Assembly (NCBI GenBank): GCA_964619815.1
Contig: CAZUGK010000001.1
Location: 22,878 to 83,793, forward strand
Reading direction: 5' to 3'
DNA length: 60,916 nucleotides
DNA from: an uncultured Clostridiaceae bacterium
GTDB lineage: Bacteria > Bacillota > Clostridia > Lutisporales > Lutisporaceae
The notes below the pieces were generated by a model, which saw nothing but the letters and a program-made list of their open reading frames with translations, was not told the DNA's origin and searched no databases. The translations under genes and the position numbers were made by a program. Numbering within the stretch: the stretch's first letter is position 1; each line of letters begins with the position of its first letter. Of this stretch, positions 1-60,916 are shown in pieces.

Positions 1-170
1 CATGGGAAGAAGGCATGACAGTGGCAAAGCTCCTGGAGCTGAAAAAATATGCCTACCCCAGAATAACAGTGAAGATAAACGATAAATTCATCAGGGATGA
101 AAACTTCAAAACCACAATAATCCATGATGGCGATGATGTAAAATGTATCCATCTGATGGCAGGAGGATGA
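1..170 (+). CDS. ThiS/MoaD-type sulfur-carrier protein, N-terminus cut by window edge
   Basis: Frame open from the window edge, ending ...IIHDGDDVKCIHLMAGG then TGA 168-170. C-terminal Gly-Gly and small size are typical of ThiS-like carriers. Not in the ORF track because no start codon lies in the window. Confidence 0.55.
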   Translation, partial: WEEGMTVAKLLELKKYAYPRITVKINDKFIRDENFKTTIIHDGDDVKCIHLMAGG

Positions 171-198
171 AGAGAAGCAGCTTTAAGGCTGCTTCTTT
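171..198. terminator. Hairpin between convergent genes (probable bidirectional terminator)
   Basis: GAAGCAGC (174-181) / GCTGCTTC (188-195) form a perfect 8-bp stem with a 6-nt loop, followed by TTT. Lies between the + stop at 170 and the - stop at 201. Confidence 0.6.
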
Positions 199-200
199 CG

Positions 201-2138
201 CTATTTAACTATCTTACTGAAAAGCTTAACTATTCTATCCATGAAATCGGAGACAACCCTGACAGCACTGCCAAGGGTAGTTTGAGCAGGCTCCAATGTT
301 ACAAATTCCTGTATTAGATCATTTTTCAGTATGTATTCAGACTCCTGTATCTCCCTTAGGGCTCTTTCATATCCGTCCCTGCAAAGCTCAAGGTCAACCG
401 GCTCCCGTGAGCTCAGGTCCCATGCCTTGCTGTGCGCATAAACCCCATCCCGTGACATGATAAATATCTTGTAATCATCAATAAATGAGCCTTTTATCAT
501 GTTTGATTGAGATGCTACAAATCCGCTTTCAGCATTCAAAAGATCCTGCCCAAAGAGCTTCAATCTGTTTTCTTTGATTCCAAGCAGATTCATCATAGTA
601 GGGAGGAAATCCATCTGGCCTCCAACCATGATGTTGGTTTCATTCACACCAGCTCCCGGAATATGTATTATAAGAGGGACATTGAGGGATTCATCAAAGG
701 TGTACTCATGGCCCAAAAGCTCCGACATCAGCCTGTCGTTTTCTGCAACGCCGTTAGGTATCCCGCGGTGGTCGCCATATATTGCTATTATCAAGTTATC
801 ATAAAGGCCATACTTTTTCAGCTCCTCGATAAAAAGCCCGATAGCCTCATCTGTATAGTGTATTGCTTGAATGTAGCGCCCAAGAGTTGTATTCTCATGT
901 TCAGGCAGCAGCTTGACTGTCTTGTACTTTTTGGGCAGCGCGTAGGGATGATGGCTTGAAAGAGTGATAAGGAAAGAATAAAAGGGTTGCCTGGCTGTGC
1001 TGAGGTATTGGACTGATTGCCTGAAAAAGTATTTGTCGCTTAAGCCCCAGCCGAAGGTTTCATCCGGGTTGAAATCATGCATATTGATAAATCTGTCATA
1101 GCCAAGCATTGGATATATGTTCTGTCTGTTCCAGAATTCAGGCTTGTAAGCATGAAAAGCCATTGTATTATAATCTTTTTCACGCATAATCATAGGCAAG
1201 CCCATGAACTTGTTGTTCTGATACTTGCTGTATGCAGGTAAATCCATTGAAGGATACAAGGAGTTCTGGGTGACAAATTCTGCATCTGAGGTTCCGCCTT
1301 TCCCCAGCTGCTGATAAAAACGGTTGAAATATATGGAATCCTCTTGAAGCAGTTTATTTAAATTTGGTGTAAGCTCCTGCCCGTTGTATTGGAGATTAAT
1401 AACAAAATCCTGAAGGGCTTCTACCTGAATGACTATAACATTCTTGTTCATTGCTAATCCAAAAAAACGGGATTCTCCAGCAGCTTTTTTTCTGACTGGT
1501 GCTGTCTGAGTTTTATTGATATCCTGACTGTCGCCAGTGTCATTATCCCTGATAAGCTTAGCTCCCGCCAGTTGTGATAAATGATAATGCAGCAGGCCAA
1601 ATTTTTCGTACGCTTGACCGCTGCTTTTTATGCTGCTCATCGAAAAGTCAGCAAAAACAATAGCCAGCATAAGAACTGCCGCAGCAAGTGAAGGTATTAT
1701 CCGTGGGTCAGGAGCTTTTTCCAGCTTATTTGCGGTATAATGATGAATAATCAATAGCAAGGCATCAGCGAACAGCAGAACATATATGCCGGAAAATAAT
1801 GAGGTTACACTGTCCCATATTGCAGGCAGAACTTTTAAAAACTGCAGATCCTTCACTTCCGGCAGTACGTAAAAATACTTGAAATAAAGCAAATCAGCCA
1901 GTACAATGAGAGCAAGAAGCTCATGAAAGGCTATCCTTGCTAAAAAGCTTCGTCTGGCCAAAACTAAATTTACTGTCAAATATAAGGCAAGTAATAGTAA
2001 TGAAGTTCTCAAAGCCGCCGGCAGCATGCTTTGAGGCTTGCCTGCAGAACAGTACAAGGCTGAGAATTTGCATAAAGTGAAAGCAGTCATTAGTATTAGC
2101 TGCTGTAATAAATACGAGTATCTCCTTTTAGTGAACAT
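201..2138 (-). CDS. LTA synthase family protein (membrane-anchored sulfatase-fold transferase)
   Basis: 645 aa. Hydrophobic multi-TM N-terminal third, then a sulfatase/alkaline-phosphatase-like domain (VIVIQVEALQ, GGTSDAEF, AIYGDHRG), as in LtaS-type enzymes. Confidence 0.8.
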   Translation of the reverse strand: MFTKRRYSYLLQQLILMTAFTLCKFSALYCSAGKPQSMLPAALRTSLLLLALYLTVNLVLARRSFLARIAFHELLALIVLADLLYFKYFYVLPEVKDLQFLKVLPAIWDSVTSLFSGIYVLLFADALLLIIHHYTANKLEKAPDPRIIPSLAAAVLMLAIVFADFSMSSIKSSGQAYEKFGLLHYHLSQLAGAKLIRDNDTGDSQDINKTQTAPVRKKAAGESRFFGLAMNKNVIVIQVEALQDFVINLQYNGQELTPNLNKLLQEDSIYFNRFYQQLGKGGTSDAEFVTQNSLYPSMDLPAYSKYQNNKFMGLPMIMREKDYNTMAFHAYKPEFWNRQNIYPMLGYDRFINMHDFNPDETFGWGLSDKYFFRQSVQYLSTARQPFYSFLITLSSHHPYALPKKYKTVKLLPEHENTTLGRYIQAIHYTDEAIGLFIEELKKYGLYDNLIIAIYGDHRGIPNGVAENDRLMSELLGHEYTFDESLNVPLIIHIPGAGVNETNIMVGGQMDFLPTMMNLLGIKENRLKLFGQDLLNAESGFVASQSNMIKGSFIDDYKIFIMSRDGVYAHSKAWDLSSREPVDLELCRDGYERALREIQESEYILKNDLIQEFVTLEPAQTTLGSAVRVVSDFMDRIVKLFSKIVK

Positions 2139-2273
2139 ATGTAAGCGTCCTTCCGATAAATTGTATAGTTCACTAGATTTATATTCAAGGATGATTGTAC
2201 AGTATATCTTGAAATAAAGTTAAGGATATGAGAAAGTTATAGAAGAAAAAAAGAAAAGGTGAGGAGCTATATA

Positions 2274-2495
2274 ATGGGCTCAAGAGAAATAAAAATAGGG
2301 GCAAAATACAGGCACTTCAAGGGAAATGAATATCTGGTACTGCACGTGGCAAGACACTCCGAGACTCTGGAGGAATATGTGGTATATCAAGCTTTATATG
2401 GGGAGAGGGGTATTTGGATAAGGCCCCTTGAAATGTTCTTGAGCATGAAAGAAGTGGAAGGCAAGCCGGTATACAGATTTGAAGAGATAGAGTAA
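2274..2495 (+). CDS. DUF1653 domain protein
   Basis: YRHFKGNEY...VVYQALYGE...RPLEMF pattern of DUF1653. ATG 2274 lies 7 nt after GGTGAGGAG and is preferred over the upstream GTG start in the ORF track. Confidence 0.65.
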   Translation: MGSREIKIGAKYRHFKGNEYLVLHVARHSETLEEYVVYQALYGERGIWIRPLEMFLSMKEVEGKPVYRFEEIE

Positions 2496-2667
2496 GTCCG
2501 GCTATTGCTCTGAAGCTTTCTTCATTATATCCGGCACGGCAAGAGCTTTTTCTTTGCACTCCATCATTCACAAGTATTATTTGAAGAGTTTTTCATTAAG
2601 GTATATAAAAAGCAACTAAGCTAAAAATATAAGAAAATGATTTCAAATATATCCTGGAGGTTTTATA

Positions 2668-2886
2668 ATGAGTAATGGAGCATATGAGAAAGTCGTTACC
2701 GGAAAAAGCCTGAACAATATTTTTGGAAAAATAGAAAAGCTCAATACTGTCGAAAGCTATCTTATACATGTTGAAACAGTGGGTGGTGTTGAGAACAACT
2801 TTATTGAAGGCTCGAAGAATGGGAAAAGAGAAGTACAGAATCTGTACGTGTCCGAAGAAAACCTGACAAGTCTCAAAATGGCTTAA
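2668..2886 (+). CDS. Hypothetical small protein (72 aa)
   Basis: ATG preceded by CTGGAGG with correct spacing. No family recognised. Confidence 0.4.
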   Translation: MSNGAYEKVVTGKSLNNIFGKIEKLNTVESYLIHVETVGGVENNFIEGSKNGKREVQNLYVSEENLTSLKMA

Positions 2887-3060
2887 TAACAAAAGCAGGG
2901 AAATGGCTTGTCCAGGCTTCCTTTCCTGCCTGTATCGAAGTCAATGGGAGACAGCTGCAAGAATCATGCTGAAAAGAAAAAAAGAATAATAGTGTATAAA
3001 TAGGTATAAAAGCCGGTATTTTGGAAATAATACCCTCCAGAACAATATGGAGGGAAAATT

Positions 3061-3720
3061 ATGTTTGAAGATAGAAGTATCAGACGCAAAAAAAGGTACT
3101 TGCTGGCTGCGGTCTTTTTGCTGCTGGCTTCTGCCGCATTTGGGGTAGGTTATTTTTTTAATGCTGAAGCCCCGGGAGCTCCGAATGATCCTGAAAATCC
3201 TGGCAAGGTGAATCTACAGATACCTGACAGCCTTATAAATCCAACTACCGGCAAGGAATCATATGAGCAGGTGAACGCGGACAGTAATGTGGACACGGCG
3301 ATAAATATGCCGGATAAGAATATACTTACTCCAAATACGCAGTTGATTTTTAGAACATACTATAATTCCTGCAAGCACACAAGAGAAAAAGCGGTTCAGG
3401 CTGGCAATGACGAAGTAAACATGAAAGCAGAGCAGCTGAAAGAAAAATATGCAGACTGGGAGATAACGGCTTTTTCGCCTCCGATAGTTGAATTGAGCAA
3501 GACAATTGATACGTACTGCCCGAGCCATTACATAATTGGTGTGGACAACGGTTATATCGCAATCTACGTTTATGATGAGAACGGCAATAAGAATATGCAG
3601 GAAAGAACCGATATTTCAATTGCTACACTTACCCCGGAAGACCAGCAGGCACTTACCGCCGGGATAGTGGTAGATACGGAGGACCAGAAGGAGCAGACCC
3701 TGGAGGGCTTTAGCAACTAG
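3061..3720 (+). CDS. BofC C-terminal-domain-like protein (sporulation-associated), N-terminal signal anchor
   Basis: 219 aa. N-terminal hydrophobic segment, and a C-terminal IIGVDNGYIAIYVYDENG...TPEDQQALTAGI motif that resembles the BofC C-terminal domain. Position upstream of ruv genes mirrors the bofC-ruvAB neighbourhood in Bacillus. Confidence 0.55.
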   Translation: MFEDRSIRRKKRYLLAAVFLLLASAAFGVGYFFNAEAPGAPNDPENPGKVNLQIPDSLINPTTGKESYEQVNADSNVDTAINMPDKNILTPNTQLIFRTYYNSCKHTREKAVQAGNDEVNMKAEQLKEKYADWEITAFSPPIVELSKTIDTYCPSHYIIGVDNGYIAIYVYDENGNKNMQERTDISIATLTPEDQQALTAGIVVDTEDQKEQTLEGFSN

Positions 3721-3818
3721 AAGAAGAGGAAATTAATAAATCAGTGAAAAACGGTTTAGCAAAATACAAACCACCCAAAAGTGTCATAGCTTTAACATTG
3801 GTATGCACTTATGCAAGC

Positions 3819-4022
3819 AGCCATGTAAATGCTAAGGTGTATTTATACAAAGCTTGTCAATGGTACTTATGAGCGGAGCCTTAGAAAAGTCGTATGCGAG
3901 GCAAGGAGGCCGAAGCAAGCCATAAAGGTCATGGACGACCATTTTATGGCGTTAGACTTTTCTTAGGCGGAGTTCGTTAGTACCATCAAGATTTGTATAG
4001 TTATACCGTGCTTTACATGGCT
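3819..4022 (+). repeat. ~205-nt imperfect long hairpin element with 11-bp perfect terminal inverted repeat (copy D of the dispersed family)
   Basis: AGCCATGTAAA (3819-3829) is the reverse complement of TTTACATGGCT (4012-4022). Inner paired blocks: TATACAAA, ATGGTACT, AGAAAAGTC (3882-3890) / GACTTTTCT (3955-3963). The apex carries GAGGCAA GGAGGCC GAAGCAA GCCATAA (3898-3925), which has 7-nt periodicity. Confidence 0.6.
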
Positions 4023-4121
4023 GTGCGATTGTTATAACTTTGCCATTAGCCAGTAAGGCAGTGAAAAACTGCTTTATTTTTTTACCAAAAAAGGTTATAG
4101 TATTAGGTAGCGAATATATGT

Positions 4122-4631
4122 TTGGGTGGTGCGAGAATATTGTTGATACTTGGAATTGACCCGGGTATAGCTATACTTGGATTCGGACTTATAAAATTTG
4201 AAGCAAATAAATTCACTGTGCTGGACTATGGAGCCGTTACAACTGAAGCCGGCACTCCAATGTCTGAAAGGCTTACGATTATTTACAACGAACTTAGCGG
4301 AATTATTGAAAAGTACAGGCCTGATGCCTTTGCTGTCGAAGAACTGTTTTTCAACAAAAATATAAAGACTGCCCTGACAGTTGGACATGCCAGGGGTGTA
4401 GCGGTATTGGCGGGCTGCAAGGCAGGGATTCCGATATATGAATATACTCCGCTTCAGGTAAAACAGGCTGTGGTAGGTTACGGACGTGCCGAGAAGAGCC
4501 AGATACAGCAGATGGTCAAGATTCTCCTTAATCTGAGGGAGATACCAAAGCCTGATGATGTTGCAGATGCATTGGCTGTTGCCATCTGTCACGGAAACTC
4601 GTCCAATTTCTCAGAACAATTCAGATTATAG
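4122..4631 (+). CDS. ruvC: Crossover junction endodeoxyribonuclease RuvC
   Basis: [13 protein letters not shown]...[10 protein letters not shown]...HARGV...[13 protein letters not shown], typical RuvC. Exact start uncertain (TTG 4122 or a downstream TTG). Confidence 0.9.
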
Positions 4632-4643
4632 GGGTGAAGGAAT

Positions 4644-5228
4644 ATGTATGAATATTTAAGCGGAACAGTGGACTACATGGGCGAGGATTATGCCGTAATT
4701 GATATATCAGGCCTGGGCTACAGGGTATTTACCTCGCAGAATACTATGAAAAGCCTTAAGCCGGGGGAAATTGCAAAGATCTATACCCATTTGATTGTTA
4801 AAGAGGATGACCTGGTGCTGTATGGTTTTTTTACAAGAGATGAGCTCAGCATGTTCAAGCTCCTTATATCGGTATCCGGAGTAGGACCGAAAGCAGGAGC
4901 CTCCCTGCTAAATCAGTATAAAGCGTCAGAATTGGCGGCAGCTATAATAGGCAGGGATATAGCAAAGCTTACAAAAGCTCAGGGTATAGGGAAGAAAATT
5001 GCAGAAAGAATAATACTTGAGCTTAAAGACAAGATAGATACAGAAAGTGCAATAGGCGGAATGGACACTTTTGATTCCGGGGATGAAATATCTCAGGTAA
5101 TTGAAGCTTTGGTATCCTTAGGTTATAATTATTCTGTAGCATCAACTGCTGTAATGAAGCTAAAGGATACCAGGAAACCTATCGATATTCTTATTAAGGA
5201 TGCGTTAAAACAGCTGGCGACCATGTAA
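4644..5228 (+). CDS. ruvA: Holliday junction branch migration protein RuvA
   Basis: MYEYLSGTV...GLGYRVF...ISVSGVGPKAG...IGKKIAERIILELKDK, canonical RuvA. Confidence 0.95.
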   Translation: MYEYLSGTVDYMGEDYAVIDISGLGYRVFTSQNTMKSLKPGEIAKIYTHLIVKEDDLVLYGFFTRDELSMFKLLISVSGVGPKAGASLLNQYKASELAAAIIGRDIAKLTKAQGIGKKIAERIILELKDKIDTESAIGGMDTFDSGDEISQVIEALVSLGYNYSVASTAVMKLKDTRKPIDILIKDALKQLATM

Positions 5229-5265
5229 AAGGCTATTTGTGAAATGCCAATAAAAGTGAGGAAAT

Positions 5266-6264
5266 ATGATGGAAGATAGATTGATAACACCAAAGATAAT
5301 GGATGAGGATATAGAGGTTGACACCAGCCTGAGGCCGAAATCCATTGAAGAGTATATCGGACAGTCCAGTGCCAAGGAGAAGATAAGCATTTTCATACAA
5401 GCAGCGAACAAAAGAAAAGAAACACTGGACCATGTACTGCTTTATGGGCCTCCTGGTCTCGGCAAGACAACTCTCGCCAATATAATATCAAATGAATTGG
5501 GTGTGAACATCAGGATAACCTCTGGCCCTGCAATCGAAAAACCGGGGGATCTGGCGGCAATTCTTACAAATCTCAATAATAATGATGTACTGTTTATCGA
5601 TGAAATACACAGGCTTAACAGGAGTGTTGAAGAAATACTTTATCCTGCTATGGAAGATTATGCACTTGATATAATCATCGGCAAGGGTCCAAGTGCACGT
5701 TCCATCAGGCTGGATCTTCCCAAATTTACTATGATAGGTGCTACCACAAGGGCAGGAATGCTTACTGCTCCTCTCAGGGACAGGTTTGGAGTAATTTGCA
5801 GACTGGAGTATTATACTAATGAAGAGCTTTATCAAATAATTGAGAGGTCTGCGAAGATATTGAAGATAGATGCAGATGAGGCCGGTGTTTACGAGATAGC
5901 AAGAAGGTCCAGGGGAACCCCAAGAGTTGCCAACAGGCTTCTGAAAAGAGTAAGAGATTATGCACAGGTGAGAGCTTCAGGCATTATAGACAAGGAGACT
6001 GCTGACAAGGCATTAAGGCTTTTGGAAATAGATGATATGGGACTTGACGATATTGACAAGAAGATGCTTCTTGCCATCATAAATAAATTTGACGGAGGAC
6101 CGGTAGGTTTGGATACACTTGCTGCATCCATTGGGGAAGACAGCGGAACCATAGAAGATGTTTACGAACCATACCTGCTGCAGATCGGCTTCATTAACAG
6201 GACGCCCAGAGGCAGGGTAGCTACTAATTCTGCCTACAGGCATTTCGGAATCAATAAGGATTAA
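5266..6264 (+). CDS. ruvB: Holliday junction DNA helicase RuvB
   Basis: Walker [53 protein letters not shown]. Confidence 0.97.
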
Positions 6265-6279
6265 TCAGGGGTGAAATAA

Positions 6280-6825
6280 TTGAAATTATTGATGCATATG
6301 TGCTGCGGCCCATGTGCTGTCTATCCGTATCAGGTTTTAAGCAAGGAGCATGATATAACGGGATTGTTCTATAATCCCAATATACATCCTTATACCGAAT
6401 ATAAGAAAAGAATGGATACGGCCCGGGAGTTCGCAGACAAATCAGGCTATAAGCTTATTACAATTGATGAATATAACCTGGATGAGTTTCTAAGAAATGC
6501 GGCCTTCCGTGAAGGACAGCGGTGCATGATGTGCTATGCAGACCGCCTTGAACGTGCTGCCTCTGTCGCAAAAAAAGGTAATTTTGATGCTTTTACCACA
6601 ACTCTTCTGGTGAGTCCCTTCCAAAAGCACGATCTTATAAGAAAGATTGGAGAGGAAGCGGGAAGAAAATACGGTGTGGAGTTTCTGTATAAGGATTTCC
6701 GTACAGGCTTCAAGGAAGGCGTGGAAAAGTCAAAGGAGCTGGGGTTGTACAGACAACCCTATTGCGGCTGCATATACAGCGAAAGGGATAGATATGCACC
6801 AAAAAGAAAGGAAGGTAAAAAATGA
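6280..6825 (+). CDS. queH: Epoxyqueuosine reductase QueH (DUF208)
   Basis: LLMHMCCGPC...NPNIHPYTEY...CMMCY...QPYCGC, the Cys pattern of the QueH family. Confidence 0.85.
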   Translation: MKLLMHMCCGPCAVYPYQVLSKEHDITGLFYNPNIHPYTEYKKRMDTAREFADKSGYKLITIDEYNLDEFLRNAAFREGQRCMMCYADRLERAASVAKKGNFDAFTTTLLVSPFQKHDLIRKIGEEAGRKYGVEFLYKDFRTGFKEGVEKSKELGLYRQPYCGCIYSERDRYAPKRKEGKK

Positions 6826-7037
6826 ATATTGAGCAACTTGCCAAGACACTCATTGCCCTTGGAATAGGCATAGCTGTCCTTGGAGTTTTTCTTTATTTTG
6901 GAGGAAGATTGGGTATTGGCAAGCTTCCCGGAGACATCTACATAAGGAAAGGCAATTTCACATTTTACTTTCCAATAGTGACCAGTATTCTGGCAAGTAT
7001 TATACTGACAGTCCTATTCAGTATTTTTCGTAGATAA
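6822..7037 (+). CDS. DUF2905 small membrane protein
   Basis: 71 aa with two hydrophobic segments and the GKLPGDIYIRKGNFTFYFP motif. Start overlaps the queH stop (ATGA). Confidence 0.7.
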   Translation: MNIEQLAKTLIALGIGIAVLGVFLYFGGRLGIGKLPGDIYIRKGNFTFYFPIVTSILASIILTVLFSIFRR

Positions 7038-7183
7038 AGCTTTATGCGAAATAACAAAGGAATTTTCCAAAAAGATTTCGCAAAAAGCTTACCTTGGATG
7101 TCATTGAATTCGCACCATACGCAATAGGAATACTTAGTGCGTTCAATATGACACCTAAGCTAAATTTGAAAGGAGCTGTGCTT

Positions 7184-8848
7184 ATGAAGACGAAAAAGAT
7201 TGTACTAGCCCACTTACTAATCATTGCAATTACTTTAGCATCCATTTCTTTCAATATGGAAACGGTGAATGCCGGTGTCCCTGTCCCGGAGACCATAAAG
7301 ATCGGGTTAAGCTTCGGAAAGTCGGCTGCAAATATTTTTACACTGGGCAGTGATACCGGTATGAGGATACAGAGCTTAGAAAACGGTGCATACAAGGATT
7401 TACTGGAAGTAAAGAGCCCGGCCGGTATCAAGGTCAGAAGGGATGAATACTATAACATAGTAAACGGCAAGGAAAGCGAGATTAACTATGTAAAAGCGGC
7501 CAAATATGAGGGGGAAGTAATTGGACCTTATCATATTCAAATAGGCGATACATATCCAGATGCAGAAACAGCCCAACAAGTGGCAGCACAGTTATCCTCC
7601 ATTGCAACCTCAGTATTTCTGGCATATGAAGACGGATGGAAGGTCTGGTCTCAGATGTATCTGGAGGAAAGTGAATGTCTGAACCAGATACAGATTATGC
7701 AAAATGAAAAAAACGATGTAAACTATACAATAGTATACCCTGATAGAAAAAGGATTCAAATAATCGACGGCACAACAGGACAGCTGCTGATGGTATTGAA
7801 CAGTGAGACAAAAGTCAGGGTCATGCCCGGGGAAGCTCAGGGGAAGGCCAGCGCCATGCAGTATAAAGGGAAAAAATACAGAGGCAGCATAACAATGCAA
7901 AGTCAATCCGAAAGTGATATAACAGTAATCAATGAGCTGCCTTTTGATCAATATCTGTACAGTGTTGTTCCTTCCGAAATGCCTGCTTCCTGGCCTATGG
8001 AGGCATTAAAAGCGCAGGCTGTTGCTGCAAGAAACTATGCAATTGTAACAATGGGCAGGCATGATGCCAATGGCTTTGACCTATGCAATACTGAACACTG
8101 CCAGGCATACAACGGTATGGAACAGGAAAAAAGCAGCTCAACAGAAGCGGTAAACGCCACTAAGGGCAAAATAGTTACATATAACGGAAAGGTTATATCT
8201 ACTTTTTTTCACTCCAGCAGCGGGGGTCATACAGAGGACAGTGAGAATGTATGGGGCTCCAAAACTGATTATATCAGGGGAGTAGACGACGAATACAGTC
8301 TCGGGAGTCCTTATGACAACTGGACCTTTGAACTTGACAAGGCAGGAGCTAAGGAAAAGCTGGCTCAGGCAAGCATAGATTTAGGTGATATAAGAGATAT
8401 AAGAATTCTTGAGGTAAGCCGGTACGGAAGGGTGACCAAGCTGGAAATTGAGGGTACCAAGGAAAGTAAAATATTTGAAAAGGAAAAAATAAGAAGCATT
8501 TTGGGAACGAAATCCCTGAAGAGTATATGGTACAAGTTGAAAACTGATGCAGATATCTTTGTAAGGGGTTCACTTTTGGGCACCTCTGAGCTTGGCAGGA
8601 CTTCAAACATGTATGTAGTTTCTGCCGCAGGGAAAACAAAGGTAAATAGCCCCGGAAACAAGGTAAGTGTTAAAGGCATCAGCAGTACGAAGGCGTATAA
8701 TGCTGTGCCCAATACATACATCTTTGATGGAAAGGGCTTTGGACACGGTCTGGGAATGAGCCAGTACGGAGCAAAAGGTATGGCTGAAGCCGGTAATAAC
8801 TACGTGAAGATATTGGAACACTATTATCAGGGTGCAAAAGTACAATAG
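7184..8848 (+). CDS. SpoIID/LytB domain protein (amidase-enhancer type), secreted
   Basis: ATG 7184 lies after GAAAGGAG and gives the signal-like [21 protein letters not shown]. The C-terminal half carries SpoIID motifs ([50 protein letters not shown]). The ORF-track start at 7094 is rejected. Confidence 0.8.
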
Positions 8849-8862
8849 AAAGAGGACGTAAG

Positions 8863-9888
8863 ATGGAACTAAAGGAATTTCATTTCGATTTGCCGGAAGA
8901 GCTTATCGCACAGGAGCCAATTGCCAAAAGAGATATGTCAAGGCTCTTGGTGCTTGATAAAAATAATGGGGAAATAAGACACAGAAATTTTAGGGATATA
9001 TTGGAATACCTGCGCGAGGGAGATTGCCTGGTGCTTAACAATACAAGAGTAATACCGGCAAGGTTGTTCGGTGTAAAAAAAGACAGTATGGGCAGTATTG
9101 AGTTCTTGCTTTTGAACAGGAAGGACAAAGACATATGGGAGGTTATGCTTAGGCCGGGCAAAAAGGCAAAACCCGGTGCGGTTTTTATCTTCGGAGATGG
9201 AGAGCTTGAGGCAGAAATACTCGATATACTCGAAGGCGGCAACCGCCTGGTAAGATTCAGCTATCAGGGAATTTTCGAGGAAGTACTGGACCGCTTGGGT
9301 AATATACCACTTCCCCCATATATAAAGAAACAGCTTGAGGATAAGGAACGATACCAGACAGTATATTCAAAATATGAAGGTTCTGCCGCAGCACCGACTG
9401 CAGGGCTGCACTTTACGGAAGAGCTGCTGCAGCAGGTAGCGGCATCCGGTATCAAAATAGCTTTTGTTACACTTCACGTGGGGCTTGGTACCTTTAGACC
9501 CGTGAAGGTTGATAAAATTGAGGAGCACAAGATGCATTCCGAATATTATGTGCTAAGTGCTGAGAATGCAGAGATACTAAACGGTGCCAGAAAAAGCGGA
9601 GGAAGAGTTATCTGTGTAGGAACTACTTCTACAAGGACGCTGGAGTCAATAATGCAGAAAAAGGGTACTCTTGAGGAAGACAGCGGCTGGACAGACATAT
9701 TTATATACCCTGGATACAAATTCAGGATAACAGATGGGCTGATAACCAATTTTCACCTGCCTGAGTCCACATTACTTATGCTGGTAAGTGCATTAGCGGG
9801 GAAGGACAATATAATGAGGGCATATGAAGAAGCCGTAAAGGAAAGATATAGATTTTTCAGCTTTGGAGATGCTATGCTAATTATTTAA
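8863..9888 (+). CDS. queA: tRNA preQ1(34) S-adenosylmethionine ribosyltransferase-isomerase QueA
   Basis: [12 protein letters not shown]...[10 protein letters not shown]...[10 protein letters not shown]...[11 protein letters not shown]...[10 protein letters not shown]. Confidence 0.95.
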
Positions 9889-9904
9889 TTTTGGGGGTGT
9901 TTCA

Positions 9905-10324
9905 ATGAAGATAGGCCAACTAAAGACCAGAATAATGAATATGACAGTATATTTGGAGCTTGTGCTGGCGGTATTTATCACAGTTGGGATAATTATCGGA
10001 ATGGTGGATTTGGTTAAGTACATAATATTAATATTCAAAACCAATCCAATTGACACTTACGATTTATGTCAGAAGTTCTTGGGACACGTACTTCTTCTGG
10101 TTGTGGGGGTGGAGCTGGTAGCAATGCTTGTAATGCATACCCCGGGAAGCGTCATTGAGGTGCTTTTGTATGCAATTGCCAGAAACATGCTTATAGGGAG
10201 TAAGGGTGCCCTGGATTCTATATTGGGAGTTGCTTCTATAGCTGCAATTTTTGCTATTAAAAGGTACCTTTTCGTTAGCAGTATTTCAGAAAATAATGAT
10301 ACCAGTGACAGTAGTGATGAATAA
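9905..10324 (+). CDS. PsiE-like (phosphate-starvation-inducible E family) membrane protein, tentative
   Basis: 139 aa, about 4 TM segments. The LLLVVGVELVAML pattern resembles PsiE-family proteins. Assignment from memory only. Confidence 0.45.
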   Translation: MKIGQLKTRIMNMTVYLELVLAVFITVGIIIGMVDLVKYIILIFKTNPIDTYDLCQKFLGHVLLLVVGVELVAMLVMHTPGSVIEVLLYAIARNMLIGSKGALDSILGVASIAAIFAIKRYLFVSSISENNDTSDSSDE

Positions 10325-10328
10325 TTAG

Positions 10329-11462
<1,134 letters not shown>

Positions 11463-11592
11463 TTGAAATGCGAGAAAATAATGTTAGTTGAGGATGAATA
11501 CCGGGAAGGATTTTTTAATTATGTATTGAATAATATAATTCAAGGGGAAAACCTTTGAAGGAACAAAAGATATGAAAGGAGGAGTATAAAGA

Positions 11593-11868
11593 GTGAATCA
11601 GTACGGATGGATTTTACCTTATATAGTTGTTATCGCAGCATTTTACTTTTTCCTGATAAGACCACAGAAGAAAAAAGAAAAAGCAACTCAGGAAATGAGG
11701 AACAGCGTTAAAGAGGGCACATCAATTGTAACAATTGGTGGAATATACGGAAAGGTTGTTAATGCTAAGGAAGATATTCTTACCATTGAGGTTGGAGCAG
11801 ATAAAGTAAAGCTTAGAATTGCCAGATGGGCAGTTGGAAGGGTAATAGAAGATAACGAAGAAAAGTAA
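11593..11868 (+). CDS. yajC: Preprotein translocase subunit YajC
   Basis: 91 aa. Single TM, then FLIRPQKKKEK...GGIYGKV, typical YajC. GTG start after AAAGGAGGAG. Confidence 0.85.
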   Translation: MNQYGWILPYIVVIAAFYFFLIRPQKKKEKATQEMRNSVKEGTSIVTIGGIYGKVVNAKEDILTIEVGADKVKLRIARWAVGRVIEDNEEK

Positions 11869-11890
11869 CTTGTATTCAAGTTACTTTTTT
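11865..11890 (+). terminator. Rho-independent terminator after yajC
   Basis: GTAACTTG (11865-11872) / CAAGTTAC (11877-11884), 4-nt loop, T6 tail. Confidence 0.85.
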
Positions 11891-11969
11891 CATTTGCGAA
11901 TAAATATTCCCTATGGCGAATAGATTTATAGAGAACAAACCTTGCAAAATTACTATAGGGGGTTTTTAT

Positions 11970-12383
11970 ATGAGAAAGCTGAAAAACTTTACAAAAAATG
12001 CAGCTGCAGAAGAAAAAGGATTTAATATATATGGGGTATTCTTGAAAGCACTTGGAATATGCTTTGCCATATCTTTTGTATTAATAATACTATACGCTTT
12101 AATTCTTTCATTCACCAGCATGAGTGATTCAACCATGAACATGACTATACAAATTATTATGATTGTTAGTATAACGATTTCAAGCATTTACGGAGGAAAG
12201 AGGGTTGCAAGAAAAGGCTGGCTGTTTGGGCTGGTATTGGGACTAGCATTTACATTGCTTTTGGTGCCTCTAAGCATAAGCTTCTCACAGAGCTTCAGCC
12301 TTGACAAGTACTTTGCGGCAAAAACATTTATGGGCAGTGCGGTAGGCTTGATTGGAGGAATAATTGGCGTTAACCTTAACTAA
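11970..12383 (+). CDS. Small polytopic membrane protein (TIGR04086/YrzE-like, tentative)
   Basis: ATG 11970 (MRKLKNF...) lies after GGGGG. Four hydrophobic segments. Sits downstream of yajC, as yrzE-type genes do in other Firmicutes. Confidence 0.5.
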   Translation: MRKLKNFTKNAAAEEKGFNIYGVFLKALGICFAISFVLIILYALILSFTSMSDSTMNMTIQIIMIVSITISSIYGGKRVARKGWLFGLVLGLAFTLLLVPLSISFSQSFSLDKYFAAKTFMGSAVGLIGGIIGVNLN

Positions 12384-12458
12384 TTTCAAATTTTACTTTT
12401 CCATAATACACTAATATGTTATAATTTTAGAGTGATAAAACATGGAGGAGGAAACTAA

Positions 12459-12644
12459 ATGATGCATATCAGAACTATCAACAGCAAATCGTTATGTGAA
12501 AGCGCACTAAAAGGCGGTTGCGGGGAATGCCAGAATTCATGCCAGTCAGCATGCAAGACTTCCTGCACAGTAGCAAACCAGAAATGCGAGAATGTTGAAA
12601 ACAGCAGAGTAAAGCCTGAAACATCGCATAAGAATTCTATTTAA
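12459..12644 (+). CDS. scfA: Six-cysteine ranthipeptide precursor SCIFF
   Basis: MHIRTINSKSLCESALKGGCGECQNSCQSACKTSCTVANQKCE matches the highly conserved SCIFF signature (GGCGECQTSCQSACKTSCTVGNQ). Carries an unusual ~17-aa C-terminal extension. Confidence 0.85.
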   Translation: MMHIRTINSKSLCESALKGGCGECQNSCQSACKTSCTVANQKCENVENSRVKPETSHKNSI

Positions 12645-12676
12645 GGTAACAATACAAATATTATTTTGTACAATAG

Positions 12677-12722
12677 GCAGTAATATGTAGGAAATGCTTT
12701 ATGCAATACTACATGTTACTGC
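12677..12722 (+). terminator. Hairpin downstream of SCIFF gene
   Basis: GCAGTAATATGTAG (12677-12690) pairs with CTACATGTTACTGC (12709-12722), 13 of 14 positions, followed by TTT. Confidence 0.55.
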
Positions 12723-12748
12723 TTTAAAGCGCTTTTACAGGAGGAAAC

Positions 12749-13258
12749 ATGTTAATATCGTACAAGCAGTATAGCCCTAAAATTGAGAAGAATGCATTTA
12801 TTGCAGAAAACAGCACTATTATTGGCAGATGCTTCATAGGTGAGGATTGCAGTATTTGGTACAATGCAGTGCTTAGAGCCGATGTCAATGAAATAATAGT
12901 AGGACGAGGAGCAAATATCCAGGACGCATGTATTGTACACTGCGATAATGATTATAAGGCCATCATAGGAGAAAATGTCACAGTGGGGCATAATGCAATT
13001 ATTCACGGATGCACCATAGGCAGTAACTGCCTTGTAGGAATGGGATCCACAATACTGGATGGCGCAGTTATAGGAGACAATGTGATAGTCGGGGCCAATT
13101 CATTGATTACTTCAGGCAAGATAATTCCATCAGGAGTACTTGTTATGGGAAGTCCGGCAAAGGTCGTGAGAGAGCTTACTCCTGAGGAAATAGAAGGAAT
13201 CAGCCATTCCGTTGAAGGCTACATAAAGCTTTCGGGGGAATATTTGAATGGGATATAA
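12749..13258 (+). CDS. Gamma carbonic anhydrase family / hexapeptide-repeat (LbH) protein
   Basis: 169 aa of left-handed beta-helix hexapeptide repeats (IGENVTVGHNAIIHGCTIGSNCLVGMGSTILDGAVIGDNVIVGANS), YrdA/PaaY-like. Confidence 0.8.
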   Translation: MLISYKQYSPKIEKNAFIAENSTIIGRCFIGEDCSIWYNAVLRADVNEIIVGRGANIQDACIVHCDNDYKAIIGENVTVGHNAIIHGCTIGSNCLVGMGSTILDGAVIGDNVIVGANSLITSGKIIPSGVLVMGSPAKVVRELTPEEIEGISHSVEGYIKLSGEYLNGI

Positions 13259-13413
13259 AATAGAAAAAAGCAAATAATACATATGCAAGTGCATTTGTGA
13301 AAATGTAGAAGCATTGGAAAAAGTAAATCAGAGCAATATTTCTTTCAGATTGACTAGGAATTATAAAAGTAATATAATAACCATTGTGAAACTAAATAAG
13401 GGGGAGTAAACAA

Positions 13414-14679
13414 ATGAAGTCAAAAAGCCTAATAGTGTTTCTTGCAATAGTTTTATTAATTTCATTGTTTGCGTATATTGCGTTCTTCGGGCTTAATATA
13501 GGGAAATATGAAATTTTACCTGTTCAGAAGCTAATAAAATTGGGTCTTGATTTGAGAGGCGGAGCAACGGTGCTTCTGGAAGCTAAGGATAATCCAAATG
13601 ATCCGGTAAACGATGAGAAAATGGCGAGAGCGGTTGCTACCTTGAGAGAACGTGTAGATGCGCTGGGAGTCGCAGAACCGGTTATAACAAGAGTCGGAAA
13701 GAATAGAATAGAAGTGCAGCTTCCTGAAATTCAGGATCCGCAGAGAGCCTTGGACCTTATTGGACAGACAGCACAGCTTGAATTTATTGAACAAGAAACA
13801 AAGCAGGTTATATTGACCGGTGAAGATATAAAGAAAGCAGAGGCAGTATATCAGCAAAGCAGCAGTGGAGTTGGACAGGAACCGGTTGTTTCCTTCGAAC
13901 TGTCACCTGCAGGTGCAAAGAAATTTGCTGCAGCTACTGAAAGAAACATCGGTAAAGTAATAGGAATTTATCTTGATAAGAATGCAATTTCACTTCCTAC
14001 AGTACAAAGTGTAATTCCTGATGGCAAGGGTATAATAACAGGCTCTGCCACTATGCAGGAAGCCGGCGATTTGGCTACATTGATAAGGGCAGGTGCACTT
14101 CCGGTACAGCTGGAAACTCTTTCAGTTACAGCAGTTGGACCGCAGCTTGGTGCTAATTCCTTTGAACAGAGTATTCTTGCAGGACAAATAGGCATATTGC
14201 TAGTATTTATTTTCATGATATTCTACTATAGAATGCCTGGTTTGATTGCAGATATAACCTTGATACTATATCTCTTACTTACATTATTTGTACTTGCAGC
14301 ACTGAAGGCAACTCTTACATTGCCGGGTATTGCAGGCTTGGTTCTTTCGGTTGGTATGGCAGTTGACGCCAATGTCGTAATCTATGAGAGAATAAAGGAT
14401 GAGCTGAAGCTAGGAAAGACTTTGAGAGCTGCCATAGAGAGCGTCTTTAGAAGAGCCTTCCTGACCATATTTGACTCTAACCTTACTACAGTAATTGCAT
14501 GTATCATACTGTTCTACTTTGGAGCAGGGCCAATCAAAGGCTTTGCAGTAACTCTAATAATCGGTGTAATTATAAGTATGTTCACTGCAATAACTGTTAC
14601 GAAATATATGATGAGGTTGCTCACAAACGGTGGAATATTAAAGAGCATGAGATACTTTGGCGAAAGGGGAGTGAAATAA
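13414..14679 (+). CDS. secD: Protein translocase subunit SecD
   Basis: LGLDLRGG..., periplasmic domain, then C-terminal 6-TM region with GIAGLVLSVGMAVDANVVIYERIKDEL. Confidence 0.92.
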   Translation: MKSKSLIVFLAIVLLISLFAYIAFFGLNIGKYEILPVQKLIKLGLDLRGGATVLLEAKDNPNDPVNDEKMARAVATLRERVDALGVAEPVITRVGKNRIEVQLPEIQDPQRALDLIGQTAQLEFIEQETKQVILTGEDIKKAEAVYQQSSSGVGQEPVVSFELSPAGAKKFAAATERNIGKVIGIYLDKNAISLPTVQSVIPDGKGIITGSATMQEAGDLATLIRAGALPVQLETLSVTAVGPQLGANSFEQSILAGQIGILLVFIFMIFYYRMPGLIADITLILYLLLTLFVLAALKATLTLPGIAGLVLSVGMAVDANVVIYERIKDELKLGKTLRAAIESVFRRAFLTIFDSNLTTVIACIILFYFGAGPIKGFAVTLIIGVIISMFTAITVTKYMMRLLTNGGILKSMRYFGERGVK

Positions 14680-14680
14680 T

Positions 14681-15562
14681 ATGAGAACCATTGACTTTAT
14701 GGGACGCAAGAAATTATGGTTTGGAATATCGCTTACCCTGTTGGCAATAGGCCTGATATTTATGATAATAAACGGCGGATTGAACCTGGGTATAGACTTC
14801 GTTGGAGGAAGTACCATCCATGCTACAATAGGAAAAACTTTTGATGTATCCGAAATCAGAGAGATAATGGACAAATATGATCCTGAAGCAACTATAACTC
14901 ATGCAGGTCAAAATAAGGATCAGGTTATAGTAAGAACCAAGGTAACCTTTGATAACGCAAAAAGAAATGAGATAGTAAAGGCTTTTTCCGATAAATATGC
15001 AATTAAATCAGAAAATATTTCCTTTGAAACAATAGGACCTACTGTAGGAAAAGAATTGTCTACGCAGGCACTTATTGCAGTACTTCTTGCATTTTTAGGG
15101 ATAATGATATATGTATCCTTCAGGTTTGAATGGAGGTTCGGACTGGCTTCCATAACAGCATTAGTACATGATACAGCTATGATGGTTGCTGCATATGCAG
15201 TTTTCCAGATACCTGTAAACAGTACATTCATTGCTGCAGTCCTGACAATTATAGGTTACTCAATCAATGATACAATCGTTATATTTGACAGGATCAGAGA
15301 AAACCTTAAGCATGAGCATGGAAGAAAGATCGACTATGATAAACTGGTTAACGAGTCTGTAACTCAGACACTTGTCCGTTCAATCAATACATCAGTGACT
15401 ACATTGATCACAGTATTCGCTTTATACTTCCTGGGTGTACCTGCTATAAAGGAATTTGCATTCCCAATGATTATTGGTATTATAAGCGGTTGTTACTCAA
15501 CAATATTTATAGCAAGTCCGTTATGGGTAATATTCAGACAGAAGTTCAAAGCAGCTCAATAA
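14681..15562 (+). CDS. secF: Protein translocase subunit SecF
   Basis: GIDFVGGS...LVHDT...GYSINDTIVIFDRIREN. Starts 2 nt after the secD stop. Confidence 0.92.
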   Translation: MRTIDFMGRKKLWFGISLTLLAIGLIFMIINGGLNLGIDFVGGSTIHATIGKTFDVSEIREIMDKYDPEATITHAGQNKDQVIVRTKVTFDNAKRNEIVKAFSDKYAIKSENISFETIGPTVGKELSTQALIAVLLAFLGIMIYVSFRFEWRFGLASITALVHDTAMMVAAYAVFQIPVNSTFIAAVLTIIGYSINDTIVIFDRIRENLKHEHGRKIDYDKLVNESVTQTLVRSINTSVTTLITVFALYFLGVPAIKEFAFPMIIGIISGCYSTIFIASPLWVIFRQKFKAAQ

Positions 15563-15573
15563 TAATAGTCTTT

Positions 15574-15610
15574 AAGGTAACAGTTAAAAGCTGTTACCTT
15601 CTTAGTTTTT
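15574..15610 (+). terminator. Rho-independent terminator after secF
   Basis: AAGGTAACAG (15574-15583) / CTGTTACCTT (15591-15600), perfect 10-bp stem, T-rich tail. Confidence 0.75.
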
Positions 15611-15701
15611 GGCACAATAAAATTGTTGAAGTATAGACTAAAAAGCTTTATATTAGTATTGTTAGGGTTGACTGTTAAATAAAAGTGCGGGAGGGTTTAA
15701 T

Positions 15702-16052
15702 GTGCAGGTTATTTTAGTTGTCTCAATGGTTTTTTCCATCATTGTAGCTTTATTTGCAGTCCAAAACGCAGGAATAGTTGTAGTCAACTTGCTATGGTAT
15801 AAGGTGAGCTTGTCACAGGCAGTGATAATTCTTGGTTCTGCTTTGATAGGGGTACTTATCATGGTGCCGTTTGACATAGCAAGGACAATAAAGAACAAGC
15901 TTAAGATAATGGAACTTTCAGGTGAGAATAAGAGGCTAAAAGAAGAACTGAAGAAAATAAATGCAGAGAAAGCAGCAGCTGCAGAGAAAACAGCTGGTGC
16001 TCCGGCGAAGCCCCAGGTGGTGGAACCGGATGATAATACAGGAAATCAGTAA
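15702..16052 (+). CDS. LapA-domain (DUF1049) membrane protein with coiled-coil tail
   Basis: Two TM segments (FAVQNAGIVVVNLLWYKVSLSQAVIILGS), then a charged KRLKEELKKINAEKAAAAEK tail. GTG start. Confidence 0.5.
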   Translation: MQVILVVSMVFSIIVALFAVQNAGIVVVNLLWYKVSLSQAVIILGSALIGVLIMVPFDIARTIKNKLKIMELSGENKRLKEELKKINAEKAAAAEKTAGAPAKPQVVEPDDNTGNQ

Positions 16053-16078
16053 TTTATAGATAGGCATGTGATGGAATA

Positions 16079-17821
16079 TTGAACAAAAGATGGACAGCTT
16101 ATGACAAAAGTATGGAAAATCTTGAATCAATCATAAATGAATTTCAAATATCCGAGATAGTAGCCAGGGCGATGGTTAACAGAGGCATAAATACAGTACC
16201 GAAAGTAAGGGTATTCCTTAATACGGATTTGGATTCACTCTATGACCCATATCTCTTGGCAGGGATGGAGAAGTCTGTAGATAGAATACTGGAGGCCGTA
16301 AAATGCAAAGAAATAATATGCGTCTATGGAGATTATGATGTAGATGGGATTACCTCTACTGCAGTAATGGTAAGAACGCTGAAGAAGCTTGGTGCTAATG
16401 CGGTGTATTATATACCCAACAGGATTGAAGAGGGCTATGGCCTGAGTATAAGCTCCATGGACAGGATAAAGGAGCTTGGAGCGAAGCTTATTGTTACGGT
16501 GGATTGCGGGATCAGGTCCAATGAGGTAGTTGATTATGCAAAGAGCTTGGGAATGGAAATAATAATAACGGACCATCATGAGTGCGAAGGTGAACTGCCT
16601 AAGGCATACAGCATCGTAAATCCGCATCAATACAGCTGCAGCTATTCCCACAAAAACCTGGCGGGTGTCGGAGTTGCATATAAACTGGCATGTGCTTTAC
16701 TTGGAAAAGAAGGTATAGATGATTTTGCAGAGGAACTTATAGATATTGTTTCGATAGGGACAATAGCTGATGTTGTGCCTCTCCTGGATGAAAACCGCAT
16801 AATAGTGAAAAATGGCCTTAAGAAAATACAAAACACAGAGAACGAGGGCATAAAAGCTCTGCTTTCGGTATCCGGGCTAAGCGGTAAGGAGCTTAGTGCA
16901 TACAACGTAGCTTTTGTGCTCGCTCCAAGGATAAATGCAGCAGGCAGGATTGCAGATGCGGCCGAATGCGTTGAGCTTTTGCTGACCGATAATCCAGGTA
17001 AGGCTATGGATATAGCAAGGAAGCTGGATTCAGACAACCGGGAGCGCCAGGCAATAGAAAATGATATACTGAACAAAGCAATTACGATAATTGAAAAGAC
17101 AGTAGATGTTGAAAATGCCAGGGTGCTGGTGCTGAGCAGCGAGAGTTGGCATATAGGTGTTATAGGCATTGTGGCTTCGCGGCTGGTAGATAAATACTAT
17201 CTTCCAACCTTCATAATGTCAAGGGATGGGGAGCTTTGTAAAGGCTCTGCAAGAAGCATCCCGGGCTTTAATATATTCGAAGCAATGTCCAAGTACAGCA
17301 ATCTGTTTGAAAAGTATGGCGGACATGAAATGGCTGCAGGTTTTACAATAAAGGCCGATAGAGTAGACGAGCTTAGTAAATGTCTGAGCTTTGAAGCTGA
17401 GAGCGTATTGGGCAGGGATAAGCTCCTGCCTGAGATAATGGTAGACTATAAGCTTGAACCGGAGGATGTCACCCTGGAGACTGTAAGGCAGCTAAAGCTA
17501 TTGGAACCTTTTGGAACAGGCAATCCAAGCCCGATTTTTGTATACAGGGGACTTAAGGTAGTGTCCTCAAAAGCAGTGGGCAACGAGTCCAAACATCTTT
17601 CTCTGACAGCTTATGACGGCATTAATGAGATTAAATGTATTGCTTATAATTTAGGAAGTATGCAAAAAATGTTATCATCCGGTCAAAAAATTGATATAAT
17701 ATGTAATGTTGAGAACAATATCTGGAACAATGTTGAAACTGTGCAGTTGAACATAAAGGATATCAAAATAATAAATGGGGGTAGTACTTATGGATCTGGA
17801 AAAGTATATAAGAGCAATTGA
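16079..17821 (+). CDS. recJ: Single-stranded-DNA-specific exonuclease RecJ
   Basis: DHH motifs ([24 protein letters not shown]), DHHA1 GGHEMAAG and a C-terminal OB-like region. Start codon uncertain (TTG 16079). Confidence 0.9.
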
Positions 17822-18302
17822 AGGTTTCCCGAAGGAAGGCGTAAACTTTAAGGATGTGACGACGCTTTTGAAAGAGGGAGATGCTTTCAAATATGCTGTG
17901 AAATCCATTGCGGATAAGCTAAGGGACCTTAATGTAGATTTGGTTGTGGGACCGGAAGCGAGAGGCTTCATATTCGGAGCACCTGTAGCTTATGAGCTTG
18001 GTGTGGGCTTTGTTCCGGTAAGGAAACCAGGCAAGCTCCCGGCAGAAACAGTACGGTACGAGTATGAACTGGAATATGGGAAGGACGCACTTGAGATCCA
18101 CAGGGATGCAATAAAAAAAGGTGCAAGAGTAGCCTTGGTAGACGATTTGCTTGCAACCGGGGGTACTATCCTTTCAGCAGCTAAGCTGGTAGAGCAGCTT
18201 GGAGGAGAAGTGGTGCATATTGGCTTCCTTATTGAACTGGAATTCTTAAATGGAAGGAATAATCTTAAGGACTATGATGTAAGCTCAATTATCAAATATT
18301 AA
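17790..18302 (+). CDS. apt: Adenine phosphoribosyltransferase
   Basis: [24 protein letters not shown]...[12 protein letters not shown]...[16 protein letters not shown] 17790 overlaps the recJ 3' end. Confidence 0.93.
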
Positions 18303-18384
18303 GGTCAGAGCATAATATATGCAGTATATAAAATATTATATTTGATAAATAAGTACAAATATACTAAAATAGATTTAATAGTTT

Positions 18385-18408
18385 AAAGCTGGTGCTACCA
18401 GCTTTTTT
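18385..18408 (+). terminator. Rho-independent terminator after apt
   Basis: AAAGCTGGT (18385-18393) / ACCAGCTTT (18397-18405), 3-nt loop, T-run. Confidence 0.85.
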
Positions 18409-18547
18409 AGTAGTATAATCCGTTAAGCGGAATCTCTTTTTACTTTTTTAATCAAGATTCCGAAAAACGTTTTCCTGATCGTTATTGAATTCGCAGTATA
18501 CCCCGATATTTGCAGTCAAATACACATTCTAAAAGTTGGTGTTGTTT

Positions 18548-20716
18548 ATGTTACAGGATTTAATGAACATAATTAAAAAGTATAACCCTAACAACGATGC
18601 TGAGATCGTTGAAAGGGCTTATAACTATGCAGTAAAAGCCCATGACGGACAAAAGAGGGTTTCGGGAGAGGACTATATTATCCATCCGGTTGAAGTGGCG
18701 AAAATACTTGCAGAGCTGAACATGGACAATGTCACAATTGCTGCGGGAATACTGCATGACGTTGTGGAAGATACAAAATGCACTTTGGAAGACTGTAAGA
18801 ATCTTTTTGGCGAAGAGATAGCCATGCTCGTAGACGGTGTGACCAAGTTGGGAAAGCTGGAATACAAGACTAAAGAAGAGCAGCAGGCAGAAAGTCTTAG
18901 AAAAATGTTCATTGCTATGGCGAAGGATATAAGAGTAATACTTATTAAGCTTGCTGACAGGCTGCACAACATGCGTACTCTCAAATACATGCCGCCTGAG
19001 AAACAGAAGGAAAAGGCCAAAGAGACCATAGAAATTTATGCTCCGATTGCCCACAGGCTGGGAATATCAAAGATAAAGTGGGAAATGGAGGACCTTGCAT
19101 TAAGATACCTTGAGCCTAAAGAATATTATGAACTTGTGGACAAGGTAGCTAAAAAGAGAAAAGAACGTGAGGATGAAATTAATCATGTTATCGAAATCCT
19201 GAAGGTAAAGTTCAAGGAGGTAGGAATAGAAGCCCATATTGAAGGAAGGCCGAAGAGCTTCTACAGCATTTACAGGAAAATGTACTACCAGAACAAGAGC
19301 TTTGAACAGATATTTGACCTTACAGCAGTAAGGATAATTGTGGATACAGTAAAGGATTGCTATGGAGTACTTGGCATAGTTCACACTCTGTGGAAGCCCA
19401 TACCGGGAAGATTCAAGGATTATATAGCAATGCCGAAGCCGAATATGTACCAGTCGCTGCATACGACTCTGCTCGGCTCCGACGGGCAGCCCTTTGAAGT
19501 GCAGATAAGAACCTGGGATATGCATAAAACCTCTGAAATAGGTATAGCTGCTCATTGGAAGTACAAGGAAGGCAAGACATCCCAGACGGAATTCGATGAA
19601 AAACTGAAGTGGCTGAGGCAAATGCTCGAATGGCAGAATGAGATAAAAGATACCAGGGAATTCATGGAAACCTTGAAGGTTGATTTATTTACCGATGAAG
19701 TATATGTATTCACTCCAAAGGGTGATGTGGTTGACTTGCCGGTAGAGTCAACCCCAGTAGATTTTGCATATAAGATACACAGCCAGATAGGAAACAGGTG
19801 CATAGGGGCGAAAATAAACGGAAGAATAGTAACCCTGGATTATAAGCTCCAGAACGGGGATATCGTAGAAGTAATCACTTCAGCTGTAGCTAATGGCCCA
19901 AGCCGTGACTGGCTGAAAATAGTAAAGAGCTCACAGGCTAAGAATAAGATAAGACAGTGGTTTAAGAAAGAAAAAAGAGAAGAGAATATTCAAAAGGGAA
20001 AAGAACTGCTTGAAAAAGAAATACGGCGACATGGATATACTGCGGCACAGCTTTTGAAGCCTGAATGGCTGGAAACCATCTATAGGAGGTTAAGCCTGCA
20101 CACTGTGGATGATTTGTATTCATCTCTTGGATATGGAGGCTTGACGCCCAATCAGATAATAACAAAGCTGAAGGAAGAGTTCAGAAAAACTCAGAAGCTT
20201 GAAGAGCGGGAAGAGGAAAGCATTGAGCGCCAGGTGGAAAAATCTCAGGAAAGAAGGGAAAGGCATAACAGCACCGGTGTCAAGGTCAAAGGCGTGGATA
20301 ATATTATGATAAGATTTTCCAAATGCTGCAATCCTGTACCCGGTGATGAAATAATAGGATATATTACTAAAGGCAGAGGAGTGTCTGTACATCAAAAGGA
20401 TTGCCCGAATGTAGTAGATCTTATGAATGAAGAAGAAAGGCTCATAGAGGTTGAATGGAATACCCAGACCAAGGTGTCCTATAACGCGGATGTAGAAGTA
20501 AGGGCAACTGACAGAAAGGGACTTCTTGCAGAAATAACCACCATAATAGATGAAAGCAAAGTTAATATTAATTCCTTCCATTCAAGAACAACAAAAGACA
20601 AGGTAGCAATTATAAATTTTATATTAGAAATAACAGATATTGAACAGCTAAACAAGCTGATAAGAAAATTCAGGAAAATAGAAGGCGTAATGGACGTATT
20701 CAGGGCGAAGCAATAA
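18548..20716 (+). CDS. relA: Bifunctional (p)ppGpp synthetase/hydrolase RelA/SpoT homologue
   Basis: HD hydrolase motif (HPVEVA...GILHDVVEDT), synthetase domain (RPKSFYSIYRKM...DLTAVRIIV...YQSLHTT...EVQIRT), plus TGS and ACT domains. Confidence 0.93.
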   Translation: MLQDLMNIIKKYNPNNDAEIVERAYNYAVKAHDGQKRVSGEDYIIHPVEVAKILAELNMDNVTIAAGILHDVVEDTKCTLEDCKNLFGEEIAMLVDGVTKLGKLEYKTKEEQQAESLRKMFIAMAKDIRVILIKLADRLHNMRTLKYMPPEKQKEKAKETIEIYAPIAHRLGISKIKWEMEDLALRYLEPKEYYELVDKVAKKRKEREDEINHVIEILKVKFKEVGIEAHIEGRPKSFYSIYRKMYYQNKSFEQIFDLTAVRIIVDTVKDCYGVLGIVHTLWKPIPGRFKDYIAMPKPNMYQSLHTTLLGSDGQPFEVQIRTWDMHKTSEIGIAAHWKYKEGKTSQTEFDEKLKWLRQMLEWQNEIKDTREFMETLKVDLFTDEVYVFTPKGDVVDLPVESTPVDFAYKIHSQIGNRCIGAKINGRIVTLDYKLQNGDIVEVITSAVANGPSRDWLKIVKSSQAKNKIRQWFKKEKREENIQKGKELLEKEIRRHGYTAAQLLKPEWLETIYRRLSLHTVDDLYSSLGYGGLTPNQIITKLKEEFRKTQKLEEREEESIERQVEKSQERRERHNSTGVKVKGVDNIMIRFSKCCNPVPGDEIIGYITKGRGVSVHQKDCPNVVDLMNEEERLIEVEWNTQTKVSYNADVEVRATDRKGLLAEITTIIDESKVNINSFHSRTTKDKVAIINFILEITDIEQLNKLIRKFRKIEGVMDVFRAKQ

Positions 20717-20722
20717 GCTTGG

Positions 20723-20919
20723 GTATTCCTAAAGAGTATGGTTGCGCGTTACGAGTTACGAGTTGCGCGTGTTAAGAATGGCTTTGGAGAGGGCTGTTAA
20801 AGGGAATTACAAAAGTTGGTTGCTAGAATACAAAATTCTGGCTAGAGAAAGACTTCGAAGGTATGCTTTAATCTCGAAACGCGAAACTCGAAACGCGTAA
20901 CGAAACTTAAGAGGAATAC
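20723..20919 (+). repeat. Long imperfect hairpin element with tandem-heptamer arms and CTTCGAAGG core (copy A)
   Basis: Outer stem GTATTCCT/AGGAATAC. 5' arm GTTGCGC GTTACGA GTTACGA GTTGCGC (20741-20768). Core GACTTCGAAGGTATGCTTTAATC (20851-20873). 3' arm TCGAAAC GCGAAAC TCGAAAC GCGTAAC (20874-20901). By hand, 20 of 25 arm positions pair. Confidence 0.7.
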
Positions 20920-20931
20920 AGGAGGAATGTC

Positions 20932-21381
20932 ATGCGCGCAGTTGTACAGAGGGTAAGCAGTGGAAGTGTCACTGTTGATGAGAAAATTGTTGGGAGTATA
21001 GGCAAGGGGTTTGTTGTATTGCTCGGCGTAAGCGAGAAGGATACAGAAGAGGATATGCTGTACATGACAGATAAAATTATCAATTTGAGAATATTTGAGG
21101 ATGAAGACGGGAAAATGAACCTCTCCTTGTTGGATATCAAGGGAGAGCTGCTGGTGGTTTCACAGTTCACCTTATATGGAGACTGCAGGAAGGGAAGAAG
21201 ACCTAATTTCATGAGCGCAGCCAGACCTGAAAAGGCTGAAGAACTGTATAATGCATTTGTCAAAAAGTGCGGGGAAATGGGTGTAAAGACTGAAACAGGC
21301 ACTTTTCAGGCGGATATGAAGGTTCGCATTGAAAATGACGGGCCTGTTACAGTTATTGTTGACAGTGAGAAAATCATATAG
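20932..21381 (+). CDS. dtd: D-aminoacyl-tRNA deacylase
   Basis: MRAVVQRV...VLLGV...[16 protein letters not shown]...GTFQADM.V...NDGPVT. Confidence 0.93.
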
Positions 21382-21395
21382 AAAGGTTGAAAATT

Positions 21396-22016
21396 ATGGA
21401 ATTTAAAAGGCTTCCTTTAGGAATATACCAGGCAAACTGCTACATTCTGAATGATGAAAATACCAAGGAAACAGCAGTAATTGATCCGGGCGGGGATTTT
21501 CCGGAGATAAGAAGCTATATTGAAGCCAAAGGGTTAAAAATCAAATATATCATTATTACCCATGGGCATGGAGATCATATTGGCGCTCTCAGTGAGTTGA
21601 AGGATTATTCCAATGCACCTGTGTGCATACACAGGGAGGACAGCGAAATGCTTAAGAACAGCAGTAAAAACTACAGTGCAGAGATGGGCGGCCCGCAGGT
21701 AAATATTTCGCCTGACAGGCTGCTGGAAGATGGAGATGTCTTGGAGCTTGGAGATACAAAGCTCAATATTATATATACACCCGGACACTCCAGGGGAGGA
21801 ATATGCATATACTGTGACGGAAATTTGTTTTCGGGAGATACGCTTTTTGCATGCTCTATAGGACGTACAGACTTGTACGGAGGATCTTTTGATGAGATCA
21901 TTGCCTCAATAAAGGAAAAGCTATTGGTCTTACCGGATGAAACTGCAGTTTACCCTGGACACGGGCCATCATCAACGATATTGACAGAAAAAAAGAGAAA
22001 TCCTTTCTTGAATTAA
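21396..22016 (+). CDS. MBL-fold metallo-hydrolase (glyoxalase II-like)
   Basis: ITHGHGDHIG metal motif, TPGHSRGG, GDTLF...GRTDL. ATG 21396 is correctly spaced from GAAAGG. Confidence 0.8.
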   Translation: MEFKRLPLGIYQANCYILNDENTKETAVIDPGGDFPEIRSYIEAKGLKIKYIIITHGHGDHIGALSELKDYSNAPVCIHREDSEMLKNSSKNYSAEMGGPQVNISPDRLLEDGDVLELGDTKLNIIYTPGHSRGGICIYCDGNLFSGDTLFACSIGRTDLYGGSFDEIIASIKEKLLVLPDETAVYPGHGPSSTILTEKKRNPFLN

Positions 22017-22106
22017 CCTTAAAAGACTTATTTAAAGTATTGGTAAATGAATATGCTTAAGACAAAAGGAGAAACTAATACTATAACTTCACCAAGGAGA
22101 GGTTTT

Positions 22107-22292
22107 ATGAATAAGTCTAATAAGAAAGCTCTGACCGGAAAGAATGGTAAAAGCAAGCTGCACCAGGAATACGGCGAGATGATAGACATGATAGAATCAG
22201 GAATGGAAGATTATGAAATAGCTTCTGAACTTGGAGTAGCATCGAGCTATGTTTCTGATGTAAAGAATCAAATATATAATGATATGGTTTAG
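22107..22292 (+). CDS. Hypothetical small protein with HTH-like segment
   Basis: ATG 22107 lies after AAGGAGAGG. DYEIASELGVASSYVSDVKNQI looks like a helix-turn-helix. No family recognised. Confidence 0.35.
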   Translation: MNKSNKKALTGKNGKSKLHQEYGEMIDMIESGMEDYEIASELGVASSYVSDVKNQIYNDMV

Positions 22293-22300
22293 GTGAAGCA

Positions 22301-23794
22301 ATGATAGGAATCAGACTTGAAAACCACGGTTATTACAATGAAACAGCGGATATTGTAAGAATGTATTTCGGAAAGTGCGAAATTGAAAGATCAGAAAAAG
22401 CTTTGGCAGATGACCAAAGCTTTTTGCAGGAATATGATGTTTTCATATTAAGCAGTCTCGAAATTAATGAGGAAAGCTGTACATGCACTTCTATGTACAT
22501 AGATAAGCAAAGACAGGAAAAAAGGACAGTAAAAAATAAAATAGAACTGACTAATGAAAAAGCATTGAAGCGTCTGGTAAAGAAGTCCATGTACAAGCTA
22601 TTGTCCGTAGTATTTGGAAGAGAATACCCATGGGGAATCCTTACAGGTATAAGACCTGTCAAAATAGTTCACGAGCTCATGGACAAAGGATTGTCAGAAG
22701 CTGTTATACCTGAGAGGCTGGTTGAAGAGTATCTCATGAGTGAGGATAGAGCTCGGCTGGCAGTTGAAATTGGCGGTATTGAAAGACCGTTTATATACCC
22801 GGTCAATGATGCTGCGGTAAGCATATACATAGGCATACCCTTTTGTCCAAGCCGGTGCCATTACTGTTCTTTCACTTCCAATTCAATAAGTACATACCGT
22901 ACTTATGTTGAGCCTTATCTGGAAAGCCTTATAAAGGAAGTGAGAAGTGTTTCTGAGTACCTGAGCAGCAAGAATTACAGGGTGCAAAGCATATATATCG
23001 GAGGAGGTACACCTACGTCCTTAAATGCAGAACAGCTTGAAAGGCTTATGCTGTGCATCAACCAATGTTTTGGAGATCAGGCTGATGAATTTACCTGCGA
23101 GGCTGGCAGGCCTGATTCCATTACCGAGGAAAAGCTGCAGGTACTGTTCGAGAATAATGTCGGTAGAATAAGCATAAATCCACAGACTATGAATGACGCT
23201 ACCCTGAAGTGTATCGGGAGGGCACACGATACCGGGCAGATTCTGGAAAGCTTCAGCTTAGCCCGGAATATCGGCTTTAATAATATCAATATGGACATTA
23301 TATTGGGACTTCCCGGAGAAACTATGGAGGAACTGGTTCATACACTGGAGGAGATAAAGAAGCTGGGTCCCGAGAACGTTACGGTACATACCATGGCAAT
23401 AAAGAGGGCTTCTTTGTATAATGAAGATTTTACAGGTAAGGCTATACCCAATGATGAGATCGTATCAAATATGATGGACTATACAAAAACCTTCCTTCGG
23501 GACATGGGCATGCACCCGTATTATTTGTACAGGCAGAAGCATATGCTTCAGAATATGGAGAATATCGGCTTTTCAAAGAAGGGTTTTGAATGCTTATACA
23601 ATATGCAGATAATTGAGGAGAAACAGACCAACGTTGCTTTTGGTGCAGATGCTGTAACCAAGATTGTAATAAGCAGCGAGAACAGGATAGAAAGGCAGCA
23701 CAATATAAAGGATGTAAAGCTTTATATAGAAAATATCGAAGCGATGATAAACAATAAACTGGATATTTTGGGACAGTTGGATAAAAAATATTGA
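22301..23794 (+). CDS. hemZ: Radical SAM coproporphyrinogen-dehydrogenase-like protein HemZ
   Basis: 497 aa. CPSRCHYCSF radical SAM triad, HemN-like core (IYIGGGTPTSL) and the long N-terminal extension typical of HemZ. The relA-dtd-MBL-hemZ order is common in Clostridia. Confidence 0.75.
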   Translation: MIGIRLENHGYYNETADIVRMYFGKCEIERSEKALADDQSFLQEYDVFILSSLEINEESCTCTSMYIDKQRQEKRTVKNKIELTNEKALKRLVKKSMYKLLSVVFGREYPWGILTGIRPVKIVHELMDKGLSEAVIPERLVEEYLMSEDRARLAVEIGGIERPFIYPVNDAAVSIYIGIPFCPSRCHYCSFTSNSISTYRTYVEPYLESLIKEVRSVSEYLSSKNYRVQSIYIGGGTPTSLNAEQLERLMLCINQCFGDQADEFTCEAGRPDSITEEKLQVLFENNVGRISINPQTMNDATLKCIGRAHDTGQILESFSLARNIGFNNINMDIILGLPGETMEELVHTLEEIKKLGPENVTVHTMAIKRASLYNEDFTGKAIPNDEIVSNMMDYTKTFLRDMGMHPYYLYRQKHMLQNMENIGFSKKGFECLYNMQIIEEKQTNVAFGADAVTKIVISSENRIERQHNIKDVKLYIENIEAMINNKLDILGQLDKKY

Positions 23795-23840
23795 CATATG
23801 TGCAACTCAATATTATAATATGTAATTATTATACAATAAC

Positions 23841-24097
23841 TGGCTTTGAACGGGAAAGTAGGCATTTGACGCTATACAGGGAGAGGATATCGTGCACTTT
23901 AGTGCTCTGACTGGAAGTATCCTTATGGCATAGACTGCTGAAGGACACCCGGGAGTCCGGCTGCTGAACGAAATTCGCTAGGCTGCCGCGTACATTCTGC
24001 GTTAAAGAAAAGAGATGGTTTATCCAAACAGGGTGGCACCACGGGATTAGAGCTCCCGTCCCTGACAGTATGTCAGGGACGGGAGATTTTTGTTTTT
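23841..24097 (+). promoter_or_regulatory. T-box leader (Asp specifier) controlling aspS
   Basis: Stem I elements (AGTA, AGAGA). GAC codon at 23944-23946 preceded by GAA and followed by A. T-box motif AACAGGGTGGCACCACGGG (24028-24046). Terminator CTCCCGTCCCTGACA/TGTCAGGGACGGGAG (24053-24085) plus a T-run. Confidence 0.88.
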
Positions 24098-24161
24098 AAA
24101 GTTACAATACTGGGATTAATTAATGTAGGTTTTAATAAATCAAAACTAGGAGGCGTTATAT

Positions 24162-25931
24162 ATGGCAAGAATAAAAAGGACACACATGTGCGGTGAGCTA
24201 GGCCTGGATAATCTGGGAGGAAAGGTTACTGTTACAGGCTGGGTTCAGAAGAGAAGGGACCTTGGAGGACTGATCTTCATAGATCTAAGGGACAGAAGCG
24301 GTATTATCCAATGTACAGTAAATAAGGATGTAACACCGGATGTATTCAGTGAAGCTTTTAAGGTAAGAAGCGAATTTGTCCTGGTTGTATCAGGAGAAGT
24401 TGTAAAAAGAGCTGAAAATGCCATAAACAAAAAGATGGCTACAGGTTATATAGAAATAGCCGTAAGCAGCCTTGAAATATTAAGCAAGGCTGAGACTACA
24501 CCAATATATATTGAGGATGAACTGAACGCGTCGGAACAGCTGAGACTGAAATACAGGTATCTGGACTTGAGACGTCCGTCCATGCAGAAGATACTGTTCA
24601 CAAGACACAGGATTGCCAAGGTTGTAAGAGATTATATGGATCAGAATGGTTTTGTAGAAGTAGAAACACCGATACTTATTAAGACTTCCCCTGAAGGAGC
24701 GAGGGACTATCTGGTACCAAGCAGGGTTCAGCCGGGCAATTTCTTCGCATTACCCCAATCTCCGCAGCTGTTTAAGCAGATTCTCATGGTAGCAGGCTTT
24801 GATAGATACTTCCAGATTGCAAAGTGCTTCAGGGACGAAGACTTGAGGGCAGACAGGCAGCCGGAATTTACACAGATAGATATGGAGCTTTCCTTTGTTG
24901 AAAAGGAAGATGTAATGGAGCTGAATGAAGGACTTTTGAAGAGAGTTTTCAAGGAAGTTCTTGACGTAGATATTCCAACACCTTTCAAGATACTGACATA
25001 CAAGGAAGCCATGGAACGCTACGGTTCAGACAAGCCGGATACAAGATTCGGCCTGGAGCTTAAGGAAATTGGAGATTTGGTTGCAAATTCAGAATTCAAG
25101 GTGTTTGCAGATACTCTTGCAAACGGCGGAATTATAAAGGCTATAAACGCTGAAGGGCTTGGAGAAAAGCTCAGCCGTAAAGAGATAGACAGCCTTGGAG
25201 AGTTTGTAAAGACATACAGAGCAAAAGGACTTGCATGGATAAATATAACCGCAGAAGGCGTTAAATCACCTATAGCCAAGTTCTTGAAGGAAGAGGAACT
25301 AAACGGTATAATTGAAAGAGTCGGTGGAAAAATAGGAGATATAATTTTTATTGTTTCCGACAAACCAAAGGTAGTATATGATGCACTGGGACAGCTTAGG
25401 CTGGAGCTTGGAAAACGCTTCGGACTCGTTGACAACAGCAGGTTTGACCTATTGTGGGTAACTGAGTTCCCTCTGCTTGATTTTGATGAGGAAGAGAACA
25501 GGTATGTGGCAATGCATCATCCTTTTACAAGTCCAATGGATGAGGACCTGGAGCTGCTTGATACCGATCCTCTCAAAGCAAGGGCAAAAGCTTATGACTG
25601 TGTATTGAACGGCTATGAGCTTGGCGGCGGCAGCATCAGAATCCATAGGCAGGAACTGCAGGAGAAGATGTTTGGACTTTTAGGATTTAGTAAGGAACAA
25701 GCATGGAGCAAGTTCGGATACCTGCTGGAAGCATTTAAATACGGCACACCCCCTCATGGAGGTTTAGCTTTCGGTCTTGACAGAATAGTAATGCTTTTGA
25801 CCGGCACAGATAATATCAGAGACGTAATTGCATTTCCGAAGACACAGACAGCAAGCTGCCTGATGACAAATGCTCCTTCACCGGCAGATGCAAAGCAACT
25901 GGAAGAGCTGCACATTGAAGTAAAGGAATAA
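24162..25931 (+). CDS. aspS: Aspartate--tRNA ligase
   Basis: 589 aa. Class II motifs ([54 protein letters not shown]). Confidence 0.97.
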
Positions 25932-25942
25932 TAGTTTAAACG

Positions 25943-25992
25943 GCCCTGCGCTGCTCGTTTCTATTAAGAATACTGCATTGCAGGGCTTTTTT
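25943..25992 (+). terminator. Probable terminator after aspS
   Basis: GCCCTGC (25943-25949) / GCAGGGC (25980-25986), followed by T6. The loop is large. Confidence 0.55.
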
Positions 25993-26005
25993 GGAGGTAT
26001 AGCGC

Positions 26006-26758
26006 ATGAATCAATTTTCAAGAACAGAATTATTAATCGGTGAGGATGGAATAGAAAAACTACACAAAAGCACAGTTGCAATTTTCGGCATCGGAGGAGT
26101 TGGTTCATATACTGCCGAGGCGCTTTGCCGAAGCGGGGTAGGAAGACTGGTGCTCATAGATTATGATGATATCTGCCTTACAAATATAAACAGGCAGCTT
26201 CATGCAACCAGAAAAACAGTGGGTAAGCCTAAGGTGGAAGCAATGAGGGATAGGCTTCTGGATATCAATCCTAATGCTGATATTGTCGTGCATAATGAAT
26301 TATATAATGAAGAAACCTCGGATTCACTCCTTCTTCCGGAATATGATTACGTAGTAGATGCCATAGACATGGTCACTTCGAAAATTAACCTTATAGTGAA
26401 GTGTATTGAAATGAACATACCTGTAATAAGCTGCATGGGAGCAGGCAACAAGCTTGACCCAACAAAGCTGGAGATTACTGATATTTACAAGACCTCAGTG
26501 TGCCCCCTTGCCAAGGTGATGAGGTATGAGCTGCGCAAAAGAGGGGTTAAGAAGCTGAAGGTGGTGTATTCCAAGGAGGAGCCATTGACTCCTATGAAGG
26601 ATGTTGCCGATTGCAAGACCAACTGTATTTGCAGCAACAAAGAAAAAGCGAACTGTACAAAAAGAAGGCAGATACCAGGCAGTACATCCTTTGTTCCGCC
26701 TGCCGCAGGACTTGCAATTGCATCAGCTGTAGTAAGGGATATGTTGGGTGTGGAGTAG
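26006..26758 (+). CDS. tcdA: tRNA threonylcarbamoyladenosine dehydratase (ThiF/E1-like, TcdA/CsdL type)
   Basis: FSRTELLIGEDG...VAIFGIGGVGS...LIDYDDICLTNINRQ...VVDAID, ThiF-family Rossmann fold. Confidence 0.8.
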   Translation: MNQFSRTELLIGEDGIEKLHKSTVAIFGIGGVGSYTAEALCRSGVGRLVLIDYDDICLTNINRQLHATRKTVGKPKVEAMRDRLLDINPNADIVVHNELYNEETSDSLLLPEYDYVVDAIDMVTSKINLIVKCIEMNIPVISCMGAGNKLDPTKLEITDIYKTSVCPLAKVMRYELRKRGVKKLKVVYSKEEPLTPMKDVADCKTNCICSNKEKANCTKRRQIPGSTSFVPPAAGLAIASAVVRDMLGVE

Positions 26759-26766
26759 GCCTTTGG

Positions 26767-26858
26767 GGTCTTGTCACGAGCTACGAGCACCAAGCCGCGC
26801 TTCGAAGTCTTTGCATAAGCACGAGGCACGGGGCACGAAGCCCGAAGCCGGAAAGACT
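26767..26858 (+). repeat. Heptamer-repeat element with CTTCGAAG core (copy B, shorter/degenerate)
   Basis: Core CGCTTCGAAGTCTTTGCATAAGC (26798-26820) matches the copy C core at 18 of 23 positions by my count. It is followed by ACGAGGC ACGGGGC ACGAAGC CCGAAGC CGGAAAG (26821-26855). AAGTCTTT (26805-26812) pairs with AAAGACTT (26852-26859). Confidence 0.6.
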
Positions 26859-26901
26859 TTAAAGAAAGATGTTATTTATAAATGCAAAAGACAAAAAACA
26901 G

Positions 26902-26955
26902 TTGACAAAATGCATAAGTGTTATATAATAGTATTAGAATACCGGTACGGGGTAT
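26902..26955 (+). promoter_or_regulatory. Sigma-A-type promoter plus CsoR-type operator
   Basis: TTGACA (26902-26907), 16 nt, TATAAT (26924-26929). Immediately downstream is ATACCGGTACGGGGTAT (26939-26955), a GC-tract pseudo-palindrome of the ATACC-N-GGTAT kind bound by CsoR-family repressors. Confidence 0.6.
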
Positions 26956-26968
26956 AGGAGGCGATGAG

Positions 26969-27241
26969 TTGGATAATAAGGAAATAAGTAAAGAGGATAT
27001 TATCAATAGAATGAAAAAGATTGAAGGGCAGGCAAAAGGAATTCAGAAAATGATTGAAGAAGACAAGTGCTGCGGCGACATTATGGTTCAAATATCTGCC
27101 ATAAGATCTGCAATAAACCGTGTCGGGGGACTCATCATGGACAGGTATATAAAAGAGTGCCTGAAGGAATCACTGAAGGAGAACAAGAGTGAGGAAAGCA
27201 TCGAGGAAGTTATAGAGACTATTGTAAAATACGTTAAGTAA
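26969..27241 (+). CDS. CsoR/RcnR-family (DUF156) metal- or thiol-sensing repressor
   Basis: INRMKKIEGQAKGIQKMIEEDKCCGDIMVQISAIRSAINRVG is the family signature. TTG 26969 is correctly spaced from AGGAGG, so the ORF-track start at 26918 is rejected. Confidence 0.8.
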   Translation: MDNKEISKEDIINRMKKIEGQAKGIQKMIEEDKCCGDIMVQISAIRSAINRVGGLIMDRYIKECLKESLKENKSEESIEEVIETIVKYVK

Positions 27242-27259
27242 AAGGGCAGGTACTAATCT

Positions 27260-27700
27260 ATGAAAGAAGTTGGAAAGGTAATAAAAATAGAAGACAACCA
27301 GGCAACGATACTGATTAAGAGAGGCACAGCCTGAGGTGAGTGCGGGAACTGCCAGGTAGGCAGGGAAAAACTCGAAATGGTTATGATTGCAGACAACAAT
27401 GTGCGGGCAGAAGTAGGGGATGAAGTAGAAATAGACTTGGAAAACATGAATTTCATGACTGCGATACTTATTGCTTATGGTTTTCCGCTTCTTGCACTGA
27501 TGGCCGGCATATTTGGCGGTTATTACGGTTTATTGGCATTTGGTATGAGCGACAATACGGCTCAAGCCCTGGGTGCAATAATTGGAATTGTTGCATTGGC
27601 AGCTTCCTATGCAGTGATAAAGTTCAATGATGAAGCAATCAAAAAAATGAAAAAATTCAAGCCTGTCATAGTAGGAATAAAAACAAAAGACAACATATAA
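27260..27700 (+). CDS. RseC/MucC-family (SoxR-reducing-system type) membrane protein with in-frame TGA at 27332-27334 (candidate Sec codon, otherwise a pseudogene)
   Basis: ATG 27260 gives MKEVGKVIKIEDNQATILIKRGTA, then TGA, then in the same frame GECGNCQVGREKLEMVMIADNNVRAEVGDEVEIDLE followed by 2 TM segments. The ORF track reports only the part from Met 27377. Hairpin CTGCC-AGGTA-GGCAG at 27349-27363. Confidence 0.6.
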
Positions 27701-27814
27701 TGGTAATGCTGCATTTGTTTAATAATTTATAAATTTTTAAAATGGATAGAATAAAAGTATGCAGCAAATCTGTATATGTAAGCATTTAACAGATTTTGAA
27801 AGGAGTATTTGTAA

Positions 27815-28141
27815 GTGAGTAAAAACGTTCAAATAGTAAATCAACAGAATTTTGACAGTGAGGTATTGAAGTCCGATAAACCGGTATTGGTCGATTTTTG
27901 GGCGGCATGGTGCGGCCCCTGCAGGATGGTATCTCCTGTAATAGACCAACTGGCGGATGAATATGAGGGAAAGCTGAAAATTGCAAAGGTTAATGTGGAT
28001 GAAAATCCTGAGCTGGCTGGTAAGTATGATATAATGAGTATCCCGTCAGTATTCCTGTTCAATAATGGAAGCAAAGTGGACGGAATAATTGGAGCAAGAC
28101 CGAAGCAAGCATTTGATGAGATGTTGAGAAAGCATGTATAA
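27815..28141 (+). CDS. trxA: Thioredoxin
   Basis: 108 aa. [15 protein letters not shown] active site. GTG start after GAAAGGAG. Confidence 0.92.
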
Positions 28142-28145
28142 TTAA

Positions 28146-28180
28146 TAGAAGCACTTATAAGCGACTTATAAGTGCTTCTA
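28146..28180 (+). terminator. Terminator hairpin after trxA
   Basis: TAGAAGCACTTATAAG (28146-28161) / CTTATAAGTGCTTCTA (28165-28180), perfect 16-bp stem with a 3-nt loop. Confidence 0.8.
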
Positions 28181-28326
28181 ATACTTTTATAAGAAAATGT
28201 TATAATTTAAAGCGACTATTTAGCTTTAATGTTATTTACTTCTATGTTATTATTAAGTTTAAATCGTTGTTTAACTATTATCCAATAAGAAATAATATAA
28301 GTAAATCTATGCAGGAGGAATTTGAT

Positions 28327-29568
28327 ATGAGACTTAACAATATAAAAGCTTATGATGCAGAAATTGCAGATGCGATTCTAAAGGAGCTTGGCAGAGAAAG
28401 AGACAAAATAGAGCTGATAGCATCAGAAAATTTTACGTCACCTACAGTAATGGATACGCTCGGAACGGTTCTTACAAACAAATATGCAGAGGGATATCCG
28501 GGCAAAAGATACTATGGAGGCTGTGAATACGTAGATATTGTTGAGAATCTTGCAAGAGAAAGGTTAAAGGCTTTATTTGGTGCAGACCATGCAAATGTTC
28601 AGCCTCATTCAGGGTCTAGTGCGAACGAGGCGGTTTACTTTACAGTACTGGAGCCGGGAGATGTTGTAATGGGTATGGATCTGTCCCATGGAGGGCACCT
28701 TACCCATGGAAGCCCTGTCAACATGTCGGGAAAGTATTTTAAATTTGTTCATTATGGTGTGTCAAAAGATACAGGGAGAATTGACTATGACAATGTAAGG
28801 GCTATTGCCAAGGAAAATAAGCCAAAGCTTATTGTGGCAGGAGCAAGTGCATACCCCAGGAGTATAGATTTTAAAGCCTTCAAAGAGATAGCCGATGAAG
28901 TCGGAGCATTGTTTATGGTGGATATGGCACATATTGCAGGGATTGTAGCGGTGGGGCTGCACCAGAGTCCTGTACCCTATGCTGATTTTGTAACAACTAC
29001 AACACACAAAACCTTAAGGGGACCCAGGGGTGGAGCAATTCTCTGCAAGCAGGAATATGCCAAAGCAATAGACAAGTCGATTTTCCCGGGAATGCAGGGC
29101 GGTCCTCTGATGAACACCATTGCAGCCAAAGCAGTATGCTTCAAGGAAGCGATGAGTGCAGAGTACAAGGAGTATATAAAGCAGGTACTGAAGAATGCTT
29201 CAGCTTTAGCAGAGGCATTGACCGCCAAAGGCTTCAACCTGGTTTCGGGAGGTACCGACAATCATTTGATGCTGCTTGACCTTAGAAATAAGAATATAAC
29301 AGGCAAAGATGCAGAGAAACTGCTGGATGACATTGGAATTACAACAAACAAGAATACAATTCCTTTTGACCCGCAGAGCCCATTCATTACAAGCGGATTG
29401 AGAATAGGCACACCTGCTATAACAACAAGAGGCTTCAAGGAAGCTGATATGGAGGAAATAGCCGATATAATCGCTCTGGCTATTACAGAACCGGAATCAA
29501 AAAATGAATGCAGCAGCAGAGTAAAAGCATTGTGCGACAAGCATCCGCTTTATCCGGAATTTAAATAA
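28327..29568 (+). CDS. glyA: Serine hydroxymethyltransferase
   Basis: ATG 28327 lies after [19 protein letters not shown]...[14 protein letters not shown]...[14 protein letters not shown]. Confidence 0.96.
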
Positions 29569-29673
29569 GTAATCAGGTTCCGGGGCAGGGGAGGACGGTG
29601 TTTGCTCGCAAAGGCATACATAAAACCCATTGCCTATAGCCTATTGCTCATAGGTTTATATAATTGATATAAT

Positions 29674-29718
29674 AAAGGTATGTTCAATTTAAATTCTTAC
29701 TTGAACATACCTTTGTTT
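29674..29718 (+). terminator. Rho-independent terminator after glyA
   Basis: AAAGGTATGTTCAA (29674-29687) / TTGAACATACCTTT (29701-29714), 14-bp stem, T-rich tail. It overlaps the spurious N-terminal extension of the next ORF in the track. Confidence 0.7.
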
Positions 29719-29736
29719 ATTGGGGTGTATGAAGCT

Positions 29737-31143
29737 ATGACGATGAATTATACCTATAAGTCAATAATTGATACTATACTGAAAAACATAGATATTGGGA
29801 TAAATGTTGTTGACGACACGGGAAAAACATTTATTTACAATCAGCCCATGGCGGATTTGGAAGGCCTTGATGTCAACGAAGTCATGGGGAAAAGCATTCT
29901 TGACATTTTCCCCAGCCTGACGCCGGAAACAAGTACGATGCTGACGGTGCTCAAAACCGGCAAGCCTATTTATGACAGGCATCAGACATATCTGAACAAT
30001 AAAGGAAAGCAGATAAATACAGTAAACAGCACAATTCCGATCATGATTGCGCCGGGAAAGTATGGAGCTCTTGAAATAGCAAAGAATATCACTAAAGAAA
30101 AGGAACTGAAGGAAAAACTTGTATATCTCCAGCAGGAGCTTGCCAGCAAAGATATTGACGATAAAAATCTCAAAGGTTATACTTTCAGGAATCTCATAGG
30201 TGAGGATGAGAAGTTTCTTAATACTGTGGAAATTGCAAAAAAGGCTGCGATGTCCTCTTCAACAGTGCTTATATTCGGTGAGACGGGTACAGGGAAAGAG
30301 TTGTTTGCGCAAAGCATACATAACGAAAGCAGCAGAAAGCACAAGCCATTCGTGGCGCAGAACTGTGCTGCACTGCCTGAGTCTCTTCTGGAAGGCATAC
30401 TTTTCGGAACTACAAAAGGAAGCTTTACTGGTGCTATAAACAGACCGGGACTTTTTGAACAGGCAAGTGGCGGAACGCTTCTGCTGGACGAGGTAAACTC
30501 AATGGGTCAACAGCTTCAGGCGAAGCTTTTGAGAGTGCTTCAGGAGGGATATGTGAGAAGGGTAGGGGGACTATCGGATATATCTGTTGATGTAAGAATT
30601 TTAGCAACAACTAATGAAGATCATTCAACCTTGCTTCAGAAGGGTATCCTGAGGAAAGACTTATATTACAGATTGAACGTAATATCGGTCAATATACCCT
30701 CCCTTAGAGAAAGAAAAGCCGATATTTCACTCCTGACTGACCATTTTATAAAGAAATATAACGGCATATTGCAGAAGGATGTGTGGTATGTATCCAATGA
30801 AGTGAAAGAGGCTTTCCAGCATTATGATTGGCCGGGAAATGTAAGGGAATTGGAAAATGTGATAGAAAGCGCCATAAACATGATAAACAGCGGTCACATC
30901 ATAAAGCCGGAACATATTTCTCCGGACATGCGTGAAATACTGTTCAAGTCTTACAAGAAAGAAAACAGCCTGAATTTCGACAAAAATCAATCTCTTGACA
31001 GTATACTTGAAGAGGTCGAAAAATCGCTGATAATGGAGGCTCTGCAGGAAAGCGGAAATAATATATCCAAAAGCTCGGAGCTGCTTGGTATAAAGCGGCA
31101 GACTCTGCAGCACAAACTGAAGAAATACGATATAAAGATATAG
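29737..31143 (+). CDS. Sigma-54-dependent transcriptional activator with N-terminal PAS domain and C-terminal Fis-type HTH
   Basis: PAS-like N-terminus. AAA+ sigma-54 interaction module (GETGTGKE, GSFTGA loop, LLLDEV, RVLQEG, WPGNVRELENV). C-terminal SKSSELLGIKRQTLQHKLKKY. Confidence 0.88.
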   Translation: MTMNYTYKSIIDTILKNIDIGINVVDDTGKTFIYNQPMADLEGLDVNEVMGKSILDIFPSLTPETSTMLTVLKTGKPIYDRHQTYLNNKGKQINTVNSTIPIMIAPGKYGALEIAKNITKEKELKEKLVYLQQELASKDIDDKNLKGYTFRNLIGEDEKFLNTVEIAKKAAMSSSTVLIFGETGTGKELFAQSIHNESSRKHKPFVAQNCAALPESLLEGILFGTTKGSFTGAINRPGLFEQASGGTLLLDEVNSMGQQLQAKLLRVLQEGYVRRVGGLSDISVDVRILATTNEDHSTLLQKGILRKDLYYRLNVISVNIPSLRERKADISLLTDHFIKKYNGILQKDVWYVSNEVKEAFQHYDWPGNVRELENVIESAINMINSGHIIKPEHISPDMREILFKSYKKENSLNFDKNQSLDSILEEVEKSLIMEALQESGNNISKSSELLGIKRQTLQHKLKKYDIKI

Positions 31144-31169
31144 GAGACTAGTAATAGTCTCCTAATTTT
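31142..31169 (+). terminator. Terminator after the activator gene
   Basis: AGGAGACTA (31142-31150) / TAGTCTCCT (31155-31163), followed by AATTTT. Confidence 0.7.
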
Positions 31170-31224
31170 AATTAACAAAAAATATATTATGCTTTGCAAT
31201 GCATGCTAAAAAAGCCCGGAAGGG

Positions 31225-32022
31225 TTATAGCTTTATGAATACAGGCTTTCTGTCCTTGAATATTGTATAATATTCGAAGCCTATATCTGTAAGAAGAGAA
31301 TGTGCACTTTTGAACCCATATCCTAATGTCCTGGGGTTGTGTGAATCAGAGCCTAGTGTTATTATTTCGCCACCGAGAGACCGGTACAGTCTGAGTATAT
31401 CAGGAAGCGGATGAAAAGAGGAAAGACCGTAACGGAGGCCGGAAGTATTAATTTCTATACCTTTATTCGAATTTATCAGTTTAGACAGCACATTCCGGAT
31501 TTGTTCCTCATAAATTTCATATGAAAAGCTTTCCTCCTTGCCATCAAGATAACGCCTGACACCATCCAAATGTCCCAGCACGTCAAAGTCGCTGAAGTTA
31601 TCAAGGCACTGAAGCAGATCTCTGAAATAATACATAATGCCTTCCTTGTGTGTTATGCCGACCAGGTATGAGCCGTCATACATATCTTCCCTATTTACAA
31701 TATGAATTGAGCCAATAATAAAATCAAAGCTCCTGTCCTTCAGCAGGGCACTGTTTTCCGCATTGAGATGGGGCTGCATGCCGACTTCTACGCCTCTGAA
31801 TATTTCGAAATCCCCTGAAAATGAAGTTTTGACCGTATTCAACTCGTTAATGTAGTCGTTGTAGGAGAAGTCATAGTTTATATGGGAGCTGCCGTAATCC
31901 AGGTCAACATGATCAGTGAAGCATATGCCTTTCAAGTTTGAGCTTTTTCCTGCCATAGCCATTGAAAGCATGGGTGATTCTGAATCATTAGAGAAGCTTG
32001 AATGAACATGGAAATCGTACAT
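31225..32022 (-). CDS. PHP-family histidinol-phosphatase-like hydrolase
   Basis: MYDFHVHSSFSNDS...FTDHVD...GSIH...LGHLD...GSDSH, PHP-domain metal motifs. ATG at 32022 lies after AAAGGAGAC. The longer ORF-track start is rejected. Confidence 0.8.
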   Translation of the reverse strand: MYDFHVHSSFSNDSESPMLSMAMAGKSSNLKGICFTDHVDLDYGSSHINYDFSYNDYINELNTVKTSFSGDFEIFRGVEVGMQPHLNAENSALLKDRSFDFIIGSIHIVNREDMYDGSYLVGITHKEGIMYYFRDLLQCLDNFSDFDVLGHLDGVRRYLDGKEESFSYEIYEEQIRNVLSKLINSNKGIEINTSGLRYGLSSFHPLPDILRLYRSLGGEIITLGSDSHNPRTLGYGFKSAHSLLTDIGFEYYTIFKDRKPVFIKL

Positions 32023-32116
32023 AATAGTCTCCTTTTTACGCATATTAAGTATATACAGTATAATATTAAATTTTAAGCAAGACAAAGTCAATGTAAAAGT
32101 TAGCCGTAATTAGGCA

Positions 32117-32238
32117 TGCAAATTTTTTTGCAGTGATTTGGTTATGTGAACTAATAAAAGGTTAAAAATACAGGCATATGCAAGAAATAGTAAAAACAAT
32201 ATGCAAATTTATTTGCACTTAGTGCAAATAAATTTGCT
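32117..32238. promoter_or_regulatory. Three TGCAAA-N4-TTTGCA palindromes (probable enhancer/UAS sites for the sigma-54 activator)
   Basis: TGCAAATTTTTTTGCA (32117-32132), TGCAAATTTATTTGCA (32202-32217), TGCAAATAAATTTGCT (32223-32238). The last two together form a perfect 16+16 inverted repeat (32203-32237), about 135 bp upstream of the -24 element. Confidence 0.55.
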
Positions 32239-32353
32239 ATATTTTGGTCTGTTTAATTATTCTGAAATATCTAATAGTTGCTTGTGATTAGAAGAAAAAC
32301 TGTAAAATCAATGTTTTTTTAAATTATCATAAAACAATTTTAAAATTTTATTT

Positions 32354-32369
32354 TGGCATGAAGTTTGCT
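32354..32369 (+). promoter_or_regulatory. Sigma-54 (-24/-12) promoter of the ornithine degradation operon
   Basis: TGGCAT-GAAGT-TTGCT matches TGGCAC-N5-TTGCW with exact spacing, about 45 nt upstream of ATG 32416 and its AAAGGAGG RBS. Confidence 0.75.
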
Positions 32370-32415
32370 AAATATATAAACAGGTAGCCCTAATTATAAA
32401 AGGAGGTTTTACTTA

Positions 32416-33465
32416 ATGAGAAAAGAGAATGTTAAGGTAATTATCTGGGGTTTAGGCGCAATGGGCGGCGGAATCGCTGATTTGCTCCTCAAAAAGAAGG
32501 GCGTGGAGATTGTAGGTGCTGTAGGCAGAGGAGCCAAGATAGGCAAGAGCATGTATGACTACATAAAGACAGAAAGAGGCGACAGACCGGATGTTATAAT
32601 CGGTTCTTATGAGGATGTTATTAAAGAAAAAGCAGCCGATGTTGTTGTACTGTGCACAGACTCCTTTACAAGAAATGCTTTTGACAAGATAAAGTACTGC
32701 TTGGAGAAAAAGATCAATGTTGTATCCAGTGCAGAGGAAATGGCTTATCCTAAAGCTAAGGAACCGGAGCTTACAAAAGAATTGGATAAGATTGCAAAGG
32801 CTAATGGCGTAACAGTTCTCGGAACAGGTATAAATCCTGGACTCATGATGGATCTTCTTGTTGTAGCTTTCACCGGTGCATGTGAAGAAGTTGAGCATGT
32901 TGTTGCAAGGCGTGTAAACAGCTTGTCACCTTTCGGACCTGCAGTTATGGAAGAGCAAGGCATAGGCATTACAGTTGATGAATTCAAGAAGGGTGTTGAA
33001 ACAGGCAAGCTTGCAGGCCATGTAGGTTTTGCAGAATCGATAGGTATGATATCCGATGCTATAGGCTGGAAGCTAAGCGATTTCAATCAGACCATGGAGC
33101 CGATAGTTACTGAAGTTGACAGAAAGTCACCTTACGGCTTTGCAAAAGCAGGCGATGTTGCTGGCTGTGCAATGAAGGGTTACGGATACGTTGGCGGAGA
33201 GCTTAAGATAGAAATGGATCATCCGCAGCAGATAGAACCGCAGCTTGCCGGAGTTGAAACCGGTGATTATATAATAATAAAGGGAACACCTAACGTAAAC
33301 ATGGCCAACAAACCGGAAATACCCGGCGGAATTGGCACAATAGCAATGTGTGTAAATATGATACCTCACGTAATAAATGCAAGGCCCGGACTCAAGACTA
33401 TGATAGACCTTCCGGTACCAAGGGCAATTATGGGCGATATGAGGGAAATGATAGAAGAAGAATAG
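32416..33465 (+). CDS. ord: 2,4-diaminopentanoate dehydrogenase (copy 1)
   Basis: 349 aa. N-terminal Rossmann IIWGLGAMGGGIA, DapB-like fold. Close paralogue of the next gene. Heads the ort/ora cluster, as ord does in known ornithine fermenters. Confidence 0.82.
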   Translation: MRKENVKVIIWGLGAMGGGIADLLLKKKGVEIVGAVGRGAKIGKSMYDYIKTERGDRPDVIIGSYEDVIKEKAADVVVLCTDSFTRNAFDKIKYCLEKKINVVSSAEEMAYPKAKEPELTKELDKIAKANGVTVLGTGINPGLMMDLLVVAFTGACEEVEHVVARRVNSLSPFGPAVMEEQGIGITVDEFKKGVETGKLAGHVGFAESIGMISDAIGWKLSDFNQTMEPIVTEVDRKSPYGFAKAGDVAGCAMKGYGYVGGELKIEMDHPQQIEPQLAGVETGDYIIIKGTPNVNMANKPEIPGGIGTIAMCVNMIPHVINARPGLKTMIDLPVPRAIMGDMREMIEEE

Positions 33466-33488
33466 AATAGAATAGAAGAAAAATGTAG

Positions 33489-33532
33489 GCGAGGGACATA
33501 AAGTTTATGCTGAACATAAATATGTCCCTCGC
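33489..33532 (+). other. Strong intercistronic hairpin between the two ord copies (no T-tract)
   Basis: GCGAGGGACATA (33489-33500) / TATGTCCCTCGC (33521-33532), with further inner pairing (TTTATG/CATAAA). Followed by AAAATG, so not a canonical intrinsic terminator. Confidence 0.6.
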
Positions 33533-33619
33533 AAAATGTTGTGGCTGTATTGGTAATTTCTCTATATACTTGACCAATATTAGTAGTTAATTTGCACTAA
33601 GAAAAGGAGCAGTGAAAAG

Positions 33620-34669
33620 GTGGAAAATGTAAAGGTGGCAATTTGGGGATTTGGAGCAATGGGAAGCGGTATGGCAAGAATGATTCTTAATAAACAGGGA
33701 GTGGACATAGTCGGTGTATGCGATATGCATCCTGGCAGAGTAGGCAAGAGCATTTTTGAGGTTTTGAAAGAGGAAAAAGGCAGCAGACAAGATGTAATTA
33801 TTAAAGCAAATATTGATGAGGTAATATCAGAAGGAAGCTGTGACGTTTGCCTCTGTGCAACTGATTCCTATACTGAAAAAGCATTTCCGAAGCTTGCACA
33901 AGTTCTGAATAAGAAAATCAACGTAATATCAACAGCAGAAGAGATGTCATATCCTCAGGCTCAGAATCCTGAGCTTGCTGCCCAGTTGGATAAAATTGCA
34001 AAGAAAAATGGCGTGACAGTGCTTGGAACAGGTATTAATCCGGGACTTATAATGGATCTTCTGGTCGTATGCCTGACAGGCTGCATGACAAACGTTGAGC
34101 ATATTGAGGCTAAGAGGGTGAACAGTTTGTCACCTTTTGGCCATGCAGTTATGGAAGAGCAGGGAGTAGGTATTACTGTTGATGAATTCGAAAAGGGCGT
34201 AAAAAACGGAACGCTTGCCGGACATGTTGGCTTTGAAGAATCTGTAAGGATGATCGGCGATGCAATCGGCTGGGAGGTAGAAAAATTCGAACAGCAGATG
34301 AAACCAATTGTAACAAAGGTAGACAGAAAATCAACCTATGGGTTTGCAGCAGCCGGCAATGTTGCAGGTGTTAACATGACAGGCCAGGGCTATGTTGACG
34401 GAGAGGTAAAAATAGATATGATACATCCGCAGCAGATTGAGCCTGAAATGGAAGGGACTCAAACCGGAGATTATATTACAATAAAGGGTACTCCGGAGGT
34501 CAATATGTCAATAAAGCCTGAGGTGCAAGGCGGATTAGGCACTATTGCAATGTGCGTCAATATGATTCCTCAGGTTATAAATTCTGAGCCTGGACTTAAG
34601 ACTATGATTGATTTGCCTGTACCAAGAGCAATAATGGGTGATATGAGAAAGTTTATAAAGAAGAAATAA
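33620..34669 (+). CDS. ord: 2,4-diaminopentanoate dehydrogenase (copy 2)
   Basis: 349 aa. Colinear with copy 1 and roughly two-thirds identical by eye. GTG start after AAAAGGAG. Confidence 0.82.
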   Translation: MENVKVAIWGFGAMGSGMARMILNKQGVDIVGVCDMHPGRVGKSIFEVLKEEKGSRQDVIIKANIDEVISEGSCDVCLCATDSYTEKAFPKLAQVLNKKINVISTAEEMSYPQAQNPELAAQLDKIAKKNGVTVLGTGINPGLIMDLLVVCLTGCMTNVEHIEAKRVNSLSPFGHAVMEEQGVGITVDEFEKGVKNGTLAGHVGFEESVRMIGDAIGWEVEKFEQQMKPIVTKVDRKSTYGFAAAGNVAGVNMTGQGYVDGEVKIDMIHPQQIEPEMEGTQTGDYITIKGTPEVNMSIKPEVQGGLGTIAMCVNMIPQVINSEPGLKTMIDLPVPRAIMGDMRKFIKKK

Positions 34670-34683
34670 AGGAGTGTTGTAAA

Positions 34684-34995
34684 ATGAACTCAGCAAAAAA
34701 AGGAGACTGGGTGCAGATACATCAGATTGTTCTTAAACCGGAGGAGAGAGCACCGCAAGTTCCTGATGATACCAAGAAGGTACCTCTTGAGCTTTGGGTA
34801 AAGGGTATAGCTCTTAGCGATGCAAAAATCGGATCTCAAATCGAGATTGAAACTGCTACCGGCAGAAGGGTTAAAGGTGAACTGACTGCAATAAACCCAA
34901 GATATGAACATGATTTTGGGGAATTTGCCCCTGAGCTGCTAAAGGTAGACATGCAGCTTAAGGAAATCCTCTTTGGAGGTGGTTCAAATGAGTAA
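34684..34995 (+). CDS. ortA: 2-amino-4-ketopentanoate thiolase alpha subunit
   Basis: 103-aa protein directly upstream of, and overlapping, the PLP-dependent beta subunit. Sequence and position as for OrtA. Confidence 0.78.
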   Translation: MNSAKKGDWVQIHQIVLKPEERAPQVPDDTKKVPLELWVKGIALSDAKIGSQIEIETATGRRVKGELTAINPRYEHDFGEFAPELLKVDMQLKEILFGGGSNE

Positions 34996-36409
34996 AGATA
35001 TGTCATACGCAGCAGTAATGGGAAGAAAAAATGAAATAATGAAGCAGGCAATAGGTATAGATTACAATGCATTTGAATCCGGAAGCATATCCTTCGATTA
35101 TGAAAGAATGATGAGGGAAGCCGGATATACACTGGAAGAAATGCAGAAGATACAAGCCGAAACAAGCGTAGGCAATACCCCGATAGTAGAACTCAGAAAC
35201 CTTACAGAATTGGCCAGGAAGCTTGCCCCTAAAGGAAAAGGAGCAAGAATTTTTATAAAGGATGAAGCTGCAAATCCTTCCGGAAGCTTTAAAGCCAGAA
35301 GAGCGGCCACTTCTGTATACCATGCAAAGAAGCTTGGCTACAAGGGAGTAATTACTGCTACAAGCGGCAACTATGGTGCAGCGGTTGCTTCACAGGCTGC
35401 AAAGAGAGGACTTAAGTGTATTGTTGTACAGGAATGCTATGACAGCAGAAAGATTGGACAGCCTGAAATACTTGAAAAGCAGCGTGCCTGTGAGGCATAT
35501 GGTGCAGAGGTAATCCAGCTTACAGTCGGACCGGAGCTTTTTTACACCTTCCTGACATTGCTGGAGGAAACAGGTTACTTTAATGCATCATTATATACTC
35601 CTTTCGGAATTGCCGGAGTAGAAACCTTAGGCTATGAGCTTGCAATGCAGTTCAGGGAAAAACTGGGCAAAGATCCTGACAAGGTTATTATAACCAATGC
35701 AGGTGGCGGAAATGTGACGGGTACAGCAAGAGGCCTTATAAAAGCAGGGGCTAAGGATGTTGAGATTGTTGGAGCAAGCGTGGATCTTTCAGGTCTTCAT
35801 ATGGCTTCTGACAAGGATTTCAACAGAAAGTCCTTCACTACAGGACATACAGGCTTCGGCATACCGTTTGCAACCTGGCCTGACAGGTCAGACGTTCCGA
35901 GAAACGCAGCAAGACCTTTAAGATACCTTGACAGGTATGTGCTGGTAAAGCAGGGTGAGGTATTCTATGTCACAGAAGCATTATCGGTACTTGAAGGATT
36001 AGAGAGAGGACCTGCAGGGAACACATCCCTGACAGCAGCCTTTGCTCTTGCACAAGAGATGGATCAGGACCAGATCATAGTAGTTCAGGAAACTGAATAC
36101 ACAGGAGCAGGAAAGAGCCCGATGCCGCAGCTCAGCTTTGCTAAAAAGAACGGCATAGAGATATTGTTCGGTAATCCTGACCGCGATGAACCGGGGAAAA
36201 ACATAATACTTCCGGCTCACCCATCTGATATAAAAGTAAGAGACTATGATATCAAACATGCCAGAGCATCATATATAAAGAACTGTATTAACAATTACAA
36301 GGTAACAGAAATCACTAAAGAAGATTTTGACTTCCTTGTAAAGGATGCAAAGGCAGACAATAAGTTTGTAGAAGACGTACTTGCGGAATTAAATGTGAAA
36401 ATAAGATAA
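34988..36409 (+). CDS. ortB: 2-amino-4-ketopentanoate thiolase beta subunit (PLP-dependent)
   Basis: Fold-type II PLP enzyme (NPSGSFKARRA with the lysine, TATSGNYGAAVA). ATG 34988 lies after GGAGGTGG and overlaps the ortA stop. Confidence 0.85.
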   Translation: MSKDMSYAAVMGRKNEIMKQAIGIDYNAFESGSISFDYERMMREAGYTLEEMQKIQAETSVGNTPIVELRNLTELARKLAPKGKGARIFIKDEAANPSGSFKARRAATSVYHAKKLGYKGVITATSGNYGAAVASQAAKRGLKCIVVQECYDSRKIGQPEILEKQRACEAYGAEVIQLTVGPELFYTFLTLLEETGYFNASLYTPFGIAGVETLGYELAMQFREKLGKDPDKVIITNAGGGNVTGTARGLIKAGAKDVEIVGASVDLSGLHMASDKDFNRKSFTTGHTGFGIPFATWPDRSDVPRNAARPLRYLDRYVLVKQGEVFYVTEALSVLEGLERGPAGNTSLTAAFALAQEMDQDQIIVVQETEYTGAGKSPMPQLSFAKKNGIEILFGNPDRDEPGKNIILPAHPSDIKVRDYDIKHARASYIKNCINNYKVTEITKEDFDFLVKDAKADNKFVEDVLAELNVKIR

Positions 36410-36423
36410 ATGGAGGGATAGAA

Positions 36424-36780
36424 ATGGCAGTGAAACGTGCAGATGATTATGAGGTAAGAAGACAGCACCTCGCAAATCTTTCCGATGAAGAACTGAAACA
36501 GAAATTCTGGGGGCTGGCCGAAAAAATCGTCGAGCCAATGCTGGAGCTTGGCTACAAGAACACAACTCCCGCTATTGAAAGAAGCATACTTCTTAGAATG
36601 GGTTTCTCAAGCCTTGAAGTAAAGCCTATAGTTGAAGGCGTAATAAAAAAAGGACTTATGGGCAAGGGTGCCGGCAATGTAGTATGGAGACTCTCGAAAA
36701 AGCTCGGAGTTTCTGTAAGAGAAGCCGGAGTTGGACTTGCAGAAGGCAAATACTGGGATGAAGTCGACACATTGTTTTAA
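36424..36780 (+). CDS. oraS: D-ornithine 4,5-aminomutase small subunit
   Basis: 118 aa, immediately upstream of the large B12/PLP subunit. Size and sequence as for OraS. Confidence 0.82.
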   Translation: MAVKRADDYEVRRQHLANLSDEELKQKFWGLAEKIVEPMLELGYKNTTPAIERSILLRMGFSSLEVKPIVEGVIKKGLMGKGAGNVVWRLSKKLGVSVREAGVGLAEGKYWDEVDTLF

Positions 36781-36794
36781 AGGAGGGGAAACGT

Positions 36795-38999
36795 ATGAAA
36801 TTAGATCCTAACAAAAAGCTGGATATAAAGGAACTGCTTCAAGACCTTGAAAGCTACAGGCCAAGAAGAAGAGGCTGGCATTGGAGAGAGGGAAGAAATG
36901 AGAAGAGGATTATCGGAGACTTTGAATATCATGAAACCTCAGAAAGCCTGAAGAATTCTATTCCCCTGCCGGGAAGCCGCGGCTTCAATTATATAGATCC
37001 ACAGCCGGATTGTGTCATTACTACTGAAATAGCTTCAGGAAGGTTTGAAGACGATATAAGAAGAATGAGAATGGCAGCCTGGCATGGTGCAGACCATATA
37101 ATGGTTATAAGGACAGCAGGCCAGTCTCATATTGACTCTCTTATTGAAGGTACCACTCAGGGTATAGGCGGTATTGCTGTTACAAGAAAACAGTGCAGGG
37201 CTACTAGAAAAGCTCTCGATATGATAGAGGATGAAGTAGGAAGACCAATTAATTTCCATTCATATATTTCCGGCGTTGCAGGTCCTGATATAGCTGTAAT
37301 GTTTGCTGAAGAAGGAGTCAATGGAGCTCACCAGGATCCACAGTACAATGTATTATATAGAAATGTAAACATGGTCAGAAGCTTTGCTGATGCGTGTGAA
37401 GCAAAAAAAATCATGGCATGGGCAGATATATTGCAGATAGATGGAGCCCACAATGCCAATGCTACTGCAATGAAAGCCTGGAAGGTAAGACCGGAGCTTA
37501 TGGTTCAGCATGCCATAAACAGCATATTCTCAAGAAAGGTTGGCATCAAACCGGAGAATATAGCACTTTCTACAGTACCTCCGACAGCACCGCCGGCACC
37601 GCGTATGAGAATCGACCTTCCTTACGCCGTTGCACTGCGTGACTTCTTCAGCGAATACAAGATGAGGGCTCAGCAGAACACAAAATATATGGAATCAGAC
37701 ATGAGGGAAGCAACAGTTACACATACATTGGACCTCATGATTTCCAGACTTACAAGTGCTGATATACAGTCTACAATTACTCCTGATGAAGGAAGAAATG
37801 TTCCGTGGCATTACAACAACATAGCTGCGATCAACACAGCTAAGCAGGCTCTCGATGGGATGGACGGCTTAAGAGAAATGGTTAAGCTGGACAGGGAAGG
37901 GCCTTTAGGCAAGGAAGTAAGAGAGCTTAAAGAGAGAGCAGTACTCTTCATGGAAGAAATACTCGAAGTAGGCGGATACTTCAAAGCTGTTGAAAACGGC
38001 TTCTTCATAGACAGCGGTAACTATCCTGAAAGAAACGGCGATGGAATTCCAAGACAGATTGACGGCGGCATAGGCGTAGGCATGATATTTGAAAGAGATA
38101 AGGATTATTTTGCTCCTGTATCAGTTCACTACGGCTATAACAACATACCTGCAGAATTCAAGAAGGCTTCCGATGCTATAGGCGGGGATACCTTTGAAGA
38201 TCCTTCAAAGATTGTATATATTGACGAGCTTGACGAGTACGATAACGTAAACGTAAGACTCAAGGATCTTGAAAAATATTATGAGACAAACACTGTAAAA
38301 CCAGAGGTTGAGTGGAGAGCAGACGGAGTGGTTGCCACTACTATATTCCTCCCATTAGATGAAAGAACTGCAGAATTCGCAGCTATAAAATGCGGTGAAA
38401 AGCTTGGGCTTGAAGATGTGACGGTAGTCCATAAGCAGGCATTGCATCCTTCAGAGGGCACACTAGTTGAAATTAAGGGCAAAGTAAAATTTGACATTAA
38501 TGTTAACGAGCTGGTGATTCCGGAAAAGATTCCGGTAATGTCCGACGAAGAAATCAGAGATGACATCTCCGCAAAACCAATGTTTGTTGTAGCCGCTACT
38601 GTAGGAAACGATGAACACTCGGTCGGAATGAAGGAAACATTGGATATTAAACATGGTGGAATAGAAAAGTACGGTATAAAATACCTGTATCTCGGAACCT
38701 CCTGCCCGGTTGAAAAGCTTGTTGATGCAGCTATTGAGACTAATGCAGACGCAATATTGGCAAGTACAATCATTACTCATGATGACGTTCATGTGAAGAA
38801 CATGAGGAAGATACATGAGCTTTGCATAGAAAAGGGCATAAGAGACAAGGTAATGCTTGTTGTCGGAGGAACACAGGTTACCAACGAAATTGCTGTGGAA
38901 GCAGGTATGGATGCAGGCTTCGGCAGAGGCACCCACGGCAATGACGTAGCAAGCTTCCTTGTCAAGAGAAGAAGGGAAAAGCAGAACAATGAAAATTAG
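36795..38999 (+). CDS. oraE: D-ornithine 4,5-aminomutase large subunit (B12- and PLP-dependent)
   Basis: 734 aa. TIM-barrel N-terminal part and a C-terminal B12-binding Rossmann domain with the base-off DxHxxG-type motif (GNDEHSVG). Confidence 0.9.
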   Translation: MKLDPNKKLDIKELLQDLESYRPRRRGWHWREGRNEKRIIGDFEYHETSESLKNSIPLPGSRGFNYIDPQPDCVITTEIASGRFEDDIRRMRMAAWHGADHIMVIRTAGQSHIDSLIEGTTQGIGGIAVTRKQCRATRKALDMIEDEVGRPINFHSYISGVAGPDIAVMFAEEGVNGAHQDPQYNVLYRNVNMVRSFADACEAKKIMAWADILQIDGAHNANATAMKAWKVRPELMVQHAINSIFSRKVGIKPENIALSTVPPTAPPAPRMRIDLPYAVALRDFFSEYKMRAQQNTKYMESDMREATVTHTLDLMISRLTSADIQSTITPDEGRNVPWHYNNIAAINTAKQALDGMDGLREMVKLDREGPLGKEVRELKERAVLFMEEILEVGGYFKAVENGFFIDSGNYPERNGDGIPRQIDGGIGVGMIFERDKDYFAPVSVHYGYNNIPAEFKKASDAIGGDTFEDPSKIVYIDELDEYDNVNVRLKDLEKYYETNTVKPEVEWRADGVVATTIFLPLDERTAEFAAIKCGEKLGLEDVTVVHKQALHPSEGTLVEIKGKVKFDINVNELVIPEKIPVMSDEEIRDDISAKPMFVVAATVGNDEHSVGMKETLDIKHGGIEKYGIKYLYLGTSCPVEKLVDAAIETNADAILASTIITHDDVHVKNMRKIHELCIEKGIRDKVMLVVGGTQVTNEIAVEAGMDAGFGRGTHGNDVASFLVKRRREKQNNEN

Positions 39000-40341
39000 T
39001 GTACTGGTAGCTGAGATTGGCAGCACCACTACAGTAGTTAATGCATTTGACAGGATTATGAGCCCTTGTCCGAAATTCATCGGGCAAGGGCAAGCTCCTA
39101 CTACGGTGCTTAATGGTGATGTAACCGTAGGACTTAGAGGTGCTGTAGATGACCTAAAGAGGAACCTGGGAGAGACAGAGCTTACGTGGGATGAATTCCT
39201 TGCAACCAGCAGCGCGGCAGGGGGCCTTAGGATGACAGTCCACGGCCTTGTATATGATATGACGGTAAGGGCTGCAAAGGAGGCTGCACTGGGTGCAGGA
39301 GCGATAATCAAGCATGTTACGGCAGGAAAACTAAGAAGAACAGACCTGAAGAAGATTGAGGAAATAAGGCCCAATATTATATTGGTTGCAGGGGGAGTAG
39401 ACTACGGTGAAAGGGACACCGCCCTGCACAATTTTGAAATGATAGCATCCATGGGTCTCAATATTCCTGTAATATATGCAGGTAATATTGAGAATCAGGA
39501 GGAAGTTAGGCTGATTGCAGAAGAAACCGGTACAAGGCTTTATTTAGTGGAGAATGTTTACCCAAAGGTTGACATGCTTAATGTAGAACCTACCAGAAAA
39601 GTCATTCAGGAGGTTTTTGAAGAGCATATTATACATGCACCCGGGATGAGCACAGTAAGAGATATGGTGAAGGGACCGATTATACCAACACCTGGAGCGG
39701 TAATGGAAGCCGCGAAGCTTCTTAAGGAGTATTTGGGTGACCTTGTTGTATTCGATGTAGGAGGTGCAACAACGGATGTCCACTCAGTTACAGAAGGCTC
39801 GGAAGAAGTAAATTTGATGCTTATAAGCCCCGAACCTGTAGCGAAGAGAACTGTTGAAGGAGATCTGGGAGTATATGTGAACCTTGAACATATAGTGGAG
39901 AAGATAGGCTTGGAAAACCTGAAAAAGGAATTCCCGGATGCAGAAGAGCTTATAAAAAATAAAAAGCCAATTCCTGAGACAGACAGGGAAAAACAGTTTA
40001 TCGAAAGTCTGACCAAAGAGGCCGTACTTACATCTTTGGAACGTCATGCGGGCAGACTCAGATACTTGTATGGTCCTAGCGGAAAAAAGACGGTCGCAGA
40101 GGGAAAGGACCTTACTAATATTAAGTATGTTATTGGAACCGGAGGAGCCTTAACAAGACTTCCTAACCGGATTGAAATACTGAAGGCAGTCGGACTGTAC
40201 TCAAAAGGAACGGAGCTGTATCCTGGAAAGGAAGCTAAGATACTGGTTGACAACCATTATATAATGGCTTCCCTGGGAGTGCTCTCCAAAAGATTCCCGG
40301 AAGCGGCACTGGAGCTTATGAAGCAAAGTATGCAAATCTAG
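38989..40341 (+). CDS. GlmL/MutL-like (glutamate mutase reactivase-type) ATPase, probable aminomutase reactivase
   Basis: MKISVLVAEIGSTTTVVNAF... and DVGGATTDVHS, ASKHA/actin-like ATPase motifs of the MutL (glutamate mutase) family. ATG 38989 overlaps the oraE end. Confidence 0.72.
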   Translation: MKISVLVAEIGSTTTVVNAFDRIMSPCPKFIGQGQAPTTVLNGDVTVGLRGAVDDLKRNLGETELTWDEFLATSSAAGGLRMTVHGLVYDMTVRAAKEAALGAGAIIKHVTAGKLRRTDLKKIEEIRPNIILVAGGVDYGERDTALHNFEMIASMGLNIPVIYAGNIENQEEVRLIAEETGTRLYLVENVYPKVDMLNVEPTRKVIQEVFEEHIIHAPGMSTVRDMVKGPIIPTPGAVMEAAKLLKEYLGDLVVFDVGGATTDVHSVTEGSEEVNLMLISPEPVAKRTVEGDLGVYVNLEHIVEKIGLENLKKEFPDAEELIKNKKPIPETDREKQFIESLTKEAVLTSLERHAGRLRYLYGPSGKKTVAEGKDLTNIKYVIGTGGALTRLPNRIEILKAVGLYSKGTELYPGKEAKILVDNHYIMASLGVLSKRFPEAALELMKQSMQI

Positions 40342-40354
40342 CTTTGCTGGATAT

Positions 40355-40461
40355 GAGTCACTAGTCACTAGTAGCCAGACACTAGAATTTAGGCAGAGCT
40401 TCGAAGGCATTGCTTAATCTAGAGACTAGAGACTAGGAACTAGAGACTGGAGACTAGTTAG
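40355..40461 (+). repeat. Heptamer-arm hairpin element with CTTCGAAGG core (copy C), inside the ornithine operon
   Basis: 5' arm GAGTCAC TAGTCAC TAGTAGC CAGACAC TAGAA (40355-40387). Core AGCTTCGAAGGCATTGCTTAATC (40397-40419). 3' arm TAGAGAC TAGAGAC TAGGAAC TAGAGAC TGGAGAC TAG (40420-40457). By hand, 23 of 32 arm positions pair. Confidence 0.7.
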
Positions 40462-40476
40462 GAGGTGAGGTGAATT

Positions 40477-41538
40477 ATGAGTTATCCTGCTATAAGAGTT
40501 GATTTGAAAAAGCTTACGCACAACACTAAAGTGTTGGTGGAGAAGTGCGGCAGGCTTGGAATTGATATAGTACCCGTAACAAAGGTATACTGCGGAATGC
40601 CGGAAATAGCCAGGGCATCTGTAGCTGCCGGAGTAAAAATGCTTGCTGACTCAAGAATTGAGAATATCATCAAGCTGAAGGGTCTGGATGTGACTAAGGT
40701 GCTGCTTAGGATTCCGATGCTGTCGCAGGTTGATGAAATAGTTGAGCATGTAGATATCAGTCTTAACTCAGAGTATAAAGTGATAAAAGCCCTCTCCGAT
40801 AGGGCACAGGAAAAGGGGAAGGTTCATAAGATAGTACTTATGGTAGACCTTGGCGACCTTAGAGAAGGGGTTTGGTACGAGACAGCAGTTGAATTTGCAG
40901 GAAGAATAATGGAGCTGCAGGGCGTAAGGCTTGTAGGAGTAGGAACGAATCTTACCTGCTACGGAGCGGTTATTCCAAGCAGGAAGAACCTTGGCCAGCT
41001 GGTTGCTGTAGCAGAGGAGATTGAAAAAAAATATAATGTCAAGCTGGATATAATCTCCGGAGGAAACTCAAGCAGCATACACCTTATAGAAAAGAATGAG
41101 GTTCCGCAAAGAGTCAACCAGCTAAGACTTGGTGAAGCGATAGTACTGGGGAATGAAACTGCATACGGGGAAAGAATAGAAGGTACTCATGCCGACGTAT
41201 TCACATATATGGCTGAAATAATAGAGCTTAAGGAAAAGCCCTCCGTTCCCACAGGAGAGACAGGAGTTGACGCTTTCGGCGAGAAACCGGTATTTACTGA
41301 CAGAGGCATCAGGAAAAGAGCCATTCTGGCTTCCGGAAGGCAGGACCTGAAGGTAGACGGCATAACGCCCAGAGACAAGGCTGCAATCGTAATAGGAGCC
41401 AGCAGCGATCATTTGATTGTTGACGTAAGCGACTGCGGGAAGGAGTACCAGGTAGGAGACATAATGGAGTTTGACATGAGCTATGGTGCATTGCTTGCAG
41501 CCTTCACATCAGAGTATGTGGATAAGGTAATAGAATAA
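40477..41538 (+). CDS. orr: Ornithine racemase (alanine racemase-fold PLP enzyme)
   Basis: 353 aa. N-terminal PLP-barrel with VPVTKV (Lys), YhfX/alanine racemase N-terminal-domain type. Position at the end of the ord-ort-ora cluster. Confidence 0.78.
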   Translation: MSYPAIRVDLKKLTHNTKVLVEKCGRLGIDIVPVTKVYCGMPEIARASVAAGVKMLADSRIENIIKLKGLDVTKVLLRIPMLSQVDEIVEHVDISLNSEYKVIKALSDRAQEKGKVHKIVLMVDLGDLREGVWYETAVEFAGRIMELQGVRLVGVGTNLTCYGAVIPSRKNLGQLVAVAEEIEKKYNVKLDIISGGNSSSIHLIEKNEVPQRVNQLRLGEAIVLGNETAYGERIEGTHADVFTYMAEIIELKEKPSVPTGETGVDAFGEKPVFTDRGIRKRAILASGRQDLKVDGITPRDKAAIVIGASSDHLIVDVSDCGKEYQVGDIMEFDMSYGALLAAFTSEYVDKVIE

Positions 41539-41551
41539 GCTATTTGAGTAA

Positions 41552-41578
41552 GCGGAGGGAAAAACCTCTGCTTTTTTT
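41552..41578 (+). terminator. Rho-independent terminator after orr
   Basis: GCGGAGG (41552-41558) / CCTCTGC (41565-41571), followed by T7. Confidence 0.8.
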
Positions 41579-41622
41579 ATCTTTAACTTTACCACTATTT
41601 GTTATACAATGTAACTTAGGAG

Positions 41623-43482
41623 GTGAGGGCACATTTGAGAAAAAGGATTGCAGTTCCGGCGATATTTCTGATTATATGTGCGTTGCTGGTCACCGTAAGT
41701 GCATATTGCGACGAGGATAGAAGCTACTACATGAGCAGCTTCAGGGTAAATGTACAGTTGGACAGCTTGGGGAATATGGATATCATGGAGAAAATAACCT
41801 ATGAGTTCGACGGCAGCTTCAGAGGTGTGTACAGGACGATCAAGACAGCAGGAAGTGACGGCTTAGACGCTATTGAGGTTTATAGGCTTCAGAACGGAGA
41901 GACGGTGCAGCTTACAAATGACAACTCCGAAAGGGAAGACACTTTTCAGTTGATAGATGAAGACAATGGCATAATGTTGAAAATATTCTCTGCAGCAAAA
42001 GATGCCAGCAGGACCTTTATCATAAAATACAGGGTTATAAACGCAGCGGTAAAGTACAATGATATTGGAGAGCTTTACTGGCAGTTTATGGGCAAAGACA
42101 CGGATGTGCTAATCGAGAACTTTGACTTGAAAATTACACTTCCGGAAGGAGCAGGCAAAGAGCAGATAAAAATCTTCGGACACGGTCCTCTATCCGGGGT
42201 ATCGGAAATAATCGATTCTCAAAATGTGAGCTTCAAGGTTGAAAAGCTTCCGCCTCACAACTTTGTTGAAGCAAGAGTGCTTTTTCCCAAAAGCCTTATT
42301 GAAGCTTCGACGAATACAGTGAAAGAGGCTGCCTTTGACAGGATAATGTCTGAGGAAAAGGGTTTTGCCGGCGAGGCTAATGCAAGAAGGGCGAGAGCAA
42401 GGGCAGCTGTTGGATTTTCACTGGTTTACGCATTATTTGAACTGTTGATGATTGCATATTTGTATTTCAAATACGATAAAGAATACAAGACAAAATTCAT
42501 GGGGCAGTATTTCAGGGAGCTTCCGGGAAATTACTCACCTGCAGTCCTCTCGGTGCTTTGGAATTTCGGATATGTGGAACCTAGGGACATTACTGCTACA
42601 TTAATGGATCTGGTAAGACGGAAATACTTAAAGCTCATAGTCGAACAGCAGGAAAACGGTGGGCTTTTTAAGAAAAGTATTGAAAATGAATATATCTTTG
42701 AGTTGAACAAGGAAGCTGACATGGAAGCTCTTTCTTCTCATGAGAAGCATCTTGTCAAATGGCTGGTATCAAAAAACGGACAGGTTGAAAGGGTATCACT
42801 TAATGATATCGAAAAGGCCGCCAAAACCCAAAAAGGAGCGGAAAGATTCAAAGAAGATTATGATACATGGGTTGATTATGTGAAAGCTGAAGCAGATGGA
42901 TTATCCTTCTTTGACAAAAATTCTCTGAAGGGCAAGATCTTCGGTATTGTTTTCGCTTTGGCAGGGCTTGCATATGGATTCTATACAGCCATACTTCATG
43001 GAAATACAGTCGGATTTGTTTTGCTGCTGGTTGTTTCATTCATACTTATAATATACTGTTTGATTATACGAAGAAGGTCAAGATATGGTGCTGAACAGTT
43101 CAAGATGTGGAAGGCTTTCAGGAGATTCCTCAAACATTTCAGCAGGCTTGATAAGGCAGATTTGCCTGCAGTGACCCTTTGGGAGCATTACCTTGTATAT
43201 GCAATTACCTTGGGAGTGGCAAAGGAGGTCATAAAGCAGTTGAGACTTGTTTTCAGCGAAGAAGATTTCAAAAATTCGGCTCTGACATATATGTACTATG
43301 GGCATTATGGTCATAATTACAACCATTTTGATACCATAGACAATGTTACAAATGCAATGGTGAAGACAACGGAATCCGTATATACGGAAGCAATGTCAAA
43401 AATGTCCTCAAGCAGCGGAGGGGGAGGAGGCTTCTCCGGCGGCGGAGGCGGAGGCGGTGGAGGCGGAGCCGGTGCATTTTAG
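41623..43482 (+). CDS. DUF2207 domain membrane protein with Gly-rich C-terminal tail
   Basis: 619 aa. Signal/TM, extracellular beta-rich domain, 3 TM segments, and the terminal SSSGGGGGFSGGGGGGGGGGAGAF typical of DUF2207. Paired with LemA, as is usual. Confidence 0.75.
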   Translation: MRAHLRKRIAVPAIFLIICALLVTVSAYCDEDRSYYMSSFRVNVQLDSLGNMDIMEKITYEFDGSFRGVYRTIKTAGSDGLDAIEVYRLQNGETVQLTNDNSEREDTFQLIDEDNGIMLKIFSAAKDASRTFIIKYRVINAAVKYNDIGELYWQFMGKDTDVLIENFDLKITLPEGAGKEQIKIFGHGPLSGVSEIIDSQNVSFKVEKLPPHNFVEARVLFPKSLIEASTNTVKEAAFDRIMSEEKGFAGEANARRARARAAVGFSLVYALFELLMIAYLYFKYDKEYKTKFMGQYFRELPGNYSPAVLSVLWNFGYVEPRDITATLMDLVRRKYLKLIVEQQENGGLFKKSIENEYIFELNKEADMEALSSHEKHLVKWLVSKNGQVERVSLNDIEKAAKTQKGAERFKEDYDTWVDYVKAEADGLSFFDKNSLKGKIFGIVFALAGLAYGFYTAILHGNTVGFVLLLVVSFILIIYCLIIRRRSRYGAEQFKMWKAFRRFLKHFSRLDKADLPAVTLWEHYLVYAITLGVAKEVIKQLRLVFSEEDFKNSALTYMYYGHYGHNYNHFDTIDNVTNAMVKTTESVYTEAMSKMSSSSGGGGGFSGGGGGGGGGGAGAF

Positions 43483-43525
43483 CCGCTGATTTATAATACC
43501 AGGGAGTTATGAAGGAGGTAGTAAA

Positions 43526-44092
43526 TTGACTACAATTATTATCATTGTTGTACTGTTGCTGCTTGTATTGTTTGTAATCAGCATTTACAACAATCTTGTC
43601 GCAAAGAGAAACAGGGTCAGAAATGCATGGGCGCAAATAGATGTGCAGCTAAAGAAAAGATTTGACCTGATACCGAACCTTGTTGAAACGGTGAAGGGCT
43701 ATGCTAAGCATGAAGCAGGTACTATGGAAGCGATTGTCAAGGCCAGGAACCAGTATATAAGCGCAGGTACTCCCCAGGAAATGATGAAAGCAAATACCGA
43801 AATGACAGGGGCACTGAGCAGATTGTTCGCACTGGCTGAAAGCTATCCGGATTTGAAAGCGAATAGCAACTTCATGGAGCTTCAGAGGGAATTGACGGAT
43901 GTGGAGGAGAAGATAGCCTACGCAAGACAGTTCTACAATGATACGGTAATGATGTACAACAATGCAATACAGATGGTTCCTTCAAACATAGTCGCGAATA
44001 TGACCGGCTTCAAGGCAGAGCCGTTCTTCAAGGCAGAGCCGTTCTTCAAGGCAGATGAAACTGAAAAGCAGAATGTGAAGGTGCAGTTTTAA
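43526..44092 (+). CDS. lemA: LemA family protein
   Basis: N-terminal TM, then [43 protein letters not shown], the LemA signature. Contains an in-frame 18-bp tandem duplication near the 3' end. Confidence 0.88.
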
Positions 44093-44121
44093 CCATACAT
44101 ACTAAGGAGTAGTTAGTTACT

Positions 44122-45471
44122 ATGAAAAATGACATGTACAGCTTATTTGATTTGAACAGGGAGCAGGAGATGAAGAAGGAGAGTCCTCTTGCCATGAGAA
44201 TGAGGCCGGAGACCCTTGAGGATTTTGTCGGACAGGAGGATATTGTCGCTCCGGGGAAGCTGCTTTATCGTGCAATAAAAGCCGATAAACTGACCTCCCT
44301 GATTTTTTTCGGCCCGCCCGGTACAGGCAAGACTACCTTGGCAAAAATAATAGCAAACACTACCAAGTCATACTTTGAACAGCTTAATGCGGTAACCTCG
44401 GGAGTAGCAGATATACGAAGAGTAGTGGAGGATGCAAAAAACCGTAAAGGCATGTACAGCCAGAAAACCATTTTATTCATAGACGAAATACACCGTTTCA
44501 ATAAGTCGCAGCAGGATGCAATGCTGCCATATGTAGAGGATGGTACGGTCATATTGATCGGAGCAACAACAGAAAATCCATATTTTGAGGTGAACGACGC
44601 CCTTATTTCCAGGTCTACTATTTTCAGGCTCAAGCCTCTTACAGAAGAGAATATAAAAGAATTGGTAAGAAAATGTATTGCTGATGAAAAGAAAGGGCTT
44701 GGCTCATATAATATAATCATAACAGAAGAAGCCATGACGCATATAGCCAATATTGCAAACGGGGATGCCAGGGCAGCGCTTAATGCTGTTGAACTGGCTG
44801 CACTGACGACAGAAAGAGGCAGTGACGGCAAGATACATATAGATCTGAAGACTGCAGAGGAATGTATACAGAAAAGAGCCGTGAACTATGAAAAGAAGGG
44901 TGAAAACCACTATGATACCATATCAGCCTTCATAAAAAGCATGAGAGGATCAGACCCTGATGCTGTGCTTCATTACCTTGCAAAGATGCTTTATGCAGGT
45001 GAAGATCCCAAGTTTATTGCAAGAAGGATAATGATATGTTCATCCGAAGATGTGGGAAATGCAGATCCAAATGCACTGGTTGTGGCAGCCGCAGCAGCAA
45101 ATGCCGTCCAGATGATAGGCATGCCGGAGGCGAGGATTATTCTTTCCCAGGCAGCCTTATATGTAGCATGCGCGCCGAAGAGCAATTCGTCAGAGGCAGG
45201 AATTAACAAAGCTATGAAGGACGTAGAAAACAAGAGAACGGGTGCCGTACCGCTGCACCTGAGAAATGATGCCTTCAAAGGAGCAAAGGAATGGGGGTAC
45301 GGCATAGAATATAAATACCCTCACAGCTATGAGGGCAACTATGTAGAACAGCAGTACCTGCCTGACGAGATAAAGGATGCACAGTACTATTTTCCATCGG
45401 ACAACGGTTATGAAAGAAAGGTAAAAGAATATCTGAATTCAAGAGTAAATGCAAGCAACAAAAGAAAATAG
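44122..45471 (+). CDS. rarA: Replication-associated recombination protein A (AAA ATPase RarA/MgsA)
   Basis: LAMRMRPETLEDFVGQ..., [39 protein letters not shown], and a MgsA C-terminal domain (HYD.ISAFIKSMRGSDPDA). Confidence 0.93.
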   Translation: MKNDMYSLFDLNREQEMKKESPLAMRMRPETLEDFVGQEDIVAPGKLLYRAIKADKLTSLIFFGPPGTGKTTLAKIIANTTKSYFEQLNAVTSGVADIRRVVEDAKNRKGMYSQKTILFIDEIHRFNKSQQDAMLPYVEDGTVILIGATTENPYFEVNDALISRSTIFRLKPLTEENIKELVRKCIADEKKGLGSYNIIITEEAMTHIANIANGDARAALNAVELAALTTERGSDGKIHIDLKTAEECIQKRAVNYEKKGENHYDTISAFIKSMRGSDPDAVLHYLAKMLYAGEDPKFIARRIMICSSEDVGNADPNALVVAAAAANAVQMIGMPEARIILSQAALYVACAPKSNSSEAGINKAMKDVENKRTGAVPLHLRNDAFKGAKEWGYGIEYKYPHSYEGNYVEQQYLPDEIKDAQYYFPSDNGYERKVKEYLNSRVNASNKRK

Positions 45472-45478
45472 TAAGGTT

Positions 45479-45511
45479 TCAGTTGGCAGACAAGGTTTGT
45501 CTGCCAACTGA
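45479..45511. terminator. Bidirectional terminator hairpin between convergent genes
   Basis: TCAGTTGGCAGACA (45479-45492) / TGTCTGCCAACTGA (45498-45511), perfect 14-bp stem. Confidence 0.75.
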
Positions 45512-45525
45512 AAGATAGGAGAATC

Positions 45526-47103
45526 CTACTTAAAGAATTCTCCTATCTTTTTAAACAGGCTGTTATATTTGTATGGTGCATTGCTATCCTCGTCTACTAC
45601 CTCCCCGGCAATCTGTGAGGTCTTTTTTCCCGAACCTGAAAATGCCTGCTTTCCATTTCCTGCTGTCTCAATATTTGCTTCATTTTCCTTGGAGAGCTCA
45701 CCGGATGCTGCATTGACGCCAGGCCTGCCTACGTAGGTAGTTATATGCTCCTGATTTAACAACAGAGTTTCATAATTAGGTAGCTTTTCACTTTTCATGA
45801 ATTTTTCCTTGAAATTGCTTTTTTTAAGCGGTGCCATATCCAAGATGCCATTTAAAGCAGGCTTTGGCTTTGCCGGGAAGAGTTCTTTCATCTCTGCCTC
45901 AGGAGCTTTCTGAACAAAGGTTTTGCTCTCAAGGTTATCAATCCGGCTATTCAATAGTTGGACATTCTCTGACAGACCTTTTATTTCATTAAGAATCTGT
46001 TTCAAATAGTCATTCATTTCAGTTGAAACCTCAGCCTGGGGCTTTTCTTTCTGTTTATCCTCTGCGGCAATTTTTGTTGTATGCTCCAGGGGTCTTAATA
46101 TATTGTAATCCTTGTCAAGTATGAAGTATCCTTTTGATATTGCAATAGAGCCTGTATTTCGTATGCATTTGATCACTCGTATATTGGTTTCTGCTGTTAT
46201 AGGCAGATCAATAGCTTTTTTCCATTTGCCGGAGGAATCCTCAAGGGTGTACTGATGAAAGACATAGTCTTTTATCCATGCAAGCTGCAGGGATTTATCA
46301 TCGGCGTAGAACAAGGGTATTACGCCACCGGTATCAACAAGAGAATTGTTCAGTTCCTTAAAATCTATTTCACTGCTTCCTGAAGACTTGCTCAAGAAAT
46401 GATGAATATTGCTTGCTTCACTTTCATTGGAAAAACTGAGCAGGTTAATTTTCTTATTATGGCTTATAAGTTTAATGGATACCTGGTTTTTGTAAGAAAT
46501 GTTCAGGCTCTTGTGAATCCATGACTTGATTGAGTCATCGAAACAATAATAGTTAATATAGTATAGGGTTCCGTCATACCAAACACTTGCGTAATGTATG
46601 CTGCCGCCTTTTAAGGGAAGTATGGAAAAAGAGCTTTCAATATTCTGCGAGTATATTTCAGATAAGCTGTTCTTTCTCCAGGAATACTCTATATAAGGAA
46701 CTTGCTCGTTAATATTCTTGTGGATGTGATATACGTTGTACATATTGGCGACAGGCAGCTTTTTTGAAAAAAATATATGTATGGAGCCGTTCTGTACTAC
46801 CATATCCATAATATATATATTGGCGCTGTTGTGTTGATTTACAACAGCTTCAAATTTCCAGCCGGAATTGGTATATATAAAAAGCAGAATCCCCTTGTAC
46901 CTGCTGCTGCAAGCAAGATAAACCGCATCATCTGTGTCAATAGCTGCTGCGAAGTCGGCATTGGCCTGGCTTATGAGTATGGTATCCTTTGTATCTCCGG
47001 CGCCGGAAACCTCTCTGTAATATATGGAGGTATCCTTGTAATAGAACAAATACTTGCTGCCTTTAGAATCCTCCAGTATTATTGATGGCTTTATATCTAT
47101 CAT
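45526..47103 (-). CDS. Hypothetical 525-aa protein (beta-rich N-terminal ~340 aa, coiled-coil, low-complexity tail)
   Basis: Good RBS (GGGTGGTG) before ATG. No signal peptide or TM. Central coiled-coil NDYLKQILNEIKGLSENVQLLNSRIDNLESK. No family recognised. Confidence 0.6.
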   Translation of the reverse strand: MIDIKPSIILEDSKGSKYLFYYKDTSIYYREVSGAGDTKDTILISQANADFAAAIDTDDAVYLACSSRYKGILLFIYTNSGWKFEAVVNQHNSANIYIMDMVVQNGSIHIFFSKKLPVANMYNVYHIHKNINEQVPYIEYSWRKNSLSEIYSQNIESSFSILPLKGGSIHYASVWYDGTLYYINYYCFDDSIKSWIHKSLNISYKNQVSIKLISHNKKINLLSFSNESEASNIHHFLSKSSGSSEIDFKELNNSLVDTGGVIPLFYADDKSLQLAWIKDYVFHQYTLEDSSGKWKKAIDLPITAETNIRVIKCIRNTGSIAISKGYFILDKDYNILRPLEHTTKIAAEDKQKEKPQAEVSTEMNDYLKQILNEIKGLSENVQLLNSRIDNLESKTFVQKAPEAEMKELFPAKPKPALNGILDMAPLKKSNFKEKFMKSEKLPNYETLLLNQEHITTYVGRPGVNAASGELSKENEANIETAGNGKQAFSGSGKKTSQIAGEVVDEDSNAPYKYNSLFKKIGEFFK

Positions 47104-47212
47104 GCAATCACCACCCTATAGTTTTTCGCATTATATATAATATATGGGTTTGTTCATGGGTATATGATAGTGATTGATTTTGTAAATTATAAATTTTTAT
47201 ATTAACTTGGTC

Positions 47213-47240
47213 ACAAAAATAACAGCAAATCCATATTATA
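47213..47240 (+). promoter_or_regulatory. Sigma-K-like (late mother-cell) promoter candidate
   Basis: AC (47213-47214), 17 nt, CATATTATA (47232-47240) fits AC-N16/17-CATANNNTA. About 40 nt upstream of ATG 47283. Confidence 0.35.
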
Positions 47241-47282
47241 AAATAGGCAGCAAAGTAATTAATATATTAGGAAGGTGAGATT

Positions 47283-48047
47283 ATGCAAAACAGTAATATT
47301 ACATTACCAACTGTATTATGTGCAGGAACTACCAAGGTAGAAGTTAATGTAGGCGGAAGAACTGAAAGTAAAGATTTGATATTTGAGTGCATAAAGGTAA
47401 AGAAGGTATTTGACGAATTTGTATTAAGAGATTGTGTTGAAGGCATTAAGTTCAAGGTGTGCGGGGATCCACACGGAGGAGAAATAGTACCGTCCTTGAT
47501 ACTTAGAAACTGCAAGCTTAGCAATGTAGAAATCAAGGATGTATCTTCCAACACGGAAAAAAGGCTCAAGTTCTCGGCAAAGTGCTGCTGTGATGTATTT
47601 GGAAAGGATGAAAGAGGACACATTATAAGGCTCGAGGTGCTTGATGTACCTGAGGGTACTAATCTGTCAGAGGGACCCGGCGGAGAACTTTGCTTTACCT
47701 TCAGTGTGAGAAGAACTTATACCAATGTAACAGAGGAAAACTTTGAAAGATTGCTGCATTTCCTTGATCAGGAAAGATTTGAGCTACAGTGCCTCGGGGA
47801 AGCAATGATTGACGAGGATAATAATAGAACTACCGGTGAAATACTGATTACAAACCTGGGCGCATTCATAGCAATTAAATTTGATGCGGAAGTTCAGCTT
47901 TGTGTTCCTGTGTTGGGCTACTGCGCAATAGAGGAAGATGTTGCACCTATAGAAGTAAACTTCTGCGAAGAGTTTGAATTTGAGGATGTTCCCTCCTTTA
48001 ACCCTCCGCAGCTAGGAATGCCTATTCCTCCATATACAACCGGTTAA
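47283..48047 (+). CDS. Hypothetical Cys-rich 254-aa protein (possible spore coat/exosporium component)
   Basis: RBS AGGAAGGTGAG. 13 Cys including a CCC triplet, an acidic C-terminus, and no signal peptide or TM. No family recognised. Confidence 0.6.
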   Translation: MQNSNITLPTVLCAGTTKVEVNVGGRTESKDLIFECIKVKKVFDEFVLRDCVEGIKFKVCGDPHGGEIVPSLILRNCKLSNVEIKDVSSNTEKRLKFSAKCCCDVFGKDERGHIIRLEVLDVPEGTNLSEGPGGELCFTFSVRRTYTNVTEENFERLLHFLDQERFELQCLGEAMIDEDNNRTTGEILITNLGAFIAIKFDAEVQLCVPVLGYCAIEEDVAPIEVNFCEEFEFEDVPSFNPPQLGMPIPPYTTG

Positions 48048-48056
48048 CAGCCTGCT

Positions 48057-48257
48057 ATGATTAATGGGGATATGAAAATAAAGGAAATCATAAGAAGATA
48101 TCCGTGTGCAAAAAGAGTGTTGAAGCACTATGATTTGCTCTCGGCAGGCTGCAGCTGAGCAGGGTGTCCGGATAGGACACTCAGGCAGGCTGCCGAGTCG
48201 AGAGGAGTCGAATTGAATAAGTTAATGAAATTATTGAATAACAAGATCAAGGGCTAG
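48057..48257 (+). CDS. DUF1858-type small redox-disulfide protein with in-frame TGA at 48156-48158 (candidate Sec codon, otherwise a pseudogene)
   Basis: Not in the ORF track. ATG 48057 gives MINGDMKIKEIIRRYPCAKRVLKHYDLLSAGCS, then TGA, then in the same frame AGCPDRTLRQAAESRGVELNKLMKLLNNKIKG and TAG 48255. Hairpin GGGTGTCC-GGATA-GGACACTC at 48162-48182. Confidence 0.55.
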
Positions 48258-48373
48258 TATTCTCACTGGCCTTGGTCTTTTTTTGCACAATTCAAGTAAC
48301 TTGTCACAGCAGAAAAGCATATTGTGAAATTGAGAGTAGGTTGAATAGCTCGGAGAAGGAGGCAGTACACCAT

Positions 48374-49327
48374 ATGACACACTATTACTACACAGTTGCA
48401 AGCAAGGAATATACTTATAAAATATTGCTCCTGTATAATTCTTTGATGAGGTATGATAAGTCCTTCAAGTTTTTTATAGTCTGCCTGCAAAGTGAAAGCA
48501 TTAAAATTTTCAAGGACCTGGGCCTTCAAAATGCAGTGCTGATAGATATTGAGGCTTTGGAGGCTTATGACGGGGAGCTTGCCGCAGTAAAGCATAAAAG
48601 AAGTCTTAAGCAGTATGCATGGGCTGCAAAGCCTGTTGCGGCTTTATATATACTGGAGCATTACAATGAGGTGGATCAAATAATATGGCTTGATGGAGAC
48701 ACATTGTTCCTATCTTCACCGGAGCAAATTTACGAGGAGTGGGCGGACTATTCCGTACTGCTTACCGAAGAGAAATTTACCGGAAAATACGCTAATATAA
48801 GCAGCATATATGGTTACTTCAATACAGGGTTTATGGGATTCAAACGAGATGAAAATTCAAAGGAGTGTCTGAGATACTTCAGAGATAAGCTGCTTCATGA
48901 ATGGAATTATGAAGAAAAGGAGCAGTACAGGTGGAACGACCAGCTTTATGTAAGTGATTGGGATAAGAGATTTACAAATATAGGAATTGTAAAGAATCCG
49001 GGTATTAACCTTACCCCTTTTATTTTTAACAGGCTGATAGAGGAATGGAACGGTGTGCTGAACAGAAAAGACGGACAGCTTTATATCGGTGACAATATAA
49101 TAGTGCTTTATCATTTCTATGGTTTTATAAACTTTAATGACAGAGAATTTGATTTGTGCCGGTACACAAACATTTACCACAGACCCCAAATACAGCATAT
49201 CTACCTGCCATATATAAAAGAAGCAGTAAATATAAATAATAAATTAATAGCATTGGATAAAGACTTCTGCATCACACATCCGGTAGAAGGCATCTATATA
49301 AATAATTACTACAAACTCTCAGATTAG
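48374..49327 (+). CDS. GT-A-fold glycosyltransferase-like protein (one copy of the locus-specific domain)
   Basis: ATG 48374 lies after GGAGAAGGAGG. WLDGDT (DxD), YAWAAKP, NTGFMGFKRD. Paralogous to 49378, 50340 and 54676. Soluble. Confidence 0.68.
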   Translation: MTHYYYTVASKEYTYKILLLYNSLMRYDKSFKFFIVCLQSESIKIFKDLGLQNAVLIDIEALEAYDGELAAVKHKRSLKQYAWAAKPVAALYILEHYNEVDQIIWLDGDTLFLSSPEQIYEEWADYSVLLTEEKFTGKYANISSIYGYFNTGFMGFKRDENSKECLRYFRDKLLHEWNYEEKEQYRWNDQLYVSDWDKRFTNIGIVKNPGINLTPFIFNRLIEEWNGVLNRKDGQLYIGDNIIVLYHFYGFINFNDREFDLCRYTNIYHRPQIQHIYLPYIKEAVNINNKLIALDKDFCITHPVEGIYINNYYKLSD

Positions 49328-49377
49328 GCATCAATAAAGAAATAGCAGTAAATTAACACCACAAGGGGGTATTCCTA

Positions 49378-51285
49378 TTGAGCCATAATTACTATTCTAT
49401 AGCCAGCAAGTATTATGCATATAAAGTGTTGGCATTGTATAAATCAATACAAAAATACGATACGGATTTTCGTTTTTTTTTCATATGTTTAAATGAGGAA
49501 GTGAAAGAACTTTTCAGTGCGATGGGTCTGGAAAAAGCAAGCGTTATAAGCATTGACAATATTGAAGCCAGTGATCGGGAGCTTCTTGAGGTGAAAAGCA
49601 GCAGAAATGAGAAGGAGTATGCCTGGACAATAAAACCATCTGTAATGCTATATCTGCTTGAAACCTATCCGGAATTGGACCATATTATATGGCTGGATGG
49701 AGATACGGCTTTTTTGTCTGATCCTCAGACGATATATGATGAATGGGGTGACTATTCCATATTGCTTACTGAAGAGAAGTACTCCGGCAAATTTGATTAC
49801 ATGAGCCGGTATTTCGGGGTGTATAATACAGGATTTTTAGGCTTCAAGAGGGATGATAATGCTATAGAATGCTTGAACTGGCTGAGGAAAAAGGTTATTG
49901 AGTGGTGCTATGACAGACATGAGAAAGGCTTATGGAGTGACCAAATGCATTACAATAATATTCCGAACTTATTCAGCAATGTGGGAGTTATTAAGAATTC
50001 GGGTATAAATATGACCCCCTTTATACTCAGAAGGCTGCTGGACGAAGAGGGGGATGACGTTAAGGAAAGCTCCGGCAATATATTTGTCAATGCTTCCAAA
50101 GTAGTTTTTTTCCACTATTACGGCTTCAAATTTTATAATGAGTCAGAATTTGACCTGTGTTTTTATAAGAATTGGAAATTCCCGGGGAAAGTTATCAAAA
50201 CTATTTATATGCCTTATATAGAGTTGTGCGGTGAAGCAATTGCTCTTATAAATGAACATAATGACAGCTTTTATTATCCGGAAAAACCTGATTTTAATTA
50301 TATAGCATACTATTACTCTATCGGCAAAAGGAACAATATTAATTCTTATAATTTTTGCACTATTGTTACCGGTGAATACTTGCCGAAGGTTTTGGCACTG
50401 TACCTTTCATTAAAGAGGCATGCGGAAAGCTTTCATCTATGGATTTGCTGCATGGATGGCTTAGTATACGATGTACTAAACAAACTCAAGCTTTCAAATG
50501 TTACCTTGATAAAACTTGAAAACATCGAGGACAACGAATTGCTTTCGGTCAAAGACTGCAGGTACACTCATGAATATTGCTGGACCCTCAAGGCCCCCTT
50601 AATTCTATACCTGTTTAAATGCTATAAAGATATTGATTCGCTATTTTATATAGATTCGGATACTTACCTTTTTTCCAGCCCTGAGAAATTATTTGCCCGG
50701 TTGAAAAGCTATTCGGTTCTGCTGACAATGCACAATTTCAACAATGATTTTAAATCACTGTATACCCAAAAAGGCTGGTATAATGCGGGAATCATAGGGT
50801 TCCGGAGAGATTCAAATGCATTAAACTGCCTTAACTGGTGGCGTGACAGTTGTATAGAATGGTGCTACGACAAAATTGAAGATGGTAAATTCGGTGATCA
50901 AAAATATCTGATGCACTTTCGAAAAAGGTTTGATGGAGTATATAGGGAGAGAATGGTAGGAGCTAATGCTGCAATGTGGAATTTTAAAGAGCACAGTATC
51001 AGGGAATATCAAGGAAAGGTTCAGATTAATGAAAAGGAACTTATATTCTATCATTTCAGTGCCTTTCTTATATGCAGTGAGTGGGAATATGGCATGTGGA
51101 GGTGGTATTATCCGGAGGTGGATGAAAATGCCAAAAGGCTTATTTACCTTCCCTATGCCAAAGATCTGTATAATGCTATCCAAATGATAAAACAAGTATA
51201 TGAATATGTACACACATATTTCTATGATCTATCTGCCGTGGAGAATTCTAAAAACCTGATAAATATTAAGGATTTCAGTGAATGA
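49378..51285 (+). CDS. Two-domain GT-A-fold glycosyltransferase-like protein (tandem fusion of the same domain)
   Basis: 635 aa. The N-terminal half (WLDGDT, EYAWTIKP, NTGFLGFKRDDN) and the C-terminal half (YIDSDT, EYCWTLKAP, NAGIIGFRRDSN) are colinear paralogues. Confidence 0.68.
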   Translation: MSHNYYSIASKYYAYKVLALYKSIQKYDTDFRFFFICLNEEVKELFSAMGLEKASVISIDNIEASDRELLEVKSSRNEKEYAWTIKPSVMLYLLETYPELDHIIWLDGDTAFLSDPQTIYDEWGDYSILLTEEKYSGKFDYMSRYFGVYNTGFLGFKRDDNAIECLNWLRKKVIEWCYDRHEKGLWSDQMHYNNIPNLFSNVGVIKNSGINMTPFILRRLLDEEGDDVKESSGNIFVNASKVVFFHYYGFKFYNESEFDLCFYKNWKFPGKVIKTIYMPYIELCGEAIALINEHNDSFYYPEKPDFNYIAYYYSIGKRNNINSYNFCTIVTGEYLPKVLALYLSLKRHAESFHLWICCMDGLVYDVLNKLKLSNVTLIKLENIEDNELLSVKDCRYTHEYCWTLKAPLILYLFKCYKDIDSLFYIDSDTYLFSSPEKLFARLKSYSVLLTMHNFNNDFKSLYTQKGWYNAGIIGFRRDSNALNCLNWWRDSCIEWCYDKIEDGKFGDQKYLMHFRKRFDGVYRERMVGANAAMWNFKEHSIREYQGKVQINEKELIFYHFSAFLICSEWEYGMWRWYYPEVDENAKRLIYLPYAKDLYNAIQMIKQVYEYVHTYFYDLSAVENSKNLINIKDFSE

Positions 51286-51307
51286 AATATCATTTTTGGA
51301 GGCAGTT

Positions 51308-52276
51308 ATGGAAAGTTTGTCTTTTGGTAAAAAGAAGGTCATTATTACCGGAGCGAATGGTTTTATTGGTTCACATATGACTATGAGAATGTTTAAGGAG
51401 GAAGCACGCATCTATGTTACGGTCCGGGAATTATCGGACCTGTGGAGACTGGATAAGGTGCAGAAGGACATTGAAATATGCAAGCTGGATTTAAGAGACA
51501 ACGGAGAAGTAGAGAAGCATATAAGGAGAATAAAGCCTGATTATATATTTCATATGGCGGCTTATGGAGTTGACTCAAGGCAGAAGGACTATATCACCGC
51601 AGCAGAAACAAATATTATTGGAACAATAAATCTGCTTAACGCGGCCATTGCTGCCGACTGCGGGAAATTTATAAATACAGGCACCAGTATGCAATATGGC
51701 AATAAGACTATGCCAATAAAAGAAACAGAGTATTATTCACCCTCTAATATATATGGAAGCTCCAAGGCGGCAGCAACAATAATTGCACATCAGATAGCTG
51801 CAGAAAACGGTATTGACATAGCCACCATAATACCCTTCGGTGTTTTTGGAGAAAACGAGGGAAGCCATAAGTTCTTCCCCCACGTTATTTTATCTGTGCT
51901 GGGGGAGAAAAGTATTGAGCTGTCACCCTGTGAGCAATATAGGGATTATTGCTATATAGAGAATGTTATCGATGGGTTTTTAATGGCTGCGGCCAATGAA
52001 AAGATAAAAAATGAAATATTTAATATAGGAAGCGGAGATTTATATCAGCTTAAGTATTATGTTAATTTGATTGTTGAAAAAATGGGCTGCAAGAGCAATA
52101 TAAAATATGGGTCAGTTGAATACAGAAAAAACGATTTGTGGAGCCCACAGCCGGATATAAGCAAAATAACCGGGGTGATGGGGTGGAGTCCGAGAATATG
52201 CCTTTCTGAAGGTATTGACAAAACCATTGAATGGTTCAGGGAAAACTACGACAAATACAGCGTAAGGGGGAGATAG
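51308..52276 (+). CDS. NAD-dependent epimerase/dehydratase (extended SDR)
   Basis: ATG 51308 lies after GGAGG. TGANGFIGSH Rossmann motif and YGSSKAAA catalytic YxxxK. Confidence 0.8.
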   Translation: MESLSFGKKKVIITGANGFIGSHMTMRMFKEEARIYVTVRELSDLWRLDKVQKDIEICKLDLRDNGEVEKHIRRIKPDYIFHMAAYGVDSRQKDYITAAETNIIGTINLLNAAIAADCGKFINTGTSMQYGNKTMPIKETEYYSPSNIYGSSKAAATIIAHQIAAENGIDIATIIPFGVFGENEGSHKFFPHVILSVLGEKSIELSPCEQYRDYCYIENVIDGFLMAAANEKIKNEIFNIGSGDLYQLKYYVNLIVEKMGCKSNIKYGSVEYRKNDLWSPQPDISKITGVMGWSPRICLSEGIDKTIEWFRENYDKYSVRGR

Positions 52277-52279
52277 AAG

Positions 52280-53344
52280 TTGAGCTGCAATAAAATAATC
52301 AATGAGGATGTAAAAAATATTTACCTTGACATTGGAGGTGCATTGAAGACTATTGAAGGCAGCAGTTTTCTAATTAGCGGAGGCAGCGGTTTTTTGGGCT
52401 CGTATTTCATGGATGTGATCGATTTTTGCAATTCAAACATATTTATGGAGCCGGTAACCGTAATATGTGTCGACAACTTCATAACAGGTATCCCGGACAG
52501 GATTAAGCATCTTATGGATAACGAAAATTTCATTTTAATGGACGCAGATGTTTCAAAGCCATTGGAAATCAATTGCAGTGTTGATTATATCATACATGCA
52601 GCGAGCATAGCTTCACCAACCTACTATAGGAAGCATCCGATAAAAACAATAGAGACCAATGTGCTTGGTCTGACAAATCTTCTGGATCTGGGTATGAGAA
52701 AAAATATGAAAAGCTTCCTGAATCTCTCCAGCAGTGAGATTTATGGTGACCCGGATGAAGCACACATACCCACAAGTGAGGATTACAACGGAAATGTTTC
52801 CTGTACAGGGCCAAGGGCTTGCTATGATGAATCCAAGCGCCTGGGTGAAACCCTGTGTGTTAATTACTTCAGAGAATATGGAGTGCCGGTAAAGGTAGCG
52901 AGGCCCTTCAATGTTTATGGCCCGGGCTTGAAACTGAATGACCGGAGGGTAATACCTGATTTTTTTAATGATGCGATTAAAAGGCATAAAATTGTAATAT
53001 TCAGTGACGGTTCTCCTACAAGAAGCTTTTGTTATGTGAGCGATGCAATAAAGGGCTTCCTGCTGGCATTACTGTCAGAGTTCAATGGAGAGGCATTTAA
53101 TATAGGAAATGACCAGACAGAGATAAGCATGATGGGTTTAGGGGAAATTATTGCAGAAATAGTGGGGAACGTAGATATTGAGCTGAATAAAAGCGAAGAG
53201 AAGGAATATCTGACGGATAATCCCAAAAGAAGGTGCCCTGATTTGACGAAGGCAAAGACTTTCTTGAACTATTACCCGAAGGTGGAGCTTAAAACAGGCC
53301 TTGAGAGGATTTTTCAATGGTATATCCATAACAATAATTTATAG
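52280..53344 (+). CDS. UDP-glucuronate decarboxylase-like SDR (UXS/ArnA C-terminal type)
   Basis: GGSGFLGSYF, SSSEIYGDP, EDYNGNVSCTGPRACYDESKRLGETLC (compare UXS CYDEGKR), RPFNVYGP. Confidence 0.78.
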   Translation: MSCNKIINEDVKNIYLDIGGALKTIEGSSFLISGGSGFLGSYFMDVIDFCNSNIFMEPVTVICVDNFITGIPDRIKHLMDNENFILMDADVSKPLEINCSVDYIIHAASIASPTYYRKHPIKTIETNVLGLTNLLDLGMRKNMKSFLNLSSSEIYGDPDEAHIPTSEDYNGNVSCTGPRACYDESKRLGETLCVNYFREYGVPVKVARPFNVYGPGLKLNDRRVIPDFFNDAIKRHKIVIFSDGSPTRSFCYVSDAIKGFLLALLSEFNGEAFNIGNDQTEISMMGLGEIIAEIVGNVDIELNKSEEKEYLTDNPKRRCPDLTKAKTFLNYYPKVELKTGLERIFQWYIHNNNL

Positions 53345-53358
53345 CTAGGAAGGTTTTT

Positions 53359-53763
53359 ATGGCAAACAAATATGAAATAATTAAAATGAATCCTTATAGG
53401 GATAGACGGGGTGAGCTTAAGAAGGTATTTGTAAAATCAATGCTGGCCGCGGAAAGGACTATTGAAGAAATATATGTACTGTATACTAATAAAGGCTCTG
53501 TACGAGGCAATCACTATCACAAGCAAAATGTAGAATTTTTTACTGTACTGAAGGGGACTGCTGTAATAGCACTCAAGGATGTTGGGGGGGGAGAAGCTGA
53601 GACGCTTAAAGTGTCGGCAGGAGACAATATTGTAGTTAAAGTCCCGGAGAATGTTGCACACGGGTTCAGAAACGATGAGGATGAAGACCTTGTGATACTT
53701 GCAGCCGCGACAAAGCTATATGACCCTGAGGATACCGATACTTTCAACTATTTGTTGCTCTAA
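53359..53763 (+). CDS. Cupin-fold sugar-nucleotide epimerase/isomerase-like protein (RmlC/WxcM/FdtA-related)
   Basis: 134 aa. RGELKKVF...VRGNHYHK...VAHGFRN, a small-barrel cupin with His residues. Confidence 0.5.
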   Translation: MANKYEIIKMNPYRDRRGELKKVFVKSMLAAERTIEEIYVLYTNKGSVRGNHYHKQNVEFFTVLKGTAVIALKDVGGGEAETLKVSAGDNIVVKVPENVAHGFRNDEDEDLVILAAATKLYDPEDTDTFNYLLL

Positions 53764-53769
53764 CACTGG

Positions 53770-53804
53770 AGATTCAATACTTAATTTGTATTGAATCTTT
53801 TTTG
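53770..53804 (+). terminator. Rho-independent terminator inside the sugar locus
   Basis: AGATTCAATAC (53770-53780) / GTATTGAATCT (53788-53798), followed by T6. Confidence 0.85.
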
Positions 53805-53888
53805 TATTTAAACAGCTGGTAAGGTGACAAAGCTATACAGCTTTGCATAACTTGAAGTAGGACAAATCGCAGAAAGAGGGGCGATACT

Positions 53889-54653
53889 TTGAAGGTAGTG
53901 ATACTTTGCGGCGGATACGGTATGAGGATGAGGGAGATTACTGGAAATACCCCCAAGCCTCTTGCCTTAGTGGGAGGTAAACCGATACTTTGGCATATAA
54001 TGAAGCTTTACAGCAAGTATGGTTTTGATGATTTCATACTTCCCTTAGGCTACATGGGAGATAAAATAAAGGAATACTTTATGAACTATGATTGGAAGCA
54101 GAATGATTTCATACTGGACTTCAGGGATAATGAGAACAAAATATACCTTTTGAAGAAACCGGAAAAATGGAGGATAACCTTTATAGATACCGGTGAGGAT
54201 ACAATGACGGGAGGGCGTATAAAAAGGATACAGTCTTTTATTGAGGATGATACCTTCCTTATGACCTATGGAGACGGCCTTAGTGATGTCAATATCAGCG
54301 AGTTGTTGAAATACCATAGGGAAAAGGGGAAAATTGCCACTCTTACGAGCATACAAAAAAAGAGCCAGTATGGAATATTAAAGGCTCAGGACGGACTTGC
54401 AACATCCTTTGGAGAAAAAACAGAGATAGAGGGCATGATAAACGGAGGTTTCTTCGCATTTAACAGAGCAATTTTTGATTATCTAAATAATGATCAGTGT
54501 GTTCTTGAAAGGGAGCCGCTGATAAAGCTTGCTTCGGGGGGGCAGCTTGCGGTATATGAGCACAAAGGCTTCTGGCAGGCCATAGATACTGTTAAGGATT
54601 TGCAGGATATGAATACAAACTGGGAGGCCATAGAAAGTATCTTGGGAATATAA
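53889..54653 (+). CDS. rfbF: Glucose-1-phosphate cytidylyltransferase
   Basis: MKVVILCGGYGMRMRE...PKPLALVGGKPILWHIMK.Y..YG..DFIL.LGY and TGGRIKR, strongly RfbF-like. TTG start. Confidence 0.88.
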   Translation: MKVVILCGGYGMRMREITGNTPKPLALVGGKPILWHIMKLYSKYGFDDFILPLGYMGDKIKEYFMNYDWKQNDFILDFRDNENKIYLLKKPEKWRITFIDTGEDTMTGGRIKRIQSFIEDDTFLMTYGDGLSDVNISELLKYHREKGKIATLTSIQKKSQYGILKAQDGLATSFGEKTEIEGMINGGFFAFNRAIFDYLNNDQCVLEREPLIKLASGGQLAVYEHKGFWQAIDTVKDLQDMNTNWEAIESILGI

Positions 54654-54675
54654 TTGATAAAGACGGTGATTAACA

Positions 54676-55524
54676 GTGAAAGTATTGTTTTGCACAATAG
54701 CATCGAAATACAGGCTGCACCAATGTGTCGCACTGTACCATTCACTGAAGCGCTTCATGCCGGAGGCAGCTTTGGTTGTCCTTGCGGTCGACGGGGAGTC
54801 CCATAAAGTGCTTGATGCTTTGAAGCTGCCTGAGGTTACGGTTATATCCGCCGAACAACTGGAGGATGCTAAATTAAAAGAGTTGAAGGAGCAAAGAAAT
54901 TCAAGCGAATATTGCTGGACCCTGAAGCCTGTATTACTGCTTCATCTATATGAGAACTACAAGGACTACAGCATTTTTGTCTATCTTGATTCAGACCTTC
55001 TTTTTTTCGACAGCCCTTTAAAGCTTTTCAGTGGCGGAGGAAATTGGTCTGTGCTACTGACAACTCATAAGGTCAACAGAAAGGCTAATGGAGGCTTTGT
55101 AGCTTTTAAGCGATGCACTTATGCTCATGAAGCATTGAAATGGTGGAAGGACAGTTGTTTGGAGTGGTGTTATTCTCATAACGACAACAGAAGGTTTGGC
55201 GACCAGGGTTATCTGGATTTAATGCGAGACAGGTTCAAGGGAGTTACATACCTTGATATGCCCGGAGCAAATGTGGCTACCTGGAATTACTTTAAATACG
55301 ATCTGGAATTAAAAAATGGAAACATATTTGTAGACAGAAACCGGCTGGTTTTCTTCCACTTCAGCGGATTCCGGATGAAGAGGCAAGAGAGCTCTGTAAT
55401 AATATACGGAGCTGAAATCCCATGTGTTGTATGTGGTGCCTATAAAAGCGCAATTACAAATGCTATAAAAGAAATCGAAGCAATAGACAAAGAAATCACG
55501 GAATATTTTTATTCAGGAATATAA
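54676..55524 (+). CDS. GT-A-fold glycosyltransferase-like protein (fourth copy of the locus-specific domain)
   Basis: YLDSDL (DxD), EYCWTLKP, WWKDSCLEWCY and RFGDQGYLD are shared with the C-terminal half of 49378..51285. Confidence 0.68.
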   Translation: MKVLFCTIASKYRLHQCVALYHSLKRFMPEAALVVLAVDGESHKVLDALKLPEVTVISAEQLEDAKLKELKEQRNSSEYCWTLKPVLLLHLYENYKDYSIFVYLDSDLLFFDSPLKLFSGGGNWSVLLTTHKVNRKANGGFVAFKRCTYAHEALKWWKDSCLEWCYSHNDNRRFGDQGYLDLMRDRFKGVTYLDMPGANVATWNYFKYDLELKNGNIFVDRNRLVFFHFSGFRMKRQESSVIIYGAEIPCVVCGAYKSAITNAIKEIEAIDKEITEYFYSGI

Positions 55525-55537
55525 GGAGTTGCAAAAA

Positions 55538-56893
55538 ATGCGGATTTCAATAATCGGAACGGGTTATGTAGGACTGGTAAGCGGGGTCTGCCTTGCCGTA
55601 AAGGGTCATGAAGTAATATGCGTAGATAGCCGGGAAGACATAGTTGAGAGAATAAACCGTTCTGAAGCGACAATATATGAGCCTTATCTATCGGACCAGC
55701 TTAAGGAAGCAGCTGCTGCAGGAAGGCTTTCGGCGACTGCGGATTTGGAATATGCGGTTGAAAACAGTGATATATCCATTATTGCAGTAGGCACTCCATA
55801 TATGGGTGACAGTATTGACCTTAGCTATATAGAAAAGGTTTCGAGGGATATAGGAAGGCTGCTGGGGAAAAAAGAGACTTATCATGTTGTATGTATAAAA
55901 AGTACGGTGATACCTGCTACTACAGATACGTTTGTAAAAAACATAATTGAAGATGAATCAGGAAAAAAGGCCGGAGAGTTCGGACTTGTTATGAATCCTG
56001 AGTTTTTGCGGGAGGGAGAAGCGGTTACTGACTTTATGAATCCCGACAGGATAGTAATAGGAGCATATGATGATAGGAGCTTCAACCTGTTCAGGCAGGT
56101 ATACGAAGGATATTTTGAAGCACCGATTACAAGGGTGAGCCCAAGAACTGCGGAATTTATAAAATATGCTTCCAATTCACTTCTGGCTATGCTTATTTCA
56201 TATTCCAATGAAATAGCAGCAATATCGGAAGCAGTAGGAGGCATGGATGTTGAAGAGGTACTTTATGGAGTATCGCTGGATAAAAGAATTAGTCCGAAAA
56301 TCGACGGGAAATTAATCAGGCCGGACATAATTAAATACCTGAAAGCCGGGCGCGGCTACGGCGGGAGCTGTTTTCCGAAGGATGTGAAGGCACTGGTTGC
56401 ATTTTCAGAGAAGAAAGGGTATGTGCCCATGCTTTTAAAGGCCACTGCAGAAATAAATGAAAGACAGGTTGACAAGATTGCAGGCAGAATAGAAGCAGAA
56501 TTAGGTACTTTAGAGCATCGGAAAATAATGATGCTGGGCCTTGCCTTCAAGCAGAACAGCGATGACATAAGGGAATCACCTTCCATAAAGCTTGCCAGGC
56601 TTCTTGCGGGAGAAAAAGCATTTGTCTATGTTGCTGACCCCATGGCAATAGAAAACGCAAGAAAAGAACTTGGAGCCGCTAAGAATATTTTCTATTTGGA
56701 GGATATTAAAAATGAAGTTTCAAATTATGATGCCATTGTGCTTATGACACCCTGGCAGGAATATTTGGAGCTTCTAAGTGAAGGTGGGTATGAACCCTTA
56801 AAAAAAGCCATATTGTTTGATGGCTGCAGGGCACTGCAAAAGAATAAAATACTTGGGTCAGGCATAAAATATATAGGTATTGGCTTATCTTAA
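55538..56893 (+). CDS. ugd: UDP-glucose/GDP-mannose dehydrogenase family protein (probable UDP-glucose 6-dehydrogenase)
   Basis: MRISIIGTGYVGLVSG, NPEFLREG, GGSCFPKD (catalytic Cys) and a C-terminal UDP-binding domain. ATG 55538 lies after AAGGAG. Confidence 0.85.
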   Translation: MRISIIGTGYVGLVSGVCLAVKGHEVICVDSREDIVERINRSEATIYEPYLSDQLKEAAAAGRLSATADLEYAVENSDISIIAVGTPYMGDSIDLSYIEKVSRDIGRLLGKKETYHVVCIKSTVIPATTDTFVKNIIEDESGKKAGEFGLVMNPEFLREGEAVTDFMNPDRIVIGAYDDRSFNLFRQVYEGYFEAPITRVSPRTAEFIKYASNSLLAMLISYSNEIAAISEAVGGMDVEEVLYGVSLDKRISPKIDGKLIRPDIIKYLKAGRGYGGSCFPKDVKALVAFSEKKGYVPMLLKATAEINERQVDKIAGRIEAELGTLEHRKIMMLGLAFKQNSDDIRESPSIKLARLLAGEKAFVYVADPMAIENARKELGAAKNIFYLEDIKNEVSNYDAIVLMTPWQEYLELLSEGGYEPLKKAILFDGCRALQKNKILGSGIKYIGIGLS

Positions 56894-57050
56894 CACAAAT
56901 GTATTATACTGGAATTAAAAACAAACAGTATTAACACTTTAGTGACCTTTGCATAATATATATTATGAAATTAATTATATTAGCAGGTTAAAAATGAATA
57001 GCTGTTGCTTTCCAATATAGAAATATATGGGGAGGCAATTTATATAAAGA

Positions 57051-57074
57051 GGTGCGGCTTGGGCTGCACCTTTT
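57051..57074 (+). terminator. Probable terminator downstream of ugd
   Basis: GGTGCGGC (57051-57058) / GCTGCACC (57063-57070, one G-T pair), followed by TTTT. Confidence 0.5.
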
Positions 57075-57227
57075 AAATGTTCTTATGAATATAATTTATG
57101 AAAATAAGTACAATATAATCAATTCCGACTAAAAAAGTAGAATTTAATATTGACATTATTTATATGCTATGGTAATCTTAAAATGAAATCCGAGTTAAAA
57201 GGTAGGAATTAATAAGGAGCTGATAGC

Positions 57228-57668
57228 ATGATATTATCTACCAAAGGAAGATATGGGCTTAAGATGATGTATGAGTTTGCCTTGAACTACGGAGCAGGAC
57301 CATTGTCTCTAAAAGAGGTGGCTCATAAGCAGCAGCTTTCGGAGACCTATCTTGAGCAGCTTATTGCGCATCTGAAAAAAGCAGGTTTGGTAATAAGCGT
57401 GAGAGGAGCGCAGGGCGGATATGAGTTGACAAGAAAACCTGAAGAAATTACAGTGGGGGAAATTATAAGGGTGCTTGAAGGTCCCCTTGCTCCTTCCGAA
57501 TGCGTAATAGATGATGAACCTGAGTGTTCAAAGGCTGAATACTGTGTAACAAGGCTGATTTGGGAAAAAATAAAAGATAGCATTAATAATGTAATAGACT
57601 CTATTACATTAAAAGATATGGTAAATGACTATTACAAGCTTAAGCAAAAGAAAGAAGGAGAGAAGTAA
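57228..57668 (+). CDS. iscR: Rrf2-family transcriptional regulator (IscR-like, three-Cys cluster site)
   Basis: [14 protein letters not shown]..., wHTH, and the Cys triad [18 protein letters not shown]. Heads a nifS-iscU-mnmA operon. Promoter TTGACA...TGGTAATCT lies upstream. Confidence 0.78.
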
Positions 57669-57669
57669 G

Positions 57670-58860
57670 ATGAGCAGAAGAGCAATATATATGGACCATG
57701 CAGCTACAACTTATACCAAAAAGGAAGTGCTGGAGGAAATGCTTCCATTTTTTAGCGAACATTTCGGAAATCCTTCCAGTATACATAAGTTTGGAAGAGA
57801 CGTAAGAAAGTATGTTGATACTGCCAGGGAGAAGGTCGCAAAAGCTTTAGGCGCGTTGCCGGAAGAGATTTATTTTACAGCCGGCGGTTCAGAAGCAGAT
57901 AACTGGGCAGTAAAGGGTACGGCATATGCAAACAAAAGCAAGGGGAATCATATAATAACTACTCAGATTGAGCACCACGCTCTTTTGCATACCTGCGAAT
58001 ACCTGGAAAAGGAAGGGTTTGAGGTTACATACCTGCCTGTTGATGAATATGGTCTGGTAAGTGTTGAGGATGTAAAGAATGCAATAACTGATAAGACAAT
58101 ACTTATTTCAATAATGTATGCCAATAATGAAATAGGTACGATTGAGCCTATAGCAGAGATCGGAAAGCTTGCACGGGAAAGGGGCATATACTTCCACACT
58201 GATGCGGTGCAGGCAGTGGGAAGCGTAAAAATTGATGTCAAGGAACAGAATATTGATATGCTTTCCTTGTCAGCACATAAGTTTTATGGGCCTAAGGGAA
58301 TAGGCGTTCTTTACGTTAGAAAGGGAGTAAAGCTTCTTAGCTTTATTCACGGAGGTGCTCAGGAAAGAGGAAGAAGGGCCGGCACAGAAAATACACCGGG
58401 TATTATAGGACTTGCAAAGGCTATTGAGCTGGCGACCGAAAATCTTGAAGAACACAGCAGCAGGATAACTGCTCTCAGGGATAAGCTAATAAAAGGGATA
58501 ATGGAGAAGGTGCCTTATACAAGACTGAATGGGCATCCGGTCAAAAGGCTGCCTGGAAACGTCAGCTTCTGTTTTCAATATATTGAAGGAGAATCATTAC
58601 TTCTGAATCTGGATATGAAGGGTATAGCAGGTTCCAGCGGTTCAGCCTGCACCTCGGGTTCCCTGGACCCATCCCATGTACTTCTTGCAATCGGACTGCC
58701 CCATGAAATAGCTCATGGATCGTTAAGATTGTCCCTTGGAGATGTAAATACAGAAGAAGATGTGGATTATGTTCTTGAAGTATTACCGGAAATAGTTGAT
58801 AGACTGAGACAAATGTCACCGTTGTATGAGAAGGTTAAAGGGGGAAATACTAATGTATAG
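57670..58860 (+). CDS. nifS: Cysteine desulfurase NifS/IscS
   Basis: IYMDHAATT..., [12 protein letters not shown] (PLP Lys), [10 protein letters not shown] (active Cys loop). ATG 57670 lies 2 nt after the iscR stop. Confidence 0.92.
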
Positions 58861-59302
58861 CGAAAAAGTAATGGATCATTTTTCAAATCCAAGGAACGTT
58901 GGAGAAATTTCGAATGCCAGTGGCGTAGGTGAAGTTGGAAATGCAAAGTGCGGAGATATCATGAAGATATATCTGCAGATAGAAGATAATATTATTAAAG
59001 ACGTAAAATTCAAGACCTTTGGTTGTGGTGCCGCAGTAGCAACCAGCAGTATTGCCACTGAAATGATAAAAGGAAAAACAGTAGAAGAAGCTCTTGAGCT
59101 TACTAATAAAGCAGTTATTGAGGCATTGGACGGACTGCCGCCTGCAAAAATTCACTGTTCTGTACTTGCAGAGGAAGCTGTAAAAGCTGCTATAGAAGAT
59201 TATATGAAAAAGCAAGGTAAAGAAATTAAACCCTCTGAATTTGTGGGAGAAGGACCTAATGAGGAAGAGTGTTGCAGTACATGTGGGCATAAGTGCATAT
59301 AG
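58853..59302 (+). CDS. iscU: Fe-S cluster assembly scaffold IscU/NifU (with Cys-rich C-terminal tail)
   Basis: [17 protein letters not shown]...GNAKCGD...FKTFGCGAA...IHCSVLA. Extra C-terminal [12 protein letters not shown]. Confidence 0.9.
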
Positions 59303-59332
59303 TTCTGTTACTGCAGTAGGAGTTGAAAGCTA

Positions 59333-60412
59333 ATGAGAAAACGTGTTGTCATAGGTATGAGCGGCGGAGTTGACAGCTCTGTCGCTGCTTATCTCTTAAA
59401 ACAGCAGGGTTATGATGTAATTGGAGTTACAATGCAGATCTGGCAGGACAAGAGCAAGGAAGCCTTTGAAAGGGAAGGCGGCTGTTGCTCTTTATCTGCT
59501 GTGGAAGATGCCAGAAGGGTATGCGCGAAAATTGACATACCCTTTTATGTTATGAACTTCAAACAGATATTCGAAAAGATGGTTATCGATTATTTTGTTG
59601 ATGAATATCTTGAAGGAAGGACTCCAAATCCGTGCATAGCCTGCAATAAATTTATAAAATTCGATGCACTGCTGGAACGTTCGAAGGCTTTGGAAGCTGA
59701 ATATGTTGCAACAGGCCATTACGCAAGAATCTTATATGACGAAGAATGCAAGAGGTATATAATAAAAAAATCTGCTGCTCCCCTGAAGGATCAGACTTAT
59801 GTGCTGTACAACCTTACACAGGATCAGCTAAGCCACATACTCATGCCTCTCGGAGATTACAATAAGGAGCAGGTCAGAGAAATTGCAAGGGAGCTTGACC
59901 TGAGAACAGCAAACAAGCCTGAGAGCCAGGAAATCTGCTTTGTAGAGGACAACGACTATGGCAGATTCATAAGCGAAAGAAGAGGCGGGGATATCAAGCC
60001 GGGGTATTTTGTTGATACTCACGGAAGAAGGCTTGGTACTCACAAGGGAATAGCCCATTATACTGTAGGACAGCGCAAAGGCCTGGGAATAGCCTTGGGG
60101 AAGCCTATGTATGTGGTGGAAATAATACCCGATAAAAACCTTGTAGTTCTTGGAGATGAGTCAGAAGTATTCAGCAAGGAGCTTACTGCCTCACAGATGA
60201 ATTACATCACTTTTGAAAAGCTGGAGGGACCGATTTCGGTAAAAGCTAAAATAAGGTACAGCGCAAAGGAAGCAGAGGCAACCGTCACACCAATTGACGA
60301 TGACAGAGTCAAAGTGGTATTTGAACAGCCTCAGAGGGCGATAACTCCGGGGCAGGCAGTGGTGTTCTACCAGGATGATATCCTTGTAGGAGGCGGAACC
60401 ATTATAAAGTAG
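59333..60412 (+). CDS. mnmA: tRNA 2-thiouridine(34) synthase MnmA
   Basis: [17 protein letters not shown]-loop, NPCIACN, ATGHYAR, KDQTYVL, QEICF. Confidence 0.96.
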
Positions 60413-60420
60413 TTTGATTT

Positions 60421-60463
60421 TTCGAAGGCATTATTGATTTTAATTAATGCCTTCGAATTTTTT
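60421..60463 (+). terminator. Terminator after mnmA (its stem carries the TTCGAAGGCATT word)
   Basis: TTCGAAGGCATTA (60421-60433) / TAATGCCTTCGAA (60445-60457), 13-bp perfect stem, T6 tail. The stop of the convergent - strand gene lies in the loop. Confidence 0.85.
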
Positions 60464-60916
60464 CACTGCAAGTACGGCTTTTTTTACAAACTCCTTATGT
60501 TTCTTCTGAAGATTTTCATTAATGGGTTTATCATTGTAAATATCATCAAGGCATTCACTTGTCATAACACTGTCATAATCTGTGGGGAAATCATAAAAAT
60601 TCAAAAGTATTAGTATCTGATTGATGTATCTCAGTCTGTTTCCGATATTTATTATTTTATAACGTACCGTATTCTTTGGTTCCAGATATACAAATTTGTT
60701 CTCCAAAACCCTCACACCACTTATCCATGAAGGCCAGGCATTAATATAACTGTCCTCGAGGCATTCAATACTGCTTTCTTCTTCAAGGCTCCATCCGACA
60801 CTTCTATCCTTCCAGCATATAAGGCAATCCAAGGAGTTTTTGTCTCTTTTGAAGCCTATAAGATCAGTCTTGAAGCTACTGGTGCTGTTTTTAAAAGTTT
60901 TAGGAAGCCGGTACAG
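60440..60916 (-). CDS. Hypothetical protein, N-terminus beyond window edge
   Basis: The reading frame stays open from 60832 to the window end (28 further codons with no stop), so the TTG start in the ORF track is probably internal. No family recognised. Confidence 0.5.
   Translation of the reverse strand: MYRLPKTFKNSTSSFKTDLIGFKRDKNSLDCLICWKDRSVGWSLEEESSIECLEDSYINAWPSWISGVRVLENKFVYLEPKNTVRYKIINIGNRLRYINQILILLNFYDFPTDYDSVMTSECLDDIYNDKPINENLQKKHKEFVKKAVLAVKKFEGIN

What the first reader, a model, noticed from the sequence alone, without database searches (positions are those of the whole stretch)
48057..48257. Unannotated 66-codon DUF1858-like gene with TGA at the first Cys of its CxxC motif: second candidate selenoprotein
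This gene starts ten nt after the stop of the Cys-rich 254-aa gene and is absent from the ORF track. ATG 48057 opens MINGDMKIKEIIRRYPCAKRVLKHYDLLSAGCS, then TGA (48156-48158). The same frame continues as AGCPDRTLRQAAESRGVELNKLMKLLNNKIKG to TAG 48255. Read through, it has the length and layout of the DUF1858 (hybrid-cluster-protein-associated redox disulfide) domain. From memory that domain reads ...HC.GCP....L.EAA..HG.D...L...LN. The TGA would align with the first Cys, giving U-A-G-C-P. A strong hairpin, GGGTGTCC-GGATA-GGACACTC (48162-48182, 8 bp including one G-T), begins 4 nt after the TGA and has GG in its loop. The spacing from the UGA to the loop (about 12-16 nt) is at the short end for bacterial SECIS elements. 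Two independent TGA-at-CxxC events in one window are hard to explain by chance nonsense mutations.
Basis: partly seen in the sequence, partly recalled or inferred. Interest (0 to 1): 0.72.

Follow-up and report, generated by a model that had tools for sequence, protein, structure and literature searches.

The report
Unannotated small selenoprotein gene (DUF1858)
A 66-codon gene that gene callers cut short at an in-frame TGA is almost certainly a real selenocysteine-containing redox protein of a known family, in a variant that public databases currently truncate or mistranslate.

Summary
In detail: ATG 48057, in-frame TGA 48156-48158, same frame open to TAG 48255-48257. The read-through protein passes Pfam's DUF1858 threshold.

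The selenoprotein reading is strongly supported. All 30 distinct orthologous genes examined at DNA level have TGA at this codon. The downstream frame evolves like coding sequence. No Cys form of the subfamily exists in 1.84 billion protein representatives.

- Sec corresponds to the second Cys of the canonical CxxC motif, not the first. The conserved partner is Cys at -2 (G-C-G-U-G-G). The window's +3 Cys is specific to its lineage.
It is a hairpin at 48179-48198 with loop C-AGGCU-G, 28 nt after the UGA, built from the Q-A-A codons. It covaries and is absent from 80 Cys-form genes (p = 2e-15).

DUF1858 selenoproteins are already catalogued with a CxxU motif, so this CxU form is a new variant of a known kind. 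The gene forms an operon with a Cys-rich 254-aa gene behind a conserved sigma-K-like sporulation promoter. Sec machinery in this genome could not be checked.

The parts
47213..47240 (+). Sigma-K-like (mother-cell sporulation) promoter: AC, 17-nt spacer, CATATTATA. It lies about 40 nt upstream of the 254-aa gene.
   Evidence: The pattern AC-N16-17-CATAnnnTA is found at -51 to -75 from the start codon in 23 of 31 syntenic loci (one of the 23, L023, at -134), against a background of 0.017 per 240 nt. The boxes are near-invariant and the spacer varies. The consensus (-35 AC; -10 CATATAAT / CATATTAT) is taken from PMC3789822. Function is inferred, not shown.
47283..48047 (+). Upstream operon partner: a Cys-rich 254-aa protein of unknown function, all-beta, with 7 invariant and 1 nearly invariant Cys.
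   Evidence: It has 87 homologs at 50-100% identity. Invariant residues include C13, C36, C51, C102, C137, C207 and C214. There is no Pfam or NCBIfam hit. The AF2 model has pLDDT 74 with long beta strands, and no PDB fold match (TM <= 0.19). The gene is syntenic with the small gene in 26 of 30 informative genome loci.
48057..48257 (+). 66-codon DUF1858 selenoprotein gene: MINGDMKIKEIIRRYPCAKRVLKHYDLLSAGCS-U-AGCPDRTLRQAAESRGVELNKLMKLLNNKIKG.
   Evidence: Pfam DUF1858 matches over the full length (profile positions 1-59 of 59), and 19 of 19 relatives also match. The frame is open from TGA to the stop in 27 of 27 sequences, and the other frames are closed in 17 of 17. Codon-position entropy downstream of the TGA (0.90/0.63/1.26) is like that upstream (0.82/0.59/1.30).
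48150..48152 (+). Cys32 codon (TGC), the conserved partner of Sec in the C-x-U motif.
   Evidence: Cys32 is invariant in all family members. It is the only invariant Cys column in the 38-sequence alignment with canonical DUF1858 proteins.
48156..48158 (+). Sec codon (TGA), residue 34.
   Evidence: TGA is at the homologous codon in 30 of 30 distinct subfamily genes read at DNA level. No TGY or Cys form was found in two protein-database searches.
48162..48182 (+).
   Evidence: It is present and stable in the window. It is not conserved: 46.6% of cells pair against a shuffle mean of 46.4%. The closest relatives (L004, L005, L007-L009) have a weaker hairpin in the same interval. Its loop is 11 nt from the UGA, outside the 16-37 nt range of the published model.
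48179..48198 (+). Conserved SECIS hairpin. In the window the stem is ACUC-(A bulge)-GGC / GCC-GAGU, the apical loop AGGCU is at 48187-48191 (GG at 48188-48189), and the loop starts 28 nt after the UGA.
   Evidence: RNAalifold predicts it independently. 86.3% of cells pair against 73.2% in shuffles (0 of 500 reach it) and 18-55% in slid registers, with 30 double-sided compensatory cells. It is absent from 80 Cys-form genes: 2.24 against 5.0 arm pairs of 6, p = 2e-15. In the window it scores -7.9 kcal/mol, and it becomes the minimum-energy fold once 6 or more nt after the UGA are blocked.
48250..48283 (+). Intrinsic-terminator-like hairpin plus T-run that ends the two-gene operon.
   Evidence: A 9-bp stem at 48250-48273 is followed by GGTCTTTTTT.
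45526..47103 (-). Divergently transcribed 525-aa gene of unknown function, syntenic with the pair.
   Evidence: A homolog is found in the same position and orientation in nearly all loci. It has no Pfam hit. A sigma-E-like motif is found upstream in only 12 of 29 loci, which is weak.

Best explanation
48057-48257 is a functional gene for a 66-residue selenoprotein of the DUF1858 / ScdA_N-like helical fold. UGA 48156-48158 is decoded as selenocysteine.

Decoding is directed by a SECIS hairpin whose apical loop (C-AGGCU-G) and stem are made from the codons of the domain's conserved [L/I]-x-Q-A-A motif. The loop lies 28 nt downstream of the UGA. In the window's own copy this hairpin is weakened and uses a shifted register with a bulged A. 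An extra lineage-specific hairpin sits between it and the UGA, and it must be opened by the ribosome as the UGA reaches the A site.

Sec34 occupies the position of the second Cys of the canonical CxxC motif. Its partner is Cys32, in a glycine-flanked loop G-C-x-U-x-G. The pair most likely cycles between selenol/thiol and selenenylsulfide, acting as a two-electron redox relay.

The gene is the second cistron of a two-gene operon with a Cys-rich 254-aa all-beta protein. The operon has a sigma-K-like promoter and an intrinsic terminator. I infer expression in the sporulating mother cell, with the Cys-rich protein as the probable redox client or partner.

Shown: gene, family, fold, conserved TGA, coding signature, covarying SECIS that is specific to Sec forms, operon structure. 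Inferred: Sec insertion itself, redox chemistry, partner identity, sporulation timing. The confidence given applies to the core claim (a genuine Sec-encoding DUF1858 gene with the conserved hairpin as its SECIS). The redox-partner and sporulation parts are much less certain, about 0.3.
For: Family and fold:
- Pfam DUF1858 scores 39.5 bits against a cutoff of 32.2, over the full length. All 19 relatives tested also match.
- The AF2 model of a same-layout relative has pLDDT 86. It matches the solved DUF1858 structures 2K5E (TM 0.74) and 2K53 (TM 0.72), and the N-terminal domain of YtfE, 5FNY (TM 0.78).

Conserved TGA and coding signature:
- TGA is at the same codon in 26 genome loci plus the window, and in L035, L036/L037 and L041.
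- Database proteins that read 'GCGWGG' are TGA translated under genetic code 4. The 33-37-aa entries are calls truncated at the TGA.
- Downstream of the TGA, frame 0 is open in 27 of 27 sequences and the other frames are closed in 17 of 17. The codon-position entropy pattern equals the upstream pattern.
- TGA is an ordinary stop in this genome, ending 4 of 45 long ORFs.
- There is no Cys form of the subfamily among 85 profile hits or among the best 150 of 383 hits in 1.84 billion representatives.

SECIS:
- RNAalifold predicts the hairpin, and 4 of its 7 pairs show compensatory changes.
- 86% of cells pair against 73% in shuffles (0 of 500) and 18-55% in slid registers.
- Covariation includes synonymous sites: the third base of the Ala/Val codon pairs with the second base of the R/Q/E codon.
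- The Gln codon is CAG in 32 of 32 Sec genes but 18 of 30 Cys-form genes that have Gln. CAG-GCT occurs in 27 of 32 against 5 of 30. Arm pairing is 5.0 against 2.24 of 6, p = 2e-15.
- The hairpin meets all four criteria of the published bacterial SECIS model. In the window it scores -7.9 kcal/mol, and it becomes the minimum-energy fold when 6 or more nt after the UGA are occupied.
- The same hairpin follows the TGA in a CxxU-form gene (L038) and a CU-form gene (L039).
- The window's other in-frame TGA (27332) is followed by a hairpin with the same kind of loop, C-AGGUA-G, 19 nt downstream.

Lineage and mechanism:
- A Lutisporaceae genome bin is reported to carry GrdABC and a partial selABCD cluster (PMC8674449).
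- In the homologous ScdA_N domain of YtfE, the Cys30/Cys31 pair forms a disulfide and relays electrons to a partner metal centre (PMC9052748).
- Operon: 9-nt intercistronic gap, conserved sigma-K-like promoter in 23 of 31 loci, terminator.
Against: - Sec machinery (selA, selB, selC, selD) was not found in the window. There are no tRNA genes, and no sel domains in the 30 long ORFs scanned. The rest of the genome could not be reached.
- No Rfam family matches the region.
- In the window's own sequence the conserved hairpin pairs at only 3 of 6 in-register arm positions, among the lowest of 32. In the free RNA it is out-competed by the lineage-specific hairpin: the outer pairs have probability about 0.
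- There is no Shine-Dalgarno sequence before the ATG, so translation would depend on coupling to the upstream gene.
- Sequence aligners (MAFFT, canonical-profile HMMER) place Cys32, not Sec, on the canonical second Cys. The residue correspondence therefore rests on spacing and the U-G-G context.
- The redox role, the partner and the sporulation timing have no experimental support. The partner's fold matched nothing.
Confidence: 0.85

Rival explanations
1. One reading: Sec replaces the first Cys of a UxxC (U-A-G-C-P) motif, and the strong hairpin at 48162-48182 is the operative SECIS in this organism.
For: The window does read U-A-G-C-P. The hairpin is the dominant structure of the free RNA, with z = -5 and pair probability about 1. 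It has GG in a 5-nt loop closed by C-G. The closest relatives have a weaker hairpin in the same interval. In this one lineage it may contribute, for example by pausing the ribosome or stacking under the conserved element.
Against: The +3 Cys is unique to the window. The hairpin shows no conservation or covariation. Its loop is 11 nt from the UGA, outside the 16-37 nt model range. Its 5' arm starts 4 nt after the UGA, so it lies at least partly inside the ribosome when UGA is in the A site (established ribosome geometry; modelled). The U-to-Gln spacing equals the spacing from the second Cys to Gln in Cys forms.
Confidence: 0.08
2. TGA is read as a standard amino acid (Trp, Gly or Cys), by code reassignment or near-cognate read-through, and not as Sec.
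For: Public gene callers translate it as Trp in at least 11 database entries. Sec machinery was not verified for this genome.
Against: TGA terminates 4 of 45 long ORFs in the window, and the table-11 ORFs give full-length Pfam matches, so there is no global reassignment. The codon sits at a redox Cys position next to a conserved Cys. A hairpin matching the SECIS model is found specifically in the TGA forms and not in 80 Cys forms. A Lutisporaceae genome bin has sel genes.
Confidence: 0.04
3. TGA is a genuine stop. The product is a 33-aa peptide, and the conserved downstream sequence is an untranslated RNA element or a separately translated ORF.
For: This is how NCBI and JGI annotate it. Examples are P0142, a 37-aa 'DUF1858 domain-containing protein' from Lutispora thermophila, and the 33-aa calls P0129, P0134, P0140 and P0141.
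Against: The downstream 32 codons show the same codon-position variability as the upstream half, and frame 0 stays open in 27 of 27 sequences. They complete the DUF1858 domain (profile positions 1-59 of 59). No start codon follows the TGA before the conserved TLRQAAE segment. A 33-residue half-domain would lack helices 3 and 4.
Confidence: 0.03
4. It is a pseudogene, a chance nonsense mutation or a sequencing error.
For: None beyond the presence of a stop codon.
Against: The same TGA is found in 30 independent assemblies whose partner protein spans 50-100% identity, with an intact downstream frame.
Confidence: 0.01

Closest known systems
DUF1858 domain-containing selenoprotein (PF08984; motif CxxU; representative WP_012065717.1) in the catalogue of prokaryotic selenoproteins (PMC13188914 Table 1; PMC9312934)
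   Same: Same Pfam domain, one Sec, and Sec at the position of the canonical second Cys, followed by G-G. A metagenomic CxxU-form gene (L038, R-C-F-G-U-G-G) has the same GAG-CAGGCUG-CUC hairpin at the same distance, with the Gln codon at U+10.
   Different: The motif here is C-x-U (G-C-G-U-G-G; in the window G-C-S-U-A-G-C). The canonical first Cys is lost, and the loop is 2 residues longer on the N-terminal side of Sec. The genomic partner is a Cys-rich 254-aa gene, whereas in L038 it is a Pyr_redox_2 flavoprotein gene. The review counts different Sec motifs as separate subfamilies. I could not retrieve WP_012065717.1 itself, so its motif is taken from the review.
Canonical Cys-form DUF1858 / TIGR03980 'hybrid cluster protein-associated redox disulfide' small proteins (solved structures 2K5E, 2K53)
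   Same: Same length and fold (TM 0.72-0.74). Same YP...[C]...IEQAA...LN layout. The distance from the redox residue to the conserved Gln is the same, 10 codons.
   Different: These proteins have C-x-G-C-P with two Cys and no TGA. Their genes lack the hairpin (2.24 of 6 arm pairs, none above 4). The window protein scores below the TIGR03980 cutoff. No hybrid-cluster-protein gene was found among the window ORFs scanned.
ScdA_N domain (PF04405) of the di-iron proteins YtfE and ScdA, with the adjacent redox-active Cys30/Cys31 pair
   Same: Same fold (5FNY N-terminal domain, TM 0.78). A profile match to ScdA has E = 5e-8, and Sec aligns to the second Cys of F-C-C-G-G. The Cys pair forms a disulfide and relays electrons to a partner site (PMC9052748), which is the mechanism I propose here.
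   Different: This protein is standalone and is not fused to a hemerythrin-like di-iron domain. Its motif is C-x-U, not C-C. The Pfam ScdA_N score is below the cutoff (20.2 against 32.5).
Bacterial SECIS consensus model of Zhang and Gladyshev, as summarised in PMC13188914
   Same: The conserved hairpin meets all four criteria. The loop is 5 nt (AGGCU) or 3 nt (GGC), with G at position 2 or 1. The stem is 6-8 bp. The spacing is 28 nt. In the window the energy is -7.9 kcal/mol.
   Different: The loop and stem coincide with a conserved protein motif (Q-A-A), so RNA and protein constraints overlap. The window copy uses a bulged, shifted register and has an extra upstream hairpin.

Membership tests
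Pfam DUF1858 (PF08984) | Whole-protein score at or above the gathering threshold (32.2 bits) | tested here: met
   39.5 bits, E = 5.9e-10, profile positions 1-59 of 59. All 19 relatives tested match, best E = 1.5e-14.
Pfam DUF1858 (PF08984) | Small helical fold as in the solved members 2K5E and 2K53 | tested here: met
   AF2 model of the relative P0107 (same 66-residue layout; the window read-through itself could not be submitted) has pLDDT 86. Foldseek gives 2K5E TM 0.74 and 2K53 TM 0.72, probability 1.00.
Pfam DUF1858 (PF08984) | Canonical C-x-x-C (C-x-G-C-P) redox motif | tested here: not met
   The first Cys position holds S, R, K, I or N. The motif is G-C-x-U-x-G, with a 2-residue insertion.
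TIGR03980 hybrid cluster protein-associated redox disulfide domain | Score at or above the NCBIfam cutoff (44.95 bits) | tested here: not met
   36.9 bits.
TIGR03980 hybrid cluster protein-associated redox disulfide domain | Association with a hybrid cluster protein (prismane) gene | tested here: not met
   The neighbours are a Cys-rich 254-aa gene, a 525-aa gene of unknown function, and GT8 and epimerase genes. There is no prismane domain in the 30 window ORFs scanned.
Bacterial selenoprotein gene | In-frame UGA conserved among orthologs, with the downstream frame under coding constraint | tested here: met
   30 of 30 distinct subfamily genes have TGA. Frame 0 is open in 27 of 27 and other frames closed in 17 of 17. 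Codon-position entropy downstream is 0.90/0.63/1.26.
Bacterial selenoprotein gene | Homologs with Cys at the position aligned to Sec | tested here: met
   In canonical DUF1858 the second Cys is 10 codons before the conserved Gln in 75 of 80 genes. Sec is 10 codons before it in 31 of 32 genes. No Cys form exists within the subfamily itself.
Bacterial selenoprotein gene | [quoted passage not shown] | tested here: met
The conserved hairpin is at 48179-48198. Its loop is AGGCU, 28 nt from the UGA, and it scores -7.9 kcal/mol in the window. It covaries and is specific to Sec forms.
Bacterial selenoprotein gene | selA, selB, selC (tRNA-Sec) and selD in the same genome | not testable with these tools
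   There are none in the window. The only indirect evidence is a Lutisporaceae genome bin with GrdABC and a partial selABCD cluster, plus a second in-frame TGA gene in the window.
Bacterial selenoprotein gene | Selenium shown in the protein (75Se labelling or mass spectrometry) | not testable with these tools
   Requires experiment.
Catalogued DUF1858 selenoprotein, CxxU form | Sec-related motif CxxU | tested here: not met
   The motif here is CxU. A true CxxU gene, L038 (C-F-G-U-G-G), was found for comparison. The representative WP_012065717.1 could not be fetched.
Pfam ScdA_N (PF04405) | Score at or above the gathering threshold (32.5 bits), and fusion to a hemerythrin-like di-iron domain | tested here: not met
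   20.2 bits. The protein is a standalone 66 residues.

The most novel reading that the evidence does not exclude
There are two linked readings.

(1) The operon is a sigma-K-controlled, mother-cell module. The Cys-rich all-beta protein would be a spore coat or exosporium component, and the small protein its dedicated selenol/thiol redox partner. That would make it the first selenoprotein tied specifically to sporulation.

(2) All Sec forms of the DUF1858/ScdA_N superfamily (CxxU, CxU, CU) descend from one Cys-to-Sec conversion. That conversion exploited the near-palindromic codons of the E-Q-A-A motif as a ready-made SECIS 10 codons downstream. Afterwards the resolving Cys migrated from -3 to -2 to -1.
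Probability: 0.25. Interest if true: 0.65.

Novelty: new variant of a known kind. Interest (0 to 1): 0.5.

Why it matters
- **Annotation:** every public record I could see for this subfamily is wrong. It is either truncated to 33-37 aa at the TGA, as in the NCBI entry for Lutispora thermophila, or translated with Trp under genetic code 4 by metagenome pipelines. A family model would correct dozens of genomes and add a CxU form, and probably a CU form, to the catalogue of DUF1858 selenoproteins.
- **SECIS biology:** the case shows a SECIS written into the codons of a conserved protein motif, with amino-acid changes (R/Q/E paired with A-E/V-E/A-Q) that keep the RNA stem intact. The 80 Cys-form genes act as a natural negative control.
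- **Function:** if the sporulation link holds, it points to selenium-dependent redox chemistry in spore-surface assembly in anaerobic amino-acid fermenters. This can be tested in two cultured Lutispora species.

Tried and rejected
- **Rfam:** gathering-threshold and permissive scans gave only chance snoRNA and miRNA matches and no SECIS family.
- **Single-sequence searches:** the word-indexed homolog search and the genome scan with the 66-aa read-through found nothing. I switched to using the upstream gene as a synteny anchor.
- I used full-length 'W' relatives instead.
- **Source contig:** it could not be reached to look for sel genes. ARAGORN found no tRNA-Sec in the window or in 34 loci.
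- **Known representative:** WP_012065717.1 could not be retrieved. The cited source papers do not mention it in their main text.
- **Partner structure:** the AF2 model of the 254-aa partner matched no PDB fold, so it gave no functional lead.
- **Sigma-E-like promoter:** the motif upstream of the divergent 525-aa gene is found in only 12 of 29 loci, too weak to rely on.
- **Aligner placement of Sec:** I considered the MAFFT and HMMER placement (Cys32 on the second Cys, Sec two residues after it). I prefer Sec on the second Cys, because of the fixed 10-codon spacing to Gln and the shared U-G-G context across the three Sec forms.
- **Protein co-evolution:** I considered that the stem covariation might reflect an i/i+4 helix contact in the protein. 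I rejected this because synonymous third positions covary too, and because Cys forms with the same motif lack the pairing.
Full report
**1.

ATG 48057 lies 9 nt after the TAA of the 254-aa gene. It is followed by 33 sense codons, TGA at 48156-48158, and 32 more in-frame codons to TAG at 48255-48257.
- The mechanical ORF list contains only the 33-aa stub.
- The hairpin at 48162-48182 is real and very stable. The region folds at -32.8 kcal/mol, z = -5.0.

**2. Family and fold**

- With Sec written as Cys, the protein matches Pfam DUF1858 over the whole profile: 39.5 bits against a cutoff of 32.2.
- It is below the cutoff for TIGR03980 (36.9 against 44.95) and for ScdA_N (20.2 against 32.5).
- An AF2 model of a relative with the same 66-residue layout has pLDDT 86. 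It superposes on the two solved DUF1858 structures (2K5E TM 0.74, 2K53 TM 0.72) and on the N-terminal domain of YtfE (TM 0.78).
- The C-x-U motif lies in the long loop between helices 2 and 3.

**3. Comparative evidence for a recoded TGA**

- Direct searches with the 66-aa protein found nothing. I therefore used the upstream 254-aa gene as an anchor. It has 87 homologs, and a profile scan of GTDB species genomes returned 34 loci. These are mostly Lutisporaceae and other uncultured Clostridia, and include Lutispora thermophila DSM 19022 and L. saccharofermentans.
- In 26 of these loci the small gene lies directly downstream, and every copy has TGA at the same codon. One locus ends inside the gene. 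Four of the most distant loci lack the gene.
- A family-profile search returned ten full-length proteins that read 'GCGWGG' and six entries of 33-37 aa that end in 'GCG'. DNA look-ups show that the W is TGA translated under genetic code 4. The short entries are calls truncated at the TGA, including NCBI's 'DUF1858 domain-containing protein [Lutispora thermophila]'.
- No Cys form ('GCGCGG') appears in that search, or in an exhaustive HMMER search of 1.84 billion representatives.
- Downstream of the TGA, frame 0 is open in 27 of 27 sequences and the other frames are closed in 17 of 17. Codon-position entropy downstream (0.90/0.63/1.26) mirrors the upstream half (0.82/0.59/1.30).
- TGA is a normal stop in this genome, ending 4 of 45 long ORFs.
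- Together these results exclude a pseudogene, a true stop and global reassignment.

**4. The motif is not UxxC**

- The window reads G-C-S-U-A-G-C-P, but relatives read G-C-G-U-G-G-[F/S/A/R/Q/K/L/Y]. The +3 Cys is therefore specific to the window's lineage. The conserved partner is Cys32, two residues upstream.
- Relative to canonical DUF1858 (G-L-H-C-x-G-C-P...E-T-I-E-Q-A-A), the family has lost the first Cys, and its loop is two residues longer.
- MAFFT and a canonical-only HMM put Cys32 on the canonical second Cys. The family profile against 2K5E and ScdA puts Sec there instead.
- Spacing decides between the two. The conserved Gln codon is 10 codons after Sec in 31 of 32 Sec genes, and 10 codons after the second Cys in 75 of 80 Cys-form genes.

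**5. The SECIS**

- I aligned 27 orthologous segments.
- This hairpin has an invariant C-AGGCU-G top and a 6-bp stem that changes in a compensated way: CUUCGG/CCGAAG, AUUCAA/UUGAAU and AUUGAG/CUCAAU.
- Pair counts give 86.3% of cells paired, against 73.2% in shuffles (0 of 500 reach the observed value) and 18-55% in slid registers. There are 30 double-sided changes.
- The stem changes alter amino acids (R/Q/E on one side, A-E/V-E/A-Q on the other) and also involve synonymous third positions. The constraint is therefore on the RNA.
- The loop starts 28 nt after the UGA. [quoted passage not shown]

**6. A negative control**

- The hairpin is built from codons of the domain's conserved x-Q-A-A motif, so I fetched 80 metagenomic Cys-form genes that encode E-[T/S]-I-E-[Q/E]-A-A. 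They lack the hairpin.

| Measure | Sec genes (n = 32) | Cys-form genes (n = 80) | Test |
|---|---|---|---|
| Mean arm pairs out of 6 | 5.0 (24 of 32 have 5 or more) | 2.24 (none above 4) | p = 2e-15 |
| Gln codon is CAG | 32 of 32 | 18 of 30 (genes with Gln) | p = 4e-5 |
| CAG-GCT | 27 of 32 | 5 of 30 | p = 1e-7 |

- The structure therefore goes with the TGA and not with the peptide.

**7. The window's own copy is atypical**

- Synonymous changes (CTT CGG to CTC AGG) leave only 3 of 6 in-register pairs.
- A shifted register with A48183 bulged restores ACUC/GAGU, at -7.9 kcal/mol.
- In the free RNA the lineage-specific hairpin wins.
- Once 6 or more nt after the UGA are made unavailable, as they are when the ribosome holds UGA in the A site, the conserved hairpin becomes the minimum-energy fold, with pair probability 0.95. 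Which element SelB uses in this organism remains an inference.

**8. Other Sec forms and what is already known**

[quoted passage not shown] The family-level idea is therefore not new.
- Among the exhaustive-search hits I found a CxxU gene (L038, R-C-F-G-U-G-G, next to a Pyr_redox_2 flavoprotein gene) and a 'CU' gene (L039/L040, G-C-U-G-G). Both have TGA and the same GAG-CAGGCUG-CUC hairpin at the same spacing.
- The CxU form in the window is thus one of at least three Sec geometries that share one SECIS. By the review's own rule, that different Sec motifs count as different subfamilies, it is uncatalogued.
- I could not fetch WP_012065717.1 to confirm its motif directly.

**9. Context and likely function**

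- The small gene is the second cistron after the Cys-rich 254-aa gene, which has 7 invariant and 1 nearly invariant Cys. That protein is all-beta and matches no PDB fold.
- The pair is preceded by AC-N17-CATATTATA at 47213-47240. This motif is conserved in 23 of 31 loci against a background of 0.017 per 240 nt. It matches the sigma-K / mother-cell promoter consensus described for Clostridioides difficile (PMC3789822).
- The pair is followed by a terminator-like hairpin.
- A divergent 525-aa gene of unknown function is syntenic with the pair, and GT8 and sugar epimerase genes often follow it.
- In YtfE, the homologous ScdA_N domain carries an adjacent Cys pair that forms a disulfide and feeds electrons to a partner site (PMC9052748).
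- From this I infer a Cys32/Sec34 selenenylsulfide relay that serves the Cys-rich partner during late sporulation. This part is hypothesis.

**10. Limits**

- No sel genes or tRNA-Sec are in the window, and the rest of the genome could not be reached.
- Indirect support comes from three sources. A Lutisporaceae genome bin is reported with GrdABC and a partial selABCD cluster. The window contains a second in-frame TGA, in an RseC_MucC gene. The hairpin after that TGA has the same kind of loop, C-AGGUA-G, 19 nt downstream.

**Verdict**

This is a genuine, systematically mis-annotated selenoprotein gene. It is a new CxU variant of a known selenoprotein family.

Noticed in passing
window 27260-27700 (+), TGA at 27332-27334: An RseC_MucC (PF04246, 99.6 bits) gene has an in-frame TGA that gives U-G-E-C-G-N-C. 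A hairpin CUGC-C-AGGUA-G-GCAG at 27349-27363 has its loop 19 nt after the UGA, the same C-AGGnn-G type of loop as the DUF1858 SECIS. RseC/MucC does not appear in the review's table of 119 selenoprotein families.
   Followed up: partly
L039 144-395 and L040 110-361 (metagenome contigs): A DUF1858/ScdA_N-like gene has TGA in a G-C-U-G-G ('CU') motif and the same GAG-CAGGCUG-CUC hairpin. This looks like a third Sec geometry in the superfamily. A second TGA at codon 67 is probably the true stop. P0265 looks like a second member of this form.
   Followed up: partly
L038 126-986 and 1113-1286: A CxxU-form DUF1858 selenoprotein gene (R-C-F-G-U-G-G) sits directly downstream of a 286-aa Pyr_redox_2 (thioredoxin-reductase-like) gene. 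This suggests a flavoprotein reductase partner for that form.
   Followed up: no
Public protein entries P0103-P0112, P0189 (W at the Sec site); P0129, P0134, P0140-P0142, P0152, P0251, P0302, P0307 (33-37 aa): The subfamily is systematically mis-annotated. TGA is translated as Trp (genetic code 4) on short metagenome contigs, or the gene is truncated at the TGA, as in NCBI's Lutispora thermophila record.
   Followed up: yes
window 48299-48326: A second mother-cell-type promoter-like motif, AC-N17-CATATTGT, lies upstream of the first GT8 glycosyltransferase gene. Similar sequence is visible in L003-L005 and L007. The GT8 ORF listed from TTG 48272 more likely starts at ATG 48375, which is preceded by GGAGAAGGAGG.
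   Followed up: no
window 47104-47165 (minus strand), upstream of the 525-aa gene 45526-47103: A sigma-E-like motif, ATA-N16-CATATATT, is found here, but only in 12 of 29 syntenic loci (background 0.034 per 230 nt).
   Followed up: partly
L024, L026, L027, L029: These more distant loci (50-53% identity) keep the Cys-rich 254-aa gene and the divergent 525-aa gene but have no DUF1858 gene downstream. The selenoprotein partner is therefore dispensable or replaced in some lineages.
   Followed up: partly
L036/L037 161-373: This subfamily member has the motif G-C-G-U-A-G. Its loop is CAGGCAG and only 2 of 6 canonical arm positions pair. A different long-range stem (GCG..AUUUU / AAAAU..CGC) may replace the usual hairpin.
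   Followed up: no
L011 (JBLNDG010000111.1) and L023 (JAJGRE010000001.1): The record titles name 'Caulobacteraceae bacterium' and 'Calditrichales bacterium'. Both loci are nevertheless fully syntenic with the Clostridia/Lutisporaceae loci (DUF2207-LemA-RarA-525aa-254aa-DUF1858). This probably reflects mis-binned or mislabelled assemblies.
   Followed up: no
window 32416-40341: This is an ornithine-fermentation cluster. It has two tandem 2,4-diaminopentanoate dehydrogenase paralogs, a PLP enzyme and a B12-dependent ornithine aminomutase. It fits an amino-acid-fermenting (Stickland-type) anaerobe, a lifestyle commonly associated with selenoproteins.
   Followed up: no
window 47283-48047; P0012: One homolog of the 254-aa partner carries a precomputed Pfam hit, PF27077. 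That family did not match in the local Pfam copy, so a very recent Pfam family may already cover this protein.
   Followed up: no
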